64,000 bases of DNA from Dehalococcoidia bacterium (GCA_965207225.1 CBDBLV010000005.1:1376001-1440000), one strand, 5' to 3'; shown: positions 1 through 64,000, numbered from the stretch's first letter. Numbers and translations are program-made. Notes: a model not told the origin generated them from the letters alone.

Positions 1-85
1 ATTGATGCCACAGGTAAAGGGCAAGGCGGATGGGAAGATGGTGAACCAGATAGTAGGGGAGCTGCTGGCCGGGAAGTCGGGTTGA
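1..85 (+). CDS. GatB/YqeY domain protein, C-terminal fragment (5' end outside window)
   Basis: Frame 2 reads LMPQVKGKADGKMVNQIVGELLAGKSG*, typical of the YqeY C-terminus. Confidence 0.7.
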   Translation, partial: LMPQVKGKADGKMVNQIVGELLAGKSG

Positions 86-238
86 GAAGTATGAAGTCGG
101 GTGAAGGGACCCGGGCCTGGGTTATTATTGACTCGGGGCTCGGGTCTTTCTTTGTTAAGAAGGAAGTTCACTACTGCCACCCAACATCAGAGACGCGGGT
201 AGAGCAAAGGGAGTTGCCTGAGTGACCGATAGACGCTT

Positions 239-267
239 GAGATTCCTCGCGAGGCCTCGGAATGACA
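239..267. repeat. REP-like palindrome, GATTCC-N-GGAATGAC family
   Basis: GAGATTCCTCGCGAGGCCTCGGAATGACA; related copies at 14495, 15343 and 48761. Confidence 0.7.
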
Positions 268-310
268 GTGCAGTCTCCGCGAGGGGATGACGGGTTACCA
301 AGAACTGACG

Positions 311-1006
311 ATGAGATTTGGTGTAGTGGTGTTTCCGGGGACGTGGAGCGACGTGGACTGCTATCACGTGCTGGATGAGGTGCTGGGGCAGGAGGTCAGC
401 TACGTCTGGCACAAGGAGACGGACCTGTCTTCCTACGATTGCGTGGTCCTGCCGGGCGGGTTTTCGTATGGGGACTACTTGAGGTGCGGGGCCATTGCAC
501 GGTTCTCGCCGGTGATGGAGGCGGTGGTGGACTTTGCGGGGAGGGGTGGGGTGGTAGTCGGGATATGCAACGGTTTCCAGGTGCTGAGCGAGTCGGGGCT
601 GCTGCCTGGGGCTTTGATGAGGAACGACAGCCTGGAGTTCCGGTGCCAGTGGGTTAACCTGCGGGTCGACAACACTGCCACTACGTTTACCAAGAATTGT
701 GGACCGGGGCAGGTGATCCGGGTGCCGATATCCCATGGCGAGGGGCGGTACTACGCCGACGAGTCGACGCTTAAATCGCTTGAAGAGGAGGGTCGGGTGC
801 TTTTCCGGTACTGTGATGATGAGGGGTCGGTGACACCGGAGTCGAACCCCAACGGGTCGTTGAACGGGATAGCGGGCATAGCGAACCGGGAAGGGAATGT
901 GCTGGGGATGATGCCGCACCCGGAGAGATGCTGCGAGCCTTTGCTCGGTGGGACGGACGGGTTATATGTGTTTGAGTCGATTGTCGATACTCTAACGAGG
1001 GTATGA
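311..1006 (+). CDS. purQ: Phosphoribosylformylglycinamidine synthase glutaminase subunit
   Basis: [18 protein letters not shown] and MMPHPER motifs; start placed at [10 protein letters not shown]. Confidence 0.97.
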
Positions 1007-1057
1007 CCGACTTCCCGCGCTAAACTCTCTATATGATTCCGAACAGAACCCTTCCCG

Positions 1058-1912
1058 ATGAATCCGACTGACGCGCCGCACAGCGGAGACAACTGCCCAC
1101 GATTCTGCCGCATGTGCGGCCTGCAACTGGCGCCCGATTGGCGATTCTGCACCCACTGCGGAAGCTCAGTCCTTCCGCAGACAGGTGTTATCGAAAAGGG
1201 AGGGGAAGGGCTCCCTATTCCAGCTAGTCGGGGTGGGGCGGGGTGGGGGGTCAAAGATGTAGCGCTAGGCACGGGCTTTTACATAGTCCAGGCCGTCTCG
1301 ATTCTGGCGATAGTCTACCTAGTAGCCGAGGCTGTAGAAGCCGACTATACGGGCATACCACTGCTGGTTGGGATGTTGCTGGTCCAGCTTGCCCTCCCGT
1401 TGACTGTGTGGATATTCGTTGTCTCGCGTCGCAAGGTCCGGTGGAGTGCTCTAGGGTTGTGGAGGTGGCCGGCTTGGAGGGATGCAGGGTGGGGGGTGGT
1501 AGTGCTGATAGCGGAGATAGCGGTGCAGGTGGCCTACTACGTGGTCCTGGAGAGGGCGGGTGTTGACACGGAAGACCTTTCGCCAACGCCCTTTGTTGAG
1601 GCGGGCAGCGAATACCTGATTGGCCTGGCAATCCTGGCGATTGGGGTTGCGCCCATAGCGGAGGAGCTTTTCTTCAGGGCGTTTGTGTTTGGGGGGCTGG
1701 CGGGGAGGGGGGGATTCTGGTGGGCGGCGACTACAAGCGCTCTTCTTTTCATGGCGGCGCACCTGGAACCGCTCAGTTTCCCGCCGCTCTTCGTCTTGGG
1801 GTTGCTGCTGGCGTGGCTTTATCATAGGACGCGCGCATTGTGGGCGCCGATGCTGGTGCACTTTGGAAATAATGCGATAGCGGTTGGTGTGCTACTTGCT
1901 GATGTCTACTAA
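1058..1912 (+). CDS. CPBP (CAAX/Abi) family intramembrane glutamic protease with N-terminal zinc ribbon
   Basis: CRMCG..CTHCG at N-terminus; EELFFR, FMAAH and HFGNN motifs; multiple hydrophobic helices. Confidence 0.9.
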   Translation: MNPTDAPHSGDNCPRFCRMCGLQLAPDWRFCTHCGSSVLPQTGVIEKGGEGLPIPASRGGAGWGVKDVALGTGFYIVQAVSILAIVYLVAEAVEADYTGIPLLVGMLLVQLALPLTVWIFVVSRRKVRWSALGLWRWPAWRDAGWGVVVLIAEIAVQVAYYVVLERAGVDTEDLSPTPFVEAGSEYLIGLAILAIGVAPIAEELFFRAFVFGGLAGRGGFWWAATTSALLFMAAHLEPLSFPPLFVLGLLLAWLYHRTRALWAPMLVHFGNNAIAVGVLLADVY

Positions 1913-1954
1913 CGAAACTTACGTGCTGATTCAGCACTCTCATAGGAAATCAGA

Positions 1955-4156
1955 ATGCCAGTAAGCAGGGAAGAGCTAGACCAACTGGCGATCTCCGAGG
2001 AAGAGTACGAGCTAGCCGTGGACAAGCTCGGTCGGGAGCCGAACCTGGTGGAGCTGGGGATAATCGGGTCCCTGTGGAGCGAACATTGCAGCTATAAGCA
2101 CTCGAAGCCGTTGCTGAGGATGTTCCCTTCAGACGGTGAGAGGGTGCTGGTGGAGCCCGGAGCCGAAAATGCGGGCGCGGTGGATATCGGGGGTGGGCTG
2201 GCGGTGGTGATGAAGATAGAGTCGCACAACCATCCGTCGGCGATCGAACCGTACCAGGGGGCGGCGACGGGGGTGGGGGGGATAGTGCGAGACATATTCA
2301 CGATGGGGGCAAGGCCCATCGCCCTGCTCAACTCATTGCGTTTTGGGCCGCCCGATACAGCACGAAATCGATACTTGTTCAACGGGGTGGTGGGGGGAAT
2401 AAGCGGGTACGGCAACTGCCTGGGGATCCCGAACGTCGGGGGTGAGGTTGTGTTTTCGCCGACGTACTCGGGGAACCCGCTGGTGAATGCGATGTGCGTC
2501 GGGCTGGTGAGCACGGACGGTCTGTTAAAGGCGCGGGCGGAAGGGACGGGCAACCTGATTTTGCTGGTGGGCGCCGACACGGGCAGAGATGGGATTCATG
2601 GGGCGTCGGGGCTGGCCTCTAGGACGTTCGAGGAGGAGAGGGAACTCAGGCCAACGGTGCAGGTTGGGAACCCGTTCCTGGAGAAGGTGCTCATCGAGGC
2701 CTGCCTGGAGCTTTCGGAAGCCGGTCTGCTGGTGGGGCTGGCTGACCTGGGGGCGGCGGGCCTGACGAGTGCTGCTGTTGAGAGCGCGGGTCGGGCGGGG
2801 AGCGGGGTGGATATAGACGTGGGTCGGGTGCCGCGTCGGGAGGAGGGAATGACGCCTTACGAGGTCATGCTCTCCGAGTCTCAGGAACGGATGCTGCTGA
2901 TCATCTCGCCGGAAAACAAGACTGCGGTCGATAATATTACGGAAAAGTGGGACTTGCACTCGGACGTTATAGGTCGGGTGACGGATGACGGTCGGGTGAA
3001 AATCAGAGACGACGAGCAACTGGTGGCCGATCTGCCTGTGAGTGTACTGACAGATGCGCCACAATACAGAATCGACGGGAAGAAGCCTGAGGGTCTTTCG
3101 GAATTGCAGGACTTTGACTTCGATACGCTGGCTCTGCCCGAGGAGGGGCCGGAGTCGGTGCTGCTGAGGCTTCTGGCGTCGCCGAACGTGGCGAGCAAGG
3201 AGTCGGTATTCAGGCAGTATGACCACCAGGTGATGACGAATACTGTAGTCCCACCGGGGAGCGACGCAGCGCTGATAAGGGTGAAGGGGACCAAGAAGGC
3301 AATATCTCTTTCGACGGATGGGAATGGCCGGTTCTGCTACCTGGACCCGTTTGCGGGGGGCGCCATTGCGGTGGCGGAGGCATCCCGGAATGCTGCGTGT
3401 GTCGGGGCACGGGGGATAGCGGTGACGGACTGCCTGAACTTCGGCAACCCGGAGAAGCCGGAGGTGTACTACCAGTTGGAGGAGTGTGTACGCGGGGTGA
3501 CGGAGGCATGCAAGATCTTCGGGATGCCGGTAATAAGCGGCAACGTGAGCCTGTACAACGAGACGATGGATGAGCCCGTATACCCTACTCCCGTCGCTGG
3601 GGTGCTGGGTCTTCTGGAGGATGTCTCGCTGGTTTGCGGGATGGGGTTCAGGAATGAAGGTGACGTGGTGCTGCTCCTGGGGCCCGCGCCCAGTGCTACG
3701 GGGCTGGGCGGGAGTGAATACCTGGAAGTAGTCCACGAGAAAGTGGCAGGGAAGCCATCGATAGACCTGGAATTGGAAAAACGGGTGCAGGAGTTGTGCG
3801 TGGCGCTAATAGAGGAAGGGATGTTAAATTCAGCGCATGACTGCTCTATGGGTGGTTTGGCAGTGGCGCTGGCGCTCTGTGCGATTCAAGGAGAAATCGG
3901 GATAGAGTGTGAGGTCGGGGGGAAGGGGAGGTGGGATGCGGTGCAGTTTGGGGAAGTGCAGTCGCGGATTGTGGTCTCGGCAAGGCCGGGAGACGTTGAG
4001 AAGGTGAAGGAGATGGCGGAGGGGGCTCGCGTGCCGGTGACGGAGTTTGGGGTGGTGGGGGGAGAACGGTTTAGGATCGGCGTGGACATTGATCTACCCC
4101 TAAATGAGGTTGCCGAAACTTGGAGAAATGGTCTGCTCAAGGCTATGCATCAGTAG
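1955..4156 (+). CDS. purL: Phosphoribosylformylglycinamidine synthase subunit PurL
   Basis: [32 protein letters not shown] and DCLNFGNP motifs. Confidence 0.98.
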
Positions 4157-4263
4157 TTTTGAGCCGATTCGCGTCCTTGTCCCGTTCTGCCAGCGTTATA
4201 TAATTGCCGTTGGGGTGGAAGCCCTACAGACATTGCCAAAATTAGTCGTCTACAGAAAGGTTC

Positions 4264-5463
4264 GTGGCCGAATTGAGAGTGATATTCCTGGAAGAAGTCG
4301 AGAACGTCGCCAAGGCCGGAGACGTAAGAGAAGTCAAGAACGGATACGCCCGAAACTACCTTTTCCCGAAGCAGCTGGCAGTATTAGCCACGCAGGATCA
4401 GATGCGTCGGGTTGAGGCGCTGAAGCGGGCGGAGGCATTGAGGCAGAACAATGCAGAGGCCCGGGCTGCGCTACTGGCACCCAAGCTGGAAGGCTTGTCG
4501 GTGTCTCTAGAGGCCCGGAGCGGCCCGACGGGACGGCTCTACGGATCTATCAACGCGTCGGCTGTGGCGAAAGCGATTTCGGAGGCGTCGGGTGAGGATG
4601 TCGGGGCTAGGGATGTGCTGCTGGAAGAGCCTATCAAGGCTGTCGGGAGCTACGAGGTAACGGTGGGGCTGGGCGCGGAGGTTGAGCCAGTGATCAGGGT
4701 GGAGGTTGTCGAGGCTGAGCCGGCCAAGCCGACGACTAAGCGCAAGGCGAGGGCGTCAAAGGTGAAGGAGGTAGTAGCAGAGGCGGAAACAGTAGTTGAA
4801 GAGGCCACCGTAGCTGAGGCGGTTGAAGAAACCGCTGTCGTCGATGAAGTGGAGGAGGCTCCTGCTTCGGAGCTGGTCGAAGGGGCAGTTACTGCCGAAT
4901 CAACAGAAGCATCTGCCGAGGTAGGGGATGCTCCCATCGCGGAAGATGAAGCAGCGGCCGAGTCTGAGGTTGTTGAAGAGGCCCCTGTTGTCGAGGTAGA
5001 AGAAGAGACCGTTGTTGCGGAAGCGGAAGGCGCGGTTGCCGAAGCGGAGGAGGTGGACGACACAACTGTCGAGGAGGACGCACCAGAGGCAATGGCCGTT
5101 GCGGAGACTCCGGAAGAGGCCCATGCTGCCGAAGGGGAACCCGCGGCCGAAGCTGAAGTAGTTGAAGATGCATATCCTGCGGAAGAAGCGCTTGAGGAAA
5201 CCGTTGCTGAAGTAGTGGAGGAAACCCCGACTGCCGAGGTCATAGAGGAGGCAGTGGTGAGTGATGAGGTGGAAGAGGAGGCCGAAGCAGCTGAGGAAGA
5301 GGCTCCTGTAGAAGAGACTGCCGAGGCGGAGGCAGTGGTGGAAGAGGAAACGAGTGAGGAAGAGGGGACTTCGTCTGACGGGAATGAACCGTCGGCAAAG
5401 GAGTCAGCGGCCGCAGCGGCGGTGCGGCGGGCGAAACGCAGACAGCAACAGGCCGAGCAGTAG
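4264..5463 (+). CDS. rplI: 50S ribosomal protein L9 with long acidic C-terminal extension
   Basis: GDVREVKNGYARNYLFP and GRLYGSI motifs in first ~150 aa; directly upstream of dnaB. Confidence 0.95.
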   Translation: MAELRVIFLEEVENVAKAGDVREVKNGYARNYLFPKQLAVLATQDQMRRVEALKRAEALRQNNAEARAALLAPKLEGLSVSLEARSGPTGRLYGSINASAVAKAISEASGEDVGARDVLLEEPIKAVGSYEVTVGLGAEVEPVIRVEVVEAEPAKPTTKRKARASKVKEVVAEAETVVEEATVAEAVEETAVVDEVEEAPASELVEGAVTAESTEASAEVGDAPIAEDEAAAESEVVEEAPVVEVEEETVVAEAEGAVAEAEEVDDTTVEEDAPEAMAVAETPEEAHAAEGEPAAEAEVVEDAYPAEEALEETVAEVVEETPTAEVIEEAVVSDEVEEEAEAAEEEAPVEETAEAEAVVEEETSEEEGTSSDGNEPSAKESAAAAAVRRAKRRQQQAEQ

Positions 5464-5515
5464 TTTAAGCGCCAAGTTATCCGGGGGAGGCGCCCGATTG
5501 GGCGTCGGGGGATGA

Positions 5516-6889
5516 ATGTACGCGGAAAAGCTGCCGCCACATGATATAGATGCAGAGGACTCTGTTCTGGGGTCGCTGCTCATCAACGGGGAAGCGATTA
5601 ACGAGGTCGCACCCCTGCTGGACGCCGACGATTTCTATCGAGAGTCGAACCGGTGGTGTTATGAAGCGTGCGTCGACCTTTACAACCGGGGCGTGCCTAT
5701 AGACCAGGTCTCGGTTGAAAGCGAGCTAAACCGCAGGCAGCGGCTGACCAATATGGGCGGTGCCGCTTACCTTAGCCACCTGGTTACGGTGGTGCCGACT
5801 TCGGTGCACATCAAGGCCTATGCGGGCATCGTGCGCAGGATGGCGACGATGCGGCGCATCATCGAGTCGGCGGGGCAGATTTCGAAGATCGGGTATGATG
5901 CGGGCCCCGACGAAGAAGAGGCGCTGAGCCGGGCCGAGGACATCCTGTTCCGGCTGAGGAGCGGGCAGAGGTCTCAGGACTTTGTGCACATCCGGGAAGT
6001 CCTGGACGAGTACCTGGAAGAAGGGGGCACATTCACTAGAGACGAGGGAGAAGGACCTCTATCGGTTGCGTTGACGGGGTTTCACAACCTGGACACTCTG
6101 CTGGGAGGACTGCACCGGTCAGACCTGATTATCCTAGCGGCGAGACCGAGCCTAGGGAAGAGCAGCCTGGCGTTGAACATCACACGGACTGCGGCTCTGG
6201 ACCAGGGCGCCCGAGTGGCTGTGTTCAGTTTGGAAATGAACAGAGAGCAAGTGGTGCAGCGTTTGCTTTCCAGTGAGTCGGGAGTGGATACGAGGAACTT
6301 TAGACTTGATGAGTCGGGACTTCAAAAGTTCACGGTGGAAGAATCCGAGAGAGTCGTAGATGCAACAGGTAAATTGGGCGGTGCTCAGATCTATATAGAT
6401 GACTCTCCTAACCTGAATATCGTCGAGCTTCGGAGCAAGGCCAAACGACTTCACAGGGAGCAACCCTTAGACCTGATAATTGTCGATTATATGGGTCTGA
6501 TGCTCCAGCGTGGAGACAACAACGTTGCGGAGATGAGCGAGATATCAAGGCGGCTCAAGTTGCTTGCCAGGGACCTGAACGTGCCGCTGGTGGCGCTGTC
6601 GCAGCTGAGTCGGGCGCCGGAACTCAGACAGGACCACAAGCCGATGCTGTCGGACTTGCGGGAGAGTGGGAGTATCGAGCAGGATGCGGACGTGGTGATG
6701 TTCATATACAAAGCGGATAAGTACTACACGGAGCAGCAGTGGGGGAAGCTGTTCCCCGACGAGATGTACCCGAAGGGAATAGCGGACATCATAGTCGGGA
6801 AGCACAGGAACGGGCCAACGGGGACGATACAGCTGCGGTTCGTGGACCATCTGGCCAAGTTCGAGCCGTTACCGGTGGGTGTGGCTTAG
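5516..6889 (+). CDS. dnaB: Replicative DNA helicase
   Basis: LPPHDIDAE, AARPSLGKS, LSQLSR, SDLRESGSIEQDAD and KHRNGPTG motifs. Confidence 0.98.
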   Translation: MYAEKLPPHDIDAEDSVLGSLLINGEAINEVAPLLDADDFYRESNRWCYEACVDLYNRGVPIDQVSVESELNRRQRLTNMGGAAYLSHLVTVVPTSVHIKAYAGIVRRMATMRRIIESAGQISKIGYDAGPDEEEALSRAEDILFRLRSGQRSQDFVHIREVLDEYLEEGGTFTRDEGEGPLSVALTGFHNLDTLLGGLHRSDLIILAARPSLGKSSLALNITRTAALDQGARVAVFSLEMNREQVVQRLLSSESGVDTRNFRLDESGLQKFTVEESERVVDATGKLGGAQIYIDDSPNLNIVELRSKAKRLHREQPLDLIIVDYMGLMLQRGDNNVAEMSEISRRLKLLARDLNVPLVALSQLSRAPELRQDHKPMLSDLRESGSIEQDADVVMFIYKADKYYTEQQWGKLFPDEMYPKGIADIIVGKHRNGPTGTIQLRFVDHLAKFEPLPVGVA

Positions 6890-6896
6890 GACTCGG

Positions 6897-7613
6897 ATGT
6901 CGGGGTTTGAGGGTTTCAGGGCGAACTCTCAGAAGACGGCGATTCCCAACGTCTTCTTCACCCAACTCATGCCGCAAATCAAGGATGCGGCGGAGCTGAG
7001 AATTGTGCTTCACGTGTTTTGGGCAGTGCAGCAGAAGAAGGGTTCACCCCGATTTGTTACATTCAGGGAATTGCTTGGGGACAAGGTCCTAGGCCCAAGC
7101 CTGGGCAAGGACCTGACGGAGCGGGTGGAGGCATTGGAGTCGGGGTTGAAGGGGGCGGTGGAGAGGGGGGTGTTGATAAGCGCCAGGGTCGAGGCGGAGG
7201 GCCTGGGGCACGAGCTCTATATGCTCAACACCCCTGAGAATGCACGGGCGGTGGAGAGAATGACGGGTGAGGGGGTCAGTGTTCCACCAGTAACGATCGA
7301 GGTATCCGGCGAGGATGCAAAGCCCAACATATACTCTTTGTATGAAAATAACATAGGCCCGCTGACTCCACTAATCTCGGAGGAGATCGAGGCGGCGTTG
7401 CGGCAGTTTTCCGAGGAATGGATAAGGGAGGCAGTACAGGAAGCGGTGCGATACGAGGCCCGGAGCTGGCGTTATATCGAAGCGATCCTTAGAAAATGGA
7501 AGACGGAAGGGAAAACAGGTGGAGCGGCTCGGGGACATTCTGAAACAAGATCGGATACGGACAGGTATTTCAAGGGGAAGTACGGACACCTCGTCAGGCG
7601 AAGGTTTGACTGA
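6897..7613 (+). CDS. DnaD domain replication protein
   Basis: IPNVFFTQLMP N-terminus; IYSLYENNIGPLTP..WRYIEAILRKW DnaB_2/DnaD domain; lies between dnaB and the DnaC-like gene. Confidence 0.88.
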   Translation: MSGFEGFRANSQKTAIPNVFFTQLMPQIKDAAELRIVLHVFWAVQQKKGSPRFVTFRELLGDKVLGPSLGKDLTERVEALESGLKGAVERGVLISARVEAEGLGHELYMLNTPENARAVERMTGEGVSVPPVTIEVSGEDAKPNIYSLYENNIGPLTPLISEEIEAALRQFSEEWIREAVQEAVRYEARSWRYIEAILRKWKTEGKTGGAARGHSETRSDTDRYFKGKYGHLVRRRFD

Positions 7614-8931
7614 AGAGGCTGCCGGTCATCCCGACTGCGAGATATGCAAGGGTATCGGGTGGGTGACGCCCGACGTGTCGTTCGGCCACCCCGATTTCGG
7701 GAAGGCGACACCGTGCAGCTGTCTGAAGGCGGAATGGGAAGAGCGGATCCCGGAACGGCTGGAGCAGTACAGTAATCTCGGGCCTCTGTCCCGACTCACT
7801 TTCGACAACGTAATACCGCAGGGTCGGAGCCCGGACGAAGACAACAAGAGGTTGTTTCAGTCCGCATATGATGCGGCCAAGAGGTATGCGGCCGAGCCTC
7901 GGGGGTGGTTGGTACTCACGGGTAACAGCGGGAGCGGAAAGACACACCTTGCTGCAGCAGTGGCCAATCATTGCATTGGTCTGAGGATTCGAACATTCTT
8001 CATGGTTACTCCCGACCTGCTGGACCATCTGAGGGGAACGTTCGGGCCGAACAGCGAGGTTACATACGATGAACTCTTTGAGCAGGTGCGCAATGTTCCG
8101 CTGCTAATACTCGATGACCTCGGGTCTCAGACCAGCAGCCCATGGGCCGCGGAAAAGCTGTTCCAACTCCTGAATCACCGGTTCAACACTCAACTTCCGA
8201 CGGTGATTACAACTAACATACCACTGGAACGGCTGGACGAGGGCCTGCAAAGCCGCCTGACGGACCCGATGCTTTCGACGGTGATTGAGGTTGAGAGAAG
8301 GTCGTCAGTGCTGAGCTCGATGGACAGCCTGAACCTGGCATTGCCGGCGAACATGACCTTTGAGTCGTTCAAGCCAGGGGGGAGGGGGCTGAAGGGGGAG
8401 GCAAAACAGAATCTGGAGGGCGCTTATAGAGCAGCGCTCAATTTCGCGGAGTCGCTGGACGGCTGGATGGTGTTGATGGGGCCGCCGGGTAGGGGGAAGA
8501 CGCATTTGGCGGCGTCGATAGCGCACTATCACAGGAGTAGGGGGAGGGATGGGCTGTTCATAGTAGTGCCTGACCTTCTCGACTACCTGAGATCCACCTA
8601 TGCGTTAGATTCCCGAATAACTTACGACGAACTGTTCAATAAGGTTAGAACTGTATCGCTGCTAGTTTTGGATGACTATGGAGAGCAGGCAGCGACCCCC
8701 TGGGCGAAAGAGAAGTTGTACCAAATCCTAAATTATCGTTACAACGGCAGGATGCCGACTGTGATAACAACGGCGCTTTCCCCGGATGATATGGATGAAA
8801 GGATAGGCTCGAGGATGGCGGACCCCAGTTTGACGATGCTGTACAGTATCGATCAAGTGCCGGACTACCGGAGTGGGGATGTGAGAGTGGGACGTCCGAG
8901 GCGGGGGGAGGGGATGAGGGGGCGAAGGTAG
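7519..8931 (+). CDS. DnaC/DnaI-like helicase loader with tandem AAA+ (IstB-like) domains
   Basis: CEIC..CSC zinc site; two Walker A motifs (GNSGSGKT, GPPGRGKT) and two Walker B motifs (LLILDD, LLVLDD); start uncertain (7519 or 7606). Confidence 0.88.
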   Translation: MERLGDILKQDRIRTGISRGSTDTSSGEGLTEEAAGHPDCEICKGIGWVTPDVSFGHPDFGKATPCSCLKAEWEERIPERLEQYSNLGPLSRLTFDNVIPQGRSPDEDNKRLFQSAYDAAKRYAAEPRGWLVLTGNSGSGKTHLAAAVANHCIGLRIRTFFMVTPDLLDHLRGTFGPNSEVTYDELFEQVRNVPLLILDDLGSQTSSPWAAEKLFQLLNHRFNTQLPTVITTNIPLERLDEGLQSRLTDPMLSTVIEVERRSSVLSSMDSLNLALPANMTFESFKPGGRGLKGEAKQNLEGAYRAALNFAESLDGWMVLMGPPGRGKTHLAASIAHYHRSRGRDGLFIVVPDLLDYLRSTYALDSRITYDELFNKVRTVSLLVLDDYGEQAATPWAKEKLYQILNYRYNGRMPTVITTALSPDDMDERIGSRMADPSLTMLYSIDQVPDYRSGDVRVGRPRRGEGMRGRR

Positions 8932-8980
8932 CGGTAATGTCTACCGAATTCTGAATTGTCCACACTAAGGCGAAACAACT

Positions 8981-9298
8981 GTGTCCTGCGTATTTTGTGA
9001 CATCATCTCGGGGGTGGAGAGGGCGAATGTGCGCTATGAGGACGAGGAGTTTATCGTCTTCGACAACAAGCTGACCTGGGCGCCGGTGATGCTGCTGGTG
9101 GTGAGGAAGCGGCACATGGACCAGGAGGAGTACTGGCAGGACATGTCGGAGGCGGGGCGGATTGCGGTGGAGATGGGGAAGCGCCATTGCCCCGACGGCT
9201 TCCGCCTGGTGTCCAATTTCGGGGATGACGCGATGCAGAGCCAGGAACATGGGCATCTGCACGTGATCGGGGGGAGGTTTCTCGGGCCCTACGTGTAA
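8981..9298 (+). CDS. HIT family nucleotide hydrolase
   Basis: CVFC N-terminus; HGHLHVIGG histidine triad. Confidence 0.9.
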   Translation: MSCVFCDIISGVERANVRYEDEEFIVFDNKLTWAPVMLLVVRKRHMDQEEYWQDMSEAGRIAVEMGKRHCPDGFRLVSNFGDDAMQSQEHGHLHVIGGRFLGPYV

Positions 9299-9313
9299 CC
9301 CAGGGCTCGAGGG

Positions 9314-10186
9314 CTAGTTCTCGGAGCTGGGCTGCTGGCGCTGGCGTAAGAAGTCTTCCAGGCTCTTGATGATTTCATCAGAGCGAAGGGGTTCCTCTTT
9401 CTCCTCGGGCTGGTGAGAGCTCTCGAGTTGGCGTACGTAACGCTTCAGCTTCGGGTTCTGTTCCAGAGCCTGCTCCACCTGCTTGTCGAGGCGGTCGCCG
9501 CGGCGGCGGAGGTCCTGGATGTCCAAGTCGAGGTCCAGGATGGGCAGAAGACGGCGAAGGACGGCTCGCCATGCCTTCGGGTTGGCGGTGGGGAGGTAGT
9601 GGGGGGTGCCCGTCCAGAGGCTAATGCTGGGGATGCCAAGCTCTTCGCAGGCGTGCTCCAGGACGGCATGGATGGAGGTCGGGCCTTCGTAGTCGGTGAA
9701 CTGGAGGTCGTACTCGGCGAGGTCGTCACGGGCGCCGCTGTCATTTACGGCGGCGGAGACGATGGGCTCCCGTGTGTGTGGGGTGGAGTCGTAGAAACTA
9801 CCGAGTAGGATCAGTTCGTCGGGGTCCTGGTCCTGAAAGGCGGCAAAGAAATCATCGGTGAAACTGCGCCACCTTAGGTGGGGCTCGGTGCCGAGGAAGA
9901 GGATGAGATCGTGTTCGCCGTACAGGTTCTCCCAGTAGTAGAACTCGTTGGTGAGGAAATCAAGGCTCTTGATGACGCCCTCGGAAATCTTGCCGTAGGG
10001 TCGGGCGTTAGTGAAATCGTAAAAGGGGTCGGGGTCCAGTTCGGCGAACTTGGTGGGGTTCAGTTTGCTCTTCAGGTAGGACACTGCTCCCGAAGACACC
10101 TCACCGGCATTGGCCCAACCCGAGAACCCGGCCAGCACCTTGGGTTTCCTGAGTTCTGGCGTTTCCGAGATGATGAGGTTGCTCAT
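9314..10186 (-). CDS. PAC2 (proteasome assembly chaperone) family protein
   Basis: GFSGWANAGE, FYDFTNARP, GTEPHLRW, PHTR, YEGPTSI and PHY motifs. Confidence 0.88.
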   Translation of the reverse strand: MSNLIISETPELRKPKVLAGFSGWANAGEVSSGAVSYLKSKLNPTKFAELDPDPFYDFTNARPYGKISEGVIKSLDFLTNEFYYWENLYGEHDLILFLGTEPHLRWRSFTDDFFAAFQDQDPDELILLGSFYDSTPHTREPIVSAAVNDSGARDDLAEYDLQFTDYEGPTSIHAVLEHACEELGIPSISLWTGTPHYLPTANPKAWRAVLRRLLPILDLDLDIQDLRRRGDRLDKQVEQALEQNPKLKRYVRQLESSHQPEEKEEPLRSDEIIKSLEDFLRQRQQPSSEN

Positions 10187-10367
10187 GGAGAATGCCTATC
10201 AGCCTGCAAATGGACTGGGCCGATATCGGTGCGAGGGGCGAAGGGGCTATCAAAGTCCCTGTTGGTAGTATACCAGCAAGGGGGGAGTCGGTGCTATTTG
10301 GAGAAGCGTCTGCAAAGAAGGAGGGGATGCGATTAGAATTTCGGCTGATCCAAATCCGAGGGATGGA

Positions 10368-11447
10368 ATGAACGAATACACAAGATTCGATGCTGGTGAG
10401 CTGCATCGGCTGGCGCGCTCGATATTGATGGGGTGTGGGATGAGCCATGACGATGCGGATGTGGCCGCGGGGGTGCTGCTCTATGCGGACCTGCGGGGAA
10501 TCGACTCCCATGGTGTAGCCCATCTTTCGGCGCACCAGTCTTACGTGAGGGGGATTAAGAATGGGAACGTAAACCCCTGCCCGGATGTCCAGACGGTGAG
10601 CGACAACGGCACGCTGGCGCTGGTAGACGGAGACGGGGGGCTGGGTCCAGTTGTTGGACACAGGGCGATGCAACTCGCGATTGAAAAGGCGCGGGTCTCG
10701 GGGGTGGGGCTGGTGGGGGCGTGCAACAGCAGGCACTATGGGTCTGCGGGGTACTACGCGGAAATGGCGTTACCCCACGACATGATCGGTATATCGATGA
10801 CGCAGGCGTCGCCGGCTGTACTGCCGACCCACGGAGCGAAGCGGAAACTGGGAACAAATGCAATTAGCTTCGCAATTCCCGCGGGCAAGGATCCACCTTA
10901 CGTGCTGGATATGGCCACGAGTGCCGTTGCAGTAGGCAAGTTGGAACTGGCGCGGCGGAAGTCGGAGGCAATACCGGTAGGTTGGGCGGTGGACTCGGAG
11001 GGTAGGGAGACGACGGACCCCAATGATTACTGGAGTGGAGGGGCGCTGGTGCCGCTGGGGTCGTCGCCGGAGCTAAGCAGTCACAAGGGTTTCGGGCTGG
11101 GGATGCTGGTTGACATATTGTCGGGGGTGCTGACGGGGGTGGGGTTCGGGGCGACGATGTCTCGTGAAAAGAGGGTGGTGGGACACTTCTTCGGGGCGTT
11201 CCGGGTGGACGGGTTCCGGCCGGTTGAGGAGTTCAAGGCGATGATGGATGAAATGATCCGCGACATGAAGTCGACGCCCAGGGTCCGAGAGGACCAGCCC
11301 GTGCTAATTCCCGGACAGATCGAACATGAGACCCGCCTGGAAAGGCTGCAGAACGGTGTTCCCCTGCATGGAGAGGTGGTGGAGACGTTGCAGGAATACG
11401 CCAGGGAATTCGGCGTTGAGTTTCCGGGTCCGAAGTCGAGAGGATAG
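10368..11447 (+). CDS. Ldh_2 family oxidoreductase (malate/L-lactate/sulfolactate/ureidoglycolate type)
   Basis: ADLRGIDSHG, GTNAIS, LDMATS, HKGFGL and IPG motifs. Confidence 0.92.
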   Translation: MNEYTRFDAGELHRLARSILMGCGMSHDDADVAAGVLLYADLRGIDSHGVAHLSAHQSYVRGIKNGNVNPCPDVQTVSDNGTLALVDGDGGLGPVVGHRAMQLAIEKARVSGVGLVGACNSRHYGSAGYYAEMALPHDMIGISMTQASPAVLPTHGAKRKLGTNAISFAIPAGKDPPYVLDMATSAVAVGKLELARRKSEAIPVGWAVDSEGRETTDPNDYWSGGALVPLGSSPELSSHKGFGLGMLVDILSGVLTGVGFGATMSREKRVVGHFFGAFRVDGFRPVEEFKAMMDEMIRDMKSTPRVREDQPVLIPGQIEHETRLERLQNGVPLHGEVVETLQEYAREFGVEFPGPKSRG

Positions 11448-11461
11448 AAGGGAAACCATCT

Positions 11462-12295
11462 GTGGGGGAAATAAAGCGGATCGCAATACTGGGGGCGGGA
11501 CTATACTCCGAAATCCTGTTGGAAGTGATGACTTCAGATAAAGAGAGGGAGCGGGGAGTCGAGGTTATAGCGACCCACAGGAGGGCTGAGCGTCGGGCGG
11601 AGATCGCGGAAAGGTTTGGGATACGGGTGCTGGAGTCGAACAGGGAGGCGTGCGAGGGCGCGGACATGATCATTCCGCTGGTGAGGCCGGAGCAGATGGG
11701 TACGCTAATGAAGGAGGTTGGGTCAGTTATCAGGGAAGGGCAGATAGTAGCAACGGGCGCGGCTTCGCTTCCCCTTAGCTGGTACAGGCAATACCTGGAG
11801 GCGCCTTGCACTCTTGCCTGGGTGTTCACGCCGGTGTTCATGGGGAAGGGGGAGGGGTACATCGGGATGGCGTTCGAGCCTGGGACCTCAGAGGACCAGG
11901 TAAAGGAACTGAAGGAATACTGGGTCCGATTCGGGAACGAGATAATGGTGGTCGAGGACGGAAACCAGGACGCTTTTACCGTGCTGCAGGCGTGCAGCCA
12001 GTTCTTCCTGTACCCGGTAGTGAAGGCGATGGTCGGGTATGGTCGGGAGGCGGGGCTGCCCGTTGAGGTAGCGAAGGCTGCGTCTCTCGCGGCGCTGAGA
12101 TGTGCATCGAGGGAGCTGGAAGGCGTGGACTGCACCCCGGAAGGGCTGGAGGCGTTCATGGACTACGCCCGGGTCCCGGGGAACATGACCTTCGCGGGAA
12201 TAAAGGTGCTGGAGCGTCGGGGGGTGGAGGCGGCATTCAAGGAATGCCTGGTTGCGGCGCAGAGGCAGTCGGAGGCGAATCGGTCGGGGCTATAG
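11462..12295 (+). CDS. Divergent pyrroline-5-carboxylate reductase-like protein
   Basis: IAILGAG Rossmann start; LVRP; VPGNMTFAGIKVLE resembles ProC SPGGTT..GL..LE. Confidence 0.65.
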   Translation: MGEIKRIAILGAGLYSEILLEVMTSDKERERGVEVIATHRRAERRAEIAERFGIRVLESNREACEGADMIIPLVRPEQMGTLMKEVGSVIREGQIVATGAASLPLSWYRQYLEAPCTLAWVFTPVFMGKGEGYIGMAFEPGTSEDQVKELKEYWVRFGNEIMVVEDGNQDAFTVLQACSQFFLYPVVKAMVGYGREAGLPVEVAKAASLAALRCASRELEGVDCTPEGLEAFMDYARVPGNMTFAGIKVLERRGVEAAFKECLVAAQRQSEANRSGL

Positions 12296-12994
12296 GGAGT
12301 TGTCCGGTCTGGGGCGGGACATGAGCTCCTGGAGCTTGTCGAGGTTGAAGTCGGGGGACTTACAGAACTCGATGATGGGTCGCTCCCAGTCCTCCATCTG
12401 AACTGAGGCATCGGCGATTCGGGCGGCGATGCCGGCGGGGATGGTGATCACGCCGTGCTTGTCACCGTGGATGATATCTCCGGGATGGACCTCGACTCCT
12501 CCCACAGTTACCGGACATCCGACGGCCTCCAGGTGGACGTAGGCGTGGGATACCAGCACATCAGAAGCGAAGAAGTGAAAGCCGAGATCTTCAACCTCGT
12601 CCAGGTCGCGCACACCGCCGTCGGTGACCGTACCGACACAGCCGAGGGCCTTGTGGATGTTGCCGTTGACCTCGCCCCAGAAGGATCCGATGGCGTTGGG
12701 GTAGTCCAGGTCTTTGATGACGACGACCCGGGGCCCGGGGACGCTCTGCACGTGCTCCCAGAGGTCTCTAGGTTTAGGGCCCTGGCCTTTGAAAGCGGGA
12801 GAGCGAGCGCTGATAACGGCTGTACAGGCGTAGCCGACCATGTTGCCGAGGCTGGGGAGCTGGCACTTGATCTCGGGGCCCATGAAGCCGACGCTTCTTG
12901 ACTGGATGTCAAAGGTCTCGATGGCGTTGGCGATGGTAGGGGAGGTGATTTCTCGGAGGGCCTCCAGCTGTGCAGGTGTCAGTGTCGTGGACAT
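12290..12994 (-). CDS. RraA/HMG aldolase family protein
   Basis: SPTIANAIE, WGEVN, TDGGVRD and PGDIIHGDKHGV motifs. Confidence 0.9.
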   Translation of the reverse strand: MSTTLTPAQLEALREITSPTIANAIETFDIQSRSVGFMGPEIKCQLPSLGNMVGYACTAVISARSPAFKGQGPKPRDLWEHVQSVPGPRVVVIKDLDYPNAIGSFWGEVNGNIHKALGCVGTVTDGGVRDLDEVEDLGFHFFASDVLVSHAYVHLEAVGCPVTVGGVEVHPGDIIHGDKHGVITIPAGIAARIADASVQMEDWERPIIEFCKSPDFNLDKLQELMSRPRPDNSL

Positions 12995-13015
12995 GATTTC
13001 TCCGTAGATCGGGGG

Positions 13016-14026
13016 TTAGGCGGGGTCCTTAAGGCTGACCCTTTCCCTGACGGCGGGGTTTACGAGGTTGAGAGGCCAGTGACCGGTGAGGACACGGACC
13101 ATCTCCTCTCCGACGCGGCGGTGAAGGAGGTCGAAGGCGTTGTCGGAGTAAGAGGCGGTGTGGGGAAGGATGGCGACGTTGTCCATCTTGAGCAGGGGAT
13201 TGCCGGGGTCTACGGGCTCCTTTTCGAAGACGTCCAGGCCGGCGCCTGCTATTTCACCGCCTTGGAGGGCCTCGATGAGGGCAGGCTCGTCGACAACGGG
13301 GCCGCGGGAGGTATTGATGAGGAAGGCGGAGTTCTTCATCCGGCGGAACTGCTCGGCGCCCATGAGGTGATGGGTGTCGGGGGTGAGGGGGGTGTGGAGG
13401 GAAACGTAGTCGGACCTCTCAAGAAGCTCTTCGAAGGAGACGAGCTTTATCCCGACCTCGTCTGCCTGCTCCTGGGATATGAAGGGGTCGTAGCCGATGA
13501 CTTCGAGGCCGAAGACGCGGGCCTTCCGGGCCACGGCGCGGGCGATGTTGCCGCAGGCGACCAGTCCCAGGGTCTGGCCATAGATGGAGCCCATAGGATA
13601 GAGCAGGTCCCGGCCCCAGTTGCCGGCGCGGGTCCAGCCGTCCAATTTAATCAGCTTCTTGGCGGAGGCCAAGAGGAGCATCAGGGCGTGGTTGGAGACT
13701 TCTTCCCAGCAGAAGTCGGGGACGTTGGCGATGACAATGGAGTGGTCGGTGAGGGCCTGGGGATCCAGGGTGTCGATGCCGACGCCGTAGCGGACGACGA
13801 CCTTGCAGCCCGGCGGCAACGCGGCGGCAGCCTTGGCGCGAATCGGGGCGCGGATGTTGAGGATGCCGTCCATGCCTTGCGCGGCTTCAATTACCTCGTC
13901 CTCGGTCGTGCAGGGGATGGGTATGAGCTCGGCGCCGATCCGGGCGAGGGTATTGGTCTCGACGTCCAGGGGGGCGCCGAGGTTGTCGGGGTCGGTGTGA
14001 AGGACTCTGAATTTGGCTTGAGTCAT
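13016..14026 (-). CDS. D-isomer-specific 2-hydroxyacid dehydrogenase (CtBP-like)
   Basis: RYGVGID, LINTSRG, AGLDVFEKEP and LPHTAS motifs; start placed at MTQAKF. Confidence 0.93.
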   Translation of the reverse strand: MTQAKFRVLHTDPDNLGAPLDVETNTLARIGAELIPIPCTTEDEVIEAAQGMDGILNIRAPIRAKAAAALPPGCKVVVRYGVGIDTLDPQALTDHSIVIANVPDFCWEEVSNHALMLLLASAKKLIKLDGWTRAGNWGRDLLYPMGSIYGQTLGLVACGNIARAVARKARVFGLEVIGYDPFISQEQADEVGIKLVSFEELLERSDYVSLHTPLTPDTHHLMGAEQFRRMKNSAFLINTSRGPVVDEPALIEALQGGEIAGAGLDVFEKEPVDPGNPLLKMDNVAILPHTASYSDNAFDLLHRRVGEEMVRVLTGHWPLNLVNPAVRERVSLKDPA

Positions 14027-14110
14027 GACAAGTTTCCTCCGATCGAGGCATATGGTAGCCGTGACATACCGGACGGGCAACTCGCCGGTCTTTTATTCGG
14101 TTGTGGGTTT

Positions 14111-14152
14111 TTGATTGAACGTTGATTGAATTCATAGCCGGTTTGATTGAAC
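14111..14152. promoter_or_regulatory. Three TTGATTGAA direct repeats, candidate operator array
   Basis: Copies at 14111, 14122 and 14143, about 85-125 nt upstream of the dehydrogenase start. Confidence 0.45.
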
Positions 14153-14270
14153 GACGCCTAAAAGGGATTTCTGGGGATTTCGCGTGGCGGATGGGGGCAA
14201 GGGGAAAGGGTGGGGTTTTGATTGTTTTGCGGTTTCAGGCACGGCTTTGATTGTTTAAGGAACGTGGAGT

Positions 14271-14388
14271 GAACCCTCACCCCCTTGATCCCCCTCTCCC
14301 TTAGGGCCCTTAAGGGAGAGGGGGAGAGAAGAACAGAGACAGAGGTCGGCGCTTTTGCGCCGACCTCTGTCTCTAGTTCAATACTGGG
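14271..14388. repeat. Composite two-hairpin repeat, copy A
   Basis: CCCTCACCCC..CCCCCTCTCCCTT/AAGGGAGAGGGGG stem followed by a perfect 18-bp stem at 14335-14374; direct copy at 15207. Confidence 0.85.
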
Positions 14389-14444
14389 TAGAAGGGAAGG
14401 AATACCCCTCAGCAGCATAGGGAGACCCTCACTCCGCACCGGGG

Positions 14445-14469
14445 AGGGCGACCCGCCGGTCGCCCCTAC
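14445..14469 (-). repeat. GTAG-family REP
   Basis: Minus strand reads GTAGGGGCGACCGGCGGGTCGCCCT (GTAG followed by a palindrome). Confidence 0.7.
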
Positions 14470-14494
14470 GGGAACCCGGCCTCGCCCCTCGGGA

Positions 14495-14523
14495 TGGATT
14501 CCCGATCGGAGTCGGGAATGACG
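14495..14523. repeat. REP-like palindrome, GATTCC-N-GGAATGAC family
   Basis: TGGATTCCCGATCGGAGTCGGGAATGACG. Confidence 0.7.
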
Positions 14524-14599
14524 GGTGGGCAAGTCGGGGATGGCGGTGGGGTTGTGCGGTTGTGGGGTCTGGGTCTGCATTTTGTCTGTTTTGGCTGAG

Positions 14600-15090
14600 T
14601 AGGCGATGGAGGTCCAAACTCATATGCAGGGGGCGGGAGGCCAGCCTGCGCAGCCCCATAGGTTTGATATTGGTTCCGGGGGCGACCGAGAACGTCTCGG
14701 CGTGGGGCCATGCCCGTATACCAGTGGCGCTCACCCCCTCTATGAGGAGGGAGCGCGAACCCGCTACCGCCGTCTATGTGACGACGGTGGAGTCACATGG
14801 CGCTCACCCCTGTATGAGGGGGGAGCGTCGAACCCGCTTCCGTCGTCGACGTAGACGACGGTGGAGTCCCGCAAGGGCTCTAAGGCCCTGAGCCCGACAA
14901 AGTGGGGCCGTCCTTGTTCACCGGCAAGGTAAATGCCGGTTACGCAAGTACCCCGGTTAGGGGGCGTTTTGGGCAGAGTCTCTAAGAGAGGGGGCCTGCC
15001 CGTATCGAGTCGATGGACCATCCATCGCCTGGATGGTCAGGGAAGGGGCACGGGACCCGGTGGGGTCTCGGAGGCTTCCCTGGGTTTTTT
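14600..15090 (+). ncRNA. Candidate large structured non-coding RNA of unknown family (strand uncertain)
   Basis: No convincing ORF; continuous hairpins; two GCAA tetraloops; long-range closing stem 14601-14615/15015-15030; ends in a stem plus T-tract. Confidence 0.4.
14725..14868. repeat. Tandem duplication, 73-nt period, two hairpins per unit
   Basis: TGGCGCTCACCCC..GGGAGCG..GAACCCGCT..CCG..GTC..GACGACGGTGGAGTC at 14725 and 14798. Confidence 0.85.
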
Positions 15091-15106
15091 GTTCCTCCTG
15101 AAATCA

Positions 15107-15159
15107 TCGAAACTTAGTTCGAACCAGGAACAGTTTAGCACGGGTGTAATAGAAGTCAA
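15107..15159 (-). promoter_or_regulatory. Sigma-70-type promoter with downstream LexA-like palindrome
   Basis: Minus strand TTGACT-16-TAAACT with extended TG; TCGAACTAAGTTTCGA at 15107-15122. Confidence 0.5.
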
Positions 15160-15206
15160 GGGTCTTGGGTGCGGGTTTTGGGGGAATATCCCCCCGCCCC
15201 TCAGGG

Positions 15207-15323
15207 GAACCCTCACCCCCTTTATCCCCCTCTCCCTTGGGGCCTATAAGGGAGAGGGGGAGAGAAGAACAGAGGCAGACGTGGGTGCAACGCACCCACG
15301 TCTGCCTCTAGTTCAGTACTGGG
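15207..15323. repeat. Composite two-hairpin repeat, copy B
   Basis: Direct copy of 14271-14388; 18-bp stem at 15271-15309 with four compensated differences. Confidence 0.85.
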
Positions 15324-15342
15324 GAAAGGGGGGGACCGCCCA

Positions 15343-15380
15343 CCCCGCCCCAGATTCCTCGCGGGGCATCGGAATGACAT
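15343..15380. repeat. REP-like palindrome, GATTCC-N-GGAATGAC family
   Basis: 38 nt with 4 mismatches to 48761-48798. Confidence 0.75.
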
Positions 15381-15549
15381 GGCGGGAGGTGGGCTGGAAT
15401 GTTCAAGGGTGACGGATTGGCCACGGTGAGAGATCTCTCCCGGGGTATTGGGATGGGAGGATAGGGGGATCGGAACGGCGAGATAGGGGCATCGGGGTGG
15501 GGTTAACCGTCTGTGAGGACCAGGTCAGATTCCTGGGCGGGCAGTTGTG

Positions 15550-15579
15550 TTGCTAAAGGTGCGGGAAAATCAATATAAT
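15550..15579 (+). promoter_or_regulatory. Sigma-70-type promoter for the small ORF
   Basis: TTGCTA-18-TATAAT. Confidence 0.55.
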
Positions 15580-15639
15580 TGAAATATCGGGGCCGTGAAA
15601 TTTTCCGGTTCCGGACTCTCGGGGAAAGAGGTGTCTGAG

Positions 15640-15744
15640 ATGAAGAAGAAATTCATCATAATTGCCCTGATAGCGGCGGTAGTCGGGGCTGCGGCCAAGA
15701 TACTCAGGGGCCGCATGTCCAACAAGGAGGCGGAGGCGGACTAG
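15640..15744 (+). CDS. Small 34-aa single-helix membrane peptide
   Basis: MKKKFIIIALIAAVVGAAAKILRGRMSNKEAEAD; GAGGTG ribosome-binding site; own promoter. Confidence 0.65.
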   Translation: MKKKFIIIALIAAVVGAAAKILRGRMSNKEAEAD

Positions 15745-15831
15745 CGGAGTCCGATCTGCCGAAAAGCGCTCGAGGCTGTGACAGGTCTGGGGCGTAGTGA
15801 CTGAACCGTATAACCGGCTACGGGACGGGTA

Positions 15832-16833
15832 CTAGACGAAGTACCTGACCCTCTCTTTCTTGTACTCCTTGGTACTGAAGAGGATCTCGTAGTCGGTTAT
15901 TCCTGTTTTCTCCGAAATTTGCCGGGCGATGCTCCGGCATTTTTCGTCGGTGCGGGAGTGGACCATGCTGAAGAGGCTGTAGGGCCAGTCGGGGTAGGTG
16001 GGGCGCTGATAGCAGTGGCTGACCTGGGGGAAAGAGGCGGCCAATTCTCCGACTTCCCTTATCCGCTCCTCGGGGACCTTCCAGCAGACCATGCCGTTGG
16101 AGGTGAACCCGGCGTTCTGGTGCCGTAAGACGGCAGCGAACCGGCGCATCAGGCCCGATTCCTGGAACCAGGTTATCCTTGCCAGCAGGTCGGGGACGGA
16201 CATGCCAAGGCGCTTTGCCATACCGTCGAAGGGGCGCGGGGCCAGGGGCACGTCTTCCTGAAGTTCGCGGACGAAGGCCCGGTCTTCTTCGGTAAGGGGG
16301 CCGGCAGCGGGCCGGGGCTTCTTTTTGGCTCGGGCTTCGGGCTCCAGCTTTTCCTCGTCTTTGGTCATGTCCAGCTTGACGCCGATCTTGAAGAGGTGCT
16401 TGGTGGGGAGGAGGCGGTATTTTTCGGCGCCGGCGCGGGTGGCGAGGGAGTCGAGCTCGGTCTCAAGCTCGGCCTCGGGGGGCACGGCGAGGGTGAACCA
16501 GATGTTGAAGTAGTGGTCACGCTTGTAGTTGTGGCTGACGCCCGGGTGCTCACTGATGACGTCGGCGACCTGGTCGACTCGGTCCTCGGGGGCGCGTACG
16601 GCGACGAGGGAGCTCTTGTAGCCGAGGCGCCGGGTGTCGAATATGGCGTTTAGCTCGCGGATTATGGCGTCGTCCTTAAGCTTGGCGATCAGGGAGATAA
16701 CCTCGCCCTCCGTCATGCCGAGTCGCGTCCCGATCTCAGCGAAGGGGGTCTCGACGAGGGGGAAATCCCACTGGAGGATGTTCAGGAGCTCTTTTTCGGT
16801 GGCGGTGAGGGCGGGGGTGGTTTTGGCGACCAT
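15832..16833 (-). CDS. Fused siroheme decarboxylase AhbAB (NirDL-like, Lrp/AsnC fold)
   Basis: Two homologous halves with VSHNYKR and VSHCYQR..WPYSLFSMVH motifs; last gene of the haem operon. Confidence 0.88.
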   Translation of the reverse strand: MVAKTTPALTATEKELLNILQWDFPLVETPFAEIGTRLGMTEGEVISLIAKLKDDAIIRELNAIFDTRRLGYKSSLVAVRAPEDRVDQVADVISEHPGVSHNYKRDHYFNIWFTLAVPPEAELETELDSLATRAGAEKYRLLPTKHLFKIGVKLDMTKDEEKLEPEARAKKKPRPAAGPLTEEDRAFVRELQEDVPLAPRPFDGMAKRLGMSVPDLLARITWFQESGLMRRFAAVLRHQNAGFTSNGMVCWKVPEERIREVGELAASFPQVSHCYQRPTYPDWPYSLFSMVHSRTDEKCRSIARQISEKTGITDYEILFSTKEYKKERVRYFV

Positions 16834-16872
16834 GCTTAATCCTGGTGATAAGGGGGTCGGGAGGGGGTGGGG

Positions 16873-17868
16873 TCAGCCTGCGGCGGTGGGCGCGGGCTTT
16901 ACGCCGAAGTTGTCCTTGTAGAGGTCGTAGACACGGTCCAGGTGCTCCTGGGGGAGGTCAGGGAGGTCGGGGGCCTGGGCGTAGTCCTCGAGTTGGGCGG
17001 GATCGGTTGCCGTCAACAGCACCGAGGATACGGTCTCCTGCCCAAGGCAGTATTTCAAGGCTGCCTGGCCAATGTTGAGGCCAGTGTCCTCGGTGAGGAA
17101 GCCGATCTGGTCGACCTTGTCCATGCTTTCGTCGAGCCATTCGCGTTTGCGGTAGCTGCGGTGGTCGGTCTCGGGGAATACGGTGTCCCGGTTGACTGTG
17201 CCGTCCAGCAGGCCGCTGGCGTGGGGGACACGGACGAAAAGGCCGGTGCCGCAATCTTGGGCGATGGGGAAGAAGTCCTGGGCCGGGTCCTGCTCCAGGA
17301 TGCTGTAGATAATCTGGAGAGTGGATACCGAACGCTCCTGCATTGAAGCCTGACCCTCTTCGAACCAACCGATGTCGGGGCCGAGGGCTACGCCGTAGTA
17401 GCGGATCTTGCCCTCTTTCTTCAGGTCTTCGAGGGTCTCGAAAACGTCGTCCCGCTCTATGACGTTGATGCGAGGGTTGTGAAGCTGGTATACGTCTATC
17501 CAGTCGGTATCGAGGCGTCGGAGGCTCTTTTCGCAGGCCTCGCGGATGAAATCGGGCTCGAAGTTCTGGGGTTTCTCCTTGTGACGGATACGGGCGGTAA
17601 AGGTGTAGAAGTCGTAGCCGACCTTTGTACAGAGGACGACATCGTTGCGCTGGCCCTTGAGGGCCTTGGCTACGACTTCCTCGTTGGCGCCGGAGCTGTA
17701 CTGGTCCGCGGTGTCGAAGAGGTTGATTCCGAGGTCCAGGGCGTTGTGGATAAGGGCTATGGACTGCTCTTCGTTGACGTTGCCCCACCAGTTGCTGACG
17801 AGGGTCCATGTGCCGAATCCGCATTCGGAGACTAAGAGGTCGGTGTTGGGGACGGTGCGGTACTTCAT
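16873..17868 (-). CDS. Aldo/keto reductase
   Basis: GINLFDTADQY, TKVG and SLRRLDTDWIDVYQLH motifs. Confidence 0.93.
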   Translation of the reverse strand: MKYRTVPNTDLLVSECGFGTWTLVSNWWGNVNEEQSIALIHNALDLGINLFDTADQYSSGANEEVVAKALKGQRNDVVLCTKVGYDFYTFTARIRHKEKPQNFEPDFIREACEKSLRRLDTDWIDVYQLHNPRINVIERDDVFETLEDLKKEGKIRYYGVALGPDIGWFEEGQASMQERSVSTLQIIYSILEQDPAQDFFPIAQDCGTGLFVRVPHASGLLDGTVNRDTVFPETDHRSYRKREWLDESMDKVDQIGFLTEDTGLNIGQAALKYCLGQETVSSVLLTATDPAQLEDYAQAPDLPDLPQEHLDRVYDLYKDNFGVKPAPTAAG

Positions 17869-18446
17869 ACGGGGACGGCCGTGCCGACGGCCTCCTTGAT
17901 GCGGTTGATCTCGGTGCGAAGAGTCTCGTCGGGGACGACGGCCTGGGCGCCGGTGACGTTGATGGGCTCTTCAAGCTCCACCCATGAGACGCAGCCCCCG
18001 TATCGGGACAGGACGGGTATGGAGCGGGGGCGTTTGAGTTTCATGGCCCTGAGCAAGATGATAGACAAGGGGTGCTTGGGGCGCCATTTGAGGCGGTACT
18101 GGGCGTAGTCGTCGGTGCAGATGTAGAAGTCTTCGAGGGCAGAGACGCGCTCGGGTTCAGAGACTTCGAGGATTTCAACTACCTCGGCGAGGGTGTCTAT
18201 GATAACGGTGTCGGGAGGGGGGGCGTGGTTCTCGGTGAGGGCGAGGGCGTCGTGCCACTGGGGTTTGAGGAGGTCGGGACTCTGGTGTTCGTAGGTTGGG
18301 TAGAGGAGGAAGCGGTTGCCTTCCAGGACGAAGCGCTTCTGCTGTTCACGGATGCCTCCCTTGCGGAGGACGAGGAACTGTTCGCCCCGGGCGAGGGCCC
18401 GGGTGATTACCGCCCATTCCTTCAGAGCCAGGGATACGAAGCTCAT
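17865..18446 (-). CDS. DUF1802 family protein
   Basis: ALKEWA, LRKGGIRE, FLLYPTYEHQ and YGGCVSW motifs. Confidence 0.85.
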   Translation of the reverse strand: MSFVSLALKEWAVITRALARGEQFLVLRKGGIREQQKRFVLEGNRFLLYPTYEHQSPDLLKPQWHDALALTENHAPPPDTVIIDTLAEVVEILEVSEPERVSALEDFYICTDDYAQYRLKWRPKHPLSIILLRAMKLKRPRSIPVLSRYGGCVSWVELEEPINVTGAQAVVPDETLRTEINRIKEAVGTAVPV

Positions 18447-18455
18447 GGGTCGGGC

Positions 18456-19475
18456 CTACACCTGGTCCCTGAGCCAGCGGGAGACTTCCTTGGCGTGGTA
18501 GCTGAGGATGATGTCTGCGCCGGAGCGCTTGATGCCGGTAAGGATTTCCATGGTGACTTTCTTTTCGTCGAGCCAGCCATTACGGCCAGCGGCCTTGACC
18601 ATGGCGTATTCACCGCTGACGTTGTAAGCGCCGAGGGGTTGACGGAAGGCTTCTCGGGCCCTGGAAATCACGTCCAGGAAGGCGAGGGCAGGCTTGACCA
18701 TGATTATGTCGGCGCCTTCCTGGATGTCCAATTCGATTTCGAGAAGGGCCTCACGGGCATTGCGGGTGTCCATCTGGTAGGAGCGGCGGTCGCCAAAGGA
18801 GGGGGTGGACTGGGCGGCGTCCCGGAAGGGTCCGTAGAAGGAGGAGGCGTACTTGGCGGAGTAGGCCATGATCGGGGTGAGGTCGAGATCGTTGCGGTCA
18901 AGCATGTCCCGGATTGCGCCAACCACACCGTCCATCATGTTGGAAGGGGCGACGATGTCGGCACCGGCCTCGGCGTGGGATAGGGCAGTCCTGCTGAGGA
19001 GCTCGAGGGTTTGATCGTTATCGACGTATTCGTCGACGATGACGCCGCAGTGGCCGTGGTCGGTGTATTCGCAGAGGCATACGTCGGTGATGACAATGGT
19101 CTCCGGGCAAGCGTCCTTGATGCGGGCGACGGCTTCCTGGATAACGCCGTTGGGGTCGTAGGCACCCGTCCCTATACCATCCTTTTCATTGGGGATGCCG
19201 AAGAGGAGGACTGCCTTTACACCGAGGGCTGCGACCTCTTCGGTCTCCCGGGCTGCGAGGTCGGGGGAGAGCTGGAAGACGCCGGGCATGGAGTCGACGG
19301 GCCGCTTCTGGCCCGAGTCCTGGGTAACGAACATGGGGTATATGAAGTCGCTGGGGCTGAGGGTGGTCTCCCTGGTTAGGTCGCGCATGGCCTGGGTGCG
19401 GCGCAGGCGTCGGAGGCGCTGGGTGGGGAAGCCCGTGCCCCGGGTGGTCGCAATCTGTTCAAGCAAAGTGGTCAT
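18456..19475 (-). CDS. hemB: Porphobilinogen synthase
   Basis: DVCLCEYTDHGHCG, YSAKYASSFYGPFR, VKPA and YNVSGEY motifs. Confidence 0.98.
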   Translation of the reverse strand: MTTLLEQIATTRGTGFPTQRLRRLRRTQAMRDLTRETTLSPSDFIYPMFVTQDSGQKRPVDSMPGVFQLSPDLAARETEEVAALGVKAVLLFGIPNEKDGIGTGAYDPNGVIQEAVARIKDACPETIVITDVCLCEYTDHGHCGVIVDEYVDNDQTLELLSRTALSHAEAGADIVAPSNMMDGVVGAIRDMLDRNDLDLTPIMAYSAKYASSFYGPFRDAAQSTPSFGDRRSYQMDTRNAREALLEIELDIQEGADIIMVKPALAFLDVISRAREAFRQPLGAYNVSGEYAMVKAAGRNGWLDEKKVTMEILTGIKRSGADIILSYHAKEVSRWLRDQV

Positions 19476-20998
19476 TGCCGAGCTCCTACTTGCTTAAGTA
19501 TAGCGTCAATCAGGCCGGGTATGGTGTGTTCCCGGGCCACGATTGTAACATCGAGGCCGAGCTCCCTTGCCGTGGAGGCAGTGACAGGGCCAATACAGGC
19601 TATGCAGGTGTTTTTCAGAGGCTTAACGTCACCTTCCAGGATTTCGACCAGGTTCTTGACCGTGGAAGAACTGGCGAAGGTGGCGATGTCGACTTCTCCG
19701 GACCTGAGGCGTTGGATTGCCCGTTCAGGAATTTGCCTAGGGCCTGCGGCTGCGTAGGTGCAGAACTCATCGACGGCGGCACCCAACTGGGCCAGGCCAT
19801 CGGGGAGGGTGGGGCGGGAGCCTTCGGCCCTTGCCAGCATCACGCGAGCGCCCAGTAAGTTCATGGCTTTGAGGGAGTCCAGAAGGCCTTCGGCTGTGTA
19901 GGTGGAAGCCGTTACGGCAACTTCGTAGCCATGACCTGAAATCGCTTTTGCGGTCTCGGGGCCGATGGCGGCTATTTTCAGGCCGTTGAGGGTTTCGGGT
20001 CGGGCGCCGAGGGCCTGGAGGCGGTCGAAGAAGAAGTTTGCGCCGTTGACGCTGGTGAGGATAAGCCAGTCGTATTTGGGGATACTGGCCACCGCGGTTT
20101 CGAGGGCCTTCTTATGTTTGTGGGACTGGGTAATCTCGATGGCGGGGAGCTCAATGACCTCCGCGCCGAGGGCGGAGAGCCGGAAGGACAGGGCGCTGGC
20201 CTGCTTTCGGGCGCGGGTGACGAGGATGCGTTTGCCTGAGAGGGGCCGGGTCTCATGCCACCCTATTTTTTCTCTGAGTGCAGCCACTTGGCCGATTACG
20301 GCCACTGCCGGGGGTCGGAGGCCGGCTTCCGAGGCCCTTTGCACGATGTCAGCGAGGGTACCGCTGATGGTCTTCTGGTCGGGGGTGGTGGCGTCCTGGA
20401 TAAGGGCGACGGGTGTGCCACGGGGCTTGCCGGCCTTGATGAGGCGGTCAGCGATGGAAGCGAGGTTTCCCAGGCCCATGAGGACGACGATGGTGTCGGG
20501 GCCCTGGGCGAGGGCGTCCCAGTCGACGGAAGCCCGGGACTTTTCGGGGTCTTCGTGGCCGGTGACTATGACTATGGAAGAAGAGAGGTCTCGGTGGGTA
20601 ACGGGGATTCCGGCGTAGGCGGGGGCGGCTATAGCCGAGGTGATACCGGGGACGACTTCGAAGGGAATGCCGGAATCGGCGAGGAATTCGGCTTCCTCTC
20701 CACCTCGGCCGAAGAGGAAGGGGTCGCCGCCTTTGAGCCTGACCACAAGGTTGCCTTTTCGGGCCTCGGCGACCAGGATTTCGTTAATCTCGTCCTGGGT
20801 TTTGGTGTGGTGTTTCGGGGTCTTGCCGACGTAGACCAGTTTACAGGACTCGGCGGCGTGGTCAAGGAGGTCGGGGTTGACGAGGCGGTCGTAGACTATG
20901 ACGTCGGCGCGCTTGATGTACTCGAAGGCCTTGACGGTGATGAGCCCGGGGTCGCCGGGCCCCGCGCCGACGAGGGCGACGAAGCCTTTACCCATCAT
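19472..20998 (-). CDS. cobA: Uroporphyrinogen-III C-methyltransferase / uroporphyrinogen-III synthase (CobA-HemD fusion)
   Basis: VGAGPGDPGLIT and RLKGGDPFLFGRGGEE in the N-half; LVTRA, TSVNG, AIGP and FASSSTV in the C-half. Confidence 0.95.
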   Translation of the reverse strand: MMGKGFVALVGAGPGDPGLITVKAFEYIKRADVIVYDRLVNPDLLDHAAESCKLVYVGKTPKHHTKTQDEINEILVAEARKGNLVVRLKGGDPFLFGRGGEEAEFLADSGIPFEVVPGITSAIAAPAYAGIPVTHRDLSSSIVIVTGHEDPEKSRASVDWDALAQGPDTIVVLMGLGNLASIADRLIKAGKPRGTPVALIQDATTPDQKTISGTLADIVQRASEAGLRPPAVAVIGQVAALREKIGWHETRPLSGKRILVTRARKQASALSFRLSALGAEVIELPAIEITQSHKHKKALETAVASIPKYDWLILTSVNGANFFFDRLQALGARPETLNGLKIAAIGPETAKAISGHGYEVAVTASTYTAEGLLDSLKAMNLLGARVMLARAEGSRPTLPDGLAQLGAAVDEFCTYAAAGPRQIPERAIQRLRSGEVDIATFASSSTVKNLVEILEGDVKPLKNTCIACIGPVTASTARELGLDVTIVAREHTIPGLIDAILKQVGARQ

Positions 20999-21918
20999 CC
21001 AACCACCCCAGAAAGCAACTCTGCTGCACCTTGAGCTTTCAATTGCTCGGCGAGTTGGATGCCGAGGGATTCCGCATGTTCGGGGCTGCCCTGGATGGAC
21101 CCGGTGATGATTTCCAGGGTGTCGGGGTGGCCTACCAAGCCGGACAGGTTGAGGGAATTGCCGGTGACGGTCGCATAGGCCGTGACGGGGGCGAGGCAGC
21201 CGCTGCCAAGCTCCCGGAGGAAGGACCTTTCGGCGTCGACGGCTTGTCGGGTGGGGGTGTGTTGTATTGCTGAGAAGAGTTGGTTGATTTCGGTGTTGGC
21301 GGCGAGGGTTTCTATGGCGAGGGCGCCCTGGCCCATGGCGGGGAGGCAGGTCTCGGGGGGGAGGTATTCGGAGATGCGGCGCTGCCAGCCCATGCGGATG
21401 AGGCCAGCGGCGGCGAGGACTATGGCGTCGTAGTCGCCGTTGTCGAGCTTGCGGATGCGGGTGTCGATGTTGCCGCGGATGTGGGTGATTTGCAGGTCAG
21501 GGCGGGCGGCCTTGATCTGGACGGCGCGCCTGGGGCTTCCGGTGCCGACTCGGGCGCCGGGGGGGAGGTCTTTCAGTACTGTGCCGTTGGATGATAGGAG
21601 AACGTCTCGGGGGTCGAGGCGCTCAAGGACGGCTGCGAGGGTGAAGTCATTGTCAACGTCAGTGGGCATGTCCTTCAGGCTGTGTGTTGCGGCGTCAATC
21701 TCTCCCGAACGGAGCTTGTCCTCAAGGGTGGAAACAAATACGCCGCGAGCGTTGAGCCTGGCGATGGGAGAGACTTTGTCGTGGTCTCCGACGGCGTGGA
21801 TTAGGACGATTTCGACCTGCAGGTCGGGGTGGGTGCGGGAGAGGCAATCGGAAGTTTCGCGGGCCTGGGCGATGGCAAGGTCGCTGGCCCGCGTCCCGAG
21901 CTTGATCACGCCTTTCAC
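20995..21918 (-). CDS. hemC: Hydroxymethylbilane synthase
   Basis: GTRASDLA, HSLKDMP, GTGSPRR, IRGNIDTR and LGSGC motifs. Confidence 0.97.
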   Translation of the reverse strand: MKGVIKLGTRASDLAIAQARETSDCLSRTHPDLQVEIVLIHAVGDHDKVSPIARLNARGVFVSTLEDKLRSGEIDAATHSLKDMPTDVDNDFTLAAVLERLDPRDVLLSSNGTVLKDLPPGARVGTGSPRRAVQIKAARPDLQITHIRGNIDTRIRKLDNGDYDAIVLAAAGLIRMGWQRRISEYLPPETCLPAMGQGALAIETLAANTEINQLFSAIQHTPTRQAVDAERSFLRELGSGCLAPVTAYATVTGNSLNLSGLVGHPDTLEIITGSIQGSPEHAESLGIQLAEQLKAQGAAELLSGVVG

Positions 21919-21931
21919 AGTAAGGCCCCGT

Positions 21932-22576
21932 TTACTTGCCTGCTTTTCCGTTGCCGGTGAGGGATGCGAAGAGGTAGCGGCGGGCGTCGGCGAGGCGACG
22001 CTGTTTGACGAGGGATATGAAGCCGTCGTCGATGGACTTCTGCCATCGGGATGGGCTGACGTTGTGGCCTTCGCCGCGGACCTGGAGACGGACCTTTGAC
22101 ATCACCCTGGCGAGGCCACTGTATTCGGGAGGGAACTGCTGCTCGACCTGGCGTCGGAGCCACCGGGCGAGGGCCGGGCTGGCTCCCCCCGTGGATATGG
22201 CGAAGGTGATGTCTCCTCGACGAACGATGGAAGGGGCGATGAAATCGCAGTAAGGGGTGTCGTCGACGACGTTGACGATCAAGCCGAGGCTGCGGCCTTC
22301 GATGCCAACCTTTCGGTTGAGGGGCATATCGTCGGTGGCGGCTATGAGGAGGTAGAAGCCTTCGAGGTCGGAGGACTGGAATTCCCTGGGTATGTGGGTA
22401 ACGAGGCCCTTGTCGATGCGTCGTTGGAGCCGGGGAGTGACGGTGGGGCTTACGACGGTGACGCGGGCGTCGGCATCCAGTAGGCCCTTGACCTTGCGTT
22501 CGGCGATCTGGCCGCCGCCGACGACGAGGCAGGGTCGGTCCTGGATGCTGAGGAAAGCAGGGTAGTAACTAGGCAT
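21932..22576 (-). CDS. Precorrin-2 dehydrogenase / sirohydrochlorin ferrochelatase (SirC/CysG N-terminal type)
   Basis: YYPAFL, VVGGGQIAERK, NVVD..CDF and ISTGGASP motifs. Confidence 0.93.
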   Translation of the reverse strand: MPSYYPAFLSIQDRPCLVVGGGQIAERKVKGLLDADARVTVVSPTVTPRLQRRIDKGLVTHIPREFQSSDLEGFYLLIAATDDMPLNRKVGIEGRSLGLIVNVVDDTPYCDFIAPSIVRRGDITFAISTGGASPALARWLRRQVEQQFPPEYSGLARVMSKVRLQVRGEGHNVSPSRWQKSIDDGFISLVKQRRLADARRYLFASLTGNGKAGK

Positions 22577-22671
22577 GGAATGAGCGAATTCGGCTAATCA
22601 AAGCGATAGGTTAGCTGTTCCAGGGAAATTTTACACGAATTGTGCAGGTGGGGCAGGGAGGGGAGGTCGGT

Positions 22672-23358
22672 TCAGGAGAGGACGCGGTCGACGATGCCAG
22701 AGAACCAGCCCCAGGTCTGGCTTCCAAGGAAGGCTCCGACTATTGCCTGTATGGTCTTGCCGGTCCAGACGATGAGTAGAAACCTCTTAAGGGGGAACTT
22801 GATGGCCCCGGCGGCGAGGCCTGCGGCGTCAAAGGCGGGATTGGGGACTATGGAGAGGAGGAACAGGGTGATGCTGCCTCGTCTTTCCATCCAGCTTTTG
22901 GCCCGGGCGAAGAGCCTGCTACGCTTCTCGAGGAGCTCGCCGCCCTCATAGCCTATGGCGTAGCCGGTTATCTCTCCGAGGGTGGCGGCGACGCCGGCGA
23001 CGATGCCGACAAGGAAGGGGTTGAGCCAGGCCCCGGCGCCGATGACGACCAGGCTGCTGGCGCTGGGCAGGAAAATGGTGGCAGCGCCCAAAAAGGTGAA
23101 GATGAATACACCGACATAACCGAGGGAGATGAGGTTCTTTTCGTCGAAGAGGTAGTCGTGGAGGAAGAAGGCGCCGATGCTAAAGCCGATGGCGGCGATT
23201 GCTGCCCCAGCAATGAGATGCTGGCGCCTGATTCCAGCCCGCTCCAGAAGCAAACGCATGCCCGAGAGCATGCCGTGGCGCGGAGAGGTCTGCTGACTTG
23301 CTTCTGAGTCGAGTTCCTGGGGCTCGGGGAGGTCATTGACGGAATAGCTGTGAGACAC
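22672..23358 (-). CDS. VTT/DedA (SNARE-associated) membrane protein
   Basis: LGEITGYAIG and VPNPAFDAAGLAAG motifs; start uncertain. Confidence 0.85.
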   Translation of the reverse strand: MSHSYSVNDLPEPQELDSEASQQTSPRHGMLSGMRLLLERAGIRRQHLIAGAAIAAIGFSIGAFFLHDYLFDEKNLISLGYVGVFIFTFLGAATIFLPSASSLVVIGAGAWLNPFLVGIVAGVAATLGEITGYAIGYEGGELLEKRSRLFARAKSWMERRGSITLFLLSIVPNPAFDAAGLAAGAIKFPLKRFLLIVWTGKTIQAIVGAFLGSQTWGWFSGIVDRVLS

Positions 23359-23521
23359 AGCACACCTTCCAGGCGGGGGAATGAAACCATGGGGCAGGGA
23401 ACGATGAAATTATACCGAAAAGGCGGGGGCGGAAACAGGAATCAAAGAGATCCATCACGGCTCCAAGCCAATCCTTTAGAATAGCCGGTATTTTGATGCG
23501 ACTGCAGGCATTGCGGGAAAG

Positions 23522-24775
23522 ATGAGGGATTCCGGCATAGAGTCGGGGGCCGGGGGATATCCCAAGTTCAGATTTGTCGTGCTGGCCTTCCTGGGCTTGT
23601 CCAACATCCTGAACTCCCTGATCATGCTCTCGCTGGGCATAATGCTGCCCAACATTTCGGATGACCTGGGGCTATCGTCATCGCAGCAGGGGTTCCTGGG
23701 GTCGTCCATGTTCATTGGGACGATGCTGATGTCGATGCCTGCTGGGCTATGGCTGTCCAAACCCAATGCCAGCAGGGTTCTGCTGGGGGCGCTGGCCTTC
23801 GGGACGACGTTCGTGATTGTCCAGGCATGGGCCCCGAACTACACGGTGCTGCTGCTGGCGCGCCTTGCGTTTGGCGTGGCCATAGTGGCACGGCAGCCGG
23901 CGCGGGCCGTGCTGACCGCACAGTGGTTCCCCAAGCGGGAGATCGTGCTGGTCAACGGCTTGGTCAATACCACCTATGGGGCCTCGGCGGTGATTGCGCT
24001 GCTGCTGACTCCCTTCTTGCAGGTGTGGCTGAATGACAGCTGGCGGTGGACGCTCACGATTTACGGGCTCATTTTCATGGTCGTGACCCTGATATGGGCG
24101 GTCATTGGGAAGGAGCGGAGGACAGAGGAGCCCATCAATGTTCCCGGGCTTAGGGATGAAGAAAAGGTTGGAGAAGCATCGCCCTGGGGGGTGCTGAAAG
24201 ACCGGGACGTCTGGATGGTGAGCATGGGGATGATCGGGATGCTGGTCATGGAGTTCCCGCTGCTCACCCTCTGGCCAACGCTGATGCTTCGGGAGCGGGG
24301 AATCGAAGAGACGGTGTCGGGAGGCATGTTGCTGGCGGCGGCGATATCCGAGGGCATTGGGAACATAATTTTGTCGACAATGTTCATGAGCCGGGGGTCG
24401 AGGGGAATGCGAAGGCTGGCGGTGGCGGGCCTGGTAGTGCTGCTGGTCGGGACGGCGGTGGGGATGAACATGTCCACGTCGATACCGCTCCTGTGGACAT
24501 ACGCGGTATTTCACGGGGTGGGGTTCTCATTCATCGGACTAATATGGACGGTGCCGTTCGAGATACCGAACATTACGCACAGGCAGATTGCGGTGGCGTC
24601 CGGGTTCATAGAGGGTGTGGGGAGGCTGGGAGGGGTGCTGGGGCCCGCGTTTGTCGGGATTGCGTGGGACGCAACCGGAGACCGGGTGTGGCCGATGGTG
24701 ATAAGCTCTTTCTTCGGGCTTACAATGGCCGCCGCCGGGCTGATGCTGTTCAGGGACAGGTCGGGGCCCGACTAG
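23522..24775 (+). CDS. MFS transporter
   Basis: About 12 hydrophobic segments; WFPKRE loop motif. Confidence 0.88.
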   Translation: MRDSGIESGAGGYPKFRFVVLAFLGLSNILNSLIMLSLGIMLPNISDDLGLSSSQQGFLGSSMFIGTMLMSMPAGLWLSKPNASRVLLGALAFGTTFVIVQAWAPNYTVLLLARLAFGVAIVARQPARAVLTAQWFPKREIVLVNGLVNTTYGASAVIALLLTPFLQVWLNDSWRWTLTIYGLIFMVVTLIWAVIGKERRTEEPINVPGLRDEEKVGEASPWGVLKDRDVWMVSMGMIGMLVMEFPLLTLWPTLMLRERGIEETVSGGMLLAAAISEGIGNIILSTMFMSRGSRGMRRLAVAGLVVLLVGTAVGMNMSTSIPLLWTYAVFHGVGFSFIGLIWTVPFEIPNITHRQIAVASGFIEGVGRLGGVLGPAFVGIAWDATGDRVWPMVISSFFGLTMAAAGLMLFRDRSGPD

Positions 24776-24784
24776 AACCAGGAA

Positions 24785-26029
24785 TTGATTAGCTCTCCCC
24801 CAGATGCACTAAGGCCGTCACGCTACCGGTGGGTAGTGATGATGACGTTTAACGTGGCACACGCCTCGGCGATTGTGGGGGCACTGGTCCTGGGCGTGCT
24901 GCTGCCCACGATGTCAGAGGACCTGGGGTTGTCGCCGCTGCAACAGGGGTGGCTGGGGTCGTCGGCGATAATCGGGAGCCTGATACTCTCGATTCCCTTC
25001 GGCCTGTGGATGTCGCGCTACAGGCCGATGATTCTGACGGCGATAACTCTCTTCCTGGGCGCCGGATTCGTATTCATGCAGGCGGCGGCGTCCAACTTTG
25101 CGATACTGCTGCTAGGACGGCTGCTCTTCGGGATCACGCCCGTGGCCCGGGAGGCATCCCGGGTGCTGCTGGTGCGGCAGTGGCTGCCGGCAAGGGAGAT
25201 ACAGCTTTCGAGCGGGATTCTCAACGCGGTTTTCGGGATATCCCTCACGATCAGCTTTGTTGTCGCACCCCTAATGCTGGAGGCCTTCGACAACAACTGG
25301 CGAACAACGCTGTACGCATGGGGATACTTCAGTGTCGGGATGGCCGTGGCATGGGTGTTGCTGGGTCGGGAGAACCGGACGGTGGAATACGAACAGGACT
25401 CGGGATCCCAGGAGGGTTCTCCTATGAAGAGCCTGTTCAAGTATAAGGAGCCGTGGCTGCTGGGGGTGGCGATTCTGGGATATGCGATTGCCCAGATGTC
25501 CCAGTTCACGTTCTGGCCGACGTTCATGAAGGAAGAATACGGGATGTCCGAGGTCAGGGCCGGGATGGTAATTGGGGTGGTGGGGGTAGTTGTGGCCGCC
25601 GGGGGGCTGGTGATGCTGCCGGTGATAAAGAGGTTCGGGGGTTACCGGATCCCGCTCATAGGAATTGGGATACTGATAGCAGCGACCAACCTGGCCGTGC
25701 TGTTCACGGGGTCGATGCCCATCCTGGTGGGGGCTTTCATAATCAATGGGCTGGCCAGAGGGGGGTTCTGGATCCCCTTCACGTCGCTGCCGTTTGAGCT
25801 GCCGGGGATCCTGCCCCGGGAGGCGGCGGTGGTGCAGGGGATGATGTTCTCGATGCTTTGGCTGGGGAGTGTCGTGGGGCCGCTACTGGTGGCCATAATT
25901 CAAACTGCCACCGGAAGTCTGCAACTGGCAATGATCATCTCCGCGTTGTGCCCAATCGCCGTCACTGTAACCGGGCTGTTTATCTCGTCGCGGACCGGAG
26001 GGGGCGAGTCGGACGGCACGCACAGATGA
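24785..26029 (+). CDS. MFS transporter (paralogue of the upstream gene)
   Basis: About 12 hydrophobic segments; shares DLGLS..QQG.LGSS and PFE motifs with its neighbour. Confidence 0.88.
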   Translation: MISSPPDALRPSRYRWVVMMTFNVAHASAIVGALVLGVLLPTMSEDLGLSPLQQGWLGSSAIIGSLILSIPFGLWMSRYRPMILTAITLFLGAGFVFMQAAASNFAILLLGRLLFGITPVAREASRVLLVRQWLPAREIQLSSGILNAVFGISLTISFVVAPLMLEAFDNNWRTTLYAWGYFSVGMAVAWVLLGRENRTVEYEQDSGSQEGSPMKSLFKYKEPWLLGVAILGYAIAQMSQFTFWPTFMKEEYGMSEVRAGMVIGVVGVVVAAGGLVMLPVIKRFGGYRIPLIGIGILIAATNLAVLFTGSMPILVGAFIINGLARGGFWIPFTSLPFELPGILPREAAVVQGMMFSMLWLGSVVGPLLVAIIQTATGSLQLAMIISALCPIAVTVTGLFISSRTGGGESDGTHR

Positions 26030-26060
26030 TGATAGGCGGCACACAACCCCATCAGTGGCG

Positions 26061-26714
26061 CTAGAGCCCGGCGAAGGGGCAGCGATGGCTGATGCAGGCA
26101 GAGGCGACATCCAGGTCCACAATGGGCGGAAACCCGACCTGCCTTAGCATCTCCGACGCCGCACAAAGAGGCAGCCCGACCACGTTGAAGTAACAGCCGT
26201 TGACGGGGGCGGCAGGGTGGAAGTCGGTATCCTGAATCCCATAGGCGCCCGCCTTGTCCAAGGGCGAACCGGTGGCTATGTAGGCCTCAATTTCCTCGTC
26301 GGTGTAGGGGCGCATGAGGACGGAGGTGTTGACATGGGCGACTATGGGTTCGGAGGGGCGGGGAGGGATGAGGGCGATGCCCGTGACCACTCGGTGGGGC
26401 CTTCCACGCAAGGCAATAAGCATGTCCCTGGCCTCCTGGTCATCGGCGGGTTTGCCGAACATGCGGCTCCCGAGGCAGACAATGGTGTCGGCGGCGAGGA
26501 CGTGGGCGTCGGGGCGGAGCTGGGAGACGACGTCGGCCTTGGCGAGGGCGATCCGGTGGGCAACATCCTCGGGTCTGGCCGATGGATTTATGAGGGATGT
26601 TTCGTCGATGTCGGCGGGGCAGACCTCGTAGGGGATGCCGAGGGCGTCCATGATTTGAGTGCGTCTCGGGGAGCGGGAGGCGAGGATGAGGGTAGGAGCT
26701 TCTTCGGCGTAGAT
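26061..26714 (-). CDS. maf: Maf family nucleoside triphosphate pyrophosphatase (probable ATC start)
   Basis: LILASRSPRR lies upstream of the first ATG; ADT, GKP, DKAGAYGIQ and NVVGLP motifs. Confidence 0.92.
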   Translation of the reverse strand: MYAEEAPTLILASRSPRRTQIMDALGIPYEVCPADIDETSLINPSARPEDVAHRIALAKADVVSQLRPDAHVLAADTIVCLGSRMFGKPADDQEARDMLIALRGRPHRVVTGIALIPPRPSEPIVAHVNTSVLMRPYTDEEIEAYIATGSPLDKAGAYGIQDTDFHPAAPVNGCYFNVVGLPLCAASEMLRQVGFPPIVDLDVASACISHRCPFAGL

Positions 26715-26717
26715 GGG

Positions 26718-27884
26718 TTAGCTCCTTTCGAGGATGGATATGGACTCGACATGGTGTGTCTGGGGAAACATGTCGATGGGTACGGCCTCTCTGAGTCTGT
26801 ATCCCCCGGAGATGAGGATGCGCAGGTCCTGGGCGAGGGTGTTCGGGGCACAGGAGACGTAGGCGATTGTTCGAGGGGCGAGTTTGGCCAAGAAGTCAAG
26901 AACTGTTGGGTGGCAGCCGGTGCGAGGGGGGTCGAGGATTACGGCGTCGGGGCGGGCGTCGAGGGCCGGGAGAATTTCCTCGGACTTCCCCTTGACTACG
27001 GTGACGTTGGGGAAGGGTCGGCAGTTAATGACAGCGTCCTCAATAGCGGAAGGAGATTCCTCCAGCGTGATTATCTCCCGGTAGTAGGGGGCGAGCAGGA
27101 CAGCGAAAGTGCCCACGCCTCCGTAGGCGTCGGCGAGGAGCTCGTCGCCGGTGGGATTGAGGCGGTCACGAAGCTCGGAGGCCATGCGCTCGGCCTGGGG
27201 TGTGTTGACCTGGAAGAAGGAGGGGCTGGAGACTCGGAAGGGGTAGCCGAAAAGGGACTCGGTGAAATGAGCCTGCCCCGACTCGAATTTAAGGCCGGAA
27301 ATGTTGAGATGGGGTTGCACTAGGAGGTCTGCTGTGGCGACACCGCATCGGACGGAGACTTGGCGCAGGCCCTTGCCCTTGTCTTGAAGGTCGGATAGGA
27401 CAGAGTTTATGCGGTCGTGCATGAGGAGGCAGCGGTCGATTTGGAGGTGGCGTCGGGTGCCGGCGCGGGTGAAGCCGAGCTTTCCCTCGCGGTTGACGGA
27501 GAAGCGGGCGTGGTTTCTGTAGGCAGTAGTGGAAGGGGAAGGGATTGTCTTGTCTACGCAGGGTTCGGAAATGCCTCCGGTCTCCTGCAGATGACGCTTC
27601 AGGATGTCACGCTTGATTTCAAGCTGGCGGGGGTAGGCGACGTGCTGCCACTGGCAACCTCCGCATTCTCCGAAATAAGGGCACGGGGGCCGGACGCGGT
27701 GGGGGGAGGGGTCGATGACCTTAGTTATTGCGAGTGTTTTGGAAGCCTTCCTACCCTCAACTACCTCGACCTCAACGGTCTCGCCGGGGATGGCGAAGGG
27801 CACGGGTAGGGACTCGCCATTCAGGTAGGCGAAGGGTTCGCCGTTGGGGGAGAGGGTGTGGGGGGTGAGGGTCACTGCTGGCAT
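26718..27884 (-). CDS. TrmA/RlmD family RNA m5U methyltransferase
   Basis: CPYFGECGGCQWQH 4Fe-4S motif; SFFQVN, LDPPRTG, YVSC and DMFPQTHHVE; start at MPAVT. Confidence 0.93.
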   Translation of the reverse strand: MPAVTLTPHTLSPNGEPFAYLNGESLPVPFAIPGETVEVEVVEGRKASKTLAITKVIDPSPHRVRPPCPYFGECGGCQWQHVAYPRQLEIKRDILKRHLQETGGISEPCVDKTIPSPSTTAYRNHARFSVNREGKLGFTRAGTRRHLQIDRCLLMHDRINSVLSDLQDKGKGLRQVSVRCGVATADLLVQPHLNISGLKFESGQAHFTESLFGYPFRVSSPSFFQVNTPQAERMASELRDRLNPTGDELLADAYGGVGTFAVLLAPYYREIITLEESPSAIEDAVINCRPFPNVTVVKGKSEEILPALDARPDAVILDPPRTGCHPTVLDFLAKLAPRTIAYVSCAPNTLAQDLRILISGGYRLREAVPIDMFPQTHHVESISILERS

Positions 27885-28091
27885 GAGAGAAGCGTACATA
27901 GAGAGGGGTGATATCGCAAGGCGAGGCGTATTTGACATGGGGGAGGGGGGTTTGGGAATATGGACGGCGTTTCTGGGGGAGCGAGGCTTGGGGGAAGTGC
28001 TCGCACAGGTCCTAGATTCCTCACAGAGCCCCTGAATGGCTGTGGGAGAGGGAGATGCGAGGAAGGGGCAAATCCTAGCAAGGTGGAATAG

Positions 28092-29483
28092 ATGACGAAA
28101 CCGCGCACTGTCGGAGAGCTTAAGGAGTCGGGGTACGAGGTACTGCCGATCAAAGCGGAGGTCAGGCGCAACCTGATCCGGAAGCTGGAGTCGGGGGAGG
28201 GGCTTTTCGACGGGATCCTGGGGTACGAGGACACGGTACTGCCCCAGATGGTGAATGCGCTGCTGGCCGGACAAGACATCATCCTCCTCGGGGAGCGGGG
28301 GCAGGCCAAGAGCCGTATGATCAGAGGCCTGGTGAGCCTGCTTGACGAGGAAGTGCCGGTGGTTGAAGGGTGCGAGATCAACGACAATCCGTTTGCTCCT
28401 GTGTGTCGGGCGTGCAGGGACAGGGTGGAAGAGCTGGGGGACAAGGCGCCGGTGGCCTGGCTGAACCGGGAGGACCGGTACGCCGAGAAGCTAGCCACCC
28501 CCGACGTGACTATGGCTGACCTGATAGGGGACATCGACCCCATTAAGGTCACAGAGGGCCGATATTTGTCGGACGAACTAACGGTGCACTACGGCCTGGT
28601 CCCGAGGACCAACCGGGGCATCTTCTGCATTAACGAGCTCCCTGACCTGGTAGAAAGGCTGCAGGTCGGTTTGTTCAACCTGATGCAGGAGCGGGACATC
28701 CAGGTAAAGGGGTACCAGATCCGGCTTCCGCTGGACATCCTGGTGGTGGCAAGCGCGAACCCGGAGGACTACACGAACAGAGGCCGGATCATCACGCCCC
28801 TGAAGGACAGATACGGGGCCCAAATACGGACCCATTACCCGAAGACGCCGGAAGTGGAAATCGAAATAATGGAGTCGGAGGCGCGGCGGTTTGACGATGG
28901 CAGGAAGACGGTGACGCCGCACTTCATGAAGGAGATCGTGGCGCAGGTGTCGGCGCTGGCGAGGCAGAGCCCCGACGTGAACCAGAGGTCGGGGGTGAGC
29001 GTAAGGATAACGACGGCGAACTACGAGAGCATGTTGGGTAATGCGCTGCGTCGGGCTTTGCAGACGGGAGAAAAGACGGCAGCGCCCAGGATCTCAGACT
29101 TGACGTATCTGAAGGCGTCTACACTGGGGAAGCTGGAGCTGGAGACGGTGGAGGACGAACGTAGCGAGCAGGTGTTGGACGGGCTGGTGGACCGGGCCGT
29201 GGCCAATGTGTTCGCGCGTTACTTTGAAATTGCGGACTTTGCAGCGCTGCTGACCCAGTTCCAGGAGGGGGCAAGCGTGGTGCTCACTGATATGTCCCAT
29301 TCCCGGACGCACGGTCGGCTGGTGAAGAAGCTGGGAGGGTTCGACAAGGGGCTGAAAAAGCTGGGCTGCGACAAGCCGGCTACAGCGGCCTCGGGGGTGG
29401 AGTTCATACTGGAGGGGCTGCACCTGAACCGGAAGCTGAACAAGGTGTCGGCGCAGTCGGGGGAGATCAGCTACGGGGCGTGA
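28092..29483 (+). CDS. Magnesium chelatase-like AAA+ ATPase
   Basis: LGERGQAKSR, EKLATPD, INELPDL and ANPEDYTNRGRIITPLKDR motifs. Confidence 0.85.
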   Translation: MTKPRTVGELKESGYEVLPIKAEVRRNLIRKLESGEGLFDGILGYEDTVLPQMVNALLAGQDIILLGERGQAKSRMIRGLVSLLDEEVPVVEGCEINDNPFAPVCRACRDRVEELGDKAPVAWLNREDRYAEKLATPDVTMADLIGDIDPIKVTEGRYLSDELTVHYGLVPRTNRGIFCINELPDLVERLQVGLFNLMQERDIQVKGYQIRLPLDILVVASANPEDYTNRGRIITPLKDRYGAQIRTHYPKTPEVEIEIMESEARRFDDGRKTVTPHFMKEIVAQVSALARQSPDVNQRSGVSVRITTANYESMLGNALRRALQTGEKTAAPRISDLTYLKASTLGKLELETVEDERSEQVLDGLVDRAVANVFARYFEIADFAALLTQFQEGASVVLTDMSHSRTHGRLVKKLGGFDKGLKKLGCDKPATAASGVEFILEGLHLNRKLNKVSAQSGEISYGA

Positions 29484-30466
29484 CCCCGGGCCACGGCCAT
29501 GATCATGCCGGCGAGAGCCTGGGAGTCGTGCCTGATCTGGGGCCCAGGCCCGATCAAGGGCCCGCGCAGTATACGGCCAACCATGCTGTCGCACTGTTCG
29601 TAGTCGAGTTCTACGGGATACGCATCGCTTGAACCGTAACGCTCGACGGCTTCCGAGGGCAATGGGGCATCGTTGACCAGCAGGTAGTCGATGCGGCCAT
29701 TCGGGCCCAAGTAGCGCTTCACTTCCCCGACAAAGTTCGAGACCTTAAAGCCGTCAGACTCCCCGGGCTTTGTCATGATGTTGGAAGCATAGAGGACCGG
29801 GGCCGGGGTGCGGGCTATGGCGTCTCCCACACCTTCGACCATGAGGTTGGGGATGATGCTGGTGTAGAGGTCGCCGGGGCCCATGACCACGAGATCGGCG
29901 TCCAGGATGGCTTCCACTACCGGTGGGTACACAAGAGCGGGGGGGTCCAGGTAAACGTAGTCTATGTGAACGCCCGGATTGAGCCCCCGGACGTCTATGC
30001 TGGCCTCACCGGATACTACAGTGCCGTCAATGAGTCGGGCCTTCAGATTGGTGTCGGTCAGGGTTACGGGAAGGACACGGCCTGTAATCTGCAGCATTCG
30101 CCCAGCCTCGATGATGGCCAAGGCCATGCTGCCGGTAATCTCGGTCAGGGCAGCGAGAATCAGATTGCCGAAGCTGTGGCCCTGGAGGTCCCGGCCGCGG
30201 TCGAATCGGTAGTCGAGGAGGCGACGGAGTATGGAGTCGTTGGGGTTGTCGGGGCTGAGGCCGAGGAGGCACTGTCGCACATCTCCGGGAGGCAATTGGC
30301 CGAGCTGGTCGCGGAGCCGGCCGGAGGATCCTCCGCTGTCAGACATGGAGACGATGGCGGTGAGGTTGGGGGTGTGGTGCTTGAGGCCGTTCAGGACGAC
30401 AAAATTCCCTGTGCCGCCGCCGATTACGACGATTTTCGCGGTGTTGGGATCGGGAGGATGAGCCAT
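29471..30466 (-). CDS. YvcK/CofD-like UDP-GlcNAc-binding protein
   Basis: VIGGGTG, DSGGSSGRLR, PPGDVR, GHSFGNL and GPGDLYTSIIPNL motifs; this is the real part of the 1105-aa ORF. Confidence 0.93.
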   Translation of the reverse strand: MAHPPDPNTAKIVVIGGGTGNFVVLNGLKHHTPNLTAIVSMSDSGGSSGRLRDQLGQLPPGDVRQCLLGLSPDNPNDSILRRLLDYRFDRGRDLQGHSFGNLILAALTEITGSMALAIIEAGRMLQITGRVLPVTLTDTNLKARLIDGTVVSGEASIDVRGLNPGVHIDYVYLDPPALVYPPVVEAILDADLVVMGPGDLYTSIIPNLMVEGVGDAIARTPAPVLYASNIMTKPGESDGFKVSNFVGEVKRYLGPNGRIDYLLVNDAPLPSEAVERYGSSDAYPVELDYEQCDSMVGRILRGPLIGPGPQIRHDSQALAGMIMAVARGHAP

Positions 30467-30580
30467 AGCGGGTGGGATGATAAGGGGGTGGGGTAGGAGG
30501 TGCAAGGGGCGATTATCCATTAGGTCGAGCCCCGGGTGGCACAAGTAGGGTGATATACTCACGGCTACTTTTTGGGGTGA

Positions 30581-30979
30581 GTGCGAATAGTGGCAGATGA
30601 CAGGTTTCCGAGCGTAGGAGTAGACATAACGGAGATACCGCGGATCAGAGCAGCCCTGGAGAAATGGGGCGAGAAGTTCCTGGACCGGGTATATACGCCA
30701 AAGGAGATTGCCCGGTACCGGACTCGAGTGCCCGACCTGGCGGCCCGGTTTGCCGGCAAAGAGGCGGTGATGAAAGTACTGGGGACGGGGAATCGGGGAG
30801 TTGCGTGGCGGGAGATCGAGATTTTGCCGATGCCGAGTGGGAAACCGACTGTGAAGCTGTACAGGAGAGCTGAGGCCCGGGCGCGGAAGCTGGGGATGGG
30901 TGAGGTTGCGATAAGCCTGTCTCACTCGGATGAGTTTGCAGTGGCGTCGGCGGTGGCGATGGTGGAGAGGCTGGAATGA
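30581..30979 (+). CDS. acpS: Holo-ACP synthase
   Basis: GVDITE, ARFAGKEAVMKVLGTG, GKP and SLSH motifs. Confidence 0.95.
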   Translation: MRIVADDRFPSVGVDITEIPRIRAALEKWGEKFLDRVYTPKEIARYRTRVPDLAARFAGKEAVMKVLGTGNRGVAWREIEILPMPSGKPTVKLYRRAEARARKLGMGEVAISLSHSDEFAVASAVAMVERLE

Positions 30980-30995
30980 AGGGGTCGGTGGGTAG

Positions 30996-32546
30996 ATGAA
31001 GATAGTAAGCAGCGCGGAGATGAGGGAGATTGAAGCTCGGTGCGAGGCGGAGGGGATAGCGACTGCGGAGCTGATGGAGAATGCGGGACGGGCGTTTGCG
31101 GAAGAGGTGCGAGAGTGGGGGGAAGGGGTGGCGGGTAAGAACGTGGTGGTGCTGGTCGGGCCGGGGAACAACGGCGGCGACGGGCTGGTAGCAGCACGGT
31201 ATTTCCATGACTGGGTGGCCAATGTCGATGTTTGTTTGTGCTCTCCCAGGCCGGAATCGGACAAAAATCTTGGATTGCTCCTAAGTAGAGGGCTGCAACC
31301 GACAAACGCATACGAGGGGAACGAACTTGCAGCATTGGGGCATGTGCTGGGGTCGGCGGGAATAGTGGTGGATTCGGTGCTAGGGACGGGGAGGTCGAGG
31401 CCGATAGCGGGAAAGATCGGAGAGGTCTTCGCGGAATTGAAGAGGGCGAGGGAATTGAACACATCCCTGCGAGTTGCGGCCATGGACCTGCCGTCGGGTG
31501 TAGATGCGGACTCGGGGCAGGCAGACCCTGTGGGGCCGCAGGCGGACCTTACAGTAGCCCTCGGATATCCAAAGATTGGGATGTTTGCGTTTCCGGGGGC
31601 GTCGAGGGTGGGGGAGCTTCGGGTTGCGGACATCGGGATTCCGGGTGGGCTGTCAGATGACATATCGCTGGAGATGCTTACAGGCCTGATGGTGAAAGCA
31701 CTGTTGCCGAAGAGACCTGCGGACTCCCACAAGGGAACGTTCGGACGGCTGGTGGTGGTGGCCGGGTCTGGGCAGTACGTTGGGGCTGCGTACCTGGCGT
31801 GTGCGGCAGCAACGAGGGTCGGGGCCGGGCTGGTGACGCTGGCGTGCTCTCCGGCAGTGAGGGCAATAGTCGGGGCACGGGCGGCGGAGGTGACGTACAT
31901 CCCACTGGGGGATGAGGCCGAGGTGCAAGATTGGAGGGCGGCGATAGTCGAGGGCGTGGCACAGGCGGACGCACTGCTGGTCGGGTGCGGACTGGGAAGG
32001 GATCCCAAGGTGTGGAAGCTGGCAAAGGGGCTGCTCCTGGATTCAGAAAGGGACGGACCGCCCGCGGTGATTGACGCGGACGGGCTAAATGCACTGGCGT
32101 CGGAGGAGGGGTGGTGGGAGAAGTTAAATCGGGATGCGGTGTTGACGCCGCACCCCGGAGAGATGTCGAGGCTGATGGGGGCGTCAACGAAAGAGGTCCA
32201 GGGTGACAGGATCGGGATGGCTCGTGAAGCGGCGAAGAGGTGGGGCAAGACTGTGGTGCTGAAGGGGGCGCACACGGTGGTGGCCCGGGCGGATGGTCGG
32301 GCCGTGGTGAGTCCTTTTGCGAACCCGGGGCTGGCCTCGGCTGGGACAGGTGACGTGCTGGCAGGTGCGATCGCTGGGCTCATTGTACAGGGGTTGGGGG
32401 TGTGGGAGGCAGCGCTGGCCGGGGTATACCTGCACGGGGTGGCGGGGGAGGTGGGTCGGGAGGAGATAGGAGAGGCGGGGCTGGTGGCGAGTGACCTGCT
32501 AGTCAGGCTGGCGGGGGCGGTGCGGGGGGTGGAGAATGCGGGGTGA
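30996..32546 (+). CDS. nnr: Bifunctional NAD(P)H-hydrate epimerase/dehydratase
   Basis: LMENAG, GPGNNGGDG, DLPSG, HKGTFG, DADGLN, LTPHPGE and AGTGDVLAG motifs. Confidence 0.96.
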   Translation: MKIVSSAEMREIEARCEAEGIATAELMENAGRAFAEEVREWGEGVAGKNVVVLVGPGNNGGDGLVAARYFHDWVANVDVCLCSPRPESDKNLGLLLSRGLQPTNAYEGNELAALGHVLGSAGIVVDSVLGTGRSRPIAGKIGEVFAELKRARELNTSLRVAAMDLPSGVDADSGQADPVGPQADLTVALGYPKIGMFAFPGASRVGELRVADIGIPGGLSDDISLEMLTGLMVKALLPKRPADSHKGTFGRLVVVAGSGQYVGAAYLACAAATRVGAGLVTLACSPAVRAIVGARAAEVTYIPLGDEAEVQDWRAAIVEGVAQADALLVGCGLGRDPKVWKLAKGLLLDSERDGPPAVIDADGLNALASEEGWWEKLNRDAVLTPHPGEMSRLMGASTKEVQGDRIGMAREAAKRWGKTVVLKGAHTVVARADGRAVVSPFANPGLASAGTGDVLAGAIAGLIVQGLGVWEAALAGVYLHGVAGEVGREEIGEAGLVASDLLVRLAGAVRGVENAG

Positions 32547-32563
32547 ATGCTCTCTGGGGGCAT

Positions 32564-32610
32564 TTGAAGTGAGTCAAAAGCTGAGGCATAATGACTCATC
32601 AAGTGACTCG
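32564..32610 (+). promoter_or_regulatory. Toxin-antitoxin promoter/operator
   Basis: TTGAAG-17-CATAAT overlapped by TGAGTCA, TGAGGCA, TGACTCA and TGACTCG. Confidence 0.6.
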
Positions 32611-32627
32611 CGAGGAGTGAGTGAATT

Positions 32628-32891
32628 ATGAACCAACTAACTATCAGAGGATTCGACGATGATCTAAAGGAGAGGATACGGAGCCTCGCGGAACAGGAAG
32701 GCATCTCGTTAAATCGGGCAGCGGTGAAACTTCTTAAGAAGGGGGCAGGACTGATGGATATTGGGGCGGGGAGGGGGAAGGTGGGCAACTCGCTTGATCA
32801 TTTAATTGGATCGTGGAGTAAGGAACGGGTGGACGACTTTAAATCGATCATGGTGGAGTTCGAGAAAATCGATGAGTCGATTTGGCAGTGA
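32628..32891 (+). CDS. FitA-like ribbon-helix-helix antitoxin
   Basis: MNQLTIRG..A..EG.SLN RHH pattern; GTGA overlap with the PIN gene. Confidence 0.85.
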   Translation: MNQLTIRGFDDDLKERIRSLAEQEGISLNRAAVKLLKKGAGLMDIGAGRGKVGNSLDHLIGSWSKERVDDFKSIMVEFEKIDESIWQ

Positions 32892-33286
32892 AGATTCTAC
32901 TTGATACAAGTGCTTATATAGAACTTATGGATGGGCATGAGGAAGTCTCGGAGCTAGTGCGCAGGGCTGACGAGGTACTCTTGTCACCGATTGTCTTGGG
33001 GGAGTTGATGCAAGGGTTTCGGATGGGCAGGTACTTTGAGATGAACTACCATAGCCTGAGAGTATTCCTGGAAGGTGAGGCCGTATCTGTAGTGGCAGTT
33101 GGAGAGGTAACTGCCGACAGATATTCTCGAATTGCGATGGCTCTGAGAGCAAAGGGAAGGCCGATTCCGACCAACGACATGTGGATCGCGGCGCATGCGA
33201 TGGAAATGGGAGCGGACCTGGTGTCGGCGGACAGGCACTTTGAGTATGTGGACGGGATCGCGCTGGTGCCCATAGAGGCAAACTGA
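32888..33286 (+). CDS. vapC: VapC PIN-domain toxin
   Basis: LLDTSAY, LGEL, PIPTNDMWIAA and SADRHF motifs. Confidence 0.93.
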   Translation: MKILLDTSAYIELMDGHEEVSELVRRADEVLLSPIVLGELMQGFRMGRYFEMNYHSLRVFLEGEAVSVVAVGEVTADRYSRIAMALRAKGRPIPTNDMWIAAHAMEMGADLVSADRHFEYVDGIALVPIEAN

Positions 33287-33297
33287 GTTGAGACGCC

Positions 33298-34065
33298 ATG
33301 CTTCTGGCTATTGACATAGGGAATACGAACATAACACTTGGGGTGTATGACGGGGAGTCGCTGGCTGCGACCTGGCGGATTTCGACAGATGCGAACAAGC
33401 AGGCGGATGAGTACGCCGTATTGTTCAACGGGCTTCTACAGACGCGAGGGATGCCGGACTCCATGATTACGGAGATTGTGGTCTGCAGCGTCGTGCCGCC
33501 GCTGACGGGAGTATTCGAGGAGTTTTGCCAGAAGCAGTTCGGATTGAAACCGCTGGTGGTGGGGATGGGGGTGAAGACGGGGATGCGCATCCTGTATGAG
33601 AACCCGAGGGACGTGGGGGCGGACCGGGTGGCGGATGCGGTGGCCGCCTATCATAAATACGGCGGGCCGGTGATAGTGGTGGACCTTGGGACGGCCACGG
33701 TGTTTGATGCGATTTCCAAGGACGGGGAATACCTGGGTGGGGCAATTGCCCCGGGAATCGGGGTGGCGGCGGAGGCCCTGGTGGCAAGGGCATCCAAGCT
33801 GACGAGAGTGGAGTTGGAGGCGCCGCCGAACGCCATTGGCCGGACATCCCCTGCGAGCATGCAGTCGGGGCTGATATACGGGTACGTGGGCTTAATTGAG
33901 GGGTTGGTGGCGAGGTTCAAGAAGGAACTCGGGGGCAGGGCAAAGGTGGTGGGGACGGGGGGTCTTGCCTCAATAATGGCGGGCGAGACTGACGTGCTGG
34001 ATGAAGTGGACCCGGACCTGACGCTCGAAGGGCTGAAGCTGATCCACGAGATGAACCCGAGATGA
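33298..34065 (+). CDS. coaX: Type III pantothenate kinase
   Basis: IDIGNTN, GADR, DLGTAT, GGAIAPG and TGG motifs. Confidence 0.96.
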   Translation: MLLAIDIGNTNITLGVYDGESLAATWRISTDANKQADEYAVLFNGLLQTRGMPDSMITEIVVCSVVPPLTGVFEEFCQKQFGLKPLVVGMGVKTGMRILYENPRDVGADRVADAVAAYHKYGGPVIVVDLGTATVFDAISKDGEYLGGAIAPGIGVAAEALVARASKLTRVELEAPPNAIGRTSPASMQSGLIYGYVGLIEGLVARFKKELGGRAKVVGTGGLASIMAGETDVLDEVDPDLTLEGLKLIHEMNPR

Positions 34066-35282
34066 GCGACACAATGCAAAGTCGGGGCAGGGGGCTGGGG
34101 GAGAGGCGGATAGTGCTGGGCGTTACGGGAAGCATTGCTGCGTACAAGGCGGCGGACCTTACGAGCAAGCTGGTGCAGCAAGGCGCCGTGGTGGACGTGG
34201 TGATGAGTGAAGGGGCAACGCAATTTGTTGAGCCGTTGACGTTCCGGAGCCTGACTCACAGGCCAGTGCTGCACCAACTTTTTGACCCGGCTTCCGACGC
34301 GGGGATCGAACACGTGGCCCTGGCGGAAGGATGTGATGCAATTCTGGTTGCGCCGGCAACGGCAAACCTGATTGCGAAGGCGGCAAATGGGTTGGCGGAC
34401 GACCTGTTGACCTGCATGCTGCTGGCCACGCGGAGGCCTGTCGTGCTTGCCCCCGCAATGGACGGGTATATGTTTGAGAACCCGGCGACCCAGGAAAATG
34501 TCGAAAGACTGCTCACCCGTGGCTGGACGTTTGTGGGGCCGGGGGAGGGTAGGCTGGCATCGGGGCTGGTGGGACGGGGGAGGTTGGCGGACGTGGAGGA
34601 CATCATCGGGGGGCTGAAGCAGGTGTTGGGTCGGGAAGGGGACCTGGCGGGGAAGTCGGTGGTTGTCTCGGCGGGAGGGACGCAGGAGCCGCTCGATCCG
34701 GTGAGGCATATCGGGAACCGGTCGTCGGGGAAGATGGGGTACGCGCTGGCTGAGGCTGCGCGGGACAGGGGTGCGACGGTGACCCTGGTGTCGACGCAAA
34801 CATCGTTAAGGGCCCCGTATGGGGTAGATTTTGTGAAGGCAGACACGGCGGAGGAGATGCGGCGAGAAGTGGTGACCCGGGCTCTGGATGCCGACATACT
34901 GGTGATGGCGGCTGCTATTGCCGACTTCAGGCCGGCAGCGGAGGCTGAGCACAAGATCAAGAAATCGGGTGGCGGGATGACGCTGGAGCTGACACAGACG
35001 GCTGACGTGCTGGCGGAGGCGCGAGGCGAAAGGCTAGTTAAGGTGGGGTTTGCCGCGGAAAGCCAGGACCTAGAGGAGAACGCTCGGGAGAAGATGGTCA
35101 GGAAGGGCGTCGATCTTATGGTGGCGAACAACATCACGGTCGAGGGGAGCGGGTTCGGGTCGGACACGAACCGGGTGGTGATCATAGGGAGAGACGGCGA
35201 GAAGGAAGAGTTGCCACTTCTGCCGAAGGCCGAGGTAGCGCACATAGTCCTGGACCGAGCGGCAAGGACCGAGAAGGGGTAA
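34062..35282 (+). CDS. coaBC: Phosphopantothenoylcysteine decarboxylase/ligase
   Basis: GVTGSIAAYK, APATAN, APAM, DPVR.IGNRSSGKMG and VGFAAE motifs. Confidence 0.97.
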   Translation: MSDTMQSRGRGLGERRIVLGVTGSIAAYKAADLTSKLVQQGAVVDVVMSEGATQFVEPLTFRSLTHRPVLHQLFDPASDAGIEHVALAEGCDAILVAPATANLIAKAANGLADDLLTCMLLATRRPVVLAPAMDGYMFENPATQENVERLLTRGWTFVGPGEGRLASGLVGRGRLADVEDIIGGLKQVLGREGDLAGKSVVVSAGGTQEPLDPVRHIGNRSSGKMGYALAEAARDRGATVTLVSTQTSLRAPYGVDFVKADTAEEMRREVVTRALDADILVMAAAIADFRPAAEAEHKIKKSGGGMTLELTQTADVLAEARGERLVKVGFAAESQDLEENAREKMVRKGVDLMVANNITVEGSGFGSDTNRVVIIGRDGEKEELPLLPKAEVAHIVLDRAARTEKG

Positions 35283-35286
35283 GGGG

Positions 35287-36567
35287 TCAGGCCTCGACGG
35301 GGTTGGGTGGCGGGGTGGGTCTCGGGACGCGGATTCCCTTGAAGATTCCGAACATTGACGCGCCGGCGACGGCGAGGACAATTGATTCGACGAGGAAAAC
35401 TCGGCGATGACCGATGCTCCAAGCGAGCGCGCCTCCCGTCAAGGGGCCCAAGCCCCAGGCCATGGCGGACGCCGAATTGAGTATGCCGAAGGCTGCACCT
35501 AGGTGTTTTCTGGGGAGCATGAGGCCGACTATCGAACTGAGGGAAGTCATCATTGCCCCGTTACAGAGGCCTGAAAGGGCAAAGAGGAGGACGAACACAT
35601 AGTACTGGTGGTTGAAGAACTGGGGCAGCAAGGCCAGAGAAGCCCCCAAACAGGAGACTATGAGGACCGTGCGAAGGTTCAACTTTGATGCCATCCTGCC
35701 GACGAATATGGCGCTTACTCCGGAGCAAAACCCGAGGACCCCGAAAGCAAGTCCTGTGTCAAAAACCACTCGGTTGGCGTCGGTGATGGATTGGATGAAG
35801 CCCGGGGCCACGGGAGCGAGGACGGTCGGGGCCCCCTGGATGATGGGGACGAAGAGGAGGGCGGGGAGGAGGCCCGGGGTGGCGAGGACCTGTCGAGTCT
35901 CCGAGAAGAGGGCGAGGGGGGAGCCGCTTTTATCGTCGGACCTCTGGAAGGACTCCTTGACGAAAAGCAGGATCATCAGGCCGGCGGCAAGCACGAATCC
36001 TGAGGAAATGAAATAGGTTGTCCTGAAGCCGAAGGCCTGGGCAAGCTGGCCTCCTATAAAGGGTGAGATGGTGATGGAGAAGTAGCTGGTGAACTGGAGG
36101 AGTCCGACTACGAGGGGAAGGCGGTTGCTGGGGACAAAGGAACCGGCCAGCGCCATGGCCGCACCGACGCTGCCGGAGACGCCGCCGTGGAGGATGCGGA
36201 TGCCGATGAGCTGGGGGATATTGGTAATGAGGCCTGAGAACATGAGGACAAGGGTTCCGGCGGCATAGGCGCGGACGAGCATGGGCTTGCGGCCATAGGT
36301 GTCGGCGAGGTGGCCCCAGAAAGGGCCTGCGAGGCCCATAAAAAGGGCGAATACGCCAGAGGATGCACCGGCCCAGAATGCGGCGTCGGCGGCGGAGTCG
36401 ACGCCGAGCTCCTGCTCGATAAAGAGAGGGTAGAAAGGCTGCATGAAGGACCAGCCGATGGAGGCCACCCCTTGGGCAAGGCAAACGAGGGCTACCTGGC
36501 GTTTCCAGTTGTCCAGGCCACGCACGAGTAGGAAGGGGATGAGGGGAGCTCGGGGGAGGGAGCGCAC
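35287..36567 (-). CDS. MFS transporter (MdtG-like)
   Basis: WGHLADTYGRKPML motif A; start uncertain (GTG overlapping the metF stop chosen). Confidence 0.88.
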   Translation of the reverse strand: MRSLPRAPLIPFLLVRGLDNWKRQVALVCLAQGVASIGWSFMQPFYPLFIEQELGVDSAADAAFWAGASSGVFALFMGLAGPFWGHLADTYGRKPMLVRAYAAGTLVLMFSGLITNIPQLIGIRILHGGVSGSVGAAMALAGSFVPSNRLPLVVGLLQFTSYFSITISPFIGGQLAQAFGFRTTYFISSGFVLAAGLMILLFVKESFQRSDDKSGSPLALFSETRQVLATPGLLPALLFVPIIQGAPTVLAPVAPGFIQSITDANRVVFDTGLAFGVLGFCSGVSAIFVGRMASKLNLRTVLIVSCLGASLALLPQFFNHQYYVFVLLFALSGLCNGAMMTSLSSIVGLMLPRKHLGAAFGILNSASAMAWGLGPLTGGALAWSIGHRRVFLVESIVLAVAGASMFGIFKGIRVPRPTPPPNPVEA

Positions 36568-37472
36568 TAGCCGGGGCCCGGGGACCCCGAATTGGGCTCG
36601 GAGCGGTCTATGCCTGAGAGTTGCAAAAGCAGAGGGACGTCGCGTTCCCATCCCATAGGCATGATGTGGATGCCTCGGGTGAGGGATGCAACCTGGGAGA
36701 TGATCCGGGAGGCAATTTCAATGCCTTTCTCCCGCTTGTTTTCGGCGACGTCCATTTCGTCGATGAGGTTTTGGGGCACCACAATGCCGGGAACATTTTC
36801 ATTGAGATAGCGGGCCATGCGGCCGGAATGGAGTACGAGAATACCGGCGATTATCGGGACGTTTAGGGGTCGTGCCTTCTCCATGAATCGGGCGAACTGG
36901 TCGGGGTCATAGACGGCCTGGGTCTGGAAGAAGCGAACGCCGGCCTCAACTTTCTGGGCCATACGGGAGACTTCAAGGTCTGTGTCGGGGGCGCCGGGGT
37001 TGGCTGCGGCGCCGAGGCAGAAACTCGGCGCCCCATTCAACTCGTTGCCGGCCAGGTCTTTACCTGACTCCATGCCGGAAGCGGCGCGGATGAGGTCTAT
37101 GACGCTGAGGTCGAAGACAGGCTTGGCCTCGGGGTGGTCACCGGTGCCGGTGGGGTCGCCGGTGAGGCAGAGGATGTTCTGGATACCTAGTACATTGGCT
37201 GCAAGGAGGTCGGACTGGAGGGCTATCCTGTTGCGGTCCCGGCAGGTGAACTGGCAAATGGGTTCGACGCCCTTGTCCAGGATGACTTTGCCAAGGGGCA
37301 GGGGCCCAAGCCGCATGACGGAGGCGTTTTGGTCGGTGACGTTGACCGCGTCTACAGAGGCCAGGGAATCTAGGGTGGAGAGAGCAGGTTCGATGTTGAT
37401 GCCCTTGGGAGGCGTGACTTCCGCGGTCACAAGGAAGGCATCCGACTCAAGTTTGTCTTTGAAACCAGGCAA
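36567..37472 (-). CDS. metF: Methylenetetrahydrofolate reductase
   Basis: EVTPPKG, NVTD, TCRDRNRIALQSDL, LTGD and FFQTQ motifs. Confidence 0.93.
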   Translation of the reverse strand: MPGFKDKLESDAFLVTAEVTPPKGINIEPALSTLDSLASVDAVNVTDQNASVMRLGPLPLGKVILDKGVEPICQFTCRDRNRIALQSDLLAANVLGIQNILCLTGDPTGTGDHPEAKPVFDLSVIDLIRAASGMESGKDLAGNELNGAPSFCLGAAANPGAPDTDLEVSRMAQKVEAGVRFFQTQAVYDPDQFARFMEKARPLNVPIIAGILVLHSGRMARYLNENVPGIVVPQNLIDEMDVAENKREKGIEIASRIISQVASLTRGIHIMPMGWERDVPLLLQLSGIDRSEPNSGSPGPG

Positions 37473-37628
37473 TTTTTCGCCTTAGATTGTTCTTGAGGGA
37501 GCCGTGCAGGCTCCCCCGGGACATATAGTAAACCCAAAAGGGAGAATTCGTCATCCGGGGTAGTTGCAAAGCATTGTGAAATTTGGTACATTGCGCTGTG
37601 TTCCATATTTCACAAAGGAATTGCCGGA

Positions 37629-38567
37629 ATGACCGCTGAACTAATCGATGGGCGCAAGATAGCTGCAAAAGTAAGGGACGAAGTGCGGAGTGGGGTGCGG
37701 GAACTGAAAAGGACCACCGGCGTAGTCCCCAAACTGGGGGTGGTGATGGTTGGGAATAACGCAGCGTTGGACGTATACGTCAAGACCAAGGAGAAGGCGG
37801 CGCGGGCTGTGGGTATCGAGACTCGAACGGTGAGGCTTGGGGCGGATGTTTCGGAAAAAGAGGTGACGAGTCTGCTGGACTGCCTGAATGAGGACGACTC
37901 GGTCCACGGGGTCCTGGTGCAGTTGCCGTTGCCGGACCACATGGACCCTCTGAGAGTAGCCAGTGTGGTCGATCCCATGAAGGACGTTGACGGATTGCAT
38001 CCGGACAACGTCGGGCTTCTGCTGATAGGGGCGCCGAGGTTCGTGCCATGCACACCGGCCGGGATCCAGAGGATGCTGCTGCAGTCGGGGATGACGACGG
38101 ATGGGAAGCACGTGGTGATCTGTGGCAGGAGCCTGATAGTAGGCAGGCCACTGGCTGCGCTGATGATGCAGAAGCACGCAGAAGCCAATGCAACGGTTAC
38201 CGTTGCCCACACGGGTACGAAGAACCTGGCCGAAGTCACCAGCCAGGCCGATATCCTAGTAGCGGCTATAGACGAGCCTGAAGGCATTACAGTTGAAATG
38301 GTGAAACCCGGGGCGGTGGTCATAGACGTCGGCGTGCATAGATTGGAGGACGGGTCTCGGGAGAAGGGTTACCGTTTGGCGGGTGATGTAGATTTCGAGA
38401 ACGTGAAGGAACGGGCCAGCGCTATCAGCCCGGTTCCCGGGGGCGTGGGGCCCATGACAGTGGCCATGCTGCTGGTCAATACCCTTAAGGCGGCCAGGCT
38501 CGCGGCCAATACGGGAGAAGAGGTGCTCCGTCAACCGATTGATATCAATTTACTGCCGGTAAGATAG
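37629..38567 (+). CDS. folD: Methylene-THF dehydrogenase/cyclohydrolase
   Basis: YVKTK, VQLPLP, KDVDGLHP, PCTP, GDVDF and PVPGGVGPMT motifs. Confidence 0.97.
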   Translation: MTAELIDGRKIAAKVRDEVRSGVRELKRTTGVVPKLGVVMVGNNAALDVYVKTKEKAARAVGIETRTVRLGADVSEKEVTSLLDCLNEDDSVHGVLVQLPLPDHMDPLRVASVVDPMKDVDGLHPDNVGLLLIGAPRFVPCTPAGIQRMLLQSGMTTDGKHVVICGRSLIVGRPLAALMMQKHAEANATVTVAHTGTKNLAEVTSQADILVAAIDEPEGITVEMVKPGAVVIDVGVHRLEDGSREKGYRLAGDVDFENVKERASAISPVPGGVGPMTVAMLLVNTLKAARLAANTGEEVLRQPIDINLLPVR

Positions 38568-38657
38568 CAGGCAATAACCCAGGGGCCGGTAAAACGTTAC
38601 ATAGTAGGGGTCGAGAAAAAACAAGTAGTAAGGAGGAATGCACCAAGGGTTTGTAGT

Positions 38658-38703
38658 ATTGTTTTATAAAACAATTGACAAATTATGCAAATGAGCGTAT
38701 CCT
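38658..38703 (+). promoter_or_regulatory. Promoter and palindromic operator of the sigma factor gene
   Basis: TTGACA-17-TATCCT; perfect 18-bp palindrome ATTGTTTTATAAAACAAT touching the -35 element. Confidence 0.65.
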
Positions 38704-38740
38704 AAGCGTGAATAACCCCGGATAACGGGTTTGCAATGGA

Positions 38741-39784
38741 GTGCAGCATAAGGTCATGAACAAGGAAATGGTAACGACCTACAACATAGAATCGGTGCTG
38801 GAGAGCCTGGACGAAGAAGAGGGCCTCGGTCTGGTAAGCACGGCGGTAGCCGAGGAGACCGAGGACAAGCAGGCCCAGCAGGAACTGGTGGACGAGCCTC
38901 TGAAGGCTTACCTGAAGGAGATAGGCGCCTCGGAGCTTTTGACCTTCGAAGAAGAGAAGGCACTGGCGAGGGCCATCGAATTCGGCGCTGAGGCGAAGGC
39001 GAAACTGGAAGGCGGCGCACCGGACGTCGAAGGCAGGTTGTCGCTGGAGCAGGCTGCGAAGGTAGGTGAGTCGGCGAGGCGTCGGATGACGGAGTCGAAT
39101 CTCCGGCTGGTGGTAAGCATCGCCAAGAAGTACCAGGGCAAGGGGCTGCCGCTCCTGGACCTGATACAGGAGGGCAACCTGGGGCTCCTGAGGGCGGTAG
39201 ACAAGTACGACTACCGTCGGGGGTTTCGGTTCAGCACGTATGCGACCTGGTGGATACGCCAGGGCGTGATGCGGGCCCTTACCGACAAGGGCCACACAAT
39301 CCGGCTGCCGGTGCACCTGAGCGAGACAGCGGCCAAGGTAGAGAAAGCCACGCAGGCGCTGACCCAGGAGCTGGGGAGGCGGCCACAGGGAGAAGAGATA
39401 GCCGAGGCCACCGGAATAGACCAGGCCAAGATCAAGCGGATCATGCGGGCATGGCAGCAGCCGGCCTCGCTGGACCAGCCGCAGGGAAGCGCCGGACTGC
39501 TCCTCGGGAGTACGCTGACAGACAACGATGCTCCCACGCCGGAAGAGACCCTGTCGCAGAACATGCTGAAAGGGCACCTGGACACGATGTTGAGCGAGCT
39601 GAATCCTCGGGAGAGGGAAGTGCTGGAGATGAGGTTCGGCCTCAAGGACGGCATGGAGCACACGCTGAAAGACATCGGGGAGGTGCTGGGGGTTACCCGG
39701 GAGCGGGTCCGGCAGATCCAGAGCGCGGCCGTGGCGAAGCTGAACAGGGAGTCGACAAGGGAGTTGCTGGAGGGTTACCTGTAG
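38741..39784 (+). CDS. Sigma-70 family factor, RpoD-like group 2 paralogue
   Basis: YLKEIG, NLRLVVSIAKKY, DLIQEGN, FSTYATWWIRQ and VTRERVRQI; little or no region 1.1. Confidence 0.93.
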   Translation: MQHKVMNKEMVTTYNIESVLESLDEEEGLGLVSTAVAEETEDKQAQQELVDEPLKAYLKEIGASELLTFEEEKALARAIEFGAEAKAKLEGGAPDVEGRLSLEQAAKVGESARRRMTESNLRLVVSIAKKYQGKGLPLLDLIQEGNLGLLRAVDKYDYRRGFRFSTYATWWIRQGVMRALTDKGHTIRLPVHLSETAAKVEKATQALTQELGRRPQGEEIAEATGIDQAKIKRIMRAWQQPASLDQPQGSAGLLLGSTLTDNDAPTPEETLSQNMLKGHLDTMLSELNPREREVLEMRFGLKDGMEHTLKDIGEVLGVTRERVRQIQSAAVAKLNRESTRELLEGYL

Positions 39785-39918
39785 CAAACCAACCCCGACT
39801 TCCCAAGACCGAAGATAGAAAGGTGAGGGCCAAAAAGCTCTCACCTTTTTGTTTGGGAATTGGTGATTGGCGTGAGTTCGGCGCTTAACCTATAATTTCT
39901 CGCCGTGGGTGCTAAGAG

Positions 39919-41712
39919 TTGTTAAAGACAATAGGGTGTGGTGAACTCAGGGCAGCGGATACAGGCAAGGATGTTACGCTGGCTGGATGGGTGCACCGTC
40001 GGAGGGACCACGGGGGGCTGATATTTATCGACCTTAGGGATAGGTCGGGGGTGGTGCAGGTGGTGCTGAACCCGAAGGAGTCCCCAGAAGCCCACGAAAC
40101 AGGGACACAGTTTCGCAACGAATGGGTGGTGCAGGTGGAAGGTAGGGTCGGGGCGAGGCCCGCGGGCACGGAGAATCCGGACTTGGCGACGGGAGAGATA
40201 GAAGTGGGGGCACGTGTGGTGAAGGTACTGAATCAGTCACGAACGCCGCCGTTCTACGTGAATGAGGAAATAGAGGTTGAAGAAGGGCTCAGGCTCAAGC
40301 ACCGCTACGTTGACCTAAGGCGTCAGAGACTCCAGCGAAACATCGCCCTGCGTCACCGTGCTGTGAAGTACATCCGGGACTTCCTGGATGCTGAGGGTTT
40401 CCTCGAGATCGAGACACCGGTGCTGATAAAGAGCACGCCGGAAGGGGCCCGGGACTACCTGGTGCCGAGCCGTGTGCACCCGGGGAGCTTTTATGCCCTG
40501 CCGCAATCGCCGCAACAGTTGAAGCAGCTGCTCATGGTGTCGGGGTTCGAGCGGTATTTCCAGATAGCGCGGTGCTTCCGGGACGAGGACCAGCGAGCAG
40601 ACCGACAGCCGGAGTTCACCCAGCTGGACCTGGAGATGAGCTTCGTGGACGACGAAGACGTGCTGGACCTGACGGAGGCGTTGTTCACGGGTCTGGTGGA
40701 GTCGGTTACACCGGATTTCGATTTGACCAAACCTTTCCCTCGACTGAACTACGACGAAGTGATGAGGAGGTTCGGTACGGATAAGCCGGACCTTCGATTC
40801 GGGTTGGAATTGGAAGAGATCACGGATGTGGTGAAGGAGTCGGGGTTCAAGGTGTTTCGGTCAGTTGCGGAGAGCGGGGGAATGATAAAGGGGATGCGGG
40901 CGACGGGGTGCTCAGGATACAGCCGGAGGCAGGTGGACGAGTTGACGGAGTTTGCCAAGGAGAGGGGTGCGAAGGGCTTGGTGACGATAGCCTTGCAAGG
41001 GACACCGGACTCGGGGGGATGGTGGGGTGTTGAACAGGTAAGGTCGGCGGTTACGCGCTTTCTGAGCGAGGATGAACTGAATGGAATAATTGGTCGTCTT
41101 GGAGGGGAAACGGGAGACCTGCTTCTGATAGTGGCGGGGGATGAGAAAACGACGAATGCGGCGCTGGCGGCGTTGAGGAACGAGATGGGGCGGAGGCTCG
41201 GGCTGGCTGATCCGAAGAAACTGTCCTTCTTGTTCGTGGTGGACTTCCCGCTGGTGGAGTGGAACGAGGATGAGGGGAGATGGGACTCGACGCATCACCC
41301 GTTCACCTCGCCTCGGGAGCAAGATATCGGGTTGATGGACTCTGAGCCGGGTCGGGTGCGGGCGCGGTGCTACGATATGGTGTGCAACGGGCAGGAGCTG
41401 GCCAGCGGCAGCATACGGATACACGATAGAGAACTGCAGCAGAAGGTGTTCAAGCTGTTGGACTACGACGAAGAAGAGGCACAGTCGCGGTTCGGGCACC
41501 TGCTGGAGGCGTTCGAATACGGGGCACCGCCGCACGGGGGCATTGCCCCGGGTATCGACCGGCTGGTAGCGATCCTTGCCGGAGAAGAGAGCATCCGGGA
41601 GGTGATTGCCTTTCCCAAGAACCAGAGTGCAGTGGACGTAATGACGGATGCGCCCGCGCCCGTGAGCCCGAACCAACTGAGGGATCTGCACCTGAGGATT
41701 GTGCCAGAGTGA
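39919..41712 (+). CDS. aspS: Aspartate-tRNA ligase (probably non-discriminating)
   Basis: [31 protein letters not shown] and PPHGG motifs. Confidence 0.98.
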
Positions 41713-41750
41713 TGGGACTCGGGGGGAGGGGCGTTGTCGGGGGTGGGCTG

Positions 41751-41759
41751 TGCTATAAT
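41751..41759 (+). promoter_or_regulatory. Extended -10 promoter of tig-clpP-clpX
   Basis: TGCTATAAT 50 nt upstream of tig. Confidence 0.55.
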
Positions 41760-41808
41760 TTTCACGAACGGAAGCTTAGCATTTCCGTCGCCAAGGGAGT
41801 TCTCCACC

Positions 41809-43152
41809 TTGAAAGTCACCAGCGAAAAACTACCCGAAAGCCGCGTTCTTCTCACCATCGAGGTGGAGGGCGACGAGCTTGAAGGTACGTTAAAGAAGAC
41901 GTACAAGAGCCTGGCGCAGCGGGTACGGGTGCCGGGATTCAGACCGGGGAAGGCCCCGAGGGCCATCATCCAGAACTTCGTAGGCAAGGAAGCGGTAATC
42001 AACGAGGCGCTGCAAGACCTGGCGCCTGAACTGGTCGAAAAGGCAATCGAGGAGCAGGACCTGGAGGTGATCGATACGCCCGACGTGGAGTTCGAGCCAC
42101 GGGAGCCGGCGGTAATCAAGGCTACGGTGCCCCTGAAGCCCACGGTGGAGCTGGGAGACTACAAGTCGATACGGGTAAAGCCGGACCCGGTAGAGATAAC
42201 TCCGGAGCAGGTGGAAGAGGCGATGGAGTCTGTGAGGCAGAGGAACGCACCGTGGGAGCAGGTGGAGAGGGCGGCAGAGTTCGGGGACCTGTTGACGATA
42301 GATGTGGATGGTCGGGTGGATGGGGAGTCGGTGATCAGTGAGTCGGGGTCTCCGTACCAGCCCAACCCGGATATGGACTTCCCTGTGCCCGGATTTTCGC
42401 AGCAGTTGGAGGGCATGGGCAAGGGAGAGTCCAAGGAGTTCGCCCTGATGCTTCCAGACGATTTCAGACAGGAAGAGATCGCCGGAAAAGAGTGTGAGTT
42501 CAAAGTCACGGTGCAGGAAGTCAAGGCCAAACTGCCGGGGACTGTGGACGAAGAGTTTGTAAAGGGGTTGGACGGGGACTACGAAGACCTGGCCGACTTC
42601 CGTGCGAAGACTGTCGAGGCGCTGGAGGAGCAGGCCAAACAGCTGTCGGACCGCAAGTTCGAGGAAGAGCTGATGCAGGCTCTCAAGGAGAAGGCTAGCA
42701 TCGAGGCGCCCCCCAATCTGACGGAGCGGGAGATCGACCACATGATAGTGGACGAGGCACGGGCCATCGCGCAGGCCGGGCTCGAGTTTGGGAACTATCT
42801 CCGGGCCATCGGTCAGACGCCGGAAGGGCTCAGGGATGCGAGACGGGAGTCGGCGGAGAGCCGGGTCACGACGTCGCTCATTCTCAACAAGCTGGCGGAG
42901 GAGGAGGAGATTGAGGCGAGTGAAGAGGAGATAGAAGAAGAAATCAGAGAGGCCGAGGCCCAGGCCGATGCGGCAGACCCGGAGATGTTGGAACGGCTGC
43001 ACAGCGATGAAGTTAGGGGCAACCTCGGGAATCGGATCAGGCTGAGAAAAGCCGTTGAACGCATGAAAGAGATCGCCCAGCAGGGCCCGGCGCTTGCGGT
43101 GTCGGGGGCCGGGGCAGTGAATGAAAACGAGGAGAAAGATGCGACCGGATAA
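41809..43152 (+). CDS. tig: Trigger factor
   Basis: PGFRPGKAP signature; tig-clpP-clpX order; TTG start. Confidence 0.96.
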
Positions 43153-43768
43153 CGTGATACCGATGATAATCGAGAGCGGCGCCCGGGGGGACAGGGCGTT
43201 CGACATCTATTCGCTGCTGTTGAAAGAGCGGATCGTATTCCTGGGCACACCGATCACGGACCACGTGGCCAATCTGATCGTAGCTCAGCTCCTTTACCTG
43301 GAGCGGGAAGACCCGGACAAGGACATCAACCTGTACATCAACTCGCCTGGTGGCGTGATCAGCGCCGGGCTGGCGATTTACGACACGATGAGGCTGGTAC
43401 AATGCGACGTGTCCACGATATGCGTCGGGATGACTGCGAGCATGGGCACGGTGCTGCTGAGCGGGGGCAAGGCCGGCAAAAGGTTCGCATTGCCCAACTC
43501 CACGATACACATGCACCAGCCGATGGGCGGAGCACAAGGACAGGCGTCCGACATCGAGATTGCGGCGAAAGAGATACTGAGGCTTCAGGACAAGCTGAGG
43601 AATATCCTGGCGGACAACACGGGCCAGGACTACGAGAAGATAGCCAGGGACACGGATCGGGACATCTACCTTAGCGCGGACGAAGCTAGAGACTACGGAT
43701 TGGTTGACAAAGTGGTGGGCTCGGTGGAAGAAGCGAAGGAAGAGGCTAAAGAGGAGAGCGCCGAGTGA
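43139..43768 (+). CDS. clpP: ATP-dependent Clp protease proteolytic subunit
   Basis: [25 protein letters not shown] and DRD motifs. Confidence 0.97.
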
Positions 43769-43798
43769 TATGGGCCGCGGGGCCCGGGCTGAGACTGA

Positions 43799-45124
43799 AT
43801 GCCCGACGAAAGAGACGGAAAACCGAGCTACGCCTGCTCCTTCTGTTCCAAGAGTCCTCCTGACGTAAAGAAGCTGATTGGGGGGCAGGCCGAGACTTAC
43901 ATCTGCGACAACTGCGTGGCGCTATGCCAGCAGCTGATAGACGAAGATCGCAGTTCGGCGGGCAAGGATCTGGGGCCGGAGCAGATGCTGACTCCCCGGG
44001 AGCTCTACGACAAGCTGAGCGAATACGTCATCGGTCAGTCCCGGGCCAAGAAAGTCCTGAGCGTAGCGGTATACAACCACTACAAGAGGATAAGCAACAG
44101 GGGGTCGGGTGGGGAGGTGGAGCTGGACAAGACCAACATCCTGCTGGTGGGGCCCACTGGATGCGGCAAGACCCTGTTGGCCCAGACCCTTGCCAAGATC
44201 CTGCAGGTGCCCTTCGCTATCGCCGATGCGACGACCCTCACAGAGGCAGGGTATGTTGGCGAAGACGTCGAGAATATCCTGCTGAGGATAATACAGGCGG
44301 CGGACTATGACGTCGGGCGGGCGCAGCGGGGCATTATTTATATCGACGAGATAGACAAGATATCCCGGAAGAGCGAGAACCCTTCGATCACGAGGGATGT
44401 GTCGGGAGAGGGGGTGCAGCAGGCGCTGCTGAAGGTGATAGAGGGGTGCATTGCCAATGTGCCGCCACAGGGAGGCCGAAAGCACCCGCACCAGGAATAT
44501 ATCCAGCTTGACACGTCAAACATTCTGTTTATCTGCGGTGGTGCGTTCGATGGGCTGGAGGAGCTTATAGAGCAGCGGGTGAAGAGAGACGTGATAAACA
44601 TGGGGTTTACCTCGGCGGTGCGAGGGCAAAGAGGGTCAGAAGAGTTGCTCAACCAGCTGGAGCCCGAGGACCTGCTGAAGTTCGGACTGATACCCGAGCT
44701 CATTGGTCGGCTGCCGGTGATGGCGGCAGTGGGAGCTTTGGACAAGAAATCGCTAATTTCTGTGCTGACGCAACCAAAGAACGCGCTTGTGAAACAATAC
44801 GAGCGGATATTCGAGCTGGACGGGGTGGAGCTGGAGTTCACGAAGGCGGCCCTGGGACGGGCGGCGGATATGGCGATAAGGCTAAAGACCGGGGCCAGGG
44901 GCTTGAGGTCCATATTAGAAGAGGCGCTCATGGAGGCGATGTACCATGCGCCTTCGATCCCAGACGTGGTGAAGTGTTATGTGGATGAACAAGCGATGGC
45001 AGGAAAGAGGTCGGCTACGCTGATAACGTCGGATGGCAGGGTGCTTGAAGCGAGGGCGGACTTGGATGACATGGGTTCGGGGCTGAGGCTGGACACGGGG
45101 CTCGAGGAAGAGAAGACTGCCTGA
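43799..45124 (+). CDS. clpX: ATP-dependent Clp protease ATP-binding subunit
   Basis: C4 zinc finger; [26 protein letters not shown] and RKH motifs. Confidence 0.98.
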
Positions 45125-45143
45125 AGAAAAGGGGGGAGGGGTT

Positions 45144-45944
45144 ATGAGTGAAGATATCAAGTCTCATCTTTTGGTCGAGAAGAAGAGCCGCATAGCTTAC
45201 GTGACGTTGAACCGGCCCGAGAGGTTGAACGCGCTCACGGATGCACACTGGAAACAGCTGGCCGATGCGTGGAGGGACCTGGATGACGACCCCGATGTGT
45301 GGGTGATCATCATCACCGGGTCTGGGGAGCGTGCTTTCTGCACGGGCCAGGACCTGAAGGACGTGGCGACCACGGGCCCCGAGGCCTGGGCGGGTGAGTA
45401 CTCGGTGAACAACCCTCCCGGACTGCCGCACGTCTACGAGATGTATATCTCCACGCCGGCCATAGCCGCAATTAACGGGTTCTGCATAGCAGGGGGCCTG
45501 GAAATAGCACTGAGCTGCGACATAAGGGTGGCGGCAGAACATGCACAGTTCGGGTTGCAGGAGGTGAGGTGGGGAATCATCCCCAGCGGCGGTGGAGTTG
45601 ACAGGCTGCCGAGGGCGATGCCCATGTGCATAGCCATGGAGCTGTTGTTGACGGGGTCGAGGATAGACGCTCAGGAAGCGTACAGGACCGGACTGATAAA
45701 CCGGGTGGTGCCTGCCGACCAGGTGATGTCCACGGCGGAGGAGATCGCGGAGAAGATTTGCCAAAATGGCCCGCTGGCCGTGCGGGCGATAAAGGAAGCA
45801 GTCCTGCGGGGCTACAACCTGACGATGCCCCAGGCATTCCAGTTCGAAAAGGTCTTCAGCAGTATTCTGAACACCACTGAAGACTCAGTGGAAGGGCCCC
45901 TGGCTTTTTCTGAAAAACGACAGCCGCAGTTCAAGGGCCGTTAA
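45144..45944 (+). CDS. Enoyl-CoA hydratase/isomerase
   Basis: LNRPERLNA, FCTGQDL, AGGLE.AL.CD and FGLQE motifs. Confidence 0.93.
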   Translation: MSEDIKSHLLVEKKSRIAYVTLNRPERLNALTDAHWKQLADAWRDLDDDPDVWVIIITGSGERAFCTGQDLKDVATTGPEAWAGEYSVNNPPGLPHVYEMYISTPAIAAINGFCIAGGLEIALSCDIRVAAEHAQFGLQEVRWGIIPSGGGVDRLPRAMPMCIAMELLLTGSRIDAQEAYRTGLINRVVPADQVMSTAEEIAEKICQNGPLAVRAIKEAVLRGYNLTMPQAFQFEKVFSSILNTTEDSVEGPLAFSEKRQPQFKGR

Positions 45945-46000
45945 AGAGGGGACTGGCGGGCAAGGGCCGACCACTGAGGAAGTTCGACTCGGAGAAAGCT

Positions 46001-46786
46001 ATGTCGCAGGTAATTTTCGAAAAGAAGGGCCGGATAGCCTACGTCACGATCAACCGGCCGGAAAAGATGAACGCCCTTAACAACGAGGTTGTAACCGGAC
46101 TGAATGCGGCGTGGCATGAGATTGAGAACGACACCGAGATCTGGTGCACGATAGTCACGGGCGCCGGGGGCAGGGCGTTTTCGGCGGGGGCGGACCTGAA
46201 AGAGATGTCCGACCGGCGGAAGGGGGACGGCAAAGGCGAAGGGATCCTGGCCGAGGTGCGCGCCTCAGGGTTCTGGCGCACTAGCGACCTGACCAAGCCG
46301 GTTATTGCGGCAGTGGACGGCTATTGCCTGGCGGGAGGTTTGGAACTTGCCCTGGCGTGTGACTTCATAATTGCCTCGGATCGGTCCCATTTTGGGTTGT
46401 CGGAAGTGTTAAGGGCGATCATCCCGGGTGGTGGTGGGACTCAAAGGCTGCCCCGGTCGATGCCCTTCCGCCGGGCCTTGGAGGTGCTGCTTACGGGAGA
46501 CCGGCTCAATGCACAGCAGGCCTATGACCTGGGTCTCGTCAACCGCGTGGTGAAGCCCGAGGAAGTGATGTCGACAGCCGAGGAGCTGGCTAACAAGATA
46601 AACGGCAACGGCCCGCTGGCTGTGAGAGCGATCAAGCAGCTGGCTTACCAGGGAATCGATATGCCCCTAGAGCAAGGGCTTCGGTTGGAGGAGTTGGTGT
46701 CGCAGAGGATCCACAAAACGGAGGACTCGAAGGAAGGGCCCCTGGCTTTTGTGGAGAAGAGGAAGCCGAACTATAAGGGTAGGTAA
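46001..46786 (+). CDS. Enoyl-CoA hydratase/isomerase (tandem paralogue)
   Basis: INRPEKMNA, FSAGADL and AGGLELALACD motifs. Confidence 0.93.
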   Translation: MSQVIFEKKGRIAYVTINRPEKMNALNNEVVTGLNAAWHEIENDTEIWCTIVTGAGGRAFSAGADLKEMSDRRKGDGKGEGILAEVRASGFWRTSDLTKPVIAAVDGYCLAGGLELALACDFIIASDRSHFGLSEVLRAIIPGGGGTQRLPRSMPFRRALEVLLTGDRLNAQQAYDLGLVNRVVKPEEVMSTAEELANKINGNGPLAVRAIKQLAYQGIDMPLEQGLRLEELVSQRIHKTEDSKEGPLAFVEKRKPNYKGR

Positions 46787-46823
46787 GTTCGGATCAGACC
46801 TTGCCGGCTAGTTGACTCAGTAC

Positions 46824-46909
46824 TCCCTCCTCCCCAAGGAAAAATAAATTGATATGCCCAAAATGCATTGCATTTTGGGCATATTCTTTCCCAGGGGGAG
46901 TGGGAGGGA
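46824..46909. terminator. Large hairpin between convergent genes
   Basis: Perfect 16-bp inverted repeat ATATGCCCAAAATGCA-T-TGCATTTTGGGCATAT inside TCCCTCC..GGAGGGA arms. Confidence 0.55.
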
Positions 46910-46930
46910 ATAAGAATGAATCAGGTGGAA

Positions 46931-47701
46931 CTAAGCGGGTAAGATAGAGGACTCGATCTGGGGGGTGAGGTCCTGGGGTGGGATGTCCGTCGATAGTGTG
47001 ATAGCACCACGGGAGAAGGTGGCGAGGGTCTCGACGAGGAGGGGTAGTTCACGCTTAACGCCCTCGGCTCGGATGGCCTGGAAGAGGGGCAGGTCTTCAC
47101 CGAGAGTGTTTCGGAGGTCTTCAGCTGAGGCTTCGCCGATGGCATTCCAATGACGGTCAAAGGCCTTGCCGCGTATGGGGTATTGGCAGTAGGCGATGGT
47201 AGGGCCCTGGTCAAGTTCCTCGGTGACGAGGTGGATTTTGACACCGCTATAGGTCGCCCGTTGCTCGATTAGACGCCAGATTACTTCTTGCCATGTGCCG
47301 TCGGGGCCGTCGGGGGCGGCGGGGTGAAGGTTGATCATGGGAAACCTGCGGCAAAGGGCAGGGCTAATGATGAGCATGTAGCCGGCTAGGACGCATAGGT
47401 CGGGGGATAAGGGTGCGAGGAGGTCGGCGACTTGGGCATCGTAGGCGGCGCGCCATTGAGACAGGTCTCCGGTCCACTGACGTCGGAAGGCCTTGGAAGA
47501 GTGGTGCACGACCGGGAGGTCGAGGGAGTTGGTGAGGGCGAAGAACTGATCGCTGCCTTCGTGTTCGCTTGGTGCCCGATTAGAGAAAACGAATCGAATC
47601 CTAGCGTCGATTCGGTTGTTCAGTATAGCCTGATGAACGGTGGAGAGGAGGGCACGGGAGCCGGGCCCCCGGCCCGTGGAGAACCAGCCGAGGTTGAGCA
47701 T
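46931..47701 (-). CDS. purN: Phosphoribosylglycinamide formyltransferase-like protein
   Basis: STGRG, FSNR, LAGYM, INLHP and H.VTEELDQGP motifs. Confidence 0.8.
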   Translation of the reverse strand: MLNLGWFSTGRGPGSRALLSTVHQAILNNRIDARIRFVFSNRAPSEHEGSDQFFALTNSLDLPVVHHSSKAFRRQWTGDLSQWRAAYDAQVADLLAPLSPDLCVLAGYMLIISPALCRRFPMINLHPAAPDGPDGTWQEVIWRLIEQRATYSGVKIHLVTEELDQGPTIAYCQYPIRGKAFDRHWNAIGEASAEDLRNTLGEDLPLFQAIRAEGVKRELPLLVETLATFSRGAITLSTDIPPQDLTPQIESSILPA

Positions 47702-47720
47702 GGGTGGCGTGGAGGGCCAG

Positions 47721-48032
47721 CTAGCCTTCTACGACTTCACTGATGATTGCCGTGGGCATGCCCGGGGAGTAGTAGTTGGGCACGTCTCCTATCACCTTGG
47801 GGACGGTGCTATCGTTCATTCCCGCGGCGCGCTTCTCCTCGCTCTCAAAGTAAAGGTAGCCGATGCAGTGGATGGGGGAGTCGCCGCCGGCTGCGTCGCT
47901 GACTACGTTGTCGACATCCCACTTGAAGGCGCCGAACTCGGCGGCGGCCATAGGCATGTGGGTCTTCAGGTAATAGTTGAGGTCGAAGGTGCTGTCCTCG
48001 GTCCTGTTGTAGATGATCGCCATCCGGATCAT
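47721..48032 (-). CDS. EthD family protein
   Basis: FD..YY..THMP and DVPNY motifs. Confidence 0.8.
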   Translation of the reverse strand: MIRMAIIYNRTEDSTFDLNYYLKTHMPMAAAEFGAFKWDVDNVVSDAAGGDSPIHCIGYLYFESEEKRAAGMNDSTVPKVIGDVPNYYSPGMPTAIISEVVEG

Positions 48033-48047
48033 GTCAGCCGCCTTTCT

Positions 48048-48686
48048 CTACTCCCAGATCTCGACTTTAAGACGCTTGTTGCCCTGTTCGTCTCCTTCGC
48101 CGTTGACAAAGGAGACGTCCCCGGCCGGGCAAGCGGAAAGCCCGACGAGGCAGTCCATTTCGGCGCGCATGTCTATGTAACCGCCCTTGCCTGCTACCGG
48201 GCCGTGGATGTGGTAGCGACCATCATCGTCGTAAGAGACGTTCATGAACATGTTGAATACGTCGGGAACATCATCGGGGGTGATGCCGTGGGGTTCAAGG
48301 GCCTCAACGAGATTCATGAAACAGCTGCGGTGACCACCCTCGATATTCCAGACCTTGTAGCGCTGGGGGGTGCATTTGGCTCCGCATAACATCCAGTGGG
48401 TGCCCACCGTGTCTCCAACTGTGGTAAACATTACGTTCATGTTAGGGGGTCGGGAGTAGAAGTCGCGTACGGCCTTTGCGCCACCGGTGCCCTGGGCGCT
48501 GTTCATGATGAAGGTGTGGGAGGAGTCGTAATGCTCCTTGAAGTTGTTGGCGTTGAAGGCTGTCCAGTCCCCGACCTGGGGGCCGTCGATCATTATGACC
48601 CGCTGGACCTGGCCTTTCTTGACGTAGTAGGCGGCACCGTATTCGGCTTCGACCATGATTTCCTGTACAAGCTTGCGGCCTTCCAT
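48048..48686 (-). CDS. DUF1989 (urea carboxylase-associated) family protein
   Basis: GPQVGD, DTVGTH...C, HRSCFMNL, FNMFMN, RAEMD and SACP motifs. Confidence 0.87.
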   Translation of the reverse strand: MEGRKLVQEIMVEAEYGAAYYVKKGQVQRVIMIDGPQVGDWTAFNANNFKEHYDSSHTFIMNSAQGTGGAKAVRDFYSRPPNMNVMFTTVGDTVGTHWMLCGAKCTPQRYKVWNIEGGHRSCFMNLVEALEPHGITPDDVPDVFNMFMNVSYDDDGRYHIHGPVAGKGGYIDMRAEMDCLVGLSACPAGDVSFVNGEGDEQGNKRLKVEIWE

Positions 48687-48760
48687 TTCTCTCCTCCTTT
48701 CACAAGAACATCGTGAAGCTCAGTGTCCCGGTTTACGCTAGAGGATTGAATGTGTCCAGA

Positions 48761-48798
48761 CCCCACCCCTGATTCCTTGCGGGGCATCGGAATCACAT
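48761..48798. repeat. REP-like palindrome, GATTCC-N-GGAAT family
   Basis: Near-identical to 15343-15380; lies downstream of efp. Confidence 0.75.
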
Positions 48799-48821
48799 TG
48801 GGGCAAAGGTCACTTCATAGA

Positions 48822-49379
48822 CTATACCCGCTCCATGTAATCGCCGGAGCGGGTGTCCACTCTTATGGTGTCATCTTCATTGACAAACATTGGGACGGTT
48901 ACGGTAAGGCCGGTTTCGAGGGTGGCGGGCTTTGTGCCGCCCTGGGCTGTGTCGCCCTTGAATCCGGGTTCCGTCTGGGTGACGCGGAGGTCGACGCTGG
49001 TTGGGAGCTCGACGCCGATGGGGACGTCGCCATGGAGAATAACGTCGAGGGTCATGCCTTCCAGGAGGTAGCCGATCATGTCTTCAAGCAGCTCTGATGA
49101 AACGGGGTTCTGCTCAAAGGTGTCGGTGAACATGAAGTAGAACAGGTCGCCGTCCCGGTAGAGGAATTGGGCTTCACGGCGCTCGAGTCGGGCGATGGCG
49201 AAGCGTTCGCCGGCCTGGAAGGTCTTTTCGATGGTGTGGCCCTCGGTGACGTTGCGGAGCTTCATCCTGACCTGGGCCGAGCCCCTGGCGATTTTGATGT
49301 GCTTGAGCATGAGTATCTTGAAAAGGCTGCCATCGATCTCGATGGTCATGCCCTTTCTGATGTCTCCGGTCTCGATCAT
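48822..49379 (-). CDS. efp: Elongation factor P
   Basis: QFLY.DG, TEPGFKGDTA, KPATLETG and VDTRSG motifs; pepP-efp order. Confidence 0.96.
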   Translation of the reverse strand: MIETGDIRKGMTIEIDGSLFKILMLKHIKIARGSAQVRMKLRNVTEGHTIEKTFQAGERFAIARLERREAQFLYRDGDLFYFMFTDTFEQNPVSSELLEDMIGYLLEGMTLDVILHGDVPIGVELPTSVDLRVTQTEPGFKGDTAQGGTKPATLETGLTVTVPMFVNEDDTIRVDTRSGDYMERV

Positions 49380-49435
49380 AAGCGTTCCTCAGTCAGCTAT
49401 CACATTCTGCGCGGAGGCCAACAGAAAGACTCCGC

Positions 49436-50536
49436 TTAATTGGTTGCCAAATCAATTCCCTTGGCAGTCTGAGTTATGACCCGTACTTTGCCGTTCTCCA
49501 AGACTACCATGTCTTCAATCCGGACGCCGCCCCAGCCGGGGATGTAGATACCGGGCTCAATGGTGAAGACCATGTTCTTTGCCAGCACGCTGCCGCCCCG
49601 GGGCCCGACAACGGGCACTTCGTGGACGGCGAGACCTATGCCGTGGCCCAGGGAGTGGCCGAAGCGTTCACCGTATCCGGCAGCGTCGATGACGGTGCGA
49701 GCGAGGGAATCGGCGTCATGGCCGGTCATGCCTGAACGGACCTCTTCTATAGCATTGAGCTGGGCATCGAGGACGGTGTGATAGACCTTGTCGAGTTGTT
49801 GGTCGGGCTTGCCAACCACAATAGTACGGGTGATATCGCTGCAGTAGCCGTTGATCCTGGCTCCCATGTCAATTACGACGGGCTCGCCGTCCTGGATCTG
49901 CTTGTCGGATGGGCGGTGGTGGGGAAGGGCGCCGTTGGGACCGGAGGCGACGATAGTATCGAAGCTGATGGAGTCGGCGCCTGCATCACGCATGGCTTTT
50001 TCAAGCTCCCATGCGACCTGCCTCTCGGTCATGCCGGGCTCGATGGCGGGGACGACTTTTGCGAGTGCTGCGTCGGCGAAGGAGGCGGCCCGGTCGATTT
50101 CTGCAATTTCGGCAGCGTCCTTGACCTCGCGTAGGGCTTCGACTAGGTTGCGGGTGGACATGAGTCGGGGTCGTTCATTGTAAGGAAGCTCCGCCAAGGA
50201 CCGCTTGATTGCGGAGTAGAAAGCGAAGGATACATCCGATGCTTCGAAGCCCAGGCGCTTGGGTTTAATCTCAGCGAGGGCCTCGTGGAACCAGCCGAGG
50301 GGTTTGCCGCCAGCCATCTTGATCAGCGTGTAGTCCGGGCACTGGCGGGCGGTCTGTTCGAAGTAACGGAAATCGGTGGCGATGAAGGCGTGGTCTCGGG
50401 AGACCATGAGGAATCCGGCGGAGCCGCTGAATCCAGAGAGGTAGAGTCGGTTCTCGGGCTGGGAGATGAGTATGGCGTCTAGGCCTGCATCAGCGAGCTT
50501 TTCTCTGAGCCTTTGAGTCCTGTCCAATGTGCTCAT
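49436..50536 (-). CDS. Xaa-Pro aminopeptidase (M24)
   Basis: YCSDITRT, HSLGHGIG..VHE, TIEPGIY and GVRIED motifs. Confidence 0.95.
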   Translation of the reverse strand: MSTLDRTQRLREKLADAGLDAILISQPENRLYLSGFSGSAGFLMVSRDHAFIATDFRYFEQTARQCPDYTLIKMAGGKPLGWFHEALAEIKPKRLGFEASDVSFAFYSAIKRSLAELPYNERPRLMSTRNLVEALREVKDAAEIAEIDRAASFADAALAKVVPAIEPGMTERQVAWELEKAMRDAGADSISFDTIVASGPNGALPHHRPSDKQIQDGEPVVIDMGARINGYCSDITRTIVVGKPDQQLDKVYHTVLDAQLNAIEEVRSGMTGHDADSLARTVIDAAGYGERFGHSLGHGIGLAVHEVPVVGPRGGSVLAKNMVFTIEPGIYIPGWGGVRIEDMVVLENGKVRVITQTAKGIDLATN

Positions 50537-50548
50537 GGTATTTCTATC

Positions 50549-50989
50549 CTAGCGGCTTTCCTTGAGGGAGTCGACGATTAGATCGAGGGCGGATATGTAT
50601 CCCCTCCAGCCCTGACCGGCGACCTGGCCACGGGCGATGGGGGCGATGACGGAAACTGAGCGGAACTTTTCCCGGGCGTGAATGTTGGAGATGTGGACTT
50701 CGATGACGGGGAGACCGGTGTCGGTAAGGGCGTCGCGGAGGGAGAGGCCGTAATGGGTGAGGGCGCCGGGGTTGATTACGATGCCATCGGCGGCTTCGGA
50801 CTCTGCCTGTAGGAAGTCGATAATTGCGCCTTCGTGGTTGGACTGGAAGAAGGAGACCTCGACAGCGATCTCGGCGGCCCGGGCGGAGACGGCGGTTTCA
50901 ACGTCAGCGAGGGTCAGGGTGCCGTATTGAGTCGGGTCACGTTTGCCCAATCGGTTCAGGTTGGGCCCGTTGACTACCAGAATTCTCAT
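50549..50989 (-). CDS. aroQ: Type II 3-dehydroquinate dehydratase
   Basis: NGPNLNRLG.R, QSNHEG, NPGALTH and EVHISN motifs. Confidence 0.97.
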   Translation of the reverse strand: MRILVVNGPNLNRLGKRDPTQYGTLTLADVETAVSARAAEIAVEVSFFQSNHEGAIIDFLQAESEAADGIVINPGALTHYGLSLRDALTDTGLPVIEVHISNIHAREKFRSVSVIAPIARGQVAGQGWRGYISALDLIVDSLKESR

Positions 50990-51930
50990 TGGGACTCCGC
51001 GGAAGCTCGGGCACGTGGATGGGCTTTTTCGTAGGTCTTGCGGGTCTCAGCTGTGGTCATATGGGTGTAAATCTGGGTGGTGCCGAGGCTCTCGTGGCCC
51101 AGGAGTTCCTGGACGACCCGGAGGTCGGCGCCGCCGTCAAGGAGATGGGTGGCGAAGGAGTGGCGCAGGGTGTGGGGATGGGCGGGGTCGTGGAGGCCCT
51201 GCTCAAGAGAGTACTTTCGGACAAGGGCCTGGACGCTGCGGGATGACAGCCGACCACCGCGACCATTGAGGAAGAGGGCGCGGTTCTTGGGATCGGTGGA
51301 GAGCTTTGGTCTGCCGTGGGAGAGGTATCGGGCGATGGCCTGTACTGCCTGTTTGCCAGCGACAACATCTCTTTCCTTGGAGCCTTTACCGAGGACCCGA
51401 ATCTCGCGATTGCCCTCGGCAACGTGGTCTATGTCGAGACCTATGACCTCACTGACCCGGAGGCCGGTAGCATAAATCAGCTCAAGCAAGGCTCGATCAC
51501 GAAGGCCCTGGGGGGTTGGGTCCTGGGGGGCCTCGACGAGGGAGGAGGCCTCCTGTGGAGAAAGGAACTTGGGGAACTTTTTGTCCAGTTTGGGCAGCGA
51601 GATCCGGGCCACGGGGTTGGTATCCAGGATGCCTTCCCGGATGAGAAATCGGTAGAAGGTGCGTAGCACGCTGATTTTCCGGGAGACACTGCGCATGTCA
51701 TGACCGTGCTTGGCTAGGCCCTTGGTGACTTGTATACGGCGTTCGGTCATGAGCCATGAAACGTATTTTCTCAGGACGTGGCGGTCTACGTCGGCGAGGT
51801 TGTAGATGCCGTTGTCTTCCAGGAAGTTTAGGTAGGGGAATAGATCGGTCCTGTAGTTGCGAACCGTATAGGGCGATAGGTTTCGCTCGCCTTCAAGGTG
51901 CAGGATGAATCTGTCGAGGTGTTCGTCCAA
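50986..51930 (-). CDS. xerC: Tyrosine recombinase XerC
   Basis: YATGLRVSE, GKGSKER, HTLRHSFATH and LLGH..LGTTQIYTH motifs; downstream of topA. Confidence 0.9.
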   Translation of the reverse strand: MDEHLDRFILHLEGERNLSPYTVRNYRTDLFPYLNFLEDNGIYNLADVDRHVLRKYVSWLMTERRIQVTKGLAKHGHDMRSVSRKISVLRTFYRFLIREGILDTNPVARISLPKLDKKFPKFLSPQEASSLVEAPQDPTPQGLRDRALLELIYATGLRVSEVIGLDIDHVAEGNREIRVLGKGSKERDVVAGKQAVQAIARYLSHGRPKLSTDPKNRALFLNGRGGRLSSRSVQALVRKYSLEQGLHDPAHPHTLRHSFATHLLDGGADLRVVQELLGHESLGTTQIYTHMTTAETRKTYEKAHPRARASAESQ

Positions 51931-51945
51931 AGCAATCGCTCGGGG

Positions 51946-54405
51946 CTAGGCGGGTACGGGTTCCTTGGCCTTCTTGGAAATGAGAGACCTGGCGTTCTTG
52001 CACTTTGGGTAGCCTGTACAGGCAATGAATTTACCCCTACGCCCGACCTTAATTGCGAGCGGTTTGCCACACTTTTCGCAGGCTTCGTCGATGAGTTCCG
52101 GCTCTGGGCGGGGCTGTTCGCCGGGGAGGGGTCGGGTGTTCTTGCACTTTGGGTAGGCGGTACAGGCGAGGAATTTGCCGCGACGACCTGACCTGACAAC
52201 CATAGGGCTTTCGCACTTGTCACAGACCTCGGAGGTCTCTTCCGGAGCTTCTCGCTCTTCGCCCGGCAGAGGCCGGGTGTTCTTGCACTTGGGGTAGGTG
52301 GTGCAGGCGAGGAATTTGCCGCGACGACCGGACCTGATGACCATGGGGCTCTCACACTTGTCACAGACCTCGGAAGTCTCTTCTGGGGCTTCGCGCTCTT
52401 CGCCGGGGAGGGGTCGGGCATTCTTGCATTCGGGGTAGCCGGAGCAGGACAGGAATTTGCCATAACGTCCGACCTTGATGAGCATGGGGCGTTCGCACTT
52501 TTCGCAGAAGATGTCAGTCTCCTGGGGCTCCTCACCGGGAATGGGCTTCGCGTTCTTGCATTTGGGGTAGGCACTACAGGAAAGGAACCTGCCATTGCGC
52601 CCGAACTTCACTTCCATGGGCTGACCGCATTTGTCGCAGATGATGCCCGTGGCCTCGTCGGGGATGGCATCGGATGCCTTGTCGAGGGCCTGTTGGAAGG
52701 GCTCGTAGAATTCCCGGATGACGGGGACCCACTCGCGCTCTCCGCGGGAAATGTCATCCAGTTCCCGCTCCATCTCGGCGGTGAACCCGAGGTTGACGAT
52801 GTCGGGGAAGTGATCGCTGAGTAGAGCGTTGACCCTTAGACCAAGTTCCGTGGGATGAATACGACCCTTCTCCTTGTGGATGTACTTGCGATCCTGGATG
52901 GTTGAAAGGGTGGGGGCGTAGGTGCTGGGGCGGCCGATGCCGTTCTCTTCCAAGGCCTTAATGAGAGATGCTTCGGTGTAGCGGGGGGGAGGCTGGGTGA
53001 AGTGCTGCTTTCGTTCAAGGCCAAGGAAATCCAGGCTTTCGCCGTTAGAGAGGTTGGGGAGGGGGGGTTGCTTGTCGGAAGCCTGGTCGTCGGCGTCTTC
53101 CTGATAGAGGGTGAGAAATCCTGGGAAAACTGTCACGGAGCCCGTGGCCCGAAACATGTAAACAGGTGTCTTCTCGACGGATTGATTGTTTTCCGCTTCA
53201 ATGTGTGCCGTGGTCTGGTCTATAAGCGCCGCACTCATCTGGCTGGCGATCATGCGCTTCCAGATGAGCTCATAGAGCCTGAGCTGGTCTTTGTCGAGGT
53301 AGGACTGGAGGTAGTCAGGGTCGCGGAAGCAGGAGGTAGGGCGGATGGCTTCGTGGGCCTCCTGGGCGCCCTTGGCTCGAGCTTTGTAGGCGCGAGGCAA
53401 GGGAGGGACGAACTTATCGCCGAACTTTTCGGAGATGTAGCGACGTGCCTCGTTGCGGGCCTCGTTAGAGACGGATGGGGAGTCTGTCCTCATGTAGGTT
53501 ATAAGTCCAACTTGGCCTTCACTTCCGACGGACAAGCCTTCATAAAGCTGCTGGGCGACCGCCATTGTCTTCTTGGCGGTGAAACGCAGCTTACGCCCGG
53601 CCTCCTGCTGAAGGGTGCTGGTGGTGAAGGGAGGGGCGGGCTGACGCCTGGCCTGCTTCTTGTCGACCTTTGAGACAGTGTAGGCGGCGCCGTTAAGGGC
53701 GTCTGTGATTGCGTTGCTGGTCGCCTCATCCGGTATGGCGAGTTTTCCACGCTTGCCCTTCTGGTTGTAGAGGAGGGCTGAGAAAGAACTCTTCTTGAGG
53801 TCTCCTTGTTTCTTCAGGTCCGCCTCGACGGTCCAATATTCCGTGGGGATAAAAGCCGTGATTTCGGCTTCTCGGTCTGAGACCATACGGAGGGCAGCCG
53901 ACTGGACACGCCCGGCGGACAGGCCCTTTTCCAACTTGCGCCAGAGGAGGGGGCTGAGGCGGTATCCGACCACGCGGTCGAGGATGCGACGGGCCTGCTG
54001 GGCGTCGACGAGGTCCATATCGATTTCCCGGGGGTGATCGAATGCCTCGATGATGGCGCCTTTGGTGATTTCGTGGAAGACTACGCGGTGTACGGGGACA
54101 CCCTTGATGTTGGACGCTTCGAGCAGGTGCCAGGAGATGGCCTCGCCTTCTCGGTCTGGGTCTGTGGCCAGGTAGACGGCACTGGCGCCCTTAGCGGCCT
54201 TGGAAAGGTCCTGGACTGTCTTTTTCTGTTTTTTGGGGACCTCGTATGCGGGCTCGAAGTCGTTGGCGACGTTGACGCCGAAGCGGTACTGAGGAAGGTC
54301 CCGGACGTGGCCGAGGGATGCCTGGACGTTGAAGTCTTTGCCCAGGATTTTGCCGATGGTGCGGGCCTTGGCGGGGGATTCCACTATTACGAGTTTTTCA
54401 GCCAT
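51946..54405 (-). CDS. topA: DNA topoisomerase I with five C-terminal zinc ribbons
   Basis: IVESPAKA, ATDPDREGE, SAGRVQ, ITYMRTD and GIGRPSTY motifs. Confidence 0.98.
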   Translation of the reverse strand: MAEKLVIVESPAKARTIGKILGKDFNVQASLGHVRDLPQYRFGVNVANDFEPAYEVPKKQKKTVQDLSKAAKGASAVYLATDPDREGEAISWHLLEASNIKGVPVHRVVFHEITKGAIIEAFDHPREIDMDLVDAQQARRILDRVVGYRLSPLLWRKLEKGLSAGRVQSAALRMVSDREAEITAFIPTEYWTVEADLKKQGDLKKSSFSALLYNQKGKRGKLAIPDEATSNAITDALNGAAYTVSKVDKKQARRQPAPPFTTSTLQQEAGRKLRFTAKKTMAVAQQLYEGLSVGSEGQVGLITYMRTDSPSVSNEARNEARRYISEKFGDKFVPPLPRAYKARAKGAQEAHEAIRPTSCFRDPDYLQSYLDKDQLRLYELIWKRMIASQMSAALIDQTTAHIEAENNQSVEKTPVYMFRATGSVTVFPGFLTLYQEDADDQASDKQPPLPNLSNGESLDFLGLERKQHFTQPPPRYTEASLIKALEENGIGRPSTYAPTLSTIQDRKYIHKEKGRIHPTELGLRVNALLSDHFPDIVNLGFTAEMERELDDISRGEREWVPVIREFYEPFQQALDKASDAIPDEATGIICDKCGQPMEVKFGRNGRFLSCSAYPKCKNAKPIPGEEPQETDIFCEKCERPMLIKVGRYGKFLSCSGYPECKNARPLPGEEREAPEETSEVCDKCESPMVIRSGRRGKFLACTTYPKCKNTRPLPGEEREAPEETSEVCDKCESPMVVRSGRRGKFLACTAYPKCKNTRPLPGEQPRPEPELIDEACEKCGKPLAIKVGRRGKFIACTGYPKCKNARSLISKKAKEPVPA

Positions 54406-54410
54406 AAGGT

Positions 54411-55523
54411 TTACGCGGGGGCGGGATATGCGGGCCTCGTTTCTCGGATTTTGATGTAGGTCATTGCACCCACCTGCTTAACTATACCTTTCAATTCCAT
54501 CATAGCCAGTGTGCTGCTAACAGTCGATACCGGAAGGGCGCATTGTCGGGTGACTTCGTCGATGTGGACGGGCTCCCGAGACAGAAACTGTAACAGATCA
54601 GCCTCGGGAGACGAAACCTCAATAAGTTCTTGCATGACCAGCTGTTCAGGTACGAGTCTGAGGTTGAGCTCTTCCAACACATCTTCTATGCAAGTGACGA
54701 GTTTGGCGCCTTCCTGGATGAGTCGGTTGGCTCCCCGGCTTTTTGGAGAGGTAATGGTTCCGGGCAGTGCGAAGACCTCGCGATTTTGCTCCAGGGCATA
54801 GCTGGCAGTTATCAATGCGCCGCTTTTCTCATCGGCTTCGATGACGAGAGTGCCGAGGGTAAGGCCGCTCATTATGCGGTTTCTACGGGGGAAGTAATCG
54901 GGACGCGGGCGGGTCTCGAGGGGGTAGTCGCTGATGAGGGCGCCGGATTCGGCGATTTCATCGGCAAGGCGTTGGTGCTCGGGCGGGTAAACCATGTCGA
55001 GGCCGCAGGCCTGAATGGCAAGGGTGCGTCCCCCGGCATCGAGGGCCGCGCGATGGGCGACGGAATCGATGCCCCGGGCCAGGCCACTGATCACGGTGAT
55101 CCCGTTGCGCACGAGTTCCATGGACAATAGGTGGGCCATCTCCCGACCGTAAGCTGTGGGCTTTCGGGTCCCAACGACGGCAATTCCCCAGTCGTCCTGC
55201 TCCTTGATTTCGCCCTGAATGTATATTACGGGCGGCCTATCATATATTTGCTGTAAGCGATCGGGGTAGCGGGAGTCGTGCCAGGTGAGGGGTGTAATCT
55301 GCCTGGCAATTAGCTGCGACATCACGGTGTCAGGGTCTATGGATGAACGTCGGGACTGGATGGAGGAGATGGTACGTCTGTCGAGACCTGCCCTCTTGAG
55401 TTCGGCGGCCCCTGCCTTCCAAGCCGATTCTAGAGAGCCGAAGTAAGCTTCAAGAGCAGCGTAGCGGGCCCTGCCAACTCCGGGTATCCTGTTGAAGGCG
55501 ACCCAATACTTGATATCTTGCAT
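54411..55523 (-). CDS. dprA: DNA-processing protein DprA
   Basis: VVGTR, SGLARGID, FPRRNRIMSG and KSGALITA motifs. Confidence 0.96.
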   Translation of the reverse strand: MQDIKYWVAFNRIPGVGRARYAALEAYFGSLESAWKAGAAELKRAGLDRRTISSIQSRRSSIDPDTVMSQLIARQITPLTWHDSRYPDRLQQIYDRPPVIYIQGEIKEQDDWGIAVVGTRKPTAYGREMAHLLSMELVRNGITVISGLARGIDSVAHRAALDAGGRTLAIQACGLDMVYPPEHQRLADEIAESGALISDYPLETRPRPDYFPRRNRIMSGLTLGTLVIEADEKSGALITASYALEQNREVFALPGTITSPKSRGANRLIQEGAKLVTCIEDVLEELNLRLVPEQLVMQELIEVSSPEADLLQFLSREPVHIDEVTRQCALPVSTVSSTLAMMELKGIVKQVGAMTYIKIRETRPAYPAPA

Positions 55524-55751
55524 GCAAGGGATTCTAGCACAGGGAAGTTAGGTGAAGAACAGCAAGGGGTGACAGTGAAGGGTAGGATAAGCCCTCTGCT
55601 ATGAATTTGTGACCATGGATAGCGTGTTTTCGAATCAAACACAACTATCGCGAAAGGGGTCCGGAAACTCCTACCATCCAGCAAACTTTTCTTTCGGCGA
55701 ACATGAGCGGCGGAATGGCAATCAGCTGTGTCACATGTCGGGGACTTGCGA

Positions 55752-56666
55752 TCAGATGAAACCGAGTTTTTGCACAAAGTCCCGAGTCAGCGCTGCGCAT
55801 TCTCGGGGTTGCTCCAGCTGGAGGAGGTGGGTTGCATCCGGCAGGAAGTCGTAGTCGATGCTGAGCACATCGCTGAGGTCGAGGGTTGGCAGGAAGGAGA
55901 AGGGCAGGGTGGGGTCTGCGCCGACAACTTTTATTGGACAGCGGAAGGCATCGAAGTTAATTCCCACGGCAAAAGCCGAGGCATAGTCTACAATCTGGGC
56001 TTCATATTCCCGGGGGCAACGTAATTCAAAGCCTTTTCCGCTATCCCGCTTGCGTAGTGTGGTTCTGGCCACCAATTCAAAGACCCCCGGCACAACGCGT
56101 GCGTAAAGCGGGACTATGGACACAACCTCAATTAGCTGGTGCATTGACTTGAATTTCTCAGTGCGGCGTCGGGCGACCGCTGCGGCGCGTGTAGCTGCTG
56201 CATCGAAGTCTTCATATGACGTGCGAGTGGGTTTACAGAGAGGTGGATCGAAGAGAACGAGGCCCGATAGCCCGCTCCCCTTAAATGGGGACATCAGCGC
56301 TATAAGGGCCGAAAGGGAATGAAAGACGCCTACAGTTGGCTTTTCTCCGTAGTGGGAGTTAGCGGCTTCAAGAATTCGATCATGGTCCGCGGCTAGTGTA
56401 GGAACGTTGTGCGCGTCCATTTGACTGGCTCGGTTCCAGCCATGATTTCTGAGATCGTGGATGATGAGGTCAAACTCTTCGGTGAGGAGAGACCAGTAGG
56501 GGACGTAAAGATCGATTGCAAAGCCATTGCCATGGGTCAGGAGAAGCCTTGGGCCATCCGGGTTACCGTGGCGACGCAAGGTGACGACGGTGTTATCGTC
56601 GACTGGGACGTCAAAGGTGGAGAGGGGCTCGGGAATCTGCCAAACCGGATCTAAGGTCCGCATCAC
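55752..56666 (-). CDS. Alpha/beta hydrolase (SupD-like)
   Basis: HGNG, DLRNHG, FHSLS nucleophile elbow and THLL; coupled to the PPTase gene. Confidence 0.85.
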   Translation of the reverse strand: MMRTLDPVWQIPEPLSTFDVPVDDNTVVTLRRHGNPDGPRLLLTHGNGFAIDLYVPYWSLLTEEFDLIIHDLRNHGWNRASQMDAHNVPTLAADHDRILEAANSHYGEKPTVGVFHSLSALIALMSPFKGSGLSGLVLFDPPLCKPTRTSYEDFDAAATRAAAVARRRTEKFKSMHQLIEVVSIVPLYARVVPGVFELVARTTLRKRDSGKGFELRCPREYEAQIVDYASAFAVGINFDAFRCPIKVVGADPTLPFSFLPTLDLSDVLSIDYDFLPDATHLLQLEQPRECAALTRDFVQKLGFI

Positions 56667-57523
56667 GATACTACGATTTCCAGAGATTGGCGGTCTCCAT
56701 CAGACTGTTTGGAGGACAGTGACGGGCCCAGTTCTTGGGCAACAGCAGCGCAAAAGCCATTTGTAGTCAAGGTGTCCAGGCGCCAGGCAATGGAGGTAGC
56801 TTGAGGAAAGCGAAAGATGCCACTGGTGCCCCCAAATAGCAAAGCTAAGGGCACTTCGAAGCTGGAGATGTCTAGAGACAGGCCCATGCCAACCGCCTTT
56901 ATAAGCGCCTCCTTAATGGTCCAGAGCCTGAAGAATAGGCGTTGCCGATTGATTGCAGACTCGGTCAATTCCATGGCTGCACGTTCTGCGGGCGTGAATG
57001 CGGTTTCGATGAGCGGGAGCAAATTGCGGTCGGTGTCCCACTCTTCGATATCGACTCCCACGCGACCCCCTTCGCACAATCCTATCAGACCGTGGCTTCC
57101 GCTGTGACTGACGTTAAAGCTGATGGGATGTGACTTTCCCTTGACGATGGCATACGGCTTTTCGAAGTAGGAGGACCCTATGGTCAGTTGCTCGTTGGAG
57201 CACCCGAGATGGGTGCAGAGAATGAAGCGCAGAGCGGCGCGGCAGAGAATAAAGCGGTGCCGAGGGCCTGAGGTGGTGAACCTTTGGGCACGCGCCCGTT
57301 CGTAGTCGTCCAACAGGGCGAAGGCCTCGGCCTCTCGGGCAGGGCCGGGGCCCAGGTCTAGGCTATGGGCAGTGACACTTCCGACTTGAAACGCCTTCTT
57401 CCACCATTTCTTGGTAGTGGAAGCGGATGCTACAGCCAACAAGTGAACGTAATCTCTGTTCAGTATGAGTGCATGCTGAGCCTGCTTTGGCCAAGATTGG
57501 GATCTGGCGTTCGGGCCGCTCAA
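56663..57523 (-). CDS. Sfp-type 4'-phosphopantetheinyl transferase (SupC-like)
   Basis: FNVSHS, VGVDIE and WTIKEALIKAVG motifs; start uncertain. Confidence 0.93.
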   Translation of the reverse strand: MSGPNARSQSWPKQAQHALILNRDYVHLLAVASASTTKKWWKKAFQVGSVTAHSLDLGPGPAREAEAFALLDDYERARAQRFTTSGPRHRFILCRAALRFILCTHLGCSNEQLTIGSSYFEKPYAIVKGKSHPISFNVSHSGSHGLIGLCEGGRVGVDIEEWDTDRNLLPLIETAFTPAERAAMELTESAINRQRLFFRLWTIKEALIKAVGMGLSLDISSFEVPLALLFGGTSGIFRFPQATSIAWRLDTLTTNGFCAAVAQELGPSLSSKQSDGDRQSLEIVVS

Positions 57524-57565
57524 CCAATATGAGGGGGCCTAGTGTGTTGAAACTATGTGAACCGG

Positions 57566-57811
57566 TCAGGCTGCTTGGCCGTCGATAAAGTCAACGACTT
57601 TCTTCAGGTTGTCGATAGCAGCGCAGTCATCGGGGGTGATGGTGACGTTGAAGTCTTCTGCTATCATCTTCGCCAATGTAACAATATCCGTAGAAGGTAC
57701 GCCGGCATCGGCGAGGCTGAAATCCAGGTCGTCGGGGAGGTCGAGGGCTTTGCCGTCCACTTCAATGTTGTCGTTTACCAGTTTTCGGAGTCGGTCTGCA
57801 GTCGAGGCCAT
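57566..57811 (-). CDS. Stand-alone acyl carrier protein (SupB-like)
   Basis: 81 aa, acidic; LADAGVPSTD serine motif; EDFNVTI helix pattern. Confidence 0.85.
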   Translation of the reverse strand: MASTADRLRKLVNDNIEVDGKALDLPDDLDFSLADAGVPSTDIVTLAKMIAEDFNVTITPDDCAAIDNLKKVVDFIDGQAA

Positions 57812-57905
57812 AACACTATTCCTTCCACAGTAACGTGAATTTGCAGATGGGTCTTGACACACTTCTAGGATACCAACGTAGACTTGCTATTTCAAGAAGA
57901 AGGGG

Positions 57906-60900
57906 CTAAATCGTCAGCCTTGGTGCGTCTACCCAATGTCTCCGTCTTTGGAAGGGGTAACCGGGCAATGGCACCCTTCGACGTGCCTCTCCAGCAAAAA
58001 GGCCGGTGAAGGCGAGGTCCAGGCCCGATTCGTAAGCCTTTGCCACGGCCTTCATAAAACCAGCGTTGCCATCCGGGGCGTCACAAAAGCTTGTCAAGAC
58101 CACCGGCTGGCCCGGAGTTTCCGACCCTTCCCACGATACCGGCCAGGCATCCCGAATACTGTCTTCAAGTGTGTCCCCAGCCCCCATTGCAATCACCGAA
58201 ACCACACCCAGCTCCGCCAGCATCTTGGCACAACCCTCCGCCCTTGCGAGCTTCTGCCTTTCAACCTTCCAGAATTCAACGCCTGGCGCTTCGCCGGACT
58301 CAATCACCTGCCCTGTAGCTCCGTTCACTATGGGCACGGTCGGCAAAGAGAAGTTGGCGGCTGCCACTGCGTTCGCCAGCGACTCGGCGTTGTCCCCGTT
58401 GGCAGATATCGATTGTATTTCTGCCACTGATGCCACAATCCGGAGCCCGTCAACAAGGTCAAGGACCCCCGCCGCCTGGGCCGCCGATATCAAGCCCAGT
58501 CCATCGCCTACCACCGCTCCCGGACTAACCCCCAAACTCCTCCACAGGGCCGCCAAGGCACACTCCAGGGCATAGACGGCTACCTGGGCCAAGACAGGAT
58601 CAGCGGAGCCTTCTGCGCGCTCGGACATCAAGTTCAAGAGTGAAAGGCCTTGCTCCTTGAGAAATATCTCATTACATCGGTCCAGCACTTCTCGTACCAC
58701 GGGCTCCGTCTCGAACCAGTCTCGACCCAAGCCAAGACGTCCGTCATTTTCGCCCGTGAATACGAAGGCCGCTTTGAGCATTTCCGGGACCTCCCGGTCT
58801 CCTCGCCCATTGTCTCCGTTTGCCACTGCTGCCAACCCCTCCTGGAGCTGATCAACATTGCTAAAGGCTATTCCGGCCCGGTGGCTGAAGTGGCTTCTAC
58901 CTACCCCCGCCGACCAGGTTATATCGGCAAGGATTGCCCCGCCAGCCGATAGCTCGCCGTCCCGCTCATCGAGGAACCCTGCGTAGCGTTGGGCCAATTC
59001 CCGAAGGGCCTCGGGCGTTTTGCCCGACAGCGGGAGCAACCGGGTCCCGCGCTCTTTGAGGCCGCCCTGGCCGATGGGCTGCCCGTCGACTTTAACCGGC
59101 TGAGCAGGCCCTACCGGCCAACTTTGCCTGTTGTCAGTCTCCGCGCTTTCATATCCTCCCACCACTACGTGGGCATTTGCGCCCGAAAGGCCAAAGCTGT
59201 TCACCGCAGCCAAGGGGGGCTTTTCAGGGCAAGCGGGCCAGTCAACAGCTTCAGATGTGACTTGTACGTCCAGCCGGTCCCAGTCCACGTGGGGATTGGG
59301 GTCTTTGAAATTGAGGTGTCTGGGTATCACCCTCCGACGCATTGCCAGTACTGTCTTAATCAGGCTCGCTACGCCTGAGGCCCATTCCAGGTGTCCGATG
59401 TTCGTCTTCACCGACCCTACATACAGGGGACGCGCCTCCGCCCGGCCTTTACCGTAGACCTCGGCCACGGCATTCAGCTCTATCGGGTCTCCGAACTGGC
59501 TCCCCACACCCTGCGCCTCCAGGTAGTCGATGTCCGATGCTGCCACATCCGCCCGGGAGAGGGCATCTTGCATAACCCGTTCCTGTGCCGGGCCATTGGG
59601 CGCCATCAAGCCCGCACTCACGCCGTTCTGGTTCACCGCCGTACCCAGTACGACACCCCATATCCGGTCGCCGTCTGCCTCTGCATCACTTAACCGCTTC
59701 AGCACTATCATGCCGCAGCCCTCGCCGCGGACAAAGCCGTCGGCGGCAGCGTCGAACGCGTAGCACTGACCACTCGCCGACAACACCCCCAAGTCATTGA
59801 AGAATTTGGAAACTTTCGGCGAAAGGATGGCGTTTACTCCGCCCGCCAGGGCCATGTCTACTTCGCCCCGCTGCAACCCCACCACTGCCTGGTGCACTGC
59901 GGCCAGCGACGATGCGCAAGCCACGTCAATAGGCATGGCCGGTCCTTCGAGACCCAGGGCAAATGCAACCCTGCCCACGGTTAAGGACCCGTTCGTGCCG
60001 GCGTAGCTGTACTCCTGGCCTCGAGTTGAAATCAGGTCTCGATACTCGCTGCCCCCGACTCCCGCATATACTCCCGTGCGGCTGCCCTTCAATCCCTCGG
60101 CATCGATGCCCGCATCTTCAAGAGCTTGCCAGCTGGTTTCCAGCAGCATCCTCTGCTGGGGGTCCATCATTCTTGCTTCTATCGGCGAGATCTTGAAGAA
60201 CCTCGAGTCAAACAGGTCGATGCCTTCTACAAAGGCCCCGCGGCGGACAATCGGGTCATCGGCCGCCGGGTCTCCGAGAACGCCTTCCCAGGAACCCGAG
60301 TCCAATCGGCCTTCCGTCACCGCATTCCCGCCCGACTCCAGCTGGCGCCAGAAGGAATCTATGTCCGGCGCTCCCGGGAACCGACAGGCCATTCCTACGA
60401 TGGCTATGGCTTCCTCGTCTCTCCGGACCTTGGGTCGGGCGGGCGGTGCGCTCTGGACGGGATTCGGAGCAGACCCGGCCAAAGCGCCAAGTCCATCGGA
60501 AAGATGACTTGCAAGGGCTGCGGCATTCGGATAGTCGAACACCACCGTATTGGAGGCCGTGTACTCCCCGGCCAGGGCCCGGTTTATCCGGTTCCTCAAT
60601 TCCACCGCCATCAGAGAGTCCATGCCCAGATCGAAAAAGCTGACCGTAGGGGAAGGGGGAGAGCCCAGCCTCATCACGCTCTTCAGCTCGTCCTGCAAAA
60701 ATGCCGACAATACTTTCTGCCGCTCACCCTCCGGGGCTTCCCGGAGTTGGGCCAGCAGGCCACTGGAAGCCGACGCTTCCTCGGTTTCTCGCGCTGGCGC
60801 CCGCTTCTTCACCAGCAGTTCTTCGAAGAATGGGGCAGAAGCCTCAGTCTCTTCGGTGACCACAGACCAGTCAACCGCGGTCACTGTGGGGGTGGTGACG

Positions 60901-63900
60901 TCTTGCCGCACCAGCCAATCGAGGGCCTTAATGCCCTGCTGAGGGGCAATCCAACCCGCACCTGTGGATTCCAGTTGCCTTTCAATCCTGTCGCGTTGCT
61001 CTTCTGCTTCCCCGATACCTGACCAGGCGCCCCATGCAATAGACTGAGCGGGCAGGCCCAGCATCCTGCGATGGGCGGCAAGCTGGTCCAGGAATGCGTT
61101 GGCAGCGGCATGGTTGGATTGCCCGGGGTTTCCGATTACCCCTGTAACGCTGGAGAAGAGGATGAACATGTCCAGGTCTTTATCAATGGTGGCTTTGTGT
61201 AGATGCCATGCCCCGAGAACCTTGGGCCACATCACCTGCTCGAACCGTTCCCAGGTCTGGTTCTCTATCGCCCCGTCCGACAGCACCCCTACGCTGTGTA
61301 CAACGCCTCCTAGCGCTGGCAAGATCTCCTCAATTCGGGCCAGCATCTCATCGACTGCGGCAAAGTCCGTCACGTCGGCGATTTCAACGCGAACGTAAAC
61401 GCCGCTCTCCCGAAGCTCCTTGATCACTTCAACTGCCTCGAGGTCCGGCTCCCGGCGCCCGTTCAGAACAATGGTGGTGGCGCCGTTTTCGGCCAGCCAT
61501 CGCGCAACCTCACACCCAATTCCCCCCATTCCACCCGTCACGAGATAGCTGCGGTCGTCCCTCAAAGTACCCCTGGCAAGAGGCGGCATCCGGAATACGT
61601 TCTTGCCGATGTGACGGGCCTCCCGCATCACGTCCATCGCCGACCGGATCTCCGTAAGGGGCCACACGGTATGCGGCAGCGGATTCAGCTCTCCCGCCGA
61701 AAGTCGCTTCATTACCCTGGTCAACGAGGCCCCCGGGGTTACAGACTCAACCCTTTTCAGGGTATCCACGTCCAAGATGTGGTAATCGACATCGGGCCGA
61801 GCCACTGACATCTCCTCTTCGCTGTAGATTCTCCGCTTCGCTATCTCCACGAACCTGCCACTCTTGCCCAGGCACGATAGGCTCGCCTCGATAAACCCTT
61901 CTCCAGTGAGACTGTTCAGGACTACGTGGACACCCTTGCCCCCCGTCGCTTCCAGGATTTGTTCCCCGAAATTCGTTTGACGGCTGTCGAAGACGTGCTT
62001 TACACCCAGGTCCCGGAGATAGGCTTGCTTGCCTACGCTTGCCGTGGCAAACACTTCAGCCCCCACCGCTTGGGCGAGCTGAATGGCCGCCAGTCCCACG
62101 CCGCCGGCCCCTGCATGGATAAGCACCCGTTCCCCGGCCTTCAGTCTCGAAAGTTCAAAGGCAAGCTCGGCGGTGACGAAGCAGATTGGCGCGGTGGCCA
62201 GCGCAGTCGCCGGAAACCCTTCGGGAGCCGGGGCCGCTAGCACGGCTTTGGTTACCATCTCTGGCGTGAACCCACTAAACCCTACGGCGACAACCGCGTC
62301 ACCCACTGAAAAACTTTCTACGTCTTCCGCCGTCTCTAGGATACGGCCGTACGCTTCTCGACCAATCTCCAGCGTATATTCGAACGCCCCAATGCTCATG
62401 AGCATGTCGGCAAAGTTCAACCCCATCGACTCCACGGCTATACGCACTTCTCCGGGTTCGAGAGCCTGTTTTGGCCGAGGCTTGGTCCGCAACACAGTGT
62501 TCCCGGCCTCCGGGTCCTCGGGCCCGATGCCCCACTCCGTACCCTCAGGCAATACGAGACGCCTGTCCTCCACACCCCGGACCAGCCGCGCCGCCAGGCG
62601 GTTGCCTCCCCTATAGGCGATGTTGGTCTCGGAGTCAGGAGAGAGAAGCTCATCAACGAGACCGGACACCACATCACGCGGCCTTGGGTCCAAATCGATC
62701 AGTCTTGGCTGTAGGTGCGCCGCTTCTCCGGCCATAACCTTCCCGAATCCCCACAAAGTCGCTCCCGCAAGCTCGCCTGTCGTCCGGTCTATAAACTCCT
62801 GCTCCAATACCTGGGCCCCACGCGTCACCAACCAGACTCCTTCACTGGGCATGACTCCGGCGTCGACAATCCCCTGCGCCAGAGCCAGTGCGCTACACGT
62901 GACCCGGGTCACGTCCTCCGCCATCTCCCCGGTGGTCGCCGACGCTCCATACCCATCCAGCGCCGCCAGGTGCACTACCCCCTTGAGCAGCACCTCCTCC
63001 GATAATCCTTCCAACACCGACCGCCACGATTCCCTGTCCGTCGCCTCGACCTCGACCACAGAAACTCTGGAATCTCCGTGTGAGCCCCCTTCTTTTACAC
63101 CGGCCAAGACCACCGACTGCCCCCGTGAAGCCAACTCTGCCGCTAGCTCCGCCGCAGTCCCGCCTTCATCTGCCGCAATGACCCACGCGCCTGGAGATAG
63201 CGCAACGTCAGACGGCCCCCGGGCCATGATCACCCCTGATCCCAGTGGCTCATCGTTGTATGGATCGACAGGGCCAATGAACCCAACATCGGAGTACCCA
63301 ACGTCGCTCAGAGCCTGCTTCCATGTCTGCGGAGTGGCCAGAGCATGTTCGGGCCGGTATGAGTCGGCGAAGCGCCACCAGCCGTCCAGCAACCCGAAGG
63401 TGAGGTCTTGCCACGCCCGACGCCTCAGTCCCTCTAACGCAAGCATCTGCCCCGAAGGCGCCAGCAGGTCCCGGCAATGGGCCAGCGTTTCGCCAAGGTC
63501 TCGGGTCGCGTGCAATACGTTCGCTGCGATGACAAGGTCGTATCCATGCCCATCGAATCCCTGGCTCACTGGGTCTATTTCAATGTTCAAGGGCTTGTAT
63601 TCGATAGGCGCGTTTGTTTTCGACAACCGTGACTCGGCTTCCGTGAAGAAGCCCGCCGAGATATCCGTGAACGTGTATTCAAATCGCCCGGATGGCAGAA
63701 GCGGAAGTATATCCGTCGTCGCCGATCCCGTCCCCGCCCCGACCTCCAGTATACGGAGGACTCTATCTTCGGGAAGGTCGGACACCGCGGCAGCCACTGC
63801 ATCCGCCAGCATCTGGTTCGCCGCCCGGGATGCGGGCGCTTTCAGGTAGAGGTCAGCCGCGCTGGGCCCTTCGTCGCTGAACAGGAGTCCCAGTGGGTCC

Positions 63901-64000
63901 TCGCTGCCCTGCAAGACTTGGTCCAGAGACGCTCCGCAGCGCCGAAGTAGACCCAGCTCGTTGGCCCCGTGAGGATGTCTAGTGCTGATTTCATCAGCCA
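57906..64000 (-). CDS. supA: Type I PKS, SupA-like (..MT-ER-KR-ACP-KS-AT), 5' end outside window
   Basis: LEVGAGTG (MT), IHAGAGGVG (ER), VTGGMGGIG (KR), LGMDSL (ACP), DVACASS (KS); frame open to the window edge. Confidence 0.9.
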   Translation of the reverse strand, partial: ADEISTRHPHGANELGLLRRCGASLDQVLQGSEDPLGLLFSDEGPSAADLYLKAPASRAANQMLADAVAAAVSDLPEDRVLRILEVGAGTGSATTDILPLLPSGRFEYTFTDISAGFFTEAESRLSKTNAPIEYKPLNIEIDPVSQGFDGHGYDLVIAANVLHATRDLGETLAHCRDLLAPSGQMLALEGLRRRAWQDLTFGLLDGWWRFADSYRPEHALATPQTWKQALSDVGYSDVGFIGPVDPYNDEPLGSGVIMARGPSDVALSPGAWVIAADEGGTAAELAAELASRGQSVVLAGVKEGGSHGDSRVSVVEVEATDRESWRSVLEGLSEEVLLKGVVHLAALDGYGASATTGEMAEDVTRVTCSALALAQGIVDAGVMPSEGVWLVTRGAQVLEQEFIDRTTGELAGATLWGFGKVMAGEAAHLQPRLIDLDPRPRDVVSGLVDELLSPDSETNIAYRGGNRLAARLVRGVEDRRLVLPEGTEWGIGPEDPEAGNTVLRTKPRPKQALEPGEVRIAVESMGLNFADMLMSIGAFEYTLEIGREAYGRILETAEDVESFSVGDAVVAVGFSGFTPEMVTKAVLAAPAPEGFPATALATAPICFVTAELAFELSRLKAGERVLIHAGAGGVGLAAIQLAQAVGAEVFATASVGKQAYLRDLGVKHVFDSRQTNFGEQILEATGGKGVHVVLNSLTGEGFIEASLSCLGKSGRFVEIAKRRIYSEEEMSVARPDVDYHILDVDTLKRVESVTPGASLTRVMKRLSAGELNPLPHTVWPLTEIRSAMDVMREARHIGKNVFRMPPLARGTLRDDRSYLVTGGMGGIGCEVARWLAENGATTIVLNGRREPDLEAVEVIKELRESGVYVRVEIADVTDFAAVDEMLARIEEILPALGGVVHSVGVLSDGAIENQTWERFEQVMWPKVLGAWHLHKATIDKDLDMFILFSSVTGVIGNPGQSNHAAANAFLDQLAAHRRMLGLPAQSIAWGAWSGIGEAEEQRDRIERQLESTGAGWIAPQQGIKALDWLVRQDVTTPTVTAVDWSVVTEETEASAPFFEELLVKKRAPARETEEASASSGLLAQLREAPEGERQKVLSAFLQDELKSVMRLGSPPSPTVSFFDLGMDSLMAVELRNRINRALAGEYTASNTVVFDYPNAAALASHLSDGLGALAGSAPNPVQSAPPARPKVRRDEEAIAIVGMACRFPGAPDIDSFWRQLESGGNAVTEGRLDSGSWEGVLGDPAADDPIVRRGAFVEGIDLFDSRFFKISPIEARMMDPQQRMLLETSWQALEDAGIDAEGLKGSRTGVYAGVGGSEYRDLISTRGQEYSYAGTNGSLTVGRVAFALGLEGPAMPIDVACASSLAAVHQAVVGLQRGEVDMALAGGVNAILSPKVSKFFNDLGVLSASGQCYAFDAAADGFVRGEGCGMIVLKRLSDAEADGDRIWGVVLGTAVNQNGVSAGLMAPNGPAQERVMQDALSRADVAASDIDYLEAQGVGSQFGDPIELNAVAEVYGKGRAEARPLYVGSVKTNIGHLEWASGVASLIKTVLAMRRRVIPRHLNFKDPNPHVDWDRLDVQVTSEAVDWPACPEKPPLAAVNSFGLSGANAHVVVGGYESAETDNRQSWPVGPAQPVKVDGQPIGQGGLKERGTRLLPLSGKTPEALRELAQRYAGFLDERDGELSAGGAILADITWSAGVGRSHFSHRAGIAFSNVDQLQEGLAAVANGDNGRGDREVPEMLKAAFVFTGENDGRLGLGRDWFETEPVVREVLDRCNEIFLKEQGLSLLNLMSERAEGSADPVLAQVAVYALECALAALWRSLGVSPGAVVGDGLGLISAAQAAGVLDLVDGLRIVASVAEIQSISANGDNAESLANAVAAANFSLPTVPIVNGATGQVIESGEAPGVEFWKVERQKLARAEGCAKMLAELGVVSVIAMGAGDTLEDSIRDAWPVSWEGSETPGQPVVLTSFCDAPDGNAGFMKAVAKAYESGLDLAFTGLFAGEARRRVPLPGYPFQRRRHWVDAPRLTI

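Follow-up and report, generated by a model that had tools for sequence, protein, structure and literature searches.

The window examined here is a 64,000-nt stretch of a Dehalococcoidia genome (4.03 Mb in 5 contigs, 92.3% complete). On its minus strand, a gene with an ATG at 14026, identified through Pfam as a 2-hydroxyacid dehydrogenase, is preceded by a block of nested repeats. A preliminary description had singled out positions 14600–15090 within this block as a large structured non-coding RNA (ncRNA) or, alternatively, a non-autonomous mobile element. The features of the block and of its gene-side flank are as follows, in the order in which the minus strand runs.

14082–15543: block of nested repeats, 1.46 kb, opposite about 26 nt at the orthologous site of species G007
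15207–15331, minus strand: second copy of a 125-nt two-hairpin repeat, upstream of the promoter, with a terminator-like hairpin at 15270–15310
15132–15159, minus strand: class 2 promoter (four classes in all), sigma70-type, placed by a promoter scan and pointing into the element: TTGACT, 16 nt, TAAACT, the −10 being preceded by TG
15091–15100, minus strand: Shine-Dalgarno-like box CAGGAGGAAC near the predicted 5' end, read from the sequence; no conserved start codon behind it
15038–15090, minus strand: domain 2, the hairpin CAGGGAAG...CTTCCCTG with a run of A (T on the plus strand), from sequence and fold; the shortest form of this domain
14601–15030, minus strand: domain 1, variable, closed by stem P1 (14601–14615 with 15015–15030), from the fold and consensus folds
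14725–14794 and 14798–14868: two-hairpin module of about 73 nt, duplicated in tandem (spacing 73–74; families D5 and D8)
14552–14600, minus strand: tail rich in C and A and poor in G, with the motif CCCACAACCGCACAA at its end (plus-strand reading TTGTGCGGTTGTGGG)
14334–14375, minus strand: terminator-like hairpin with a 19-bp stem followed by TTCTTCTCTC, inside the copy of the 125-nt repeat at 14271–14396
14093–14107, minus strand: second tail motif, followed directly by the neighbouring gene's own promoter
14080–14052, minus strand: promoter of the neighbouring gene (TTGCCC at 14080–14075, 17 nt, TACCAT at 14057–14052)
14026, minus strand: ATG of the neighbouring gene

Every pairing named in the preliminary description was found in place when the sequence was read. 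The long arms, AGGCGATGGAGGTCC (14601–14615) and GGACCATCCATCGCCT (15015–15030), close the domain in the MFE fold as had been proposed, and the closing helix comprises 21 or 14+5 pairs in the consensus folds. CCC-GCAA-GGG occupies 14868–14877 and TAC-GCAA-GTA 14941–14950, and beyond the closing helix CAGGGAAG (15038–15045) lies opposite CTTCCCTG (15075–15082), followed by a T run at 15085–15090. The folding energy of 14590–15095 was −268.5 kcal/mol on the plus strand compared with −221.0 ± 6.6 in dinucleotide shuffles (n = 100, z −7.2), and −246.8 kcal/mol on the minus strand compared with −193.6 ± 6.6 (n = 100, z −8.1). Shuffles folding as well numbered 0 of 100 on the plus strand and 0 of 100 on the minus strand. 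This comparison, which had been suggested as a check, thus places the fold far beyond chance on both strands.

The ORFs had been called unconvincing, and those overlapping the stretch (14562–14888, 14606–14851 and 14933–15409 on the plus strand, 14767–15021 and 14432–14734 on the minus strand) gave no Pfam matches, nor did the adjoining ORF at 14161–14580 on the minus strand. A coding reading was rejected on these grounds, together with indels that do not come in threes and an AAGGAGG box that has no start codon behind it. We also rejected a 41-codon ORF (14982–15107, minus strand) whose ATG lies upstream of the AAGGAGG box; this ATG is missing in the other class 2 copies read. Outside the stretch, a 34-codon hydrophobic ORF at 15640–15741 on the plus strand (MKKKFIIIAL...), missed by the gene caller, has its own promoter (TTGCTA-18-TATAAT at 15550–15579), and this region is conserved in G007.

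The stretch had been assigned to no recognisable RNA family, and Rfam scans likewise returned no described one. At the gathering score there were no matches in the whole window to any family of Rfam 15, RNase P, tmRNA, SRP, group I and II introns, HEARO, OLE, GOLLD and ROOL included. A permissive scan (E up to 10) of 14600–15095 yielded only chance-level matches to mir-504, sn3071 and CRISPR-DR15, and one of 14000–15700 yielded chance-level matches only, mostly on two flanking hairpin repeats. ARAGORN detected no tRNA or tmRNA. When nine loci with other subtypes were searched against Rfam, nothing was found except two flanking tRNAs.

Copies of the element in the genome and the genus

A sequence search of the window's own genome with the element gave 73 matches; blastn gave 91 pieces in 48 clusters, and nhmmer, using a profile from 16 copies, gave 78 hits at 58 loci, a few of the weakest of which overlap well-scoring ORFs and may be false. 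Forty-six of the 58 loci are robust (summed nhmmer score ≥ 80). The preliminary description was right that the stretch is non-coding and structured beyond chance, but a single ncRNA gene is not what lies here. Neither the genome-wide repetition of the stretch nor the strong minus-strand promoter facing in from the right had been seen at that stage.

The family was found by BLAST in all 8 other species of the genus searched, with multiple copies in each, and was not found by BLAST outside the genus in 3 other genera of the family and 29 other families of the class (32 genomes). Scanning genome contigs for a pattern of the 5' module recovered 12 stretches, 11 of them in four chromosomes named 'MAG: Dehalococcoidia bacterium'; the twelfth, in a Holophagaceae MAG, was taken as a chance match without inspection. 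A pattern with a fixed 40-nt gap, run on 401 genomes, matched 3 genomes of the genus (G000 among them) and one from another family, but it is uninformative on distribution, matching just 1 site in the own genome. A limited search of the literature on Dehalococcoidia, sponges and intergenic repeats turned up no description of the family, though one may exist.

The copies are mosaics of a constant stem, an exchangeable domain enclosed by it, a second hairpin domain, and conserved sequence beyond both, with unit sizes of 0.55–0.8 kb. The invariant stem is 11–15 bp long, and its core, GGCGATGGA(A)G / C(T)TCCATCGCC, is identical in all domain 1 types. The enclosed domain, by comparison, occurs in at least 12 unrelated-looking types of 189–538 nt. 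The commonest (307–311 nt) accounts for 15 of 41 stem-bounded copies inside known loci; the 428-nt type of the window is unique in its own genome. For all 14 representatives of the domain 1 lengths, folding was stronger than in shuffles whichever strand was taken (20 shuffles each; z −2.0 to −9.7), and z was more negative on the minus strand in 10 of the 14. The internal tandem modules of the window copy share 88% identity over 70 nt (blastn), and two copies from species G005 carry three modules of the same ~73-nt two-hairpin type. Taken together with its reading as a self-contained minus-strand transcription unit, the stretch 14600–15090 is probably the core of a single copy of a mosaic element that is intergenic, genus-specific and present many times over.

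Compensatory change was assessed in eight copies of the window's subtype from six species, 79–86% identical to the window. The plus-strand structure (136 pairs) was 95.9% paired and the minus-strand structure (127 pairs) 97.1% paired across these copies, figures that are flattered because the structures were derived from these very sequences. On the plus strand, 9 pairs had changed on both sides, compared with 5.7 ± 1.2 in shuffles (reached in 3 of 500) and 0–3 in slid controls; the minus strand had 8 such pairs compared with 4.6 ± 1.2 (5 of 500). Compensatory changes are plain in the alignment for small hairpins such as those at 14769–14785, 14840–14861 and 14971–15001. Judged from these alignments, and with the pairing figures discounted for their derivation, the helix structure of the element is maintained and under selection. 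Recognition as DNA would be another way to account for the rarity of wobble pairs and the constancy of the stem sequence.

Rates of change in orthologous copies gave a mixed picture relative to third codon positions. The element was slower at leuS between G000 and G008 (5.5% vs 12–16%) and at nusA between G000 and G007 (14.4% vs 38.3%); it was not slower at pepQ (12.9% vs 11.3%) or nusA (15.3% vs 10.3%) between G000 and G008.

Promoters, neighbouring genes and empty sites

A sigma70-like site on the minus strand, pointing into the element, was present in 51 of 53 copies, compared with 76 of 2,000 random windows under the same rule. The promoters fall into four classes, whose genome occurrences lay at element loci in 18 of 18, 11 of 11, 11 of 11 and 12 of 13 cases, the thirteenth being just beyond the margin used; class 2, to which the window copy belongs, has 11 genome occurrences, all 11 at element loci. 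All 40 copies of classes 1–3 carry a AAGGAGGAAC-like box at a fixed 29–33 or 42/47 nt past the promoter. The 16S rRNA ends in ...CACCTCCTTTCT at its 3' side, to which the AAGGAGG box is perfectly complementary.

Based on gene calls from our own crude codon-usage caller, the gene on the tail side was co-directional with minus-strand transcription of the element at 50 of 57 loci, and the gene on the promoter side showed no direction preference (34 vs 24). Tandem regions offer the fair test of orientation, since divergent regions carry no orientation information, and among the 46 robust loci these were co-directional in 18 cases and opposed in 1 (24 other regions were divergent and 2 convergent). 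At two of the seven direction exceptions the gene on the tail side is an insertion-sequence transposase; in one case a 2590-bp insertion sequence splits the element, and in the other an insertion sequence of about 1.3 kb adjoins it. The 2590-bp insertion sequence occupies six sites in the own genome, five of them identical and one (C4:696490–699080) at 99.3%, and encodes a 530-codon ORF with an rve domain; its copy at C1:67072–69661 divides the element into C1:66915–67078 and C1:69662–70084.

The downstream genes are functionally unrelated, including leuS, nusA, moaA, uvrA, def, ribF, mnmA, katG and genes for amidohydrolases, PrpD-like proteins and CoA-transferases; these names come from reading translations, and Pfam confirmed the window's dehydrogenase. 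The genes retain their own promoters between the element and the start codon, and the promoters are kept at the empty sites compared. At 13 of 36 loci, including that of the window, tail and gene are separated by a co-oriented copy of the 125-nt two-hairpin repeat, and at the remaining 23 the gap to the called start codon is mostly 39–205 nt. Upstream of the element promoter, a co-oriented copy lies within 250 nt at 23 of 37 loci. For this repeat, seen twice in the window (14271–14396 and 15207–15331), nhmmer reported 163 hits across the genome. Its second hairpin has a stem that varies from copy to copy and is still perfectly paired (AGAGACAGAGGTCGGCGC vs AGAGGCAGACGTGGGTGC), with TTCTTCTCTC after the stem on the minus strand, and so resembles a terminator whose stem sequence varies freely.

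The composition of 41 tails was 41% C, 32% A, 15% G and 11% U, with a median C/G ratio of 2.9 compared with 1.0 in random 75-mers. Strict sigma70-like sites lay within 140 nt downstream of the tail motif for 9 of 27 motifs, compared with 53 of 3,000 random windows, and in 6 of these 9 the −35 box begins 41–43 nt past the motif. Behind 6 tail motifs (for example at C1:91618, C4:373417 and C5:1035507 in the own genome) we observed a conserved linker of about 42 nt (..CCGGYG..CACCRACC..CCGAACGAGTACAC..), which holds the −35 box of the adjacent gene at a constant 41–43 nt from the tail motif.

The tail motif occurs twice in the window, at 14093–14107 and 14552–14566, around a 445-nt block (14108–14551), and it looks as if a second composite insertion split the tail, duplicating about 10 nt (CGGTTGTGGG). 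Just upstream of the gene's promoter, 14108–14135 and 14215–14262 contain iteron-like runs of TTCAATCAA-type units, spaced about 11 nt from one another, on the minus strand; this layout, with the tail motif CCCACAACCGAATAA after it, is seen again in the own genome at C4:597659 and C5:73650.

Across species, the element was found upstream of leuS in 8 of 9, of nusA and of an aminoacylase gene in 4 of 9 each, of moaA in 3 of 9 and of a creatinase-like gene in 4 of the 8 compared; at orthologous sites its orientation was always the same and its enclosed domain often different. Three loci could be compared in filled and empty states: the window block (1462 nt vs about 26 nt in G007), nusA (992 nt vs 31 nt in G001) and the aminoacylase gene (931 nt vs 62 nt in G005). 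The native promoter was kept in the empty site at all three, and for the window the neighbour's promoter and flank (14052–14080 region) are retained in G007. The gene-side junction lay 0–7 nt upstream of the −35 box at all three and, in a comparison with G001, also at leuS. No direct repeat indicating a target-site duplication was present at the junctions of the three pairs; the inserted blocks are composites of several repeat families, so junctions of single elements cannot be isolated. The earlier suggestion of a non-autonomous mobile element came close to this evidence of multiple copies and empty sites in relatives. As a separate observation, several N-acyl-D-amino-acid deacylase-like paralogues in G001, G002, G004, G005, G006 and G007 contain one or two in-frame stops, mostly TAG, and may be pseudogenes or something else.

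No mobilising enzyme for the element was found. The own genome (92.3% complete) gave no matches to the TnpB-type domain PF07282 or the Y1 (RAYT) transposase PF01797 and no IS110 genes, and it contained no master copy in the form of an arm pair 0.9–6 kb apart enclosing a transposase-like ORF. It does encode three rve-type insertion-sequence families and four reverse-transcriptase ORFs, but their ends are not those of the element, and one of the insertion sequences has broken up a copy. Since the promoter, which lies upstream of the predicted RNA start, is part of the repeat, it must be DNA that spreads, through insertion or through recombination among copies.

Alternative readings and known systems

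Structure by itself gives no strand signal. Over 72 helix pairs common to both consensus folds in 10 copies, G-U occurred on the plus strand in 13 of 720 cases and A-C, which corresponds to G-U on the minus strand, in 12 of 720; Alifold consensus energies were also about equal (−174.1 for the plus strand, −181.9 for the minus). The preliminary description had preferred the plus strand, on which a large ncRNA would run from left to right and end at the hairpin and T run of 15038–15090. This reading draws on the GNRA loop at 14871–14874 (GCAA in 7 and GUGA in 2 of 10 aligned copies), the T.G closing pair in GGGCTCTAAGGCCC, the T run, plus-strand terminator-like sites at 15062–15084 in a scan for terminators, and a single-sequence MFE that is lower on the plus strand. 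However, a sigma70-like site within 200 nt upstream at that end was found by the same rule in 0 of 38 copies, compared with the 51 of 53 on the opposite strand, and the z-score is no better on the plus strand. The proposed terminator-like end is present as hairpin and T run in the window; in other copies the loop of the domain 2 hairpin carries inserts of 0 to about 160 nt, all enclosed by the supposed terminator stem, and the T run is often broken (TTGTT, TGTTT, TTCTT). We place the transcript on the minus strand because the promoter evidence is much stronger than the GNRA loops and T run. Plus-strand transcription of the stretch is disfavoured despite its GCAA and GUGA loops, and a plus-strand ncRNA appears highly improbable; judging from its sequence signals, the element is most likely read from the minus strand.

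Transcription might also be incidental, the element being a purely DNA-level, selfish, MITE-like repeat in which the hairpins are palindromic DNA or single-strand transposition intermediates, the inverted repeat is a transposase site and the RNA has no role. Presence and absence vary between species, composition is mosaic and nested, at least 12 domain types share one inverted-repeat core, helices contain G-U and A-C at equally low frequency, and rates relative to synonymous sites are mixed, all of which suit such a repeat. Yet the inverted repeat is internal, with homology continuing for about 50–90 nt beyond it on one side and for at least 150 nt, including a hairpin, the AAGGAGG box and the promoter, on the other; target-site duplications, arms enclosing a transposase, and Y1, TnpB and IS110 genes were not found in the comparisons and searches above; and the fixed spacing of promoter and AAGGAGG box in 40 of 40 copies is hard to explain unless transcription matters. 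We regard this reading as unlikely. Less probable again, to a similar degree as the plus-strand ncRNA, is a cis-acting 5' leader, riboswitch-like or attenuator-like, of the tail-side gene. Co-directionality with the downstream gene, short gaps free of a terminator-like repeat at 23 of 36 loci, and an alternative local hairpin, CCATCGCCTGGATGG, that competes with the long stem would be expected of a leader, but the genes have their own promoters between element and start codon, conserved at empty sites, and share no function, and in the window the 19-bp terminator-like hairpin (14375–14334) and a separate promoter (14080–14052) stand between element and gene.

Among known systems, the element appears to work most like Correia elements (CREE) or BIMEs, which are interspersed repeats that have promoters and hairpins of the RNase III type. 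On their defining features it does not match MITEs, REPINs or omega RNAs; it differs in its size, in the complete transcription unit it carries, in having an enclosed domain that is exchanged, and in lying at the −35 edge of host promoters. CREE of Neisseria are about 100–160 bp long, with terminal inverted repeats and a TA duplication. They resemble the present family as multi-copy, non-coding intergenic repeats with an inverted repeat and variable presence in related genomes, but the present unit is about five times larger (550–800 bp), its inverted repeat is internal, around a 190–540-nt exchangeable folded domain, it carries a complete promoter and a fixed AAGGAGG box, no duplication was seen, and its copies abut the host −35 box in one orientation. 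CREE are reported to be able to supply promoters to neighbouring genes and to form an RNA hairpin open to binding or cutting by RNase III (PMC2649163), two properties that the present family would share.

The present element is, like the BIMEs, a modular mosaic, nested and intergenic, with strong hairpins. BIMEs and REP mosaics of enterobacteria consist of a small recurring set of modules in nested intergenic arrangements with strong hairpins, their REP units being palindromes of 35–40 nt that are moved by Y1 (RAYT) transposases and mostly lie at gene 3' ends. Here, in contrast, no Y1 gene was found, and the modules are much larger, have promoters and lie on the 5' side of genes. Omega and HEARO RNAs of IscB–TnpB transposons are also large, structured, multi-copy ncRNAs from mobile DNA whose protein gene may be absent; the present family, by contrast, has no Rfam match and no PF07282 or Y1 domain in its genome, and its promoter-adjacent sequence is conserved and not guide-like. 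As in MITEs, the copies are short, non-coding and numerous (46–58 loci), with presence and absence among relatives (3 of 9 to 8 of 9 species). The inverted repeats, however, are not at the very ends, as copies are alignable well beyond both sides, and no full-length insertion sequence shares the element's ends, the rve-type ones having others. The AAGGAGG box recalls the STAB-SD of the Bacillus subtilis hbs mRNA, a strong Shine-Dalgarno sequence near the 5' end that is not used for protein, and RNase J is encoded in the present genome; the likeness is limited to one short motif, and STAB-SD examples are single mRNAs and not a repeat family. According to one report, a strong Shine-Dalgarno sequence with bound ribosomes blocks the 5' exonuclease RNase J1 (PMC5737220).

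A probable self-transcribed intergenic repeat

The reading we favour, with moderate confidence, is that of a minus-strand, self-transcribed, mosaic MITE/BIME-like repeat set upstream of host promoters and co-directional with the gene. Read on the minus strand, the predicted unit often begins with an upstream terminator-like repeat, followed by the repeat's own sigma70 promoter and a putative 30–47-nt leader that closes with the AAGGAGG box and leads into no ORF. Next would come a hairpin domain whose length varies, then the invariant 11–15 bp stem around the exchangeable folded domain, and finally the C-rich, G-poor tail. Insertion or recombination of DNA would set copies directly upstream of the host −35 box, co-directional with the gene.

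Transcription of the unit would yield a stable structured RNA of about 0.6–0.8 kb. Among sequencing runs matched to 14200–15400, none was listed as RNA; the five that matched, in contig form and from two studies, were of unrecorded type. Rho, RNase J and RNase III are all encoded in the genome, and the sequence signals suggest how each might act: 30S subunits bound at the AAGGAGG box may shield the 5' end from RNase J, and the long perfect stem may be a processing site of the RNase III kind. Transcripts would end at the terminator-like repeat where there is one, and in the window the hairpin at 14375–14334 is the likely 3' end of the minus-strand unit. Elsewhere, Rho may act on the C-rich tail, or read-through over the neighbouring promoter may add to the gene's expression.

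A stronger proposal can be made tentatively, and we hold it to be possible though rather doubtful: that the family is a mobile regulatory RNA module of an undescribed kind. Such an element would drive its own transcription into a large structured RNA, keep a constant frame around a folded domain that can be swapped, and home, always in the same orientation, to the upstream side of the −35 box of host promoters. Its value to the host would lie in tuning some fifty housekeeping and metabolic genes together, through its transcript or through read-through from its strong promoter, and so in wiring a regulon.

In practical terms, copy number should be checked before lone 'novel large ncRNAs' are named from one window in sponge-type Dehalococcoidia genomes. 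Bacterial interspersed repeats are usually short palindromes at gene ends, and the present family is larger, carries a complete promoter, keeps an invariant stem around an exchangeable folded domain and appears to lie, in fixed orientation, a few bases from the −35 box of about fifty unrelated genes. How such an element locates the upstream edge of a promoter becomes a testable question. Provided that its transcripts exist, the family would be a natural case of repeats spreading promoters and large structured RNAs through a genome.
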